A stretch of 64,000 nucleotides of DNA from positions 18,912,001 to 18,976,000 of the forward strand of contig NW_024704743.1 of the NCBI RefSeq assembly GCF_018977255.1. Direction: 5' to 3'. Shown here piece after piece: positions 1 through 64,000 of the stretch. The translations under genes were made by a program, and so were the position numbers. The stretch's first letter is position 1; every line of letters begins with the position of its first letter. The notes under the pieces are model-generated. The model had not been told where the DNA came from. It searched no databases and was given only the letters and a program-made list of their open reading frames with translations. Source of the DNA: Callorhinchus milii (Eukaryota).

Positions 1-174
1 TCTTCAACTCGGGATTGTGCAAATAATAGGCTGACAGTTTTTCAGTGGAGCTTCATGTAACATTAGGAAAGATTTGAGGGTATTTCTTAACAGATTTCCA
101 AATGAAGAAATCAGTTAAATATACTATGACAAAATTGTTCCTGATCTTACAAAAACATCAACAAATTGAATTTC

Positions 175-710
175 TGTGTCTAAGGTGCTGGACAGTTGAG
201 GGTTTTCACCCAAACTCGGGAATGGATTTGGAAGGGTGGGGGCCAAGGGGGGTGAGGGAGAGAAGTTGACTGAAGGTGCAGTCAAAGAGAAAGCACTTGA
301 GAAAGACCTTGAAGGAGGAGAGGGAAGGGTGAGTCGAAAGGAGACCCCGGGAGGGAGTTCCAGAGGGTGAGACTTATAGGCTAAAAGCCAAATGCAGATG
401 GTGAGATGGGCAGGGCAAGGGACATGAATCAGGCCAATGCCTGCCAAGGAGAGGGAGCAGGCAGGTTGGTAGGGTTTAAGAAGGCTCAGGTGGGGCAAGA
501 CCATGGAGGGTTTTAAAAGTGAGGACAAGGATTTTGAACACAGTCCTCTGGGGGATGAGGATGTAGTGGAGCAGGGTAAGGATGGAGGGTGATAGGCTCA
601 TAGAGCATTGTGCAGGAGAGAACATGAGCTGCAGAGTTCTGTATGGTCTGCAACGTTTGAGGGCAGAGTTTGGATGTCTAGCTAGCAGAGAGTTGGCATA
701 GTCTAGCCTC
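175..710 (-). mobile_element. Old L2 LINE 3' fragment
   Basis: Minus-strand translation includes LLKPSMVLPHLSLLKPYQPACSL and the DNA includes ccttcaaggtctttctc, both similar to the 3' end of the L2 at 34330-34740; degenerate. Confidence 0.7.
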
Positions 711-1416
711 GTCTAGAATTTGAGGAATGTTAGTTTGAAAAGGACACCCTCAATATGTATAAACTTTAATTGAACAGAACATACATTGACATAATTTGGG
801 TTGTGTCATTCCCATTCCCTAATAGCTATAGACATTCGTAAAGCATATGTAACAAGACATTCCATGTACTTCTCTGCCAAAGAAGTAATTAGAAGGTAAT
901 TGAAATTTTGGGAACATTTAAAGGTGTATTTCCTTAAAATACACACAGTACTAAATTCTACAGGATTCTTTTTGACATAAAATACCAACACATTAATAGG
1001 AGTTCAATTCTGCCCCCACCCGCCTTGATTTCACTTGAAATAGACAGGGTTTCAGTAGTCCTACAAAATCCTATGCATTTTGGGTGCATTTCCATCACAC
1101 TCCAATAACTTATGGAAAAGGCTCCTAGGAACAGACTTGTAGTACCAAACACTGCACTGGAGAATACACAGACATAGGAAGAAACATTCAAAAATGTTTT
1201 TGGCAACACTTGCCTATGGTAAGTAGCTGCTAACAGAACTTTTACATATCTCCTAGTCTTAGTCCTTGCATTTGGCCATCTGCAGGATACATTGCCCCAA
1301 TGTTTGGAAGGTGGTGAAGTGTGCGGTGTTGCTGGATACAAATAAGACATCGTCAAGCTTATGTCACTGCAGAGACTGATAGGGAAATAAGATACATGAC
1401 CTGTCAATGGCACTTT

Positions 1417-1727
1417 ATAATAATAATAATCCTTGCATTTGATATAGCGCTTTTCACGTCGGGAGGACGTCCCAAAGCGCTTCACACTGTAAAGTGAATT
1501 GACTATATTTGTGGGCGAACGCGGCAGCCAATTGCGCACAGCAATGTCCCACAAACAGTCGTGGATTGAAAATGACCAATTTATTATTGTTTTTGTTTTG
1601 GAGGGATTATTATTAGGCTCTGTGTGGAGTAAGGAAACTTGCCCAAGGTTTCGCCCTCTGCCTGGAATTGAACTCAGGTCTCTCACTTGTAAAGCGAGTG
1701 CTCTAAACACTGAGCTACAGGACTCCA
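1417..1727 (-). mobile_element. tRNA-derived SINE, family A, young subfamily with internal deletion
   Basis: Reverse complement shows A-box TAGCTCAGTGTTTAGAGC, B-box-like GAGTTCAATTCC, CCTTGGGCAAGTTTCCTTA central block, L2-like stem-loop tail and (ATT)n end; near-identical to 60598-60843. Confidence 0.9.
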
Positions 1728-2559
1728 CAATTTGGCACTCAATCAGCCACTCAGTCCCTGGGGAAAAAACTGTACAGACGCTCTTAAAAATTCTGCAGTA
1801 GAAGGAGCTTCCAAGAGATGACAAAGCAAGAACATGTCCAAAGCCTACATTTGCCAAAGGTTGCTGTGAGGGAGTTAAGGACCTCATAAAGGCAGCATTG
1901 AAGTGAGGTCAGACAGTGCTTATCACTGGACCTCACAATGGGCTCTGCAAAACAAGGTTCTTCCAAAATCTGAGGGGAGACTGAGAGGGAGTCAGCCAAT
2001 TTGCTATCCACCAGTTCATAAAATAGGTGAACATGGAGTTTACCTTAATGCATGTAGTTTATGTTAATATTCCCACGTAAAATAAAAACATTGTTTGAAC
2101 TTCAAAATCCTTTAAACCTTTCAGGGTAAATGCATGGATCCAAATTCCTGGATGAATTTCGATCTAGGGGACCATTGTATTAACATTGGCTTAATGTCCA
2201 GTGTAAATTCTGTAAAGCCCATATAACAAAACATTATTGATATATTACAGTATTATGCAATTGATTCTGATATATTAAGTTGATTATTCAATACCTCTCA
2301 GATTGGAACTAACTATAGCTCAAAGGGTGGCTGAATCTATTGGTAACAAATCATATCTAATGCAAGATCTTTGACAAAAGTCTTCAGTAATCTATTTTGA
2401 TAGCTATTTGTATATTTTACACTTTATCTGGGATTAATGTGAGCTCCAGGCAGTGTTCCTGCTTCTTAGAGTAAGGAGGAGCTTAGCAATAGTAACTGAA
2501 AACATTTGTACTTTGTTTCCACTGCAAATTTATATTTGAAGTAATTAATAAACTCATCC

Positions 2560-2845
2560 ATCCGTCAGGTGAGATGTTAAACAGAGGCACCCTCTGCCTG
2601 TCCATTAATTATCTCATAGCACCATTCAAAAAGAAAAGGGAGTTTCTCCTGGTATCTTGGCCAAGAATCCCCCAAAACAAATTGGTTAATCACTTCATGC
2701 CTGTTTGCGAGTCATTGCTGTGGATGAATTGGCTACCGTGTTTGCTTACAAACACAGTCACTACACTTTAGAGTAAACTTCCATGAAGTGTTATGAGGTG
2801 TCTGAACGACATGATAAGGTGCAACATCACATGCAAAGATTATTA
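2560..2845 (+). mobile_element. Deu-domain SINE (family B), 5'-truncated
   Basis: GAGATGTTAAAC...AAGGGAGTTTCTCCTGG...TTGCTGTG...AATGCAAAGATTATTAT matches the other family-B copies in the window. Confidence 0.7.
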
Positions 2846-5299
2846 TCTCTCACTAAACCTCACAGAATGCAGCTATTTAGTTAGACTTGCTGGACTGTTC
2901 CCAAGTGTAAATATAGAGTTACAAAGGTATTTTGGTACTCTAGGGGAGTGGGGTGGACATTTTTATGTTCTTGGACAAAATGGGTTAGTAAAGATCGACT
3001 GGAGTTTATTTCTAAAGTTGGATAAATAAAGCTCACTCAGGTTGTCACATAATAAAAATGTAATTTACACCCAGCCCATCAAGCTTCACTCAATCTCTAG
3101 TATACTGGCTGCTTACCAGACAGCATGCACAGCCATCTCTTTATGATTCTTAAGTATTACTTATTACTACTATTGGGGTAGGGGAGAGGGGTTTGGGAGG
3201 GGTGGATGCTCCTGTGGAACACAAACACTGGCACACTCCAGTTGGGCTGAATGGTCTGTTCCTTTGTTGTAACTCACAACTCTAACTCTTCTTGTGCTCC
3301 ACCACTCTGCTCAGCTAACTCGGGCCTGCTACATGTCCCCACCACTCCGTGCCAACATCGGTGGCCAAGCCTTCAGTCACCCTGCCTCTCATCTCTGGGA
3401 CTCCCTCTCTTTATCCCTCCCTCGCTACCTCTATATATGTCTTTAAATCCCACCTTAAAACCTACCTCTATGCCCTCTTCTCCCTTACTTTGCATATGTT
3501 CCCAATGTTTTGCCCACAGTCAATCCCCTTTACGATATATTCTGTGAAGCGCTTTGAGACATCTCGAAGATGTGATAAGGCGCTATATCAAATGCAAGGA
3601 TTATTATTATTATTATTATTATTATTATTTGGTTCAATTTCTTGAACAATCTTTCACAATAAAAATAAAAGTAATCCTTGCATTAGATACAGCACTTCTT
3701 ACACCTCAAAGCGCTTCACAGAATATATTGTAACGAATAGTGACTGTGCATTTTGTAGGCGAATGCCCTACATGAGGAGAGTATGATAAGACCACGTGAA
3801 TAATATATTATTGTTCTATTGTTTCCACTCTCCCTGCAATAGAAGTGGGGGCATTGCCTGCCACTGCTGGTGATAGCTATGTTTTTATTCAGGAAAAAAG
3901 ACAGGCTTGTTCTCAGTAAAAGTTAAAATAACTAGATGCCGTTAGGGGGAAGGAGTAACTGGAATCTAGTTGCTGGTACTGTCTCTGACTCGCTTCAGAT
4001 CATTTCCTCACTTACTATGTGGCCAGATACTTGCCTGCTGAGTCACAGGCTCCTTGACCTTTATAGAATGGCATCGTTACTGTAGGATACAGCAATTGAT
4101 GAATAAGTAATTCTCATTGCAGTTTGATACCTTGGGAGCATAAAAGTTTACGTTTTTCAATGCTTCAAAGGAAATGGATGAAATTATAACTTGTGATCTT
4201 GCTCGTGGGCTAGCCTGAGACTTCTGCATACTTCAGTCTCAAACTCTTTTATTGTTTTATGTTTTCATGCTATCTACCCTGATAGCGTTCCAGTCTCCAG
4301 ATATCTCTTTGGCTTAAATGTGTTTCTCTGATTATTTTACTCAAATTGCAATATAAAAAAGCACAGGCATTCTGCACTTAACATCTGTCACTGCGTTAGA
4401 CTCTGGTAGATTCCCTGCTCTGATCTGATGTCTTTTCGCAGATATGTTTTTAGGGGGGGAAAGAAAGAATTCAACCTGCGAATTATCACAAGGACAGAAT
4501 CTTGGTTGGTTTGTATCTTATTCTTGACAAAAGGTTTGGGACTCAACACCACCCTCTCTCGCGCTCTCACTCTCACCCACACACCCAAATACACACCCAC
4601 ACACACCCACATGCCTTCCTCCTCCAAACAGAGCAGAGAAGAGGGAATATATGCGGAAGGTGATTGCTCTTCTTCTAACGCAAGATGTTTCAGTCATTTC
4701 AACTTCCCATGAGTCGTAAACCAATGTCCAAAACTTTCTGAAGCCTAACATCATTAAACTATGAAGGTGGATTTAACTGTAAAATAGGTGGGGGCGCGGG
4801 GTTCAGGGGTTGGGGGGAGTCACTTGAGTTAGTTTAAAGCCTTGGTCAACTTCAACTTATAAGAAAGAAAATTAAGGTGAAGAAGGAATCTTTCTCTGGA
4901 ACTCAACCAAGAATTCTGCCATGTATGCCAAAGCTTTCTTGATGTTGCCTGGAGCATTTCCACTACAGCCTGTGGCTCCTCTAACACTTTGACGGAAAGC
5001 TGTCCATTTTGAACATGGTTGACTGCCCCTGCTAACTGGGAAAGTGACATTTTGCGCCCAAGGCAATGCCACAGGAGTAGGTCAGGGCAAGGTAACATTT
5101 TCAAGCACCGTCGGGCTCACAGACAAGTGGGAGGTGGAGGGGGAAGTTACCAGATCTGGTAAAGTGAAGTAGGTTCCTGGGGGAAAGTTAATACCTACGG
5201 AATCTGAAATTGATCATTTAAGCGATGCTAGGGTACACTCAGATTCGATCCACAAGTCCAGTCTTTGGCAGGAGAGAGGATCTCTACTGGGAGTAATCA

Positions 5300-5585
5300 C
5301 AAAATGAATTAAGATATATCCCAAAGGGCAAACTGAGAGATTAAGAGAACTTGATTTACCCAGTGTGTTGGTAGGACGTGGAATTACTACCTATAACGAT
5401 TATATCGAGGACAGTGGTTGAAGCCAAATTCACGTCAGCTTTTAAGAGGGAATTATAACATTATCTGAAAAGGACAAATGGATTTGGGGAAAAGGCAAGA
5501 GAATAAGAGCTAAATGGCTAGTCAGTATAGGCACAATGGGTCGACACAGCTTCCTTCTATGTTGTAAATTTCCATGGTTCTATAG
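5300..5585 (+). mobile_element. CR1 LINE 3' fragment
   Basis: GTGGTTGAAGCC...TTTAAGAGGGAATT...GGCACAATGGGTCGA...CTTCCTTCTATGTTGTAAATTTCCATGGTTCTAT resembles a CR1 3' end. Confidence 0.6.
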
Positions 5586-5727
5586 ATTTATACTACGTAA
5601 GTATAATATTCATTTTGGAAGTTAATCTACTCTTGCCCTTTAGATTTTAATATATCATTATTTAGATGTTTCCAAGTCCTCTTTTCCAACTGATCACACC
5701 TTTTCATTAGAGATGCTCTTTGCGATA

Positions 5728-5801
5728 GTTACTATGGAAACGGGCCCTTTTCCTTCACTCTGAACCTGTTGCCATGGTGCCCTGAGCGTTGCTGTGGATG
5801 G
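5728..5801. promoter_or_regulatory. Cluster of three RFX X-box-like motifs
   Basis: GTTACTATGGAAAC (5728-5741), GTTGCCATGGTGCC (5768-5781) and GTTGCTGTGGATGG (5788-5801) compared with the consensus GTTNCCATGGNAAC; lies in non-repeat sequence. Confidence 0.5.
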
Positions 5802-6096
5802 AAAGAGTACTAAGTGCTCTTAGTTTGCAGATGAGAAGCTGCGTGATCGGACATATTGATTCCAGCCTACCTGACAAGCTTCAGTACAACACTGGCACTC
5901 TAATTGGCACAGTTTGCCTCCCACAGTTTGAAAAAAACAGGTGGGCTCTGAATAATTGTGAAATGTTGTAAGGTATTGTATTTGGAAGAGGATTTAAACA
6001 GAAAATTCCACTGTTGAATAACACACTGAAGCATACGTTATGGAAAGAGTGGGGGAGTAATAATAATAGTAAAACAAGAATAATCCTTGCATTTGA

Positions 6097-6492
6097 AATA
6101 ATAATAATAATAAATAATAATAATAATCCTTGCATTTGGTATAGCTCCTTATCACGTCGAGACATCTCAAAGTGCTGCACAGGATATACTGTAAAGTGTA
6201 GTGACAGTGCACTTTATGTGTAAAATGCAGCAGCCAATTGCATACAGCAGTATCTCACAAACAGTCGTGGAGTGAGTGACCACATTATTAGGTTTATTTT
6301 GTTATTAGCCCTGGAAAGAGATCCACCAATCTACTAACAACCGGTTCCTACTTACTGCGAAGTAAACAGAGGCATGTGGAGGAAGGAAATTTGCTAAGGT
6401 TGTGCCCCGCCCGGGAATTGAACCCGGGTCTTGAACCTGGGTCCTCTCACTTGCGAGGTGAGTGCACTAACAACTCCCCTACGGTACTCCAC
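6097..6492 (-). mobile_element. SINE family A
   Basis: tRNA-like head at 6410-6490, central block and (ATT)n tail on the minus strand. Confidence 0.85.
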
Positions 6493-8709
6493 ATATAGTG
6501 CCTTATCAAGACGTCTCAAAGCACTTCACAGGATCACTAGAATTGTGTATTGGAATAGTGTATTCTTGGAGTTAGGAAATTGTAGCACACAAGTTTTTTT
6601 TGCAATGCTAATGTTACATGTTTATTCTCTGTATTTGCAAACAAGCGCGTGTTGCTCTCTTCTGCAGTCCATTCACGCTGAGGTGATGCTGAAATTTATT
6701 TTATTTTAAAATATTCTGAAGTGCCTTGTAATGGGTAAATGTGAAATAACTGTCTTATGCAGTATTTCATTCCTGAGGGTGAACTCCTAAATCACAAGCA
6801 ATTCACTCGTGAATTGTGTATGTGATGCCCATCAGTAACACAGAAGTAGACAGTTCACTTCAGGACACTGAATTTTCTCTTCGTATTAGAACGCAGTGAG
6901 TGATATCTGTTACCAGCACAACGGTTCTGCACACTCCAGCAGCAGTACCAGACAATGCCAATAACGTTTCCTGATACCAAGCTGTTCTGGAGTATAGGCA
7001 CCCAAGGGAGTCATCCTATGGTACACTCCAGTAATCTACACACGAGTGAGGATTGAGATGCATGAGGGGACCTGAAGTAATTGGTCCTCACAGCAAGAAA
7101 AAATACACAATGATACCTCCTGCAACACATAGAACATATCTTATTATTTTGTATTAAATGTGGACTTATTAGTACTTTTTAAAAATCACTTCAACCCCAC
7201 CCCCACTTGCCATTACTGTTCTCAGTCAAGCTGTTCTGTATAGTTGCATAGCACTTGCAAATCCTTATTGTTGACTTTGAATAAACTGGCTTGGTATTGC
7301 ATCACTTTTATGAAAATCATTCCCTGCCTATTATCTAATAGAATGTAGAGCAAATTTGCATTCAGTCAGAAAAATAGCAACAGCATAATTGTGCATCACG
7401 CCATCACGTGTAACTGGAATGCAGTAACCGGAAGTAAATCGTGAGCTCTGTGACAAGAGCTCTGCTACGATGTAATCTACCTCCAGATTAGAGTTGACAG
7501 GAATTCCAACATAATTCCTTATTTAGGAATGTCATTAAGCAGACCGCAAATTAGATCCTTTGTTTCTGATGAAAGCAATATATGGGTACAATGGACCAAA
7601 TAGCCTCCTTCTATGTTGTAAAAGTCTAAAAGTACTGGCCTGAAATTCCACCCGTAAAACCATTTTGCTTTAAAATTGAAGATTATTCAGAATCCTGCGA
7701 TATTCTTAAATTTAGTCTTAATTTGGAAGCCAGTTCTTTCCTTAAAAAAAACTCCAGAATACTGCGTTGCAAATTGAAGTCTGAATTTAAGAATTCTCTC
7801 CTATTCTACACAATCTTAAATTTTAATAATAATAATCCAAAGCACTTCATAGACTATATTGTAAAGTGAATATATATTTTGTGGGTGAAATACGGCAGCC
7901 AATTGCGCTCAAAAATGTCCCACAGTTGTGGATTGAGTGACCAAATTAAGACAAAAGAGACATTCAGACTAAGAATAGTTGCATCCTCAGTTCTTATGAT
8001 TTCTAAGATGATAAGATACCCAGTTATTTGTCACAGAAATTATTTCCTTTCAGACTGTTGGCAGTTTCATACTGCAGAAGCTATTGTGAAGTCATTATCT
8101 CACTTGATCTTGCTTAATTTAATAATAATTAATCTGAATTTGTCTTGACACCACAATTTAGCGTTGCTAGAAGCATAAAGGGAGGTTCAAAGAATTTGTT
8201 TTCACACAAAGCATTACTGGGACATGGAATGTGTTACCACAAGTAACTATTGAGGCTGAGTCAATTACAACATTAAATGAGATGAACATTTGAAGAATTA
8301 AGTTATAAAGGGATATGTGGAAGGGCAGCCATAGAATTAGAGTGCATAGCTCCACAGGGGAACATTGAGCAACACAAATATGATGGACCAAGTAGCATGT
8401 TTCTTTGCTGAAATTGCCTAGCTTCAGTGTATAAATGTGCTTTATTAGCCTTGTTTTAATAGCCTTGTTCCAGCTAGGTTGTGCAACACATCATATTAGT
8501 AAACATTTCTAAATTCTTTTATGCCTAATTCAATTAACCATATTGCAGTTTTGGCAGAGACTGGGCAAATTCTCAACACTTACTGTAAACTGTAATCTCT
8601 CTGTCTGTTCAGGTGGATATCAAAGATTCCACAGAACTATTCAAAAAGAGAAAGGAGTTTCTCTCAGTATCCTGGACAACAGACCCCAAATAAAATCAGT
8701 TATATAATA

Positions 8710-9063
8710 TATAATAATAATCCTTGGATTTGATAGAGCGCCTTATCACGTCTCGATTCACAGAATATAATGTAAAGTGATTTGACTGTGTATTTTGTGG
8801 GCGAAATGCAGCCGCCAATTGCACACAGCAGTGTCCCACAAACAGTTATGGATTGAGTGACCAAATTATTATTATTTTTGAAAGAATTATTACCCCCGAT
8901 AAAGCGATCCGCCAATCGACTAACAACCGGATTTCTACTTACTGCTAGGTAAACAAAAGTGTGTGGAATAAGGAAATGCGCCCAACATTTCACCCTATTG
9001 GGAATCGAACCCAGGTCTCTTGCTTGCGAGGCGAGTGTCCTAACCACTGAGCTACAGGACTCT
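8710..9063 (-). mobile_element. SINE family A, full length, inserted into a family-B SINE
   Basis: Complete head (TAGCTCAGTGGTTAGGAC...GGTTCGATTCC), body and tail; flanks 8600-8700 and 9085-9240 are collinear halves of a plus-strand Deu SINE. Confidence 0.9.
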
Positions 9064-9414
9064 ACAAATTGTTTAGTTATTTAGTTCATAGTTGTTTGTG
9101 GGACATTACTGTGCATAAATTGGCATTTGTGGTGTTCGCCCACAAAATACACACTCATGACACTTTACTGTATATCCTGTAAAGTGCTTTGAGATATACA
9201 CCCAACATGAATGGACTTATATCAAATGTTAGCATAATTGTTATGATTATTATGGGCAGTTGTGCAAAAAGACGGTCCTTCTTTTCTGCTGCCATCTAAA
9301 GGTACACCCAGAAAAAAGCAGATACAGCATGTTTTCTACATTCTCTAATGCAGTTGGATGCTACACCATATAGTACATAATCAGGTGAAGGAACCAAGAA
9401 CACAAAAAAATGTC

Positions 9415-9640
9415 ATTTATATAGCCCCATTCATGTCAGGAGACTGTCCCAAGGCACTGGACAGTTGAGAGTTTGCACCTGAGCTGGGGATGTGATTTGG
9501 GCAGGCCAAGGAGGGTGGCAAGTGACCAAAAATATGGTCAGAGAGGAAGGTCTTCAGATACACCTTGAAACAGGAGAGGGATGGGATGAGACAAAAGGAA
9601 TCCAAGGTGGAGTTCCAGAGAGGGGGTCAGGCAATTCCCT
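9415..9640 (-). mobile_element. Old L2 3' fragment
   Basis: Translation SCFKVYLKTFLSD...SQLSSALG plus a tail similar to the L2 at 34550-34760. Confidence 0.75.
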
Positions 9641-10424
9641 AAGGAAGGAGAGGCAGATCTGAGACAAGTTGGACAGATACTTTTGTGCAGCTGCTCGCAC
9701 ATGGGTTTTAAGCAGAGGTTTGGGAGAAAGCCACAGGTAAACCAGGAATATTGTGTGACAGAGGTGACACAGCAAAGGAAACAATAATTAAACCAAACTC
9801 TAAAGGAAGCCACTTCTGTGTAGTTGAAGCAGGAGAAATAATTTTGCTCTGTTCTATGGAAAAAATACCGTTTACAAACTGAAGGGATACAACAAAAGCA
9901 GTACTGAAATCTCTTGACCAGCAATCAGCTGCATTGGCTCATCAATTACAGGATTAATACTGAAATCGGTAACTTTACTAACGATTTTCTAAATTAATCA
10001 TACAAACTTTACAGCAAAAAAGGAGGCCATTCGCCCATTGTGCCGGTCTAGGGCTAGCTCCCCCACTGATATTCCCCATTGTGATCCCACATCCTTGCTC
10101 CTTCACCTTATAACAACAATGTTCACATATATAGCGCCTTTCATGTAGAGTTATGTTCTAAAACGCTCCATAGAGACAAAGTGGAAACCCAGGCAAGATG
10201 AGAAGTAGGAGAGTAGAAGGGAATTGATGAAGGCATGGTTGAGAAGATAGAAGGGTTTTAAAAACAGAGAAAGTTTTCATGTAACCTTCATCTATTACTG
10301 AACTGCATTCTTTGAAATTCCCTTTGATAAAGTAAAACTTTGCTGACATTATTTCTTCTGATTAAGTATTAGCTTCCATGAGATTAGGTATTAGCAATGA
10401 ACAATGTTAGAGAAATACTTCAGA

Positions 10425-10795
10425 AATATCTTCGGCTGGCAGCTAACCAGTAATTGCATTAGGCCTGTTCCTTTAGATGAACAAAACTGTGCCAGTCAGC
10501 CTTGCTTTAGTGAATGCTTCTTACATTCAGAACTGATTTTCAGCAGCTCTTTCGGGACTGTAGACCAACTCTTCCGCTGCTTTATTTAATGCCAGATGGT
10601 GAGGTGTGACCTTGGCGTGTCTAATTCCATTTCTCTTCCCAAAGTACTCAAACTCAGTTGAGGTGAATAGTGGCCCATTATCAAAAACGACTTCTGGCAA
10701 TCCATAGACTGCAAACAGCTGGTTACGTAAATCTACCGAATGAAATGCAGTCATGCTACACAAATAATGAACTTCAAACCATTTAGAATGACTGG
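10425..10795 (-). mobile_element. Gypsy/Ty3 LTR retrotransposon integrase relic
   Basis: Minus-strand HSKWFEVH...LFAVYGLPEVVFDNGPLFTSTEFEYFGKRNGIRHAKVTPHH matches the rve integrase core (GLPE..SDNGP.F.S.EF...NGI.H....PYHP); frameshifts and stops present, no LTRs seen. Confidence 0.85.
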
Positions 10796-13700
10796 TTGTT
10801 GATTTACCTTTGTGCTAGATGGACCAATGTTGCTGCTTTATTAAAGTCAGACTCTTCTGAATTTACTTGATGAATCAGTGCTACAGAGGATAGGCTAGTC
10901 TTAGCTAGCCTATCCTTTATACCATAAAGTGTGGAACAATAAAGTTTTTTCCCCAAAAATACAGTCTAATCACTTTACAGTATATCCTGTGAAGCACTTT
11001 GAGATGTCTCGAAGACATGATAAGGCGCTATATCAAATGCGACAATTATAATTATTATAAATAAGTACTTAATCCTTGCAGCTTTCACATCAGGAGAACA
11101 TCACAAAGTGCTTCACAGGATATAGTGTGAATACCGCGAAAACTATCAGTGCCTCGTATTGGTTAGCGGCACGATTATCACATTTTTAAAACAAATGTAA
11201 GATGTTCTACTTAACAAAATGAAAATATCACCAACGGTTCAGATCATAAATTAAACATCATTATTGGGAACTTGTTATATTTTATTTCTGAAAGTTATAA
11301 CTACTTAGTATTTTTGGATAATTATAGTTTTATTTAGTTTCTCCTGTCTTGAATGAACCAATTCACTTTTAATGTCCTCCCAACATTAAACATGCTATGT
11401 AAATGTAGTTGATTTTGTTCTACAGTATTTTATTCATCGGAGGGAACTTTGTGACCTGTTCCATAAAGGTACCTTTAGTTACACACGGCATGGAAACAGG
11501 CCATTCGGCCCAATTAGTTTGTGCCACCCCTCCTATTCCCCTGTCCTTTATCCCTCGATTCCCTTCTCCCTCGTGTTTGCATCACGTTTTCTGTTAAATA
11601 CATTAATGCTTTTTGCTTCAACCACAGCTTTCAGCAGCGAGTTCCACAATCTCCCTATTCTCTGAGTGAAATTTCTCCTAACCTCCCAATTAGATCTATT
11701 ACTAGCTTATCTTATATTTATGCTCCCCAGTTACGGACTCACCAACAAATGAAAACAGCCCATCCACAGGAGTGCGAGAGACTCTTATGGAGTATAAACA
11801 TTGACAGGGACTGGTTGGGCTGAATGGCCTTTTTCCATGCTTGACATGCTTTGTAAATCATTGTAAATGTTTGTAAACAAACCTCTATTGCATCCCTTCT
11901 CAATTGTCTCAACTCCACAGAGGAAAAACTGCAACCTGTCTAATCTTGATGTGTGTCACATCAAATATTATATCCCCCCCACCACCTTTCTCTTCCCTAT
12001 TGAATGCTACAGCTCAGAAAAAGTCAACTTGGCCCATCAAGTCGTTCAGACTTTCATCAGGTTTTCTTCACGTGAGGCACTTAACCTTAATCCTAAACTT
12101 CTCCTTGCCTCCACCATTGCCCTTTAATAATTCTTTTTGAAGCATTTATCTAATTATCAAATGCAAGAATTGATTCCCTTTTTAAATAATTCATGGACTC
12201 CACTTTAACAACTGTTTCAACTTGGAATTAGCAGTTCCTGCGTGATTCTCAGTTTGGTTTATTTTCAATTCAATTCAGCTTCACACCTTCAATGTGATAC
12301 AGGAAATTGTAATATCTTCCTTATCTTCAATCCCTGGAAGTTGCATAAGTATCAAGATATCTGCATTTCTGTGAATTGGGAAGGGCTGTTCTGACTGATT
12401 TATATTGAAAATAGCTACAATTCAAAAAACATTAATTGCATAATTATAATAATAATTCTTGCATTTGACATAGCGCCTTTCACATCAGGAGGACGTCTTA
12501 AAGTGCTTCACAGAATATAATGGAAAACCTAGTGATTTTGTAGGTAAACGTGGCAGCCAATTTACCCACTGAAATGCCCCGAATGGCGTTCAAGTGGTGT
12601 GCCACTTCATTTTGAGCACAGGGTGCTAGCATCCTTATTGCCCATTTCAAGCTTTAATCATTTTAGTTATTTCTGCTGCCGGCGTATCAAATCTCACCAG
12701 CTACACAGAAATCATCACTGCTCAGTTAGTGGCTTGCCGAATATTTTAAAATGTTGCATTCTTCCAGCCAGAGAATGAGAACAAGTCATCCATCGTTTTT
12801 GCAAGCAAGCACTTCAACGGATCCCCATTACTAAGTGGGCAACCCTTTGAAAAGTGATAGCTCTCCCCCGCTATAACCAAATAAAATACTATCTCTGACA
12901 AATAGGAGTCAAAACACTCCAGTTAATTTGACCGTAAGGCGCCATAGAAAAGCCTACTAAAGCAGTGATAAAATTGTGTGCTGTGTGCCAAATGGTTACT
13001 AATGCATGAAACTAGAAATAAGTTGCACTCTGTGGGAACTGACTGTCTCCAGTTATTGCGAGTTTATGTGAGTGGTCGGCCTTCAGTTTTGTCAACAAGC
13101 AACATTTGATAAGGGGGATCAATGGGGGAGGAGGAGGAGGAGGAGGGGAAATTTGTGACATGCTCAAAAGCGGGAAGAGCTTATAGCGATTCTCCATAAT
13201 TTACATATTCGCAAAAGTGTTAGCTGTGATTTCAAATGATGCCGAAACTGTGAAATAAAAAGATTGGAGACAGAAACACCACCTCCCCATATTATGATAA
13301 TCATTACATTTGATGTAGTCCCTATCACATCATTGAAATGCCTCAAAGTGCCTCAAAGGGTTTCCTGTAAAGCGTAATTGTTTGGAAAAACCAATTAGTT
13401 ATTTTCTGAATATTTCAAATTACCAGGGATGACTATTCATGACTGGCTCTGGCAATTTAATTTTCATTAAAATCTTCTCAGTAATATCCCATTTCAAATC
13501 TGTTTCTAAATCTTTTAAGCAGCCTCACCACACCCTGTTATCTCAGACTGTGCCTATATGCAGTGTGAAATTGAAGCGAGGATCTTTAGTTTCTTGTTTA
13601 GGATTCTTGTTAACTGTAAAAATGTCAACTGAAATTGAAACGCTGCTTATACTCATTTTCTCATTAATGCTTATAGTCCCTCACCTTTGATTCAACTCTG

Positions 13701-14459
13701 TTGCACTAGTGTTTGATAGATAAGGTGCTTGCAAGCCATCTATTAGTATCGGATGTGCTTGGATTATGAACACTGGCTGGACATGAAGCCTGTAGTTTCT
13801 CACAGTGGTAAACGTAGGGAAGAATACAGTTTGAAATGAGTTTGGCATGAATCCAAATCCCATTTTCTTTTTTCTTTTTCTCTGTTAAGACGCTATCGAA
13901 GACCAGTTTGTATCAAAGAAGCATTGAACTCAGAAGTAATACTTGAAACTCTTCATGAACTCCGAGTTTAAACTCATGCCTGTGATCAATCTTGCAAATG
14001 CTGTCTAGCATATTTAGTTGGATTCATCACTTTGGCTGTTGCCCCTACTACCAACTCCTGCTGGGAACTCCCAGCGAGGAAGACATGGGAGCCAGACAAC
14101 TTCCATCTAACATTTCTAAATTTGAGGCCTTATTAGTGTTGTGTAAGTTGCCCTTAAGGGAGTAACTTTAACTTCAGAAAGAACATTGAACTGTTTCTGA
14201 CACAAACAGTATCTGAGAACTCTATAATAGGTCTTAGCTGCTGTTGATTTGAAAGATACAGACATTTTCCCTATAATTTGAGTGGGTGAAAGTATTTTTA
14301 AAAATACACAGCTCCTCCTATTAATAGTTACTCCAAAATGTAACACTGAATGAAGTTGTTAAACACACAATGTTCTTTTTTTTGCCTTCACCGTATTTCA
14401 AAGGAACTTATTTGTACTTAAAATCATGCATGGCCATCGTAGATAACAGAAGTCAGTGT

Positions 14460-14830
14460 CAGCCTGCCTCAGTTCGTAGCACTCTCGCTTCTGAGTCAGA
14501 AAGTTGTGGGTTCAAGCCCCATGTTAGGACTTTGAACCCAGAGTCCCGGCTGACATGCTAATTCAGTGCTTTGGAGAGTTTAAGGGATGTTGAAGATACC
14601 ATGACACTATTAAAAAGGAGAAAGGCGTTTCTCCCAGTGTCCTGGCCAACAATCCCTCAGATAAATCGGTCATTCATTCATGGTTGTTTGTGGGACATTG
14701 CTATGTATAAATTGATTACGGTGTTCGCCTACAAATGCACCGTCACTACAATTTACAGTAAATTCTGTGACAAGTTTTGAGATGTCTAAGCAATGTGATA
14801 AGGCAGTATATCAAATGCAAGGATTATTAA
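14460..14830 (+). mobile_element. Deu-domain SINE (family B)
   Basis: Head CTCAGTTCGTAGCACTCTCGCTTCTGAGTCAGAAAGTTGTGGGTTCAAGCCCC, Deu-like body, L2-like tail. Confidence 0.85.
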
Positions 14831-15732
14831 CAAAGTGACAGCAACATAATGGAGCTTTCTACAGGAAAGCCACTGCATGTCACACCGACTGGCAAGACTA
14901 ATCGAGGAGCGATCGCTGGTTGGAGCTGAAGACTTGGAGTGACATTTAGGAGAAATTCCTTCTGGGTCTAGATTTGCTGGTAAACCTGTTCCAGTGATTA
15001 ATTGCTCTTATTCTCTGGGTAAATCAATGCTTATTGGTATCTGACCTGAAATTACCCTGAACCTGTGCCCTCTTGTTCTGTTGGCTTAAAATATTTAATA
15101 TAAAGGAGTAAGCTTCAGGGGTATGGGGAAAAGTTGGGTATATGTGACTGAATGGATTGCCCATAAGCAAGCCAGGACAGACATAATGGACCGGATGGTC
15201 ATCTTTTGTGTTGTAAATTTATATAGTTCTGTCTGAAAGTGGTGTTCTGGATTTACTCACTCAATCTCATTTAGCATCTTATATTCATCTGTAAGGTCCT
15301 CATCCGAGATGTCTCTTTCAATAACAACAACTTGCCTTTATATAGCGTCCTGGAGCACTGTAATAATATGTTAATAACACAATAATAATCGTTCCATTTG
15401 ATGTACCACCTTATCACATCAGTGACAAGTCTCAAAGCGCTTCACAGGATTTTACTGTGAGATATAGTGACTGTGAATTGGTAGGTAAACACCAACCAAT
15501 TTGTGCACAGCAAAGGGGATTTTTCAATGATGAGGACCCAAGCTTATCTATTCATTGCTTATAGTTCATTCCTTTAAATCTAAAACACAATTTATACATT
15601 ATAGAAACCAATGGATATCTGGTCTCACACTCCACTACCTGCCCCTTGGCTCAGGGGTTCCGGCCTTCTACATGTTCTGCCCCTACAAGTTCTGAAACAT
15701 CAAATATTAATATTCCTGTGTTTTTATAGTAT

Positions 15733-16092
15733 ATAATAAACCTTGTATTTGATATAGCACATCATCACATCTTCGAGATGTCTGAAAGCGCTTCACAGAA
15801 TATACTGTAAGGTGAATTGACTGTACATTTTGTGGCGAAACGAGGCAGCCAATTGCGCACAGTAGTGTCCCACAAACAGTCATGGATTGAATGACCAAAT
15901 TATTATTATTTTTGAAGGGATTATTACCCCCCGGAAAAGCAATCCACCAATCGACTGACAACCATGTCTACTTACAGCTAGGTGAACAGGTGGAATAAGG
16001 AAACTTGTCTAATGTTTCACCCTGCCAGGAATTGATCCCAGGTCCTCTCGCTTGCAAGGCGAGTGCTCTAACCAGTAAGCTGCAGGACTCCA
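15733..16092 (-). mobile_element. SINE family A, full length
   Basis: Head, central block and tail are collinear with 8710-9063. Confidence 0.9.
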
Positions 16093-16285
16093 CGTATATC
16101 CCTGCTGAGCAAATAATTGATCATCCATAATGTTTATTGTACTAACAATGACAGGGATGTATTATCAAAACTGACTGTTATTGAATGTATATAATAATTT
16201 CTTCATTCACAGGGTGAATAAAAAGAGATACTGGGAAGCTTGGATTTGTTTTTCACATTAATCAAGCCATGTTCAGACTGTTTTC

Positions 16286-16350
16286 GTTGCATGGCTGTGT
16301 TACTATGGCAGTGTTACTATGGCAGTGCTGTCTCTAGTTGGCAGAGTAAC
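16286..16350. promoter_or_regulatory. Second X-box-like cluster including a perfect 14-bp tandem repeat
   Basis: GTTACTATGGCAGT x2 (16299-16312, 16313-16326), GTTGGCAGAGTAAC (16337-16350) and GTTGCATGGCTG (16286-16297). Confidence 0.4.
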
Positions 16351-17494
16351 AGCAATGAAATATGAGGGATGAAAGTCTCCCTTGAGACTGCGAGCCTCCT
16401 AACTTCCACATCATTACCAAGAGAAATGGGGCTCTTAGACACAAAACTGTTTTCGTTTCACATGAACAACATAAGCAACCAATTTAATTGCTTAGCTAGG
16501 AAGGAAGGAACATGGGTTCAATAGGAAGTTGGCATTTGCCTGGAACACATGACTTTTCTGTGCTTTTTCTCTGACTCATGAGCTGTGCCATCTGTGAACT
16601 GGATTTAACCTTTAAAGAATGCATATAAAGAAAGGAATTGGCTTGCTAGTTTACTTTTAGATGAATTCACAGCTTAGCAAGGCGTATGGAGAAACATTTA
16701 CATCTGGACAGTTAAGTTACTTTGTTTGTGCTTGTCTTGAAAATCCTCATGTCTTTATCACCAAAGAGAATTATTTATGAATACAGAGAAACTCTGCTGA
16801 CAATATGAATGAGTTGGTCTTATTGTTTCATAGGACCTGTCACTTTAATGATCATAAACTCTCAGTTGCAAACATGATGTGATTGAAACTCTTCAATGGA
16901 CTCAGTTAGTGTTTATTTGCCTTCTAAACATCTCTCTTCCCCTCCCTCAAGAGCAATCCTTCCAGTCCGATTTACTTACCCTTTCCTCATACCCCTGTAA
17001 ACTAACTCTTTGTAAATATTTATCTATTTAAATGCAAGTTGTTGTTGTTTCATCTCTTCCCTCTTGAAGCCCAATGTGCATTTTGCCTCAACTATCAATA
17101 TGGTTTAAAATCGTCTCAGTAAAAGTAAAATCTTTCTTTGTGTGTTCCTTATTTCATTGATAATAAAGTATAACAGCACTATCAAGTTTCCCAGTTTAAT
17201 TATTTACACTTCCATGTAAATAATTATATTTTCATCTTCATACCAGTTGAGCAATATGTACAAGGTACTCTACACAGCTATTTTGAAAACACTTAGCACT
17301 GTTGCCAAAATACTTAGGACAAAAGGCTGTTTGTTATGAATAGTGAATTTTTTAGAAGTCATATTGTATACTGTATTACAAAATCACTTAAAAAGCATGA
17401 ATCATTCTTCATGTTGTGGTTAAATAACATTATAATCTTTGCCTAGCACAGGTGATAAGTTAATACTGTTGTGGCTATCTTACAGCATCTTTCC

Positions 17495-17633
17495 AAAACA
17501 CAAAATACTACAGATGCTGGAAATCTGAGACAAAAACAGAGTGAGCTGGGAAAACTCAGCAGGTCAGGCAGCATCTATTGAGAAAGAAAAGTGAGTCAAC
17601 GTTTCAGGTCCACGACCCTTCGTCAGAACCAGG
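17495..17633 (-). mobile_element. Short Penelope-like element
   Basis: Same repeat as 28595-28803 and 51813-51925; carries a hammerhead-type motif at one end, as established for Penelope pseudo-LTRs. Family assignment is from recall, not from a database search. Confidence 0.65.
17594..17630 (-). ncRNA. Minimal type-I hammerhead ribozyme motif
   Basis: Minus strand reads GGUU-CUGACGA-AGGGUC-GUG-GACCU-GAAA-C-GUU-GACU: intact CUGANGA and GAAA cores, stem II, a palindromic AACGUU stem III region and a short stem I. Confidence 0.6.
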
Positions 17634-18746
17634 TTCATCTTTTGTGGACCTCAAACTGTTTTGGATAAAAAGGACTTTCTCTGTTTCAGTGATGCAGATG
17701 TGCCCAGTGGATATGGATTGCACCAAATAACATTGAGTAACGCCACTCTGTTAAACATATTTCCCAAGAAATTATAGTATTTCCTTTTAGTAAAACTGAA
17801 ACTTTCGAAAAAAATGTCCAAGTTCAGTACAGAAAAACAATGAAAGATAATCCTGTATTTGGTAATAGAGCTTTGGCACAACATCTCAAAATGCTTCACA
17901 TGATTTACTATAAAGTGTAGTGATAGTGTATTTTGTAGGTGAACGCAGCAGACAACATGCATACAGCAGTGTCTGATAAACAGCCATGAAGTGAATGATC
18001 GATTTTATCTGGCTACTAAGTAAAAGATTCCAAAGTTGTCTATTCCCTACCATTTGGTGAAACTGAGTATCAGGCTTCTGTGCAACAAGGATTCTATGCT
18101 ATGTATCTGCTCCCTCCCTGCCACTGACAACCATAGGAGAACAGCCAGATAAAAAGCAAATGACCAAAGTTATCTCGGGTGGGTGGGTCTGTTGGTTAGG
18201 ACCCTGGAGCCAAACTCCCTTCTCTTTTCCAAAGTACCATGGGATCTTCAATGTCCTTGCAAACCTCAGTTTGACATCTCATCTGAAAGACAGCACATTG
18301 CAGTATTCCCTCAGCACTGCACTGGACTGTCAGCATAGGTTATGAATTAAAAATGGGGCTTGTGCCCACTACATCCTCATCCAGAGTCGAGAATGCTACC
18401 AACTGATATGGTGCCTTATCAGATCTTCGAGACGTCTCAAAATGTTTCACAGAATACAATGTGAATTGACTGTATATTTTGTGCTCTAACCACTGAGCTA
18501 CTGGACTCCAGAATGCCTTCAGAGAAAGTGAGAGTTTGGATCTTTAGTTACAGTAACAGGAGATCACAATTGTAGATTGTAAATATGCAAGTTTCAGTCA
18601 GAGATGTAATGTACACATTCCTCTTTCAAACCATTATTTCAGTAGCTCAGTGAAAGCCATTATTTCAACACAGAGCTCTCATTATGATCATCAGCCACTA
18701 TAAAATTGAAACTGGAATGAAAACAGACAATCTTGCAGTATTCTGC

Positions 18747-18972
18747 GGAGAAAATTTCACTTGGGTCTATTACATGGCGTTTCAATGTTCAGAATATAGC
18801 AAATTGTTGAATTTAGTCTTCAGTCAGAAATCAGTTTTCTGTAGTTCATAAAAGAACTTTGAGGGAAATGGATTGAACATTAATGCTGTATTTAAGAATA
18901 CACCAAATATTCTGGGATGCTCTGAAATTGCTACATAAAAATAATAAATCTAGGTCCAGATGGGATTTCTCC
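18747..18972. mobile_element. AT-rich palindromic MITE-like element
   Basis: Ends GGAGAAAATTTCACTTGGGTCTA and TAGGTCCAGATGGGATTTCTCC are imperfect inverted repeats; related copies at ~7640-7825, 20805-21070, 42545-42720 and 46259-46851. Confidence 0.55.
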
Positions 18973-19772
18973 CCATCTATTTTTTAATGAAATGCACTGT
19001 GTGCATACAATAAAAATGTAGTTTGATTATAAAATACGCAATCAATATTACTTTATAGTAAATCCTGTGAAACGTTTTGAGATATTCTCTGACATGAATC
19101 GCGCTATGCCAAAGGCAAGGATTATTCATTTATAATACACTAGAAAAAGTCATGGGAATGGATATTTAAATGGGCTCTGCACATACTGATTTCAATCTTA
19201 TATTTGTACAAGGTGAAAACGAGAAATAGGTCTCAGTACTGCAAGGACGATGAGTTATAGCGAAATCTTGGATGAATGGAGTTCTTGCCTCTACACTACG
19301 ACACACTTCAGGCATCCAAACCATTGATGCTGGGAAAACTTTTCAATGATGTGACATCCACATGTGGTATCAACTCACTTTAAAGATATTAATCTATTGC
19401 TAGCTGTTTAACTCATGTGCTATTACAGATCAGGCATGCAACAGCTGATGCTAATAACACTCCTGAAGTAATCACCGAGTGAAGTACAGCAGCACATCTG
19501 AAAGAGATTTTTTTCCCAGAAATGGGTACTTGGGACTAAGAAAAAACAATTTGACCCACTTAGATGCTGTTCGTTACACTTCGTAACATTACTCTTTCCT
19601 TTTTGGTGCTATTTAATGCGGCACAGTGGTGGAAATTCAAGGAAAGGCATTAACCATTTGAAGTACAGATCCCTTTAAACCTGAGTGTAAAGTGATCAGA
19701 GGAAGGAATGTGCATTGTAGATCATCAGATTGGTATTTAAACTGCATCAAATGCTGGGAAAAATGATAATGA

Positions 19773-20512
19773 ATAATAATCCTTGCATTTGATATAACGC
19801 CTTATTATGTCATTGAGTTGTTTCAAAGAGCTTCACGGAATATATTGTGAAGTGAATTGACTGTATATTTTGTGGATGGAACACAGCAGGCAATTGCGCA
19901 CAGCAGTGTCTCACAAACAGTCGTGGATTGAGTGATCAAATCATTATTTTTTTTGTAGGGATTATTACCCACGGAAAAGCGATCCACCAATCGACTAACA
20001 ACTGGGTTCTTACTTATTGCTGGACAAACAGAGGAGGGTGGAATAAGGAAACTTGCCCAAAGTTTTGCCCTGCTGGGAATCAAACACAAGTCCTCTCGCT
20101 TAACCAGGCGATTGCTCTAACCACTAACCCTACAGGATTCATACCTCAGTGAGCGAATGCTAACCTACAGGACCCCGCATACCTCAGTGAGGGCTTAAAC
20201 CTTCACTTGTCAAAAGTCAAATGACCAAGTAGTGATTATTCTCCTTAGGATGGAAAGTACATGGTTCCATTTGCGGCTGAACTAGCAAACAAGCGAGTCA
20301 ACTCTCTGTGGTGAGGTGATTTCGGTACTCCGGTTCCTGGGCCAGACAGGTGTGTAGTATTCCAGGACATTTCTGATGCCAGACCAGCCTGGCACATTTG
20401 CAGGACTCAGAGATTCTTCTGTTAACCCCTGGAAGCCAAAACCCTAATGAGTAGGATTAAGCAACAGGAAGCTTGCTAGACAGTGCTCTCGGTGGCAACC
20501 TCTGTGGTTTTA
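19773..20512 (-). repeat. Copy 1 of an inverted ~0.7-kb duplication (SINE A with doubled head plus 5' flank)
   Basis: Reverse complement aligns with 38820-39441, including ~100 bp that appear identical (20340-20440 vs ~38890-38990). Confidence 0.9.
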
Positions 20513-20801
20513 ATTGACTCTATATTTTGTGGGCAAAACACAGCCAATTGCGCACAGCAGTGTCCCACAAACAATCATGGATTGAGTGACTAAATTATTA
20601 TTTTTAATTTTGAAGGGTTTATTACTCCCAGAAAGTGATCCGTAGTTCGCCAATCGACTAATAACCGGGTTCCTACTTCCTGCTAGTTAAATGGGCATGT
20701 CAAGTAAGTAAACTTGCCTAACGTAGTGCCCTGCCCGGGATTCAAACCCAGGTCCTCTCGCTTGCGAGGCAATTGCTCTAACCAATACGCTTCAGGACTC
20801 C
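20512..20801 (-). mobile_element. SINE family A lacking its 3' tail
   Basis: Head at ~20720-20801 and body present; truncated at the boundary of the duplicated unit. Confidence 0.8.
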
Positions 20802-21134
20802 CAACTTGGTCTAGGTTTACTCCATTAACCTAGCATTTTAGAATTTTAGAACATCCAGAATTTTGTAAATTGTTATATTTAGTCATCATTTTAAAATAGT
20901 CTTTTCTGTTATTCGTAAAATAAACTTGCATTGATATAATATCATTCATGTGGGTAAGAGTTCTGAAAATGGCTTCAAAATTAAAGTTGAATTTAAGAAT
21001 TTTCTTAATTCGTGGACATTCTGAAATACTACATAAATAGAGTAAATCAAGACCCAGATGAAGTTTCTCGTTTGTGTTCAATTTATTTAATGGGGAAGAT
21101 GTTCTGCAAATCGGTTGCGAATTTAAAAAAAATC

Positions 21135-21522
21135 TTCCATTTGATATATTACTTTCATGTCGGGAGCATGTCGCAAAGAATATTTTGTAAGCAAAATGCA
21201 GCAGCTAATTCACACAGGACAATATACCACAAGAAGCCATGAAGTGAATGACAAATTTTATTTAGGGGGATTGTTAGCCAGGACACTGGAAGAAACTCCC
21301 TTCTCTTTTCGAACAGTCCCAAGTGATCTTTAGTTTCCACCTGAACTGCAGACAAGACCTCACTTTAATATCTCACCAAAGACCATCATTTCCAAGGATG
21401 CAGAACACCCTCAGCACTGCTTTGAAGTGTCAGCCCAGACTATAAGAGTTAAAAGTCTCAATTTGGGCTTGAATGCACAACCTTCTGATTCAGAGGTCAG
21501 CGTGCTACTAACTAAGCCAGGC
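21135..21522 (-). mobile_element. Deu-domain SINE (family B), full length
   Basis: Head, Deu body and tail on the minus strand. Confidence 0.85.
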
Positions 21523-23667
21523 TGGATATACATTGTAAAAATTTGAACATAAAGATACATTTTATATACACATTATTTTTAACACAACTGTTTCATTCTG
21601 ACCTTACAGTAAGCAGCTAGTGTACTAATTTTATGTGTTAACTAGCTATAATTTGTTGTTGTGGTGGTGTTGTACGAAACGCATTTTATAAGTTGCTGTG
21701 TGAGCAATGTTCTGTAAACCACTAAAATGAATGGACCAACCAAAAAAGCACTACCAAAAATTCATTATATGGGCCCAGTGGCAAACATAGTCAATTGACT
21801 GTGGTTCAGCAGATGCTGATAGTGATAGAAACTTTCCTGGCTCCTTTTTTCTGGTCAGCTATACGTCTGATACACGGAAACCCTACTTAAGAGGATCCAA
21901 ACCAACTGACTGAGTTAATAATAATAGTTTAGGATTTACTGTGAAATGGGGTGACTGTGTATTTGTAGGCAAATGCGAAAGCCAATTTGACCGCAGCAAT
22001 GTTCCACAAACAACCATGATGTGTGTGACTAATTTTATCTGTGAGTATTATTGACCAGGACCCTGTACCCTCTTTGAGTATTGCCATGCAATGTTTAACG
22101 TTCCACCTGTACAGGCAGATGGGACATTGGTTTAATGTTTCATCTGAAGGATCACAACTCTGACAATGCAACGCACGTCGCAGGAGTGTCAGTCTAGACT
22201 ACGTGAATTCTACATCAGTGTGGTTTCCCATTTGTCTGGTACATAGTGTGCACTTTCTCACAGACAGAGGATAGTGAGGATTTAGTTAGGAGAGAACACA
22301 CACAAAGCTGGCAGGGAAGGTGGTTATTTTGTGGCACCGAAATGTGGTCATTTCCTCTTTTTGTAAATGACATTTTATAAAATTGTAGCCTGGCATCCCA
22401 GCTGCATCCTGGGTTACAAGCGGTTAAAGGTCTCACAAGGGAAACTTTGAAAAACAATGGTTAGAATTATTTCATGTTGAACATTTCCTATTAAGAAGGG
22501 ATGCCTTCTTACTTTGTACAGCAGTAAACATCCAGCCCTCTTGTGTTGTGTTTTGAAAGCTGTACTGATGGCCTGAAAAGCAAGGACTCTGCCCCCACAG
22601 GAGCCTCAGCTCTTCACACAGATTGTCCCCAGGAAACCAATGTCCCCAAGTTCTCACAGACCGTCATCTGTGTATTTATGGAAGTGGATCCATGTAAAAG
22701 AATGTCGCCGAGAGGAAGCGTGTGGATGAGGAAGAAGAGAGGAGAGAGGACCACCGGAAGAACAGATAGACAGGACCTTGGTTTTACATCTCATTCAAAG
22801 GACGGCACCTTCCACAAAGTAGCACTCCTCAGTGCTGTAAAGCCATCTAGCCTTGAACCTCTGACCCAAAGGCAAGAGTCCTACTAACTGAGTCAAGCTG
22901 ATATTTTACGTTTGTTCCGGTTTAAAGTACTAAATGATAGAAAAATTTCAGTCAACCATCACAACACAGCTGCAGTAAGAAACTGGTATTCTTGTATTTG
23001 CTTCTTTACATCTGTTTACATTGGCCTTAGGCAGGGTACAGAGTTCTCCATTATCAGCCTTAAACTGGCAGCACTTCATAGTCTATATTTATTTGATAAT
23101 ACTTTCTAAAAATAAATTTGCGCTTTTAAATGTCTGACGGAAGTTTTTCTTCTGCCAAGTGTCAAAGGACAGTTAAACACTTTTGCAAAAGGGAAAGATT
23201 TGTCTCTGAAACTACATACTGGAACTAACATGTTGAAGACTCAAATTTCTAGAAGGTTCCATAAGGAACTGTGATTTGCAGGTCCTTGACAGGACCAGAC
23301 TGACATCCAGAAGTTTTGGCCGAGACTATTGTGTTATTTTAAATTCACTGTAAAACTGAGAAACTATGGGAATCTGTGGCACAGGTTCAGGGTTATGAAG
23401 AGCAATGTTAGAACAGACACCTGGAAGTATTTCTTAACCCACATGGGAAGGGTTGAAATTCCGTTAGGCAAACATTGAAAGAGTTAATGTTTTTTTCCTT
23501 AATTCAATAGTACTCAGATCATCCCTAGGATCGACCAATAAGTGGGAAGTGGTAAAACCATTCACAGCTTGGCTTGAGATAGACCATGTGAAAGAGTAGT
23601 TTGGGAGTTCAATAAGGCAACAGCACCGAGTAACCACAAACAAGAAGGAATAGCTCCTTTGGCATTT

Positions 23668-24023
23668 TGGTTAGAGCACTCGCCTCACAAGCGAGAGGAC
23701 TGGGGTTCGATTCCCGGGCAGGCTAAAACCTTAGGCAAGTTTCCTTAACCACAGATCTCTGTTTACCACCAGTAAGTAGGAACCCTGTTGTTAGTTGATT
23801 AGCAGATTGCTTTCCAGGGGTAATAACCCCTTCAAATAAAAAAAACAATCATTTGGTTGCTCAATCCACAACTGTTTATGGGACACTGCTGATTGCAATT
23901 GGCTGCCACGTTACGCCCATATAAAAAAAATACACTCAATTCACTTTGCAGTATATTCTGTGAAGCACTTTGAGACGTCTCGACAATGTGATAAAGTGCT
24001 ATATCAAATGCAAGGATTATTAT
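23668..24023 (+). mobile_element. SINE family A
   Basis: GGTTAGAGCACTCGCCTCACAAGCGAGAGGACTGGGGTTCGATTCCC head, body, and tail CAAATGCAAGGATTATTAT. Confidence 0.9.
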
Positions 24024-25016
24024 AGCTTCCCCTACCTAGAGCACAGGGTGATCCACCCACCTAGGAACCAGCACTTTATTAGCTCGTGGGCAAATGCTGT
24101 TCCGCATTAGAATTAGCACTCTCTGGCTACGTCTCCTTATATTGCATACTGTGTTACCAAAACCCACGCAGTAACAGTCAGTGAAGAAAACTCCAAACGC
24201 ATTCCAGGCACTTTCATGGGGATCAGTGAAGCTTTATTATATAGAGTTCAAGATCTCCTAATGACAGAGCAAAAATGACAGACTGATAGAATTTGATTCC
24301 TTTAACATGTATGCAAAATTCTTCTTTTTAAGAAGGGCTGGAATTACACTGGTAATCTGAAACTGCTATTGCTGAAAACAAGGCCTGTGGAAGTTTTCCT
24401 GGACTTCAGCATGGTTTGTCATATTGTACTCTCCAAGTTCCATCATTAACTCCACAAACATGTGTGCGGAGGATGACTAACAGCTGAAATGGGTTATGAG
24501 GGATGCTGGTGAGGCCACGTGCTGGACTCATTTAAGAAACATCTTCATACTGTAGGTGGGTGGGTATTCTGAGATCAAATGTAAAAGTCTGCAGCAAGAA
24601 GAGGTTAACGGAGGTCAAAAGTTCCACAGATTTGTGGTTATGAGGAACAAAGCGGGAATATTTGTAACATCTGTATCATTCACGTGTCGTAGGATTGCCA
24701 GCCTTCAGCTCTAACATTGCCAATAAATAACTTTGTTATTGATGTGTTTACAAGATCCATGTTGGTCAACATCTTGGGATCGTTTACTTTTGCTCTGTAA
24801 GTCTATCTATCATAATTTACTGGAGTAGTAAAGAAGCAGTGATTGGGCTGAATGGCCTGTTTCTATGCCCTTTGTTCTTTGTAAATCCGATTCTCCGCTT
24901 CAAAGCTTTGCATGTGAAAGTGCCAGTGGTTTCAACAGCTATTACTGTTACCTCAAGGGACATCAGCAATTAGAACTTAAATCATTTATTATTTGTTCAT
25001 TTTCTCAAGTTATCAT

Positions 25017-25432
25017 CCTGGCTCAGTGGGTAGCATTCTTGCCTCTGAGTTAGAAGTTGTGGGTTTAAGCTCCGGGTCAGGGCTTTGAACTCATAATCTA
25101 GGCTGTAACTCCAGTGAATTGCTGGGGACATTGCACTTTCCTTGTTGGAGGTGCTGTCCTTCAGATGAGACATTAAACTTAAGGCCACGTCTACCAGTTC
25201 AGGTGGACATTAAGGATGTCATGGCCTATTTGAAAAGAGAAGGGTGTTTCTCTTGATATCCTGGCCAACAATCCCCCAGATAAAATTGGTCATTGGCTTC
25301 ATAGCTGTTTGAGCGCACTGCTGTATGCAAATAGACTGCCGCATTCGCCTACACTCAGTCAGTACATCCTGTGAAGTTCTTTGAGATGCCCTTTCAATAT
25401 GAAAGGCACAATATCAAATGTAAAGATTTTTT
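25017..25432 (+). mobile_element. Deu-domain SINE (family B), full length
   Basis: GGCTCAGTGGGTAGCATTCTTGCCTCTGAGTTAGAAG head; GGAGGTGCTGTCCTTCAGATGAGACATTAAAC and TTCAGGTGGACATTAAGGAT Deu-type blocks. Confidence 0.85.
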
Positions 25433-28182
25433 TTTAGAAAGAATAAATCTTAGCTTTGACAGCAGCAGGGTTGACCAAGACTGTGCGCCAATGTTACAGG
25501 CTTAATTTATTGTCCCTTCTAAACCAGTCTCCGCAGATTTGTATTCAGTCACTCCACTTCATAACTGTTATATCTGCAGAAGCTTTCCTAAATGCGCTAA
25601 AATGTTAGAGCGAAATTCTAGGAACTACTTTTGGAACTGTGAAGCTGTGTAAAATATAACCATATCCAGACATGAGGTTATTAAGCTTTGCGATGAACGA
25701 TACACATTTTTAGAAGTAGCGAGGTGGTGGGGTTGGGCGTGGAGATGTGGACTGCAATATTATCACCAATGTTAATTATTACATTGACCATAAATGTGAT
25801 CAAAAATAGTTAGTATTTACCAATGGCCAGGGGAGGGAGAATTTTCAAATCAGTGCAATATATTGCACATCTTTACAAACCTTATGCTACTTTATGGCTT
25901 AGAAAAGGCTCCCAGAGGAGAACCAAGCCATCTTCTCTAAACATTAGATCTCAAAATCTTTTCAGAGCTGTCCACAGCAGAATCACTACATGTCCATCTT
26001 ACTTTCAGCCACGATCTTGCAGCCATATCACCAAGGTAAATAAGCTGGAAGCCAGTACATAGAAAGTACCACAGTCATTTGAAAGAGAAGTAGCGCAGGG
26101 TATGTGGAAAGTGCAATGGAGAACACCTGTTTTGAAAAATCCATGGGGAGCAAAAGGTGACATGTTATCACTGCTGACAATTATCACAACAACCAAATAC
26201 GCAGTGAAAAACAGTCGATAGTTTTAACTGGTCTCAGTTCAGAGTAACTAGGATCAGACAAATTCTCGGTATTCGTCTAACCCACTATTACCCTACAGGT
26301 TTGCTGAGTATGATACACCTATTACCTTGGGGGCAGAGCGTAATGATAAAATAGTAAGTTTCCATAATTTTCCAAAATTCTCAACTGGACCTTTCTACCA
26401 CACAATCTGTCTTGAGCTACTGCTGGCTTTGCTGACAAAATTGTGAGAAGCAGAGGCAACAATCTCACCTGCATTGTCTAACTGCGAGACCCCGAGTGAG
26501 TTTCTTCCTTATTACTGCTTCGCTTAAAAAAAACACAGTAACACAACTGGGGAAAAAAGCTGGAGCCAGCTCTCTAAATGTTCTGGTAATAATAATAACA
26601 ATGATGCTTGCACTTGGTATAGGCCTTTCACAAAGGGAGAACATCTCAAAGTCTTTACAGTGTTCAAGTAATTCAAACTGGGAGTAGTCAATGGGGAAAC
26701 AAAATGTTCTAAAGATCTCACATCTGCAGAAGGACAACAACATCTTACATTTATATAGCGCCCCTCATGCAGGGTAGGGTCCCAGAGCCGTTCAAAACAT
26801 ATGTAGTTTCCTCATCACTTACGTGTGCACATGGCCAGACACACAACCGGGAAAGTCTGGGATTGTTAACTTTAAATGGTGCAGCTACTACATGAAGAGC
26901 AGTGCTTGACTGTCAACACCTCCACCTCAGTGTCCCTCAGAGTGTTGCCAGTGATGTGATATATCAACAACAACTTGCATTTGTATAGCACTCTTCATGC
27001 AGGATAGTGTCTCAGAGCGCTGCACAGTGGTGGGGTTGGACGAAGAGCAAGGGGGTGGGAGGAGGTGGCCATAGATGCAGTCAAAGAGGAAGGTGGGATT
27101 TTAAAGAGGGGGCGAGTGATGGATTGAGGCGGAGAGTTCCAGAGATCAGAGGCATATTGGCTGAAGGCACAGCTGCTGATGCTGGTGGGAAGGGGCCAAG
27201 GGTTGCGCAGCAAGCCTGTATCAGCAGAATTGCTACATTTTCTCCAGTCCAGTTCAGTGGGAACTCTTTACTCATGCAGCTCATACAACAGTGACTTAAC
27301 CCATCTAAATCTCACAAAGTGGCTTTCTAACTCAGAGATGGTGTCAGGCCAATCAATTAAAAACAAAAGTGCGGCGTCTATAAATCCCGTGGGAAGCACT
27401 CTCCTCAGATGTTTCTACAACTAATAGCCAGCTGTGAATCTAAATTGGCAGACAATTATAGGTTACAGCTGCCTACGTCTTGTGAAGTAAACAACAGTGC
27501 AGAAATGGAGATTTCCAAAACTATTTTTTTGCATGATGACATATTATTGTGTAAAATGCGCAGAATGTAGAATGTGCTTACGCTCTTCTTTTCCCACCCA
27601 CTTCAGCTCCCCCTCCAAACCACAGGATCAGGTTTCCAGTCAGCTTTGTGAAATCACTTTGTGAGATATCCTCCTAATACGAAAGGTGCCACATAAATGT
27701 AAAGTATTGTAGTTGCAGTGTAAAATCGCTGCATGATACATTGCTTGCCCCAAAAATATGCAGCCATTACACTTTATTCTGTGCATGTAGTATATCTTGT
27801 ACTTTGAGATGTCCTCCTGATGTGAAAGGCGTTCTACCAAAGGTGATTATGATTATCGTTATTGTAGATTCTGCACCAGCAATACAGCAGGGTAATAAAA
27901 CGTGATATTCATAACCTGGATCTGAGTTACTGTTTCTAAATATCAGACTGTAAATCATTAACCCTAAAGAGGCAAAAAAAGACCAATGAGTAAAACACTT
28001 TGGGATTGAGTGTTAAGCAGAAGGTTGTCAGGAACATTACCACAGGGATAACTGTCTCATGGTGGCTAAGTGTTCCCAGTAATGTCACTTTTGATCACTG
28101 TGAAGCACAGCTCACCAAATATTAGAATTTCACCCACTGAGAGGGAGCACAGACTGAGATCATGCAGTTAATTTCAGGGTGC

Positions 28183-28560
28183 CAACCTGGCTCGGTTGGT
28201 AGCACTCTCAACTCTGAGCCAGAAGGTTGTGGATTCAAGCACCACATTGGGACTTTGAGCTCATAGTCTACGCTGACGCTCAAGTGCAGTGTCGGGGGAG
28301 CATTGCATTGTCAGGGGTGAGACATTAAATTGAGGACCTGTCTGCCTGTTCAATTTGGATGTTAAAGGTGTCCTGGCCATCAATCCCCTAGAATACCAAA
28401 GTTGGTCATTCACTTCATTGCTGTTTGTAGGATATTGTTATTTGCAAATTATCTGTCACAATCATCTACAAGTGTGCACACTGCAGTAAAATGCTGTAAA
28501 GCGCTTTTAAACGTTTTGATGATGTAATAAGCTACTATGTCAAATGCAAGAATTATTATA
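28183..28560 (+). mobile_element. Deu-domain SINE (family B), full length
   Basis: Head GGCTCGGTTGGTAGCACTCTC, Deu body and tail. Confidence 0.85.
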
Positions 28561-28594
28561 TTAATAATTTTGAATCCACTGATGATGTGTTGTT

Positions 28595-28803
28595 ACAAAA
28601 AGCAGAGAGAGCTGGGAAAACTCAGCAGGTCAGGCAGTATCTATGGAGAAAGGAAAGTGAGTCAACTTTTCGGGTCCACGACCCTTCGTCCGAACGTTTA
28701 TTCACTTTCCTGTCTCCATAGATGCTGCCTGACCTGCTGAGTTTTCCCAGTTCTCTCTGTTTTTGTTTCAGATTTCCAGCATCTGCAGTATTTTGTGTTT
28801 TGT
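28595..28803. mobile_element. Penelope-like insertion forming a hairpin, with a 12-bp target-site duplication
   Basis: Arms ~28595-28665 and ~28696-28767 are inverted copies; TGATGTGTTGTT flanks both sides (28583-28594, 28804-28815). Confidence 0.8.
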
Positions 28804-30526
28804 TGATGTGTTGTTGTTCGGCCATTTTCTAAGGTTTGGATAGTATGGGAGTGTGAGAATTGCCGTTTTGTAAATCTCGCACAAATCTCACAACCCGACA
28901 CTCTCAATTCACAACTTAAATCTGATTTACAAATATTGGATCTTAGACCACAACATGTAAGGAAGAATGCCTAAAAATGCGATCAGCAATGCCACGATGC
29001 AGAAGTGCTGGCTTTATACTAAGGCGGGTTGGAATTTTAGGGATTCCCCCCCAACTACTGCGTTATAACAGGATTTTACTGTAATAGATAGTTTACATCC
29101 TACCTATTGTTATTTTCCACAAACCCAGTCAGAAACAAACCTGAAATTGGCCCTCTGATAAGAAAAATATGATATATAATATGCACAAGTGAATAAGTCA
29201 CGCAATCTCTGCTGTATGCTGGAGTGAGATGTACAGGGAGCATCCCATGTTCATGTTATCCTAGAATAATAAATAATCCTTACGTTTTATATAGTGCCTT
29301 TCATGTCCGGATCATGATCCCAGTGCTTCATAGCATATACTGTAAAATAGAGTGACTGTGTTGTGTGGGCGAACTCTGGTAAACTGTGTATATATTCCAA
29401 TTTTTCGAATCTTGTCTCCTTTCTTTACTTCGCAAAAAGCAATGAAGAGCCCAAAACGGGGGTTGACCAGTCCCTAGAGGCAGTGTTGAGGCGACCAAAG
29501 AGGATCATCCCAGTGGATAAGGAATGAGTTATGTGTAAATATTAGACAAGCTAGGACTCTCATATAAGTGTATATCATTCTATTTGTGATTGAGAAAGTG
29601 AACGCAGATAAATGCGTTAGGATGTAAAAAGAGAGTAGAAGAAGAGGACATAGATTTAGGTCTGGAAAGTGCAATTTCAGGACAGATACCAGAAGGGTTT
29701 TCTCTAACCACAGTAATTAATGGTTTGCCAGGAAGGATGGTTGTGTCCAGGCCTCATTAAAAAAACAGCTTGATGCTGTGATGAGGGAGGGGAGGGTGGG
29801 TACTTTTCAGGAGAGAGATCAGATTGTCTGAAGTGTCTTCTGCAAATGTAATGTTGTCCTCTTATACTATCCCATCCGTAGGTTCATTGGTTTTATCAGA
29901 ATGCATGTGTATACCACTAGAGGGCAGTCTGGTGGGATTACTGGGTTTAGTATTTCCTACTACTGGATGATTATTGTGCTCTTAATAACAATAATAGAAT
30001 AATACATTTTGCATTTGTGACAATTAGAAACCAGGTATATGTCGTGGTGGGTTTATGCCTGTGGCAGATACCCACCCCTGACCAAAAACAAACACCTGTC
30101 CCATTGCTGAGTGTTTCTTTGCACTAAGTAGGCACTTCAGGATGGGAATTCAAAGAGTTGATAGTGGTTTGACCATATCAAGCAACACTTTAGCTTGGTA
30201 CAAAGCTCCAACAACATCAATGCTGAAAGATTTTCATCTTCCACAAACTTAAGTAGATAAGAAGTTGATAGGTGGGCAAGTCTGCCCCCAAGTGGCAACT
30301 ATGGACAACTACCACTTAAAGCATTAAAGTATCAAAATCTAACCAGTGAAATGTTAGCAATTAATCTAAATACAACTCATTTATTATACAATAATAGAAT
30401 CTGTCCGAGACTCGGGGTTCCACTTTTTTTTTAAATTGTCTGAATTATCAACTTCCAAGATTGGGTCCAGATTAAGGAAAACCACGAATCTGCCCAGTGT
30501 TGAGAAATTAACATCCTGCTGAATTC

Positions 30527-30793
30527 CTCAGCCCCGAGGCTCTGGAATTCCATTCCCCAGTGCCTTCGCCTTGCTTCCTCCCTTTCCTCCTTCAAGGCCG
30601 GTCTCAAGACCTTTCTCTTCAACCGTGCCTTCAGCTCCCCTCTTGACTCCCTACCCCCTCCTCGCTCCCTCCCTTCCCTCCCCCTCACCCTGACCATTTC
30701 CCCCCTGCTCGGGTCCCGACCCAACTGTCCAGCGCCTTGGGACGTCCTCCCGACGTGAAAGGCGCTCTATAAATGCAATCTTGTTGTTGTTGT
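30527..30793 (+). mobile_element. Young L2 3' fragment
   Basis: Near-identical to 34505-34769; ends in a (TTG)n tail. Confidence 0.95.
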
Positions 30794-31064
30794 AGTACTA
30801 AATAACATGGCTTGTCGCTGTTACAGGATTACCTCTTGTTGCTGTAGCTATTTCAGAAAAAGAACAGCACCCATTTAAAATACTGCACCTGTATTGATCA
30901 CTGATGTATTTTATTTTTATTGTCTTACTTTAAGTTAATATTTAATAACAGAAAGGTAATAATGGTACCTTACCTTGTTGAATCATCACAAAGCAACAAC
31001 TGTTTTTATAGGCAAGCATGGAAGCAGAGTCCTACAAGTAGCCAAGAGGCTACTGGACCCATTG

Positions 31065-31400
31065 CTCACCATTTCAAAGCCAATACAGTGTGAGCTGGCA
31101 ATAAAGAAGGCAAACAGGATGCTGGGCCACAAGGTTCTGGTTGCCGAGAGTACATTTCTGGTCACCATGACATAAGGCCCCAGATGCAGTGCAGAGAACA
31201 GCTATGGGGATGATTTCCAGTTTTAATCGGAATGAGTTACAAATGATTATTATTAATACTTAATCCTCGCATTTGCCATGGTGCCTTTTATGTTGAGAGG
31301 ACGTCTCAAAGAGCTTCACAGGATTTACTGTTATGTGCAGTGACTGTGTATTTTTTTAAGCGATTGTCAGCTTTCAAATAAGACATCTCGTGGAAAAACT
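31065..31400 (+). mobile_element. CR1 RT relic, 5' part (interrupted by a SINE at ~31246-31365 and by the L2)
   Basis: KPIQCELAIKKANRMLG and a VQR...SY segment typical of the CR1 RT C-terminus; continues at 34775-34985. Confidence 0.7.
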
Positions 31401-31405
31401 TATCC

Positions 31406-34400
31406 ACCTGACCGCTCGCTCCCGGTCCCCGCGTGCGCACTACGGCTGCCGCTTTGACCCGAGCCCCCTCAGCCCCTCCCTCCCTCCCGCCTCCTCTCTC
31501 CCCCCAAACCCTTCACCCTCTGCATCTCTCCCGCTCTGTCCTCCTCTCTCTCCGGCCCTCTTGCCTTCTATTCCCACTTGACCCTCCCACAACCTCCCTC
31601 TTTTCCAGCCTGGGAATCCTCCGCCGGGCTCACCGTGGCACTCGGCGTTGGCTGTCCAGCAGCAGCCACACCGACTGCCCCATTCCCCACTACACTCGCC
31701 AGCCACCCCGGACACAGACCCGGGGAGCCAACCTCTCCTCCCTCATCCCCATTCCCCCCACCCCTGCCTCACAACCTGGACCCCCCTCCCTCCCCACACA
31801 CCCTTCTGTCAACCGCTCCCTCCACATCGGACTACAAAACGTCCGCTCCCTCTGTAACAAGGCCCTGGTCATCAACGATCTCATCCTTGATGAGAGCGTT
31901 GATATCATGGCCTTAAAAGAAACCTGGCTCACCCCAGGCGACACCTTCCCCCTCACGGAGGCCACGCCACCCGGCTACACCTCCCACCACATCCCTCGCC
32001 CCAACCGCCGTGGCGGTGGTGTAGCCCTTATCTCAAGGACACCACTTGCCCTATCCCCCTACTCCTCTGGCTCTTTCCCCTCTTTCGAGCACCTCACCCT
32101 CTCCCACCCCTCCTTCCTCTCACTCAAAATCCTCCTCCTCTACCGGCCCTCCCACCTTCATCTCCGATTTTCGACACGTCTTACATCTCTCTGTCTCTGC
32201 TCTGATCGCCTCATCATCCTGGGCGACTTCAACCTGCACTTCACCCCCTCCTGCTCCATCTCCTCAGACTTCTCTTCCCTGCTCTCCTCGCTCAACCTCT
32301 CCCTCCACATCAACTCCCCCACTCACAGTCACGGCCACCCACTCGACTTGGTGATCACCCGGGGCCTCAGTGTCTCGGATGTCACCATTACCGACAAGGC
32401 CGTCTCCGACCACCACTTCATCTCCTTCACCACCTCCATCCCCCTCCCCACCTCCACCAGACCCACCACCATCTTCTACCGCCCCTGGAAGAAGTTACCC
32501 CCACAATCCCTAACCGCTGCCTTGGAGTCCTCTGAACTCCTCTCCCTCACTGACCCCTCTTCTCCTCTCACCCTCCTCCACAACACCCTCTCCTCCACAC
32601 TCGACACTCTTGCCCCCATCACCTCCCATACTGTCTCCTACTCTCGCTCCTCCCCCTGGTTCACCATCCACCTCCGCTCACTGAAGAGCCAGGTGCGGGC
32701 CGCTGAACGCACCTGTCAAATCTGGCCTAACGGTCCACCGACAAATCTGGCTGGACCTCCTCAAAATCTACCGCTCCACTCTAGCCTCGGCCAAGTCGTC
32801 CTTCTACTCCAGGATAATCCTGGAGGCGAAGAACAACCCCAGGCTACTGTTTTCTACCACATCCCGACTCCTCCGTCCCCCCCGCCACCCCGCGCAGGTC
32901 ATCTCCTCCAACCTTCACTGCGAGGAGATGCTGGATTTCCTTGAATCCAAAATCAAGGGAATCCGCTCCGCGGTCACTTCCCCTCCAACCTCCACCCACC
33001 CCACACCCCTTCCCTCCCACACTCCGACTCCTACCCATCCTCCCCTACACACCTTCGTACCCGTTTCCCCACCCTCTGTCACCAAACTCATCCTATCCCT
33101 GAAACCCACCACCTGCTCCCTTGACCCCATCCCCACTCCACTCCTTATCTCCCAGCTCCACCTTCTTGCCCCACATATCACAGACATCATCAACCTGTCC
33201 CTCTCCTCTGGCTCTGTTCCCATTCCCTTAAAAACTGCCACCATCACTCCCACTTTGAAAAAACCCTCCCTTGATGCGTCGCAGCTATCAAGCTACCGGC
33301 CCATCTCCAACCTCCCCTTCCTGTCCAAGGTCCTTGAAAGAGTTGTCGCCTCCCAGCTGCGCTCTTTCCTCTCCACCCATTCATTATTCGAACCCCTTCA
33401 GTCGGGTTTCCGTGCTGCCCATAGCACAGAAACTGCCCTGGTCAAGGTCACCAATGACATCCTGACCATCTGTGACCAGGGCTCCCTCTGCCTCCTCGTC
33501 CTCCTCGACCTATCGGCAGCATTCGATACGGTCGACCACGCTATCCTCCTCCACCGCTTGTCCTCCCACCTCAACCTTCAAGGCCCTGTCCTTGAGTGGT
33601 TTAGGTCGTACCTCTCCCACCGTCTTCATTTTGTTTCCACAAACGGCTTTTCCTCCAGTCCCCGCACTGTCTCATGTGGTGTCCCTCAGGGCTCTGTCCT
33701 CGGTCCCCTCCTCTTCACCCTCTCTATGCTCCCCCTTGGTGACATCATCCGCAGACATGGGGTTAACTTCCACATGTATGCGGATGACACCCAACTCTAC
33801 CTTTCCTCCTCTACCCTCAACTCCACGACCACCGATGTCCTGACAGCTGCCTGTCCGACATCGAGTCCTGGACGAGAGACAACTTTCTTCAGCTCAACGT
33901 GCGTAAAACTGAGGCCCTCCTGATTGGCTCACGTCAGCGCCTCCGCACCTCAGGCGCTGACAGCATCAGCATCCAAGGCTGCACTCTCCACCTCTCAAAG
34001 CCGGTCAGGAACCTCGGCGTTTTGTTCGACCCGGAGCTGTCCTTTCTCCCATATATCCGCACCACAACTGGCACCGCCTTCCATCACCTCCGGAACATCG
34101 CCAGACTACGGCACTACCTCACCCCTCACGCTGCTGAAACACTGGTCCACGCCTTTATCACCTCAAGGCTTGACTACGGGAACTCTCTCCTCGACGGCCT
34201 TCCCGGCACCTCCCTCCACAAGCTGCAGGTCATTCAGAACTCTGCAGCTCGTGTACTGTCCCGCACCAGGCTTCAGGACCACATCACTCCCACCCTCGCT
34301 CGCCTCCACTGGCTCCCCATCCCCCAGAGGATCGAATTCAAGATCCTCATCCTCACCTACAAGGCCATTCACGGCCTCGCTCCCTCCTACCTCTCCGACC

Positions 34401-34769
34401 TACTATCCCCCTACTTACCTGCCCGTACCCTCTGTTCCTCTGGCTCCGGTCTGCTCCACATCCCCCGCCCCAACCACCCTACCATCGGTGGCCGGGCCTT
34501 CAGCCTCTCAGCCCCGAGGCTCTGGAACTCCATCCCCCAGTGCCTTCGCCGCCTCCTCCCTTTCCTCCTTCAAGGCCGGTCTCAAGACCTTTCTCTTTGA
34601 CCGTGCCTTCAGCTCCCCTCTCGACTCTCAACCCCCTCCTCGCTCCCTCCCTTCCCTCCCCTCACCCTGACCATTTCCCCCCTGCTCGGGTCCTGACCCA
34701 ACTGTCCAGCGCCTTGGGACGTCCTCCCGACCTGAAAGGCGCTCTATAAATGGAATCTTGTTGTTGTTG
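31406..34769 (+). mobile_element. L2-clade LINE, near full length
   Basis: APE endonuclease and RT coding sequence, 3' stem-loop AGCGCCTTGGGACGTCCTCCCGACCTGAAAGGCGCT, (TTG)n tail; possible short TSD TATCC (31401-31405, 34772-34776). Confidence 0.95.
31433..34600 (+). pseudogene. Frameshifted L2 endonuclease/reverse transcriptase ORF
   Basis: EN motifs GLQNVRSL, LGDFNLH, GHPLDLV, SDHHFI; RT motifs [63 protein letters not shown]; frameshifts near 32716, 32890, 33850 and 34550. Confidence 0.93.
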
Positions 34770-34774
34770 AGTAT

Positions 34775-34985
34775 CCTATATAAGATGCTAAATAGGATTA
34801 AGGAAGTAAACCCAGAACAATACGTTCAGATATTCCCAGACAGCAGAGTAAGAGGGCACATGTTCAGTGTTGCAAAGGACAATTTGAAGACAGATATAGG
34901 GAAATAGGTATTTCTTTAGCCAAAGGGTGATTAATGGTAGGAATAGGTTACCAGAAAGGGTGCTTGAGGCCCGGACACTGGACTT
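34775..34985 (+). mobile_element. CR1 relic, 3' part
   Basis: Degenerate YKML...RGH...FFSQRVIN..N.LP-like CR1 C-terminal sequence continuing the relic at 31065-31400. Confidence 0.7.
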
Positions 34986-35399
34986 TGAGAACCTGGGGAA
35001 CCACCACAGGGTTTGGATCTCCAGATATTGGTGTAAATGCCTTCAGTGTGGTAGACATCATATCCCAAGGCAGCAGTGAGATAGAAGGCTGAGCCCTCCT
35101 GCTCTCTTCCCCCTCTTTCCTGTTCAGGCAGTGTAACACTTCCATTCCCACTACCCAGTCTCCACCTTCGCAGTCCCCACCTCCTACAACTAAAATATGT
35201 TTTAATCTCCTTCAAAATAAATGCACAAGGGCAATTACTCAGGGACACGTAATCGTTTCCAGCAATCTTCCTGAGTACCTGGGGAAGCTTAATGTGGATT
35301 GAGTGGCAGTGTAGGCACTTCAGTATATAATAATAATACTTGCTTTTGATATCATAATAATAATCCTTTCTCTTATCCTCATCCACAGCAAACTTCCAC

Positions 35400-35800
35400 A
35401 CACCCATCACCCCAATCCTCGCCAGGCTCCACTGGCTCCCTATTCCCAAATGGATCAACTTCAAGGTCCTCACCCTTGCATATAAATCCCTCCATGCCGT
35501 AGCACCTCTGTATCTCTTTGAGCTACTCATAAGCCCACTTTTTTACCCATCACCTCCTCTCAGCCTAACATAGGTCTGCTGCCCTGCTCCCACTCCTTCC
35601 AAGCCACCATCAGTGGCTGAGTCTTCATTCATTTCAGCCTGCAGTCACCTCCAACCTCTGGAACTTCCTGCCTCTACCTCAATCCTCTCTATCTTTAAAT
35701 CCCACTTAAAACCTACCTCTTCGTCCACACCTATGGTTACCTTCCCTTTCCCATTCTTCTTTGCTCGGCATCCAACCTCACCACTGTGAAGCGCTCTGAG
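35400..35800 (+). mobile_element. Old L2 3' fragment
   Basis: TPILARLHWLPIPKWINFKVLTLAYKSLHAVAP, homologous to the L2 at 34285-34390. Confidence 0.8.
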
Positions 35801-36769
35801 CCATTATCCTACAACAACAACAACAAAATTACATTTCTAAAGTGCCTTTCAGGTTGGGAGGACATCCCAAGGTGCTGAGCAGTCAGGGATCAGGACCCGA
35901 GTTTGGTGGGGCAGGGTTGGGATCCTTTATGTGCGATCTACGTATGTGAAGGGCACTATATAAATGCAAGTTGATAAAAGTTGTTGTTGATATAGGACCT
36001 TTCACATCAGGAGGATATCTCAAAATGCTTCATAGGATTTTTGCTATAAAGTGTAGTGACTGTGTATTTTGTGGGTGAATGCAGCAGCCAATTTGTGACT
36101 GCGAACACCTACAACCGCCATGAAGTGAATGATCAATTTTATTTGGGATATTGTTTGCTAGGACACAGGAGAAACTCCCTTCTCTTTATAAATAGTGCCG
36201 TGGGAGCTTTAATGTCCACCAGAAAAGGAACACATCATCTCAAAGTTAAATGAAACCCGTTAAAATTATTTCAAGAAAACATTCCTTCACACAAAGCGTT
36301 GTGAGCCTGTGAGATACTCTGTGGTGATATTGTTAGTCAAGCAGGTCTGCAGTGCTCCAAGGCACTGTTGATGTTAGGCCAACAAACCTAATTTACCACC
36401 AGGACTTGGAGGCACAGATCAGTAAATAAGGGCTTGGAATCTTCCCATTTGGCTCCTGTTAACCCTGCACGTCAAATTCTTAAAGGGTAGGGTGGTCCAA
36501 GCTACACAAGCAGCAGGAAGCTTGCCAGACAGTGCTCTCAAAGACATGTTGTACAGTTTTCGCTGGTTAAATTCCAGCAGTACCCAAAAGCACACTCTGG
36601 AGACTCCAATGCTTGGCTTTTGTCAAACTAATACTTTATGGGATTGGGTAAGCAGGGTGCATCCCTCTAGAGAGAGATTGTGCGTTCCATTTCAAAATAA
36701 AATTTGCATGAATTTGTGGAAATCTCAGTAGTTTGTCTTGGAGAATCTTTAAGCATGGTGATGCATTTT

Positions 36770-37065
36770 GGTGCCGTCCTTCAGATGAGACATTAAAATC
36801 AACTTCCATCTGCCTGTTCAAGTGGAAGTTAAAGATCACATGGCTCTATTCAAAAAGAGCATTAAGTTTCTGCTGGTGGCCTAACCAACAATCCCCCAAA
36901 TAAAAGTGCTTACTCATTTCATGGCTGTTTGTGGGACACTTCTGTGTGCAAATTGGCTGTCGTGTTTCACTACAAAAAAACATAGCCATTCCACTTTACA
37001 GCATATCCTGTGAAGTGCTTTGAAACATCCTCCCAAAGTGAAAGCCAAATGTATGGAATATTATC
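36770..37065 (+). mobile_element. Deu-domain SINE (family B), 5'-truncated
   Basis: GGTGCCGTCCTTCAGATGAGACATTAAA block, body and tail. Confidence 0.8.
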
Positions 37066-38819
37066 ACTGCGTGTGTTTCAGGCCACCAGCTGACCAAAAA
37101 AATTGTTACGTGGGAAGCATTGCTGCAGATGTTTTCATCAGATAATCAATTGAGGTGTTTAAGAGAGAGAGAAGTAGCAGTTGAGAAGGAAGGAGTGTTG
37201 AAGGAAATGGAGAAAAGATAAGAAAATGGGTTTGGAAAATAGAGAGCTGGCACGGACTAACAAAAAGAGAGGGGCTGGCGTGCTGTGTGGAATGGTCACA
37301 TGTTAGAGCAAATCCGATAGTAAAACAAATCGCAAAGACTTTTGTCTCTCACGGATTCTCATGCTGGTGAGTGCTCCCAAAGGGGTCTCTGATGTGACCT
37401 TGGGAAACCCCAACCCGGACTATTTGTGGATGACCGCACCGATTGGATGGAGTGAGTGAACTTTCTTTGAACCTGGGAGGATCTTGGAACCCGGGAACAG
37501 CCAAGAGATTAATCCCAGCTGTTACAGATGGGACCTCTTCGAAACAGTTCAGCTCGATGAAACAAGAACAAGAAGGAAAGAGAAAAAGGGAAAGCGAGAG
37601 AGATTATTTTGGGGGAAAATGTATGAATTTATAAATCTGTCTACATTTACTGAGTGACCCTGAGATTACACCCTGTACACTCAGATAACGGAGAGCTTCA
37701 AAATGTCGAAGAGTGGTGGTTGTAGTCAATGTTCATGACTCCAGGCCAAGTAATCTGATGGAGATGAGAGGCTGAATATTTAAGGGGGAAATTTTGGGGG
37801 GAATGAGTGAGGTGCCACTGTGAACATTTTGCAGACAAGATGTTAAAGTGACATCCTATCTGTTTGATCAGGTGGGAACTAAAGGGTCCTGACCCAACTG
37901 TCCAGCGCCTTGGGACGTCCTCCCGATGTGAAAGGCGCTCTATAAATGAAATCTTGTTGTTGTTGTAAAGATTCATGATACTATTCAACAACAACTTGCA
38001 TTTATATAGCCCCTTCACATACATTAACGTCTCAGAGCACTGTACATTGGTGTGGTTGGAGAGGTGACTATAGGTACGGTTGAAGAGAAAGGTTTTTAAA
38101 AGGAGAAGGTATTTTCTCCTGGTATCTTGACCAACAGTTCTCCAGGTTAATTGCTCATTTAACTATTGGCTATTTGTGGAGTGTGGCTGGTGCACATTCA
38201 TAGCAATTACTTGTGAAACACTTTGAGATATTTGGACATGAAGGGATTGCACCATAAAAATGAAAGCTCTGTCTTTCTCTGATCCATTACAAGAAGTCTT
38301 ATCTCAAATCACTTGTTGATTTCAGGTCTTTGAAGTAATCTTTTCTCCAATAAATGTCTCAAAGCTGATTCCTACAAGTAAGGCTTTTTGCACTCAATCC
38401 AACCAGCTCCACTCTGTTTGTATCCGGCTCCACAAAAGCTCTGTACTTGGGCCTAACAATTACATGATTATAGCAATTGCTTAATGGATTGGTAAAGCTG
38501 CATATCATGCTACTCTCTCAAAGTACTTGATATAATTAAACATTAAACAGCCCAGCAGTCAGAGCCTACAATACTAAATGTATTTTCTTTATTACTGCCA
38601 CAATTTTTTTGGGGGGGGTCTGCAAGAGTATCTAAACCAGACTGAGAACTCTACATATATAAGCTACCTACACAATGAAATTTCCTATGTCTGGAATGGA
38701 ATGCATAACTCTCATTCTGAAGGGCCCAGTTTACCTCATTTTGGATAGTATTTAGGTGCAGGTTGGCGTGAGCAAAGGCTCGGGAACCCTAGGGTTTGCG
38801 CTGGGGTACAGCTTGAGCT

Positions 38820-39441
38820 TAAGACCACAGAGGTTGCCATTGAGAGCACTGTCTAGCAAGCTTCCTGTTGCATAACCCTACTCGTAAGGTTTTGGCTTCC
38901 AGGGGTTAACAGAAGAATCTCTGAGTCCTGCAAATGTGCCAGGCTGGTCTGGCATCAGAAATGTCCTGGAATACTACACACCTGTCTGGCTCAGGAACCT
39001 GAGTACCGAAACCACCTCACCACAGAGGGTTGACTTGCTTGTTTTGCTAGTTCAGCCCCAAATGGACCCATGTACTTTCCATCCTAAGGAGAATAATCGC
39101 TACTTGGTCATTTGACTTCTGACAAGTGAAGGTTTAAGCCCTCACTGAAGTATGCAGAGTCCTGTGGGTTAGTGGTTAGAGCATTCACTCACTGAGGTAT
39201 GAATCCTGTAGGTTAATGGGTAGAGCATTCGCCTCGCAAGCGAGATAATCCCTACAAAAAAAAATAATGATTTTATCACTCAATCCACGACTGTTTGTGG
39301 GACACTGCTGTGCGCAATTGGCTACCGTGTTCCTTCCAGAAAATATACAGTCAATTCACTTTACAGTATATTCTGTGAAGCACTTTGGGACGTCTCAAAG
39401 ACATGATGAGGCTTTATATCAAATGCAAGGATTATTATTAT
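38820..39441 (+). repeat. Copy 2 of the inverted duplication
   Basis: Matches the reverse complement of 19773-20512; this copy lacks the SINE B-box/central block after GCAAGCGAG (~39244). Confidence 0.9.
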
Positions 39442-40380
39442 CAGAAACTCCCTGCTTGCTGTCTGGTGAGCAGCACAGGTCAGGCTAAATGCATCAGAGC
39501 ATTGCTACCATTCCTTCTGCTCACAGCTTGGAAACATATCCCTACCCAATGAGCGATGGTTCCAACATTGGGAAGTGCGGAGTTTAAACAGCAGCTTCAA
39601 ACCACGTTCTATACCAATCAAGGTGAATACCAAGCCCTGGAATTATGTGGAGTTGATTAGTAGAAAAATATCATTTGATGAACGTAGACCAATGCTGGTT
39701 GTTATTCTGTCATCCTACAATTGGCAAAGCCCTAACTCCCAAACTGTGTGGTCAGTGTAATCACATTATATTTATCAACCAGATCTAATTCGTAATATTC
39801 CTTCATATGGAATTTGAGGCATGTAAATGTGTAACGAGATATACAGCACATCAACTCACAGGGGCTCCCCAAATAAAAATATAATATTTTACCTATCAAG
39901 CCTGAGGTGTCCGAGCCAGTCTAGCAACAAAAGGTTCATCTGAACCAAGGAGATTTCATCCCTCCTCAGCCAATCAATCCTGGAAAATAAGTATAGTATA
40001 CAAAACAACTTTAGACATCACTCCTGGGCCTACAAATCCAAAAAAACTCACTTCAAAATATAAAAATGGTGGGCGTTGGATCTGACTTGGAAGAAAACAT
40101 TTGCCTGGAGGGATGACCTGCTACTAATGCCAACAACTAAAACTGGGAGTAGTTTAGGAACATTGCAAGCTGCACCTCATTGTTTCTAAATGGCTTATTC
40201 CATTGGTGAACATTCACAATTACGTACGTGGCTTAGTTTAAGTGATTCGCGATGCTGATATAGTGTGTAACAGTATTGACGTATATTGCCACACATGTAA
40301 CAAACAGATTGGTTAAGTCCTATCTCATATTCCTAAGTACTTTCAGCACTAAAATGAATCAGTGTATCTATGGAGTATTA

Positions 40381-40788
40381 CAGTATTGTCCAACGGGCGG
40401 CCCACGGGCCGCATCTGGCCCAGCAGGTGATTTTATCCTGAATAACATCTGCAGCGGCAGGAACAGTGGTTGCTAAGGATGCGGTTGGTAAGAGACGTGC
40501 TTGCCTTTCTGACAGACTGCAGTAATGGCTGGTATTATTTCCACTCTCCGTGCTACATTCCCCCTCCACCCAGTCCCGCTGTTGCTCTAGGAGGATGTTC
40601 ACCAGGGAGGGAGGGAGCAAGTGAGCAAGCAGAAGTTGAATGTTGGAAATGGTCTCTGGCTGGATAAAAAATCAAGCCCGGGTCAGATGTGGCCCATGGG
40701 CCGCCTGTTGGAGCACGCTGGATGCGGTCCACGCACTTTCTCAAATGAGGAATCCAGCTCGCGGCAGCAAAATGGTTGGACTTCCCTG
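40381..40788. mobile_element. hAT (Charlie-like) non-autonomous DNA transposon
   Basis: Left end CAGTATTGTCCAACGGGCGGCCCACGGGCCGC; right end GGTTGGACTTCCCTG; internal inverted copy of the left end at 40662-40720; 8-bp flanks GAGTATTA/GCGTACTC match at 5 of 8 positions. Confidence 0.7.
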
Positions 40789-43700
40789 GCGTACTCTATT
40801 AGCTTTGATGCTTGCAGTTAGTGCTGATGTCACGGATGATGGAATAAGCTGTAAAAACATTTCCTGCTTGTTTAGGGGGACATTAAAGATTCCACAGCCT
40901 CTATTCGATAAGAGGCAACAATTCTCCAGATAAATATGGTTATTCATTTCAAAGCTCTGGTGGGACTGTGTGCAAATTGGCTCTTTACAAAGACACAGTC
41001 ACTAGACTTTACGGTGAATCATGCAAAGGGTGTTGACATATTTTGAAGCTGCAATGGGGCGTTTTTTCAGACGCAAGGCTTATTATATGTACATGTGGCA
41101 GGACTGTGGATGTATTTTTCTGATAGTTTCAGTATACTTGAAAATAAAATAAATTGCAAGCTAAGGGGGAAGGAACGGGGGAGTGGGACTAATCAGATAG
41201 CTCTTTCAAAGAACCAGCAAAAACACGATGGACTGAATGGCTTTCTACTGTGCTGTAGGATTTTACGATTCAGGAACTGGGGAGCAATATTCCCAGAGAG
41301 ACTTATTTCCCCCTCCCCATTGGAATTTTCTTTATTTTGTTTGTAGACAATAACAGAGGAGTTTAGTTAGAATATAAGGTGGGAGGTGGATTGGGGGAAT
41401 TATCCCAGGAACGGACTATTGAGCATTATGCTCTGAGCTACTTCCGCTCCTTCCTTTCCACATACAAGTATCCTGTACAGTTCTATTCATTCAGTCCTCG
41501 TGTTTACTCAAGTATAACACAGCGCAGCCCCAGAATTCTAACAATTATAACAAAGCTGCACTGGACACCCTCATCACAATTCCCAGCCAGCGGGCTCCGA
41601 TCAAGTATTTTAATGGGTTTGAAAAGCTGAACGCCATCTGTAAGCACTTAGGGGTATTATGTAATGTGCGTTTTGCCCATATTGAGAGGGACAGATTCAA
41701 ATTAGGAAAATGCTTGGAATATACCAAACATCCAGAGACTCTGAAACATCTGAACTGATTTCCTACCTTTAGGAGTTTTTCACTGACCTCACTGAAATGA
41801 CCTACCAATACCGCCTAACTGTATTTTGTGAAGTGGCATTGATCAGAACAGAGATTGTGAGCAGAAACTAACTGCAGTATTTGATTATTTGCAATATGGC
41901 ATGTAATAGCTATTTTTTGATGCAATGCATGTGACATGGGAACATGGGAATGCACAGGACCAGAAAAGCCCTTTTGGGTCCATCTGGCTGATCGCAGACT
42001 TTGAGAGAGTGGGAACAGCTTAAATAGGATGAAAAATGTGTATTATTTTTAACAGATTCGGTGGAGTGTCAAAGCTATAGTCAGAGTACAGGCTGACATA
42101 ACATGGCGGGTTGGGGCCATAAAATCAGACCCCAATATAGCTGTTTCCCTTTCATTTGCTGAAAGGTTGTTGAAATTGTTGTTGTTTCAACAATTGAATC
42201 ATCACAATTGATGAGCTGGTGCTTTTTTTCCAATAAAACATTGTAAAAATGATTTCTAGTAAATTGGTATTTTAAAACTGGTTGCACTACAAGTGTGAGA
42301 ATCGATCAGTCGGGGTCAAACGGAAGATATTTTCCCCTTGTCTCCTTACCAAGGATAGATTTTAATGCTAAAATCATCCATTTAATGTATTAGAACTGTG
42401 CTAATGAACAAAGAAAGGAATGAAAGCAAACGTTTTCAGATTATGACCTTGGTAACCTTGATGATAAGTAATGAGCTTTAATTCATACTGTCAAGTCCTT
42501 GATATCACCAGAGAGCAGTTTAGATTAACAGAATAAATTAGTGACCCCCAAATTCCACCTAGTCTGATAATGTACCACTATTTCATGCTAAGATTTTAGA
42601 AATAGGGGAAAATTCTTAAACGACTTGAATTGGAAGGAAGCCTGACAGAAAACAGGCTTCCAAATTCATATTTAATTTGAAAAGTTTTCACAATTTTGCA
42701 TAATCTTGAATTTTAAAACATATTATTAATTACATATATTAATTTTATGTTTATATATTCTGTATCACTATATGTTAATTTCCTATTATTAATTATATTT
42801 GCCTACAGTCACTACACTCTACAGTAAATCCTGTCAAGCACTTTGAGAAACCAACTTACCAACGTGAAAGGTGTTATATCAAATCCAAGGATGATTTTTA
42901 TCATATATTGTAATAATAATACTTGTATTTGATATAGCGCCTTATCATGTTATTGAGATGTCTCAAAACGCTGCTTAGGATTTAGTATAGTGACTGTATA
43001 TTTTGTAGGCGAACACAGTAATTGGCAGCTAATTTGCACACAGGAATGTGCCACAAACAGTCATGATGTGAACGATTAATTTTATCTGAGAGTTATGTAA
43101 TTAATAATAGTTTTCAAATTTGAAAATCACATGACACTGTGGAAACCTTTTAAATTCAATTCAAATTTGGGGCCTGTTTTTTGCCATTCTTAAAAGAGAG
43201 CAGGCTCCCACTCTTCCTTAAATTTTAGGACGAAACAGGCATACATTGTCACATTGGGTGGGCACCAGGAGAAACTCCCTTCTTTTTTCGATTAGAGCCA
43301 GGATCTTTAAAACATTCACGTGAACAGACCTAAGTATGATGATGCAGCCCACCCCAGCCCTGCACAAACAAACAAACAAACAAACAAACAAACAAATAAA
43401 CAGTATTTCGGAGGAAGTTTGATGCACACATGAGGCAGAAGAGAACAGAATGGTATGGGAATGTTGATGAGGAGGAACATAGGCTTAGGCGGAGTATAAT
43501 GACTGAGCAGACAAGTTGGGCCAAATTACTTGTTTCCATATTATAACATATTTTGCCATTGTTATTCTGTGTAAGACAAAGAGATCTTAGAGCTACAACT
43601 GTGTGAAATGTTGAGTCTCCAGAACGATACAGAAAGCAGGGTGCTTGACCTTTAATTGCCTGGTGACAGGGGCATGATGCAAAGCCAGATTTTTTGCCCT

Positions 43701-45172
43701 GTGGGTTAGAAGGAAAGACACAATTTCCATGTGTAGGTGGGGTGAATGGAATTTTCAGTTTTGGTCTGGATACTCTTAAACATGGTGATGGGTCTCTGCC
43801 CGCATGTGTCGGACTCCCAGCTGACCAAAAATAAAGGAAAGATAGTGAACTTCCAGCACGCTCGATAGTGATGGGTTGAACATTAGCAAAGACAGTGTTG
43901 ACCAGCTTACCAGGGCAATATGGAGTGCACAACTCTGTAAGGAGCCAAAACGAAAGAGGTGTTTTACTGTCAACTTGCAGACCTTTCTGTTTTTAAAATC
44001 AATCCATAATAGAATGTCAAGAGAGGATTTCCTGACAGTGCAGAAATCACTGTATTGTTTCATACGGGAATGCAATTTTCCAGGTTTAATTTTTTTTACA
44101 TAACTTTGTGATCACAAAATCAAGTCAAGGGTGTAAAATTCAGCCCACGGTACAGTTAGTCAGTCACGTTTCTTGGATTCTCCTGTTGATTTGTTAATGT
44201 TAGCAATGTTAGCAAACTCTCTTCAAGGTGAGATTTCCACACGGCACCTGCTGAATAGGCTAAGCCTGTCACAGACAAAACTGAATGCAGGCAGCAACAG
44301 GGATGTGAAACGAGTGTCCTAGCCACTGCGTTTCCACACTGCTTCAATTCAGCTTATGAAAAACAAACGCTACATATTTAATTGCAGTATTAGCCTTGAG
44401 CAGGCATCCTTGTTTACAAATTAGCATGCAGTGAGTGCCATGTGCTCCTGTGTGTTACCCATGGAGTTCTATTCACGTCTGCAGCTTTAGCTGTCCTTGG
44501 GATTTCTAATGCACATCAGGAAATGCATTGCTGCTGTTCTCAGGGAACAAGTCATAAGGACACACAGCGTTTCAGACCAGACTTAATGTGAAACACGTAC
44601 AGCACAGCAGCTGACACTTTGGAGGGTGGCTCAGTGGTCCAGAGTGAATTAGGTCCAGGCTTAATCATATCTTTAGGCTGGAATGGGGACAGATGACGGA
44701 TAGATCAGGACAGTGTGGTACAAAGATGACACTGAATCAAGGATGCTGCTCATAATTTGTGGATTGTGAGGTGCACCGTAGTAGCAGGAGACCTTGAACG
44801 TATCTAGTTACTGTAGGTGCATTGAGCTGGTAAAGGAAGATTTGTCCAGCACTGAGAATTTCAAGGTTTAACGAAAGACTGTGAGATAAGTAGCATGGAT
44901 CAACTGCAAGGTTCACTCAAAAACTAAAGATGCCAAAATCCGTCTCCTAAAAATGCATGTTCAACTTAGTCAGAAGAGATTGATCTACTTCAAGGGAAAA
45001 GGACTCATCTGTTTTCAAGACTGGCCATGAAAGCTGTGGGGCGAGAGCTCTACCTTCTTCTTGATTCTTGCAGGGAAAGAAGGAAACAACATGGACAGTG
45101 GTTCACATGAGTACATGGTAACGATTAAGGCTCTGCGAGGCTGCTTGCTGTTTGCTTTCTGCTGCCCTCTTA

Positions 45173-45220
45173 ATGCAGTGCTGTGGGCTGGGACATCGAC
45201 GGCGAGTACAGGTTTCCTAT
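45173..45220 (+). CDS. CACNB2: Voltage-gated calcium channel beta-2 subunit, beta2a-specific N-terminal exon (MQCCGLGHRRRVQVSY)
   Basis: ATG at 45173, 16 codons, phase-0 end and consensus donor GTAAGT (45221-45226); in-frame upstream stop TAA at 45119-45121; 14 of 16 residues match the recalled mammalian beta2a N-terminus MQCCGLVHRRRVRVSY, including the palmitoylated Cys3-Cys4. Confidence 0.93.
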
Positions 45221-46258
45221 GTAAGTCTCCTGATCTCTGTGTAAATCTCTTTATTACTGGAACAGTGTCATCCTTCTTACTGGCTTATCACTAATCTGAG
45301 ACATTGCACGATAATGCAGTATTAATTACAGTGTATGATTCTCTTTAAATGTTTTAACTTGTACTGTGCCAAGCACTTCTGGTGCACATTTGCCATTCAG
45401 AAAGTGTGAACATTGTGGTTGGCTTCTCAAGGATTTCACTTTAATATACTGTACTTGATCCTATTTAACAAGTGAGGACAGGCAAGGTCAAATGTAGATT
45501 TTATCTCAATTATAGCCATCACACGGGCACTGTGTAACATGCATGGTGTAACATGCTCGACGAACAATGAAGCTTGTATGTTTTCTTTTGCAGTGCAATT
45601 CCTTTCGGTAATAACTCATTGGTCTAGTGTAGCGACTGATGCATCAGGGGGAGGTAGCTTACAAAGTCTGTCTCTGCCTGGGTGTCCAGCAACAGTAGAT
45701 TGTATTGATTGAAACTAAAGTCTCTGGTGAATTCTCCACACAGGGAACATCAGCTGATAAACGACAGTGACGATTAAATAGTAAACTGAAAACTAGCCAA
45801 CTCGCAAACTACTCAGATATTGCCACCAAAAACTTCATACGTTGTTCACAGAAACTTATTAGTCAAAAAGAAATTAATCAGTGCTTATTTTATGTCCTAA
45901 ATCCTTCCATTACATTTTTATCAACATGTATAAAGTATAACCTATTTGTGTTCTATATTTCATGTATACAATAATAATATGATAATAATCCTTGCATTTG
46001 ATATAGCGCCTTATCACAACTTCGAGACGTTTCAAAGTGCTTCACAGAATATACTGTAAAGTGTAGTGACTGTATATTTTGTGGGCTAAACGCAGAAGCC
46101 GATTGCACACAGCAACGTCCCACAAAAAGGCATGGATTGAGTGACTTGTTAAAAAAAATTATTTGGCTATAAAACGTGTCAAAGAAGCTAATAAGTATAG
46201 TCCATTTTAAAAATTTTAATATATTCTTTAAACAAAAGCATTCTTCTTGAATTCTAAG

Positions 46259-46851
46259 GGAGAGAAATTCCACCCGGTTTATCAGATTTATTTGGTTTAT
46301 GTAGCATTTCAGAGCTTGCAGAATTTGGCAAATTGTTGAATTCAGTCTTAAATTTGAAGGTGTTTTTCTGTAGTTCTTAAAAAGAAACTTACAGTTCAAA
46401 CCAGCTTAAAAATTCAGGCTGTCTAAGCAATTTGCCAAATTCTTGGCATCTGAAATGTAGCGTGCTCGTCTCGCAAGAGAGAGGATCGGGGTTCAATTTA
46501 CTAGTGGGGCGAAGCCTTAGGTAAGTTTCCTTACTCCACACACTAGCAGTAAGTAAGAACCCAGTTGTTACTTGATTGGATGATCGCTTTTCCAGGGGTA
46601 ATAATCCCTCAAAAAAACTATCCAGGGGTAATAATCCCTCAAAAAAATCCATGACTGTTTGGGGGACCGTGCTGTGCACAATTGGCTGACGCATTTCACC
46701 CACAAAAATACACAGTCAATCCATTTTACAATATATTCTGTGAAGCGCTTTGAGATGTCTCAACCACATGATCAGGCGTTATATCAAGGATTGTTATTAT
46801 TATTATAAAGGAATAATAATAATAATCTAGACCCAGGTGAAATTTTTACCC
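46259..46851. mobile_element. Palindromic MITE-like element with a nested SINE A (46457-46806, +)
   Basis: Ends GGAGAGAAATTCCACCCGG and CTAGACCCAGGTGAAATTTTTACC resemble 18747-18972; the SINE carries a tandem duplication with 30-bp period (46591-46647). Confidence 0.6.
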
Positions 46852-46934
46852 ATGGATGTTTAAAGTTGAAACGCAATTACTGCAGAATTTGTGTATGTAA
46901 ATAAATCCATTGTCAATTATGGAACTTTGCCTGT

Positions 46935-47412
46935 AATAATAATAATAATCCTGGATTGAATTGCCTTATGGTGTCATTGAGAGGTCTCAATGTGCTTCAC
47001 AGGACATACTGTAGATTGGTATCACTTGTGTGTATTTTGTGGGTGAATGCAGCAGCCAATTTGTGCACAGCGATGTCCCCAAAACAATTATGGAGTGAAT
47101 GATCAATTTTATTTGGGGGAGTGTTGGTCAGGTCACCGGGAGAAACTGGACAGGCAGATGGGACCTCAGTTTAAGCCTTCTGGGACTCTATCCCGCGTGA
47201 GCGGGTCTATATCAAATGCAAGGATTATATCAAATGTATGTTGCAGTTCAACGTCTCACCTGAAGCTTGGCTACTCTGACAATGCAGCACACCTCCAGCA
47301 CTGCATTGGAGTCTTAGCGTAGACTATACGATTTCCGAGTTCTGACGTGGGACTTGAACTCACCGCCTTCTGCTTTAGAGGCGAGTGTGCTACCGATTGA
47401 GCCAGGCTGACA
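46935..47412 (-). mobile_element. Deu-domain SINE (family B)
   Basis: Head at ~47340-47412, Deu body and tail on the minus strand, with a short internal insertion. Confidence 0.75.
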
Positions 47413-47639
47413 CCCGATAAACTGGGCCAATAGAAATGTGAGACCGCAATTTTTCTGCAATATCTGCTCTAATTTTCAATCTACGACTGTTTGTGGGACA
47501 TTGCTGTGCGCAATTGGCTGCCGGGTTCGCCCACAAATCTACAGTCAATTCACTTTACAGTATATTCTGTGAAGCGCTTTGGGACGTCTAGAAGACGTGA
47601 AAAGCGCTATATCAAATGCAAGGATTATTATTATTATTA

Positions 47640-47790
47640 AACAGCGCTCGCCGCTATAAACCCGCTAAACAATGTCGTTTCTGGCCTCGGCCTGTTGCCC
47701 TGTTTATCTGACGTCACTGTGGGCAGGGCAGCTCTAGCCATGCCTGCGCCATGCGGCACAAGTGGGAAATGGGCTTCGCTCCACGTGCTG
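47640..47790. promoter_or_regulatory. CpG-rich candidate regulatory module
   Basis: TATAAA 47655-47660, full CRE palindrome TGACGTCA 47709-47716 and E-box CACGTG 47782-47787, in locally CpG-rich non-repeat sequence. Confidence 0.4.
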
Positions 47791-47796
47791 AGATTG

Positions 47797-47831
47797 TGCG
47801 AGTGTCTGTGTGTGTTGCTCTATGTTTGTGA

Positions 47832-47865
<34 letters not shown>

Positions 47866-48735
47866 TGTCTGTCTCTATGTGTTTGTGAGTGTCTCTGTGT
47901 GTGTGTGTTCTGTCTCTCTGTGTGTTTGTGTGTGTGTCTCTCTCCATGTATTTGTGAGTGTCTCTGTGTGTGTGTCTGTCTCTCTGTGTGTTTGTCTCTC
48001 TCTATGTGTTTGTGAGTGTCTCTGTGTCTGTGTGTCTGTCTGTGTGTGTGCGTGTGTGTGTGTGTCTCTCTGTGTGTTTGTGAGCATCTCTATGTGAGTG
48101 TCTCTCTTTATGTGTTTGTGTGAGTGTCTCTATGTGAGTGTGTGTCTATCTCTGTATGTGTGTCTGTGTGTGTGTGTGTCTCTCTCTATATGGTTGTCTG
48201 TTTGTGATTATCTATGTGAGTGTGTCTTTTTCTCTGTATGGTGTTTGTGTGAGTGTCTCTATGTGAGTGTGTCTCTCTCTGTACATGGTTGTGAGTGTCT
48301 CTGTGTGAGTGTGTGTCTCTCTCTCTCTATGTTTGTGAGTGTCTGCGTGAGAGTGTCTGTGTCTCTCTCTCCTCTGTATGTATGTGTTTGTGACTGTGTC
48401 TGTGTGTTTCTCTTCTATATGTGCGCGTGTGTTTCTGAGTGACTCTGTGTGAATGTGTATGTGTGTCTCTCTGTGAGTGTATGTCTCTTTGTGTCTACGT
48501 GTGTGTGTGTTTCTCTCTTTGAGAATGTGTGTGTCTCTCTATCTCTGAGAATGTGTGTCTCTCTGTGTCTGAATGTGTGTGTCTCTCTCTGTGTCTCTGA
48601 GTGTCCATGTCTCTCTCTGTGGCTGTGTCTCCCTCTGAGTGTCTGTGTCTCTCTCTGTGTCTGTGTCTCTCTCTGTGTCTGTGTCTCTTGCAGTGTCTGT
48701 GTCTCTGTGTCTGAGTGTGTGTGTCTCTCTGTGTG
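47797..48735. repeat. Compound (TG)n/(TC)n microsatellite
   Basis: ~940 bp made almost entirely of TG and TC dinucleotide runs. Confidence 0.97.
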
Positions 48736-48866
48736 ATGCCGAGCCCTGAGAATCAGGAGGTGGAGAGCTCCTGTAGCCCTGCTGTCAGGACACTGGTCTT
48801 GAGCAGGATAGAGTCTTGGAGCACTTTGAACTTACTGAGCAATGGAAAGTTTTGGGTAGTTATTCT

Positions 48867-49014
48867 GATCCTATGCACTTAGACTGAGTGGAACCCCAGA
48901 CAGATTGCTGGACAATATTGGAAATTTGGTTAAGTTTAGATCCTATGCACTTAGACTGAGTGGAACTCCAGACAGATTGCTGGACAATATTGGCAAATTG
49001 GTTAAGTTTAGATC
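48867..49014. repeat. 72-bp tandem duplication
   Basis: Units 48867-48938 and 48939-49010, each beginning GATCCTATGCACTTAGACTGAG, with a few mismatches. Confidence 0.95.
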
Positions 49015-50019
49015 TGCAAAATGTGATTAAGTTATACAGTGCAATGACTAGGCCACACTTGGTACACTGTAACGGTAAGTGATGGTGCTTGAATCCAAGA
49101 CGCAGTATAGAGGAGAGCCCCAGTGTTAGAGAAATGCGCTATAAGTATTGGATACCTAGGATAGTGTTCTTCAGCCTTGAAAAGAAACAGCGGACCTTAT
49201 AAAGGTATACAATCTGCTATAGAAGATACAGAATGTAAACCCGGAACAGTACTTTCAGAATTGTCAAGACAGCAGTAAATGAGGGCACAGGTTTAGGGTT
49301 AATACTAATCCTTGCATTTGATATTGTGCGTCATCATGTTCTTGAGATGTCTCCAAATGCTTCACAACTATATTGTAAAGTGCATTGACTTTGTATTTTA
49401 TAGGCGAAAATTGGTAGCCAATTGTACAGAGCAAGTTAACGGCAGACAGCAGGAAGTATTTCCTTGCACCTAAAAGAATCAGAAAGCTAGAATAGTTATC
49501 ATGAAGGATGATAGAGATTGATGTAAAAATATCACTACTGAGGCAGCAGCTGTTGACAAAACATTTGTGCATAACACCAGACAATTTTAGCCCTGTGTTT
49601 GGAGAAGAAATCTATGCTTCAGCTGTATTGCTTGACCTTCACCGAGGTGAAAGCAATGGAGCAAAACATGGCGCAGTGAGCAATAACCAGTTCCAAAATC
49701 ACAGCGGGAGCTAACATAATAACAAATATAAGGAATATTATCCAACATGAAGGGCACTATATAAAGGCAAGTTGTTGCTGTTGTAGAACCTTCAGGCCAT
49801 TGAGCCGGCTCTGCTATTTTATTAGTTCATGGCATCTCTTTATACTGTTAATTCAATTTCCCCTTTCTCGTTTTCCATCTATACCCTTATTCTTGTATCT
49901 TTCGACCTCCCCTTAAAGCATCTTGATTGTGAAATAACTGTGACAAGGAACAGGTCAGAGAGAGAGAGAAAGAGCAGTGCAAAACCTGATTCAGAGTTTT
50001 GAGAAGAGGTTATGAAATG

Positions 50020-50290
50020 GGAATGTTCAGACTGCAACAAAATGATTTAAAGTTGCAAAGGACAATTCCAGTACAGAAACCAGGAAGTATTTCTTTACCC
50101 AGAGGGTAATTAATGACTGGAACAGTTTAGCAGGAAAAGTGGTTGAAGCCAGGACTTGTTTAAAAATTGTTTGGGACAGAATTTGTTTAAAATAGTTTGG
50201 CACTGTGATGTGAGGACAATGAGATTGGTATTCTGGAGGGATTAGGTCAATGGCCTGAAGAGCCCTTTCATCCAAACCAATCTTATGATA
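50020..50290 (+). mobile_element. CR1 3' fragment
   Basis: CAGGAAGTATTTCTTTACCCAGAGGGTAATTAATGACTGGAACAGTTTA (RKYFFTQRVINDWNSL), typical of the CR1 ORF2 end. Confidence 0.8.
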
Positions 50291-51234
50291 TGGTAAAGAG
50301 GGATGTTATCACAAGTTTGAAGTTCCTAAAGTATGTAGATCAATTGCACTCTAAAAATTTGTTTCAGTGATCAAAATGCAATATCAAGTGGATGTTGACT
50401 CAAACCCAGAAGTGGGAAGGTGAGCAGATGGTTCAGATTAAATTGTTTTACACAGAGAGTGCTGAATATGCGGATTGGAGGAAGATTGTGTCAGCAAATT
50501 TAAGAGAGCTGTTTGGCAAAGACATTGTTTGAAGGGTGTGAGAGATAAAGAAGTGTAGCATACACACAAAAAAACTTGAGGTCTGGTCATTGGACCTCAA
50601 TGGTCCTATACATTTTTGTGTTCCTCTGGGTGCCTGCCTGAAAGATTTATCTTCTATAGTGACATTCACTTGAGCAGTTCAGTACCTGCTTTATACACAG
50701 ACAATATAGCCCAGTTGGAACGTACTTCATTATAATGTAGATTCACTGTCCTGAAATTGCCCTTTGCAACTTCAACCTATATCGTCTGGTTTCGCTGTTT
50801 CAGTGCCTCTGAAAGTCTTGTTCTGCGTTACTTTCTCAATCCCATTTTATGTGAGGAAGCACTGGTCAAGTACTAATCTTTACTTCCTAATCTCAGAATA
50901 AGACAGTTCTACAGCCTGATGACTCACAGGAACTAGCCCACTGTGCTGGAAATTTAAACGTTTTTGTACAAATTGAGGAGGCTACAATTTTCATGTAGTT
51001 TCTGTAATAACCATTATAAAGCACAAGGTGGTGGTGTAACAAACTGTAAGATATCGAAAGAGTGCCCAGACAATATATTGAAATAAAAAGTTTTGTTGTG
51101 TGGTACTGAAACTTTACCCTATCTTTCTGTTTCAGATGATGATTTATCTGTTGTGCGTTTCTACAATCTTCTACTTTTAGGTTTCCACCAACCACCACCA
51201 CTATTCTTTGTGTCTCCCCCGTACAGTAATACCA

Positions 51235-51545
51235 TCCTTCGGATGAGATGTTAAGGCAAGGTCTCATCTGTCTGTTCAGGTGGACATTAAAGATATCATG
51301 CCACTATTCCAAAAGAGAAGGGAGTTTCTCCCAGTGTCCTGGCTAACAATCTCCCAAATAAAGTTGGTCTTTCACTTCATGGCTGCTTGTGGGACATTGC
51401 TGTGCGTAAATGGGCTGCCACATTCACGTACAAAATGCATAGTCACTGCACTTTACAGTAAAAATCCTGTGACGCTCTTGAGACGTCCTCCTGATGTGAT
51501 TGGTGCTATACAAAATTCAAGGATTATTATTATTATTATTATTCT
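51235..51545 (+). mobile_element. Deu-domain SINE (family B)
   Basis: CCTTCGGATGAGATGTTAAG...TTCAGGTGGACATTAAAGAT body and (ATT)n tail. Confidence 0.85.
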
Positions 51546-51812
51546 TATACACAATAAAAAGTGCTTCCTGCAGAGTCCTGGAATCTGGTGCTGTACTTCC
51601 ACGTGGTGAATAGCAGAAACAAAGAAAACAAGAAAGATTTCAGGACATGCAGCTAGCAGGATTGAGCAGAAATCAAAAACTTGATATTCAAGGCACTTGT
51701 CCAATGCAATACATCTTACATTTATATAGGGCCTTTCACATTGGGTGGACGTTTCAAAGTGCTATAGAACATTACAGGATGGAAACAGGCTATTCGACCC
51801 ATCTTGTTCATA

Positions 51813-51925
51813 CAGGTTCTGACAAAAGGTCATCAACCTGAAACATTAACTTGCTCACTTTCCTCTCTCCATAGATGCTGCCTGATCTTCTGAGCGTTTC
51901 CAGTGACTTCTGTTTTTATTTGTTC
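51813..51925 (+). mobile_element. Penelope-like short element with a degenerate hammerhead motif
   Basis: CAGGTT-CTGACAA-AAGGTC-ATC-AACCT-GAAA-CATT-AACTTG followed by the same body as 17495-17633 in the opposite orientation. Confidence 0.65.
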
Positions 51926-52109
51926 ATAGTTGTGTTTAGATTCCACATGAAACTCCAAATCGCCTAATCTTCTCCCTCCTGCGTGCTTCAAGTTTCCTCT
52001 TGAATATGTTGATGCATTCAACTTCAAGGACCTCAGCCTTCTCCAAATCTCGCTCATGCACACCAGTCAGGAATTGGTGACAGCAATGGCCTGAACACCT
52101 AGAAGTCGG

Positions 52110-52885
52110 CCAGTGGTAGCAATCTCATCTCTGAGTCAGAAGGTTGTGGGATCTTATCCCAGGGCTTTGAGCTCATAGTCTAGGCTGAAGTCTGTGCAGT
52201 GCTTGGGGAGCTCAGAGGTGCTATTCTTTGTATGAGATGTTATAACAAGGTCCCACCTGCCATTTGTACCCCCATTACACCATTCAGGCTCCACTGCCTC
52301 CCAAACAGAACGGATCAATTTCAAGATCCTCTCATTCGTCTACAAATCCCTTCGTACCCTGGCACCTCCTTAACTTTCTGATCTCCTCTTTCTCCACTCT
52401 GCCCGCTGCCTCCGCTTGGCTGGCTCTGGCCTCCTGCGTGTCCCTCATGCCGTCCGCTCCAACATCACTCACTATGCCCGAAAGCTTTGGAACTCTCTCC
52501 CTAAATCCCTCCATCTTGCCCCCTCTTTCTCCTCTTCGAGATCACAATTGAAACCTTTCCTCTTCAACCGTGCTTACGGTCACATCCTGCCTTCCCCCAG
52601 CTCGGGGTCGGGCTCCGCCACGGATAAGCGATCCAAGACACTGCCCTGCGTGAAAGGCGCTACATAAATGCAACTTGTTGTTGTTGTTCAGGTGGACGTT
52701 AAAGTATCCTATGGCAATACAGTATTCAAAAAGAGAAGGGAATTTCTCCTGGCCAATAATCCCCCAAATAAAATAGTTCATTCGCTACAAGGCTTTTTTC
52801 TAGGAATTGCTACGTGCAAATTGGCTGCCGCATTGGCCTACACAGCCATTACACTTTACCGTATAAATCCTGTGAAGCGCTTTGG
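52110..52885 (+). mobile_element. Deu SINE interrupted by an L2 3' fragment (52260-52688)
   Basis: SINE head 52110-52250, L2 fragment ending in (TTG)n, SINE body resumes with TTCAGGTGGACGTTAAAG at ~52687. Confidence 0.8.
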
Positions 52886-55454
52886 ACCTTTCACTGCTTT
52901 AGACCTGTTTATGTACAGCTCAGTCTTCACAATCAGAATAAAACTCAGTTAAGTGTCAAAACTAATGAGAAATTGTGAATATTTTGCATTTGGCAGCTCA
53001 GTGATTTATAATAATAATAATCATCCTTGCATTTTATGTTACATCTCGAATGTTGAAACATTTGACAGCACTTTACAGAAATTATTGTTAACTGTAGGGA
53101 TTGTGTATTTGTAGGCAAGTGTGATAGTCAATTTGCCACAACAATGTTGGTGAATGACCAATTTATTAGAATTTATCATTAGAACAGTGTGATGGGATCT
53201 TTAATCTCCAACTGAGCAGGGAGATGAGACCTTGGTTTAACATGTCATCTTAATTTACCAACTTGTGCAGTTGAGATCTCTGTGGCACAGATCGATGGAA
53301 CATAAGTTTGGGGGATTCATGGTAATTTCTGTTTCAAACTCCACTCCACAATTCGATCACATCAGAGCAGAATTCACATAGGCCAACCTGATGTCATTCT
53401 GGTTATGGAAGAAAACCTCATTTGCACAACTCAGTTTTCTTATTTAGGAGTCCTAAACACATACCACAAATTGCTGTGTCATGATACAAGGCTAATCTCT
53501 CCACTGAAGGCACAACCTTGAGGCACATTTAGATGTGTAAAATGAAGTTGGCCTTTGCAGATGACTCTGCAAGTGACCTTTTATGGTACTCTGTCCATCT
53601 TATCACTTGATGTTTCAGTAATTGTGATTCCTCATTAATGATACCCGGGGAGCTCATTGTATTAAAGGGCTCTACGTCCTCTTGCATAGTGAGGACTTCT
53701 ATCTCTGATGCTCCAGTGATTAAAGTTGACAGGACAGAAGTGTAGTCTGTATTGAGATGTTCTATGAAAGACAACATGCAGGAAGTGTACTGATGTACAG
53801 TGGGACAATGTACATTGTAGAGATGTACAGTGTAGGTATATATAATCTGCCAATATACAATGTGCCAATGTACAGAGTCAAGATAGTATACAGTCCGTTG
53901 ATGTCTGTACTGGCCTTTTGAACCAGGAAAGTGGTGTATGTTGCACAAACCGAAAATAACGACAACAGTTTTCATTTATACAGCAGCCTTCATGTAGGGT
54001 AATATAGAATCACAGCATTATACAGCACAGAAAGAGGCCATTTGGCCCATCGTGTCTATGCCGGCTCTTTGAAAAGAGCTATTCAATTCAATCCCACTCC
54101 CCCGCTCTCTCCCCATAACCCTGCAAACTTGTCCTCCTCAAATAATTGTCTACTTGTCTCTTAAAAGCTTTTATTGAATCAGCTTCCGCCACCCATTCAG
54201 GCAATGCATTCCAGGAGTGTTTATCTGTGAGTATTTAAATCATGGGAGTACCGTCACAACAAGGGCTGCCTCGGTGTAAAGAGAACACCCAACCACCATC
54301 TACAGTATATTCTGTGAAGCACTTCAAAGACGTGATAAGGCACTATATCAAATTCAAGGATTATTATTATTATCTACTCAAAGCAACCAGGTATGAGCAA
54401 CAGTCCTGTCAGCATCTCCCATATTCTGAGAAAGAATAACAAAGTAACCTTTGCAAAATCATACCATGAATCCAATTGCTGTTTTAGTCAGCAGTCCCCA
54501 TCCCTAGTGGCCACTGCATGTGTATTTCATGCGCGTGTGAAAGGATTCTTGATAATTACTGTTTGACCTTCCATCATCATTTGTGCCACAATAATAACCA
54601 TGGCCCTGTAAGCTATTAGTCATCCTACCTCCATCTAACAGAAGGTATGACGTGGTGATGTGCAGTGTTTAGGATGACCTTATAGTGTTTGAACCAATAA
54701 CAAAAAAAATCTAATTTGGAGTTTAGCATCTGCTTTAAGTAAAGGGTAATTCTTAGAACACCGGAATTGTGTCATGTCCTATATCTTAAAGAGGCTTTAG
54801 TCTATAAACTCATTAAAAAGACGTAAAGAAGTGATCATTGTACTATCTGATCACATTGACCTATTAATGAATTCTCTACAATATATTTGAAATTAGTCTA
54901 TAATGAGAAAGGCATGAAATGAGTCCTTTTTGAGAATAACCGTCATGACTTCGAACAGTAAAGATCACCATGAACTATGTGGCACAGTGTCAATTAGGCC
55001 ATTATGATCCTAATGTCAGGGTCCCCAGTCTTCTGAAACTTCCCATGTAGGATTATCTGGTAACTCTAGGCAGAAGGCCTCCATTAATCATTTAATCCAG
55101 GCTCCATGAGCCTATCACTCCTTCCTTCCTCCATCCTTGGTTGGCTCCGCTGGATTTCTCAACGGATCAAATTCAAGATTCTTGTTCTCATATTCCAGGG
55201 TCTCGCTCCAGCTTACCTCTGCAACCTCCTTAATCCTTACCAGCCCAGCAGTTCCCATCACTTACCCGACTCTGACCTACTCCATGCCACCAGCTATCTG
55301 CCCACTATTGGAGGTGGGTCCAAAACTCGATCTCCAGATCCCTCCAACTGGCCCTCACCCATTTTTCGCCTTCAAAATATATAGTCAATACACTTTACAG
55401 CATATTCTGTGAAGTGCTTTGAGACGTCTCAGAAACGTGATAATCCCACAATTC

Positions 55455-55665
55455 CTTTGCCTTGCTCCCTCTCTTGCCTCCTTCAAGGTACGACTCAAGA
55501 CACTCCTTTTCGACTGTACCTTCAGCCATGCCTCCTTCCTCTCTACCCACCCTCACCCCAACCGTGCCCCCCCCCCCCCCACGCTCGGGTCTTGATCCCC
55601 GACTGTTCAGCGCCTTGGGACGTCCTCCCAAAGTGAAAGGTGCTTTACAAATGTAATTTTGTTGT
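55455..55665 (+). mobile_element. L2 3' fragment
   Basis: CTCCTTCAAGG...CAGCGCCTTGGGACGTCCTCCCAAAGTGAAAGGTGCT tail. Confidence 0.85.
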
Positions 55666-57939
55666 AGGAACAAGTTTTTCCTCATATTACATAAACCAGT
55701 ATTACCTGGAATGCTGTCAGTGGGTAGGTCACTAATAATTATTATTATATTGCTTGCATTTGATATAGTGCCTTATCACATTATCGACACATCTCAAAGT
55801 ACTTCACAAGATTTACAGTAAAATATATAGTCTGTTAATTTGTAGGCTAGACTACCTGTCTTAACTAAAAGGAGGAGCCACAGTAAGAGAAAGCAATAGT
55901 CAGGGGAAGAAGTGAATATAACACAATATAAACTGACACCTAGATCGAGTTATTCTGGCTCAATTGGTAGCACTCTCACTGCTGGGTCCGAAAGTTGTGG
56001 GTTGAAACACGACATTGGGACTTTGAGCTATTTGTCTGAACAAAGACCAGCGCAGTGCTGGTGGAGTGCTGCATTGTTGGAGGCAACATTATTTGTGTGA
56101 ACCATTAAGCTGAGGCCCCATGCTGTCCTGTAAAGGTCCTCCCACCACGCTGAAGGCAGATGCTCGACAGATAGCTGATGAGGAAACTCTGAGGCTTGGG
56201 ATGACAGCTGCTAGAAGGCTTTACCTGGAGTCTGAGTTCCCACCTTCGCCTTGGAACACTTTCCTGCTGTGAAAGGCGCTATATGAATATAATTTGTTGT
56301 GGTTGTTGAATATGAGTTAATCAAATAGTGTTGGGACTTGGATTTGGAGTTTTTAAACTGTGTGTATGTTGGGGCGGGGGGGTGACGCGTTGATCAATAT
56401 TATGCAGACTTGCTTGATTTCCTTTGGGAATCAGATTGTGCAGTATTTATGCCAAACTTTCCCTCAAGAGATTAAATCAGTGGGATAAAGTTTCTGATAG
56501 AGTGCATTCTCTGCAGATAGGGTTGACTTTATGAGCTGAATTCCATTTTTACATTCCACTCTTCATTATTTTTCACATTGAAGGCATTGAGTGCAGATGC
56601 CCTGTCCAAATGAAGGTTTCCAATGCCTCACTGAACCTATTCATGAAATTTATTATGGTCCATTTATACTGCAGGCTTAGTGTCAATTTAATGCAGCTTC
56701 CGCACTGGACCAATGCAAAATATGCAGCTAAATCATGCTTTACGGGCACGTCTTGCAAATAAAATCAATGCCATTGGCTGCAACATAAATAAGGAGTTTA
56801 CTAAAGGTAATTTCAAGCCAACACTTACAGTACAGTACAATAACAACTTGGATTTATATAGTGCCCTCCATACTGGACGGCGTCTCAGAGCGCTTCACAG
56901 TAACGGATCCAGGGGCCTGCAGTACATGCATGTAAAATATCTTGGTGCTGTTTGAACTGTCCTGCAGAATTTTAATGGTGCTAAAGAGCTTAATACATGT
57001 CCATAATACAGTACTGTTGTAAAGCTAAATGGTATTTGTGTTCACACACATGCAGAGCTCTCCCCCACGAGGGCAATGCAGAGCCAGTAAGTATGTATCA
57101 GTAGCTTTCCCACTCCAAATCACCAGATAGTTAAAACCACTCCAGTGGTATACAAGAGGCACAGCGACATCTCAGAGCTGTGTATGATTTTAAAAGGATT
57201 GAGAAAGTTGATTTAAACGATACTTTCGGGTATGCCTTTCAGGACAGACCTTAGGAAGTATTTCTTACCTCAGAGTGTAATAATTAACTGGAATGTGTTA
57301 CCAGGAAGGGTGGTTGACATTCATTTTTGTTGGAATGGAATTCACGCTCTCTCCCTGGAGGGACACATCCTGCTTACCTAGTTCCGGAAAGTATTAGGCA
57401 CAGGTTAGCAAGAGCCAAGGCTTGGAGACCCCAGAGTGTGTTGGGGTACTGCTAACCAGCTAAAACTGCAGAGCTTGCGATTATATCACTGTCCTGCAAG
57501 CCTCATTTAAGAAAAACAGCTCGGAGAATGTTAGGATGAATATTCTGGAAGGATGAATGGGCTGAACTGATCTTGTTATTTTGTGATTACAACACCAGGA
57601 TTTATATTTGAGTACAAGTGCCAGCCACAAGCTGCAGAAGTCCATCCAAGCTGTTTGAGCCATTCTTTCAAAGAAAGTTAATCAAGTTTCTGAATGGAGG
57701 AGCTGCAATACAAGAGTAAGCACGATGCTCCACTGAAAGGACCACCAAAAAAAAACAAGTTTAAGAATAAAACATGAGGATCGAAAGACAAGTAGCGAGA
57801 AATTCTGCATTTGATGAAGGAATTGCATTATAAGCTCTTCCTGCAAAAAACAGTAACTTTTTTGACGAGTGGAACTGGACAGTTGCCATTTCATGGCTGT
57901 TTGTGGGACTTTGCTATCCACACATTGTCTATCGCGTTC

Positions 57940-58380
57940 AAACAACAATTTATACAGGGCACTTTTCCTGGGTAGCACCTCAGAGCATTAAACGGTGGTG
58001 CAGTGTGACACCAAGCCAGGATAAAAAGGGAGGTGACTGGTGGCATGGTTGAAGAAGAAAGTCTTCAGGTGCGATCTGTTGATGGGTAATGAGGGACAAG
58101 TCAGGGGGTTGAGACAGGGAGTTCCAGAAATCCGGGGCATAGTGACTGAAGGCACAGCCACTAATGGGGGTGTGGAGGGATTAAGGTTTGAGAGGAAGGC
58201 CTGAGCCTGGCCGAGCACTGGGGGATGGAGTTCCAGAGCCTGGGGGCTGAGAGGCTGAAGACCCGGCCACCGATGGTAGGGCGGTTGGGGCGGGGGATGT
58301 GGAGCAGACCGGAGCCAGAGGAATGGAGGGTACGGGCAGGTAAGTAGGGGGGGATAGTAGGTTGGAGAGGTAGGAGGGAG
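57940..58380 (-). mobile_element. Old L2 fragment joined to a young L2 segment (58210-58380)
   Basis: 58210-58380 is the reverse complement of ~34380-34545 at high identity; the remainder is a diverged L2 3' end. Confidence 0.8.
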
Positions 58381-58544
58381 CATTAACCAACCTGGGCCAG
58401 CCATGTGTCCTGGGCCTCATTGTCTGTGGCCCTGGCCTGGCCAGGTTCCCCACACTTGTCAGCCCAGCCCCAGCACTAACAGAGCAATGGGATCTTGACA
58501 CCTCCTTAAAATGACACAGGCTTCACCTTGTCAGCCTTTCGGCG

Positions 58545-58965
58545 TCATCACACCAGATCTAGCCAGGCTGCACTGGCTCCCTATCGCCGAACGGATCGAT
58601 TTCAAGATCCTCACACGCGTTTCAAACCTCTTCATGCCCTGGCACCTCCCTACCTCTCCAACCTGTTTACTCCCCAACCCACTACCCGCTGCCTCCGCTC
58701 AATAGGCTACGGGCTCCTGCATGTCCTTCATGCCCTCCATTCCACCATCCGTGGCCATGCTTTCAGCCACTACCCCTGAAACTCTGGGACACTCTTCCTC
58801 TATCTCTCTGCCTTGCCCCTTCCTTCCCCATCTGAAGACCTTCCTCTTTGACCGTGCCTACGGTCACCTCCATCTGGCTCAGCGTCGTGCTCTGCCACTG
58901 TCAAGTGCTCTGGGACGCTAACCTGCACGAGGGGCATTATATAAATGCAAATTGTTGTTGCTGTT
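58545..58965 (+). mobile_element. L2 3' fragment
   Basis: ITPDLARLHWLPIAERIDFKILT...LKTFLFDRAYG followed by a (TTG)n tail. Confidence 0.85.
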
Positions 58966-60597
58966 GAGATCCAAGCGCCCACGACATTATTATTTAGAGA
59001 TATTAAAGCACCGGCCATTGATTCTAAATATTTTGCCAAGATTTAATAAATACAGATCTGTCCCTGTGATCCCTGAACACAGTTGAATATTCAAGCCCAA
59101 TCGGCCGAATGTTCCTGAATTCTTATTTTCCTAATCCCTTTTTCTGCTTCTAAAGCACTATACCTGACAGGAGCAGAACTGAAAGTGGATCAATTATTCC
59201 ACAAAGTGCAACAAACACCTGACCTTTCCTCAACTCCACTCATTGTAAATGAGCATTGGATTTTTTATTTAACCCTAACTTTGCTACTTGAAACCAATAC
59301 CAAAAGCATAACAACAATAACTTGCATTTATATAGTGCCTTTTATGTAAAAAAATAAATACTATATCTCAAAGCACTTTACACAATAGAATGAAACACAA
59401 TTAAGTGATTGTTTTGTAGCATTGTGTCACAAGGTGTATTTATTTACGATTTTCTATTGAAAGAATCGTATATGATGCAAGTTATAGGCTGTTCTATGGA
59501 TCTATGCTTGTGGTGTATTAACACAGTCCTGTGCTCGCTTAAGCGAAGCATCGTTCAGGACTTGACGTTTCCTACAGGAGGAAGGTGATATCATAGGAAC
59601 AGTCACCAGATGGTTATTCAATTGCAACCTTAAAGGTCTGATGATCTCCTGAAAAGAGGAGCAAAATCAGATAAAATACAGGTAAAATACAGGGAATACA
59701 TTTGAACATATTTTATATCAGAATCCTGTAGCTCAATGGTTACAGCACTTGCAAGTGAGAGGGCCTGGGTTTGATTCCCGGCAGGTCGAAACGTAGGGCA
59801 AGTTTCCTTACTCCACACACCTCTGTTTACCTAGCAGTAAGTAGGAACCGGTTGTTAGTCGATTGGCGGATCGCTTTTCTGGGGGTAATAATTCTTTCAA
59901 AATAAAAATATATAACATTCTCACAAGTGGATGTAAGTCCACATTCAGGGCAGTCATATGCCATGGCACTAACGTACAGGGTGTAATGCAAATAATACTC
60001 CTTACATTTGATAAACCGACTTTCACATCAGGGAGGACATCACAGGATAAACTGTAAAGTGAATGTATTTGTAAGCGAATGTAACATGCCAGGACAGTAA
60101 TGTGACACTATTTCTCTAACAGTGAGGTTGATAAAGAGCTTTTTTTTGGTAAAACTGCAGCATAAAAGGTACCCAGCCAGGAAAAGTGCCTCTGACTGTA
60201 GTAAAGCTGAAGACTCCGAGTCCTGAGAACTCAGCTCTGAAATGACCTCAGGTCCCTGTGAGTTATTATGGGTTGTCATGACGTGGTTAAGGTTCCTGCT
60301 GGAGATTCACTATCGGGGGACTTTGTCAAGTGCAAGGTGTCATTAATTCTGCCGTTTTCCCAATTACACTTGTAGTACTGTTTAAACCTCATTCTGCCGT
60401 ATTGACTGGTCAGCCTCCTGTTTACAACCTCCAGGGACATTTATAGACTCCTCTTATAATCTTACTACCTTTCCGCCCCGACCCACAGTTCTCATCAAGG
60501 ACTGAAATCTCAGTCTCTGATCCTCACCTTCCCCTCCACAGACTGTTAAGACAACACATTCTGTCACCAAGCTGCCTATTGGTGAGAAAGGCAGGTC

Positions 60598-60843
60598 AGG
60601 GCGAAACCTTGGGCAAGTTTCCTTACTCCACACGCCTAATAATAATCCCTCCAAAACCCAAAACAATAATAAATTGGTCATTTTCAATCTACGACTGTTT
60701 GTGGGACATTGCTGTGCGCAATTGGCTGCCGCGTTCAAATATACAGTCAATTCACGTTACAGTGTGTTCTGTGAAGCGCTTTGGGACGTCCTCCCGACGT
60801 GAAAAGCGCTATATCAAATGCAAGGATTATTATTATTATTATT
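60598..60843 (+). mobile_element. SINE family A, young subfamily, 5'-truncated
   Basis: Near-identical to the reverse complement of 1417-1655. Confidence 0.9.
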
Positions 60844-62184
60844 AAAGATCCGAAAAGCAAGCACTGCACTAAATATTTCAAATTTCTGGGTTATTTTGTA
60901 CTGTGCTGAGATTAAATCCTCAGGAGGTTTAAAACCTCAGTTGACTTTGCTAATGTCATTCCTTGACATGTAAATTCACCAATCGGAGCAAGGTCCCACT
61001 AGCGCTTTGATGCATGTGCATTAACAGTTAATCTTTCTATTCAGGCACGTGTCTGGCAGAAAGCCAGACAGCACTGTCTTTTTAAAAGCTTGGTATAATT
61101 TACAGTGCTAAACATAGGAATTCAACTCCTCAGCTACTCCTCTGCTTTTTCAACAAATGCGCTGGACATACGTGGAGTGGAGGAGGTGCAAGAATTCTGC
61201 AACTTTATTTCTGCAAATGTGAAGTGAAAGTGATTACCTGGCCACTCTAACTCCGCTATGTAATTGAAACAAGGGCCTGTGGCAGGACAGTCCTTGCAAA
61301 TAATAACTCAGGTAGTTCTAGGGGGAATTGACTGATTGACTGAGCGGTGACTGGTCTGTCCTTCCAAGTCCTGCCATCAGCAGTGCTCCTGGAATACTGC
61401 CTGGCTCAGGAATTGGACTACCGAGACTGCCCCAGAGGGCTGGCTTGTTTCCGACATTCCGTTGCCAGGCATGTCAACTTGGACCCAGTTCAGCTCTAAG
61501 GAGACCCGCTTACCCCAAGGAGGGTAGACTGATAAATACTGGCAGGAACAGCTTATAAATGCAATATCTTCAGGTGGGATCTTCAAAATCCAACTGAAGA
61601 ACAGGCTGACAGGCTGGACCTCGGTTGAACCTTTCATCCAAAGGAAAGCACCTTTGACAATACAGCGCTCAAGACATCATTTAGAGCTTGAACCCACAAC
61701 ATAATGACTTGGATATTTTAACGGAGAAGATGTCAAAGCCCTAAAGCAGTGGTGGCCAACCTTTATGGTTAGCCAACAAAATAAATTTTCTTGTCTGAAT
61801 TTTCTTGACTTGAACAGTAGAACTGGAAGACATGGCCTGCGATTGAAGGGGGATAAATTCAGAACAAATCTGCGGAGACACTACTTCAGTGAGCAAGTAG
61901 TAAGCATGTGGAACAGGGGTAGCAGAAAGTGTTGATTCTTTCAAGAACGAATGAGATAGACTTATATCTCATTAGGAAATAATATATTGGGATACAATAT
62001 TTTGTTTGGGACACAACATGTGCCTGCGACTGCGAGGATGGTAGGAGGCGAACTGGATGGACCTTGGTCTTTTAAGAATTTATGCCATATATCAAAAAAT
62101 ATTCAATCAAGGAAAAAAAATGAAAAACACACGACCGATCGTACACACACTGCAACAAAAACAACAAAACCTAATAAATGGCAG

Positions 62185-62290
62185 CTAACATATGTTCAGA
62201 CCAAACTTAACAACTTTTTTGAGGAGGTGACGTCCCAAATTGACTGTGGGAAGCCACGGATTTCCAAAGCTGTTTGACAAAATATCACAT
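62185..62290 (+). mobile_element. CR1 RT relic
   Basis: TKLNNFFEEVTSQIDCG...DF.K.FDK resembles the CR1 RT motif TNLLEFFEEVT..VD.G...DFQKAFDKV. Confidence 0.65.
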
Positions 62291-63474
62291 GTAATACTCT
62301 TTCACAATCTGGGGTCCCAGAGTATTAAAGCAAGAGGCATACACAATTATAAACAGGAGAGAACATGATGCACCAATAATAAATAAATAGTCCTTGATAT
62401 AGGCTTTATCATATCGTCAAACTCTTCACAGGATTTAACTATAGATTTGTAGGTATGTGGCAGGCAATTTGAGCACAACAATTTCCCAGCAGAATAAGGG
62501 TACACAGGTTTAAAAGGGGGATTTCACCACAAACATCAAGTATTTATTTGCTTAGAGGGTAATTAACAATTGGAACTGTTTATCGGGAAGGGTGGTTGAG
62601 GCCAGGACTCTGGACGTCACTGGAGTCTGTGCTGTGCTGGAAAGACAGTAGGGTAGGTATTCTGGAAGGATGAGATCAAGTGGGCTGAAGGGAGTCCTTC
62701 ATTTGAACCTTTCTGGTAACCTATGCCGGAGTGCTATATATTGAGCCAGGCTAACATGCATGATTTCATTGCAGCTGAACACGAATGTCACAATATAGTA
62801 ACCTCTAAATACTGAGGTCTGATTTACTCTTTTCACTAAATCATTAATAGAATGGCATAAGACCAAGACTGTCACTGGAAGGTTAAGAGGAAGATATGTT
62901 CAAGCAGTGGGTTATCAGAATATGGAATGCTTTGCCTCATGTGATTAATACAAAAATGAACTTACATTTTTATAGTATTTTATAATGTGTTGGAAATGTT
63001 TCAGCATTTTACAGTATTTACTGTCAGTCTGGTGACTTTTGGTAGCCAAGGGCAGCAGTCAAATGTGCACATCAAGAGACTACAGAAACACCATGGGGTG
63101 AATACCTAATTAATCAGGAGGATTAATTATCTGGCCAAGGCACTGGGAGAAATTCCATTCTCTTTTTAAATAGCATCATAAGATCTTTAACATCCCCCTG
63201 AACAGGCAGACGGGAACTCAGTTTAATATCTCGTCTCGTGGATGGCATCTTTGACAATGTCCATTCTCCAGTATTTAAGTGACAATGAAGGCAATGAAGT
63301 GACAGCCTAGTCTATGAGTTCAAGTCCCATCTCAAGCATAGACCATTTCAAAAGAATTTACGGAATTGGAAAAATAACATTTGAATTGGATATAATTGAA
63401 TATAAAGGGGAATTTGGGAATAATGTGGATAAGCTAGTATGAGTGTAGTTGGTTGAATAGACCCTTCCTATGCT

Positions 63475-63855
63475 AATAATCCTTGCATTTGATACAGTGC
63501 TTATCATGTCAGTGAGCTGTTTCAAAGCACTTTGCAGTATTTCACTGTGACTTGTAGTGACTGTGCATTTTGTAGGCGATTGCGACAGACCGCACAAAAT
63601 GAATCATCAGAACACGGGGAGAAACTCCCTTTTCTTTTTGAGTAGTGCCATGGGAACTTTAATATCTATGTGAACAGTTAGATGGGACTTCAGTTTAAGA
63701 TCTCATCCAAGACAGCACCACCGACAATGCAACATTCTCCCAACACTACATTTGTGTGTCAGTCTGCACTGTGAATTCAAAGACTTGATACGGGGCTTGA
63801 ACCTACAACTTCCGACTCAGAGATGATAGTGCTATCAACTGAGTCAGGCTGACAC
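63475..63855 (-). mobile_element. Deu-domain SINE (family B)
   Basis: Head at ~63790-63855, Deu body and tail. Confidence 0.85.
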
Positions 63856-64000
63856 CTGGCAATCCCCATGGTAGTAAATAGCATTATACAAGCGTGACAA
63901 AAAGATCCCTAAGCAGTAAGTGAGACACAACAACAACTTGCATTTATATAGGGCCAATCGTATGAGATAATGTCTTCGAGCACTTCAGAGTGGCAGGGTT

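What the first reader, a model, noticed from the sequence alone, without database searches (positions are those of the whole stretch)
45173..45226. Hidden 16-codon CACNB2 beta2a exon with the palmitoylation di-cysteine, in a probable cartilaginous fish
Seen: ATG CAG TGC TGT GGG CTG GGA CAT CGA CGG CGA GTA CAG GTT TCC TAT|GTAAGT, too short for the ORF track. Established: mammalian CaV beta2a begins MQCCGLVHRRRVRVSY, and palmitoylation of Cys3/Cys4 anchors it to the membrane and slows channel inactivation. Inference: this regulatory isoform dates back at least to the jawed-vertebrate ancestor, with two substitutions here (V7G, R13Q), and the window lies in the large 5' region of CACNB2.
Basis: partly seen in the sequence, partly recalled or inferred. 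Interest (0 to 1): 0.75.

Follow-up and report, generated by a model that had tools for sequence, protein, structure and literature searches.

The report
Chimaera calcium-channel beta-2a start exon
This short stretch of elephant-shark-type DNA matches the known start exon of the fat-anchored beta-2a helper subunit of calcium channels, so that form likely goes back to the ancestor of all jawed vertebrates, a modest extension of what was already known from zebrafish and mammals.

Summary
The exon is real: ATG at 45173, 16 codons (MQCCGLGHRRRVQVSY), GTAAGT donor at 45221. It matches the printed mouse CaVβ2a N-terminus at 12 of 14 residues and zebrafish β2.2 exon 1 at 11 of 16. A collection scan returned one tetrapod-type orthologue (L001): 44 of 48 bases identical, same donor, plus two conserved upstream non-coding blocks (44548-44790, 44962-45172). 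A LINE in the window is 93-97% identical to Callorhinchus milii entries, so the host is the elephant shark or a close chimaera. One correction: G7 and Q13 are shared with zebrafish, so they are likely ancestral, and V7/R13 likely arose on the tetrapod side. Splicing to the CACNB2 core and palmitoylation are inferred, not shown; the core lies outside the window. The teleost orthologue was published in 2008, so this is a new member of a known kind. Weak side leads: a shared strong-context upstream ATG, and 7 of 7 free fourfold sites identical to L001.

The parts
45173..45220 (+). Coding part of the β2a-type alternative first exon, 16 codons
   Evidence: 14 of 16 residues and 44 of 48 bases identical to L001; 12 of 14 to printed mouse β2a; 11 of 16 to printed zebrafish β2.2 exon 1
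45179..45184 (+). Cys3-Cys4 codons, predicted S-palmitoylation site
   Evidence: sequence; Cys3/4 named as the acylated residues of mammalian β2a in PMC9409123 and PMC9662827; acylation here is inferred
45194..45205 (+). His-Arg-Arg-Arg basic patch after the cysteines
   Evidence: sequence; identical residues in L001; 3 basic and 0 acidic residues in the 16-mer against 4 and 0 in L001
45221..45226 (+). 5' splice donor GTAAGT, phase 0
   Evidence: best U1 match of 130 GT sites nearby; identical in L001, and the alignment ends right after it
44962..45172 (+). Proximal conserved non-coding block, likely 5' UTR of the exon
   Evidence: about 68% identity to L001 over 206 columns; local score 93 against a null maximum of 41 in 292 random window stretches
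44548..44790 (+). Distal conserved non-coding block, likely the β2a promoter or the start of the 5' UTR
   Evidence: 66% identity over 261 columns, E 1e-21; local score 161 against a null maximum of 38 in 296 stretches
45091..45093 (+). Upstream ATG in strong context, out of frame with the main ATG; aligned to an ATG in L001; function untested
45119..45121 (+). In-frame stop upstream of the main ATG, which fixes 45173 as the N-terminus

Best explanation
45173-45220 is an intact 16-codon exon with a GTAAGT donor that matches the first coding exon of the CACNB2 β2a isoform; it likely splices to the shared core exon far downstream, and its Cys3/Cys4 are predicted to be palmitoylated, which would tether the β subunit to the membrane and slow calcium-channel inactivation. 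Steps: (1) shown: exon anatomy, orthology of exon, donor and two upstream blocks to L001, chimaera host. (2) Inferred: the conserved block at 44548-44790 drives an isoform-specific transcript whose 5' UTR runs through 44962-45172. (3) Inferred from PMC2365960: the phase-0 donor joins the exon beginning GSAD across a very long intron. (4) Inferred from mammalian work: a zDHHC enzyme acylates Cys3/Cys4, aided by the Arg patch; the lipid anchor slows voltage-dependent inactivation and lowers PIP2 sensitivity of CaV1/CaV2 channels. (5) Inferred by parsimony: the isoform existed in the last common ancestor of jawed vertebrates with G7 and Q13.
For: Motif match far beyond chance. Printed mouse residues 1-14 match at 12 of 14; printed zebrafish β2.2 exon 1, which the paper calls β2a-like and detected by RT-PCR in adult heart, matches at 11 of 16 and has the same length. 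L001 has the mouse-type peptide, the same donor and 44 of 48 identical bases. Similarity to L001 extends upstream in two blocks (z 38.8 and 19.2) but not into the intron (z 1.5), the gap between the blocks (z -0.9) or further upstream (z -0.4), as expected for promoter, UTR and exon. Host: the first 11 of 120 listed hits of the LINE ORF are Callorhinchus milii entries, nine of them 93-97% identical; no hit outside that species exceeds 56%. Mechanism in mammals: PMC9662827 and PMC9409123 passages. Human 5' introns of 60-100 kb explain why no core exon is in the 18.8 kb downstream.
Against: Only one outside orthologue was obtained, and its host class was not established by a tool. The main ATG is in a weak context and an out-of-frame upstream ATG overlaps it in the window, which could lower output of this isoform. 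The polarity argument rests on one teleost sequence from a fast-evolving paralogue. No acylation or kinetic data exist for a chondrichthyan β2 in the papers seen.
Confidence: 0.9

Rival explanations
1. The exon is orthologous but no longer used in this lineage: a relic first exon, or one whose translation is effectively shut off by the overlapping upstream ORF.
For: The ORF from 45091 is in strong context and open through the donor (130 bases, no stop), whereas in L001 it stops 34 bases before the main ATG.
Against: Frame, both cysteines, donor and both upstream blocks are intact, with 44 of 48 coding bases shared with L001; an unused exon would be expected to have decayed.
Confidence: 0.04
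2. The segment is also or mainly an internal cassette exon (45074-45220) spliced into longer CACNB2 transcripts; the in-frame TAA would make it a poison exon or allow re-initiation at the β2a ATG.
For: A pyrimidine-rich AG at 45072-45073 (15 of 18 pyrimidines) lies in frame with the ATG, with a TAA in between.
Against: Such sites occur at 0.89 per kb in this window, so one in 700 bases is expected; the AG is not kept at the aligned place in L001; similarity to L001 continues upstream of the site.
Confidence: 0.04
3. The exon belongs to another CACNB paralogue or a duplicate copy rather than to CACNB2.
For: The core exons could not be read, so gene identity is not shown by my own calls.
Against: In the passages seen, the di-cysteine N-terminus is described only for β2a; unchecked earlier notes place CACNB2 exons and then NSUN6 downstream on the same piece.
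Confidence: 0.02

Closest known systems
Mammalian CaVβ2a N-terminus (Cacnb2, mouse Q8CC27 as printed in PMC4035745 Table 2)
   Same: 12 of 14 printed residues, Cys3/Cys4, Arg patch
   Different: G7 and Q13 instead of V7 and R13; one basic residue fewer; acylation shown in mammals, untested here
Zebrafish β2.2 (cacnb2b) exon 1, transcript variant 1 (Ebert et al. 2008, PMC2365960)
   Same: 16 codons, 11 of 16 residues including C3, C4, G7, Q13, Y16; short ATG-containing 5' exon followed by a large intron
   Different: differs at positions 2, 9, 12, 14, 15; lies in a fast-evolving teleost duplicate; cloned and shown expressed, unlike the window's exon
L001 orthologous locus (tetrapod-type, unnamed host)
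   Same: 44 of 48 coding bases, donor, two upstream non-coding blocks, upstream ATG in the same out-of-frame register
   Different: V7/R13; its upstream ORF stops before the main ATG; an AGC repeat follows the distal block
CaVβ2e N-terminus
   Same: short alternative first exon of the same gene that anchors the subunit at the membrane (PMC9662827)
   Different: anchors by electrostatic binding, not by palmitate; no β2e-like motif was found in the window (recalled motifs)

Membership tests
CACNB2 β2a first coding exon | N-terminal Met followed by Cys3-Cys4 | tested here: met
CACNB2 β2a first coding exon | Sequence similarity to known β2a N-termini beyond chance | tested here: met
CACNB2 β2a first coding exon | 16-codon coding part ending in a phase-0 donor | tested here: met
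   same length as zebrafish exon 1 and L001
CACNB2 β2a first coding exon | Orthologous upstream promoter/UTR sequence | tested here: met
   two blocks conserved with L001; one comparison only
CACNB2 β2a first coding exon | Lies upstream of CACNB2 core exons on the same strand | not testable with these tools
   no genome held; core not in window; unchecked notes e1-9851385 and e1-8166134 agree
CACNB2 β2a first coding exon | Spliced to the GSAD core exon in mRNA | tested here: inconclusive
   see Tried and rejected
CACNB2 β2a first coding exon | Cys3/Cys4 S-acylated; slows inactivation | not testable with these tools
   needs acyl-exchange chemistry and electrophysiology
Holocephalan host (Callorhinchus) | Young lineage-specific repeats match that species | tested here: met
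   LINE RT ORF 93-97% to nine C. milii entries, at most 56% to other hosts; a close relative is not excluded
Conserved regulatory uORF | Upstream ATG conserved beyond the background identity of the UTR | tested here: inconclusive
   1 of 3 proximal upstream ATGs shared with L001; a shared run of 10 or more bases has P 0.43 under shuffling

The most novel reading that the evidence does not exclude
β2a output has been held down for some 450 million years by a translational brake: a strong-context upstream ATG (45091) placed out of frame before a weak-context main ATG, overlapping the β2a start in the chimaera and ending short of it in the tetrapod-type locus. The coding exon would also carry a nucleotide-level regulatory element, as 7 of 7 free fourfold-degenerate sites are identical between the two. 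Dose control of this strongly current-prolonging isoform would then be written into its own 5' UTR.
Probability: 0.15. Interest if true: 0.5.

Novelty: new member of a known kind. Interest (0 to 1): 0.22.

Why it matters
It likely pushes the palmitoylated β2a isoform and its promoter from the bony-fish ancestor (known since 2008) back to the jawed-vertebrate ancestor, and it flips the direction of two residue changes. The two conserved non-coding blocks are concrete candidates for the isoform-specific regulatory sequence that Ebert et al. proposed. β2 is expressed in fish electroreceptor organs (paddlefish, catshark), so which β2 start exon is used there can now be asked with a defined sequence. 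None of this is a new mechanism.

Tried and rejected
RNA evidence: no RNA holder listed for 43500-46500 (8 of 24 rows hold the stretch, none on record as RNA; the stretch was long for a small exon). Contigs of one probable DNA run and three probable RNA runs (3 of 8 RNA-labelled rows) were laid on 43410-45950. None covers the exon, but neither does the DNA control, which holds 77% of the stretch's words, so the lay is blind there and says nothing on expression. Only one lay was obtained. Protein searches with the read-through peptide found nothing: solved structures 0 hits, large protein set 0 of 26 candidates, Atlas no usable hit. They are too insensitive: the L001 peptide inside a 600-residue frame scores E about 50. 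The attempt to name L001's host class from a repeat-derived frame found no candidate. No RNA structure over UTR and exon: z 0.78, -0.36, 1.27, 1.40 for 4 of 4 folds. Rfam gave 4 tRNA-like hits, none near the exon. Short motifs for other CACNB2 exons (mostly recalled) gave no credible hit in six frames. Of 27 ATG-to-GTRAG candidates on the + strand only 45173 resembled a known CACNB2 start, judged by eye. The acceptor-like site at 45073 was rejected as chance-level and not conserved. Transcription-factor motif matches were not pursued. The β2i paper (Seitter 2023) was not held. The five supplements and the figures of PMC2365960 could not be seen; its Fig. 3 aligns β2a-type exons of more species and bears on the polarity of residues 7 and 13.

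Full report
Observation. The quoted sequence is at the stated place and translates MQCCGLGHRRRVQVSY. The coding part is 45173-45220 and the donor GTAAGT is 45221-45226, in phase 0. The frame has a TAA at 45119-45121 and no in-frame ATG between it and 45173, so the two cysteines would be residues 3 and 4 of a protein.

Chance. I took the 8 positions shared by two printed peptides, mouse β2a residues 1-14 (PMC4035745 Table 2) and zebrafish β2.2 exon 1 (PMC2365960 Results). All 8 match at one of 127,996 six-frame positions; the next best 2 positions match 5. The expected number is 1.8e-6 per window, and 100 Markov-simulated windows reached at most 6 of 8. The donor is the best U1-complement match of 130 GT sites within 44-46 kb.

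Host. The window holds a near-complete LINE at about 31.4-34.7 kb. Its RT frame was searched: the first 11 of 120 listed hits are Callorhinchus milii entries, nine at 93-97% identity, and 18 of 120 are from that species; no other hit exceeds 56%. The host is therefore the elephant shark or a close chimaera. Earlier notes on this genome say the same (unchecked).

Orthologue. One scan of the metagenome collection with a degenerate pattern returned 1 locus, L001. It encodes MQCCGLVHRRRVRVSY followed by GTAAGT; its first 14 residues equal the printed mouse ones, so I call it tetrapod-type. Its repeats look avian to me from recall, but a tool test gave nothing. Exon identity with the window is 44 of 48 bases. 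Two non-coding blocks also align: 44548-44790 (66%, E 1e-21) and 44962-45172 (about 68%). Against random window stretches their local scores are 161 (null maximum 38, n 296) and 93 (null maximum 41, n 292), while the gap between them, the intron and the DNA further upstream score within the null. Conservation that ends at the donor and extends about 630 bases upstream is what a promoter plus first exon should give. That the blocks are promoter and UTR is inference.

Polarity of the two differences. Window against zebrafish: 11 of 16 identical, including G7 and Q13. Mouse and L001 have V7 and R13. With a chimaera and a teleost on one side, parsimony makes G7/Q13 ancestral for jawed vertebrates and V7/R13 derived on the lobe-finned or tetrapod side. 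Caveats: one teleost sequence, from a paralogue the paper calls highly divergent; its Fig. 3 and supplements, which align more species, could not be seen.

Gene context. No CACNB2 core motif is in the window (mostly recalled motifs) and no genome is held. This is expected: in human, three introns of 60-100 kb separate the 5' exons, and all splice to an exon beginning GSAD. Unchecked earlier notes put another CACNB2 start exon 59.6 kb, a CACNB2 C-terminal exon 117 kb and NSUN6-linked genes 131 kb beyond the window end. That order fits a + strand CACNB2, but I did not test it. Use of the donor remains open (see Tried and rejected).

How it likely works. Shown: anatomy, orthology, host. Inferred: own promoter, splice to the GSAD exon, S-acylation of Cys3/Cys4. 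In mammals the Cys-to-Ser mutant is cytosolic, and membrane-anchored β2 gives slow inactivation and low PIP2 sensitivity of CaV2.2 (PMC9662827 passages; PMC9409123 passages). Invertebrate β subunits lack this site (PMC3972191 passages), so the exon arose in the vertebrate line, likely at or before the jawed-vertebrate ancestor. The chimaera peptide has one arginine fewer than L001; zebrafish tolerates more change, so I expect little functional effect.

Side leads. (a) An upstream ATG at 45091 has a purine at -3 and G at +4, aligns to an ATG in L001 in the same out-of-frame register (82 and 79 bases before the main ATG), and the main ATG is in a weak context in both. The ORF is open through the donor in the window but stops after 14 codons in L001. 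Against: only 1 of 3 proximal upstream ATGs is shared, and a shared run of 10 or more bases has P 0.43 at this identity; it is not known whether 45091 is transcribed. (b) Among third positions not fixed by the search pattern, 7 of 7 fourfold and 3 of 4 twofold sites are identical to L001; P is 0.008 if the baseline is 50% and 0.067 if 68%. The baseline is assumed, not measured, and L001 was found by a pattern made from the window. No RNA structure explains it.

What is known. The β2a-like exon of teleosts was cloned in 2008 (PMC2365960: abstract, Results and Discussion read). Searches listed no paper whose title, abstract start or read passages describe this exon in a cartilaginous fish, and none on a β2a uORF; most listed papers were seen as listings only. 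The library lacks most subscription journals, and genome annotation databases could not be queried, so shark β2a isoforms may already be annotated. β2 expression in electroreceptor organs is from passages of PMC5429088 and PMC11979771, without isoform detail. Chien 1996 and Qin 1998 were seen only as citations. The scan's own notes hold nothing on this exon.

Verdict. Real, correctly identified, ordinary: a new member of a known kind, interest 0.22. The most novel reading left open, an ancient uORF brake with nucleotide-level constraint on the exon, has probability about 0.15.

Noticed in passing
window 45091-45220; L001 4922-4966: Upstream ATG in strong context shared with L001 in the same out-of-frame register; it overlaps the β2a start in the window but not in L001. 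Not beyond chance with two sequences.
   Followed up: partly
window 45173-45220: 7 of 7 free fourfold-degenerate third positions are identical to L001, which suggests constraint beyond the protein; baseline not calibrated.
   Followed up: partly
window 45046-45073: Pyrimidine-rich tract ending in AG, in frame with the ATG but with a stop between; chance-level frequency, AG not kept in L001.
   Followed up: partly
window 31412-34749: Near-complete LINE (L2-like by recall) with endonuclease-like and RT frames split by frameshifts, 93-97% identical to C. milii RT entries; it explains the GC-rich, C-skewed stretch.
   Followed up: partly
window 1658-1720, 6402-6487, 8990-9061, 16017-16089, 59725-59785: tRNA-like hits (Rfam, ARAGORN; two called tRNA-Ala) inside multi-copy repeats, likely SINE heads; about 31% of the window is self-repeating.
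   Followed up: no
window 43330-45958: Second-longest stretch free of within-window repeats, containing the exon and both conserved blocks; one search shows one dispersed repeat inside it at 43722-43800.
   Followed up: partly
window 44586-44599, 44638-44650, 44971-44984: Exact words of 13-14 bases shared with L001 inside the conserved blocks, candidate transcription-factor sites (homeodomain-, E-box- and RCGTG-like motifs lie in or near them; labels recalled).
   Followed up: no
L001 4502-4553: An AGC repeat of about 17 units directly after the distal conserved block, absent from the window.
   Followed up: no
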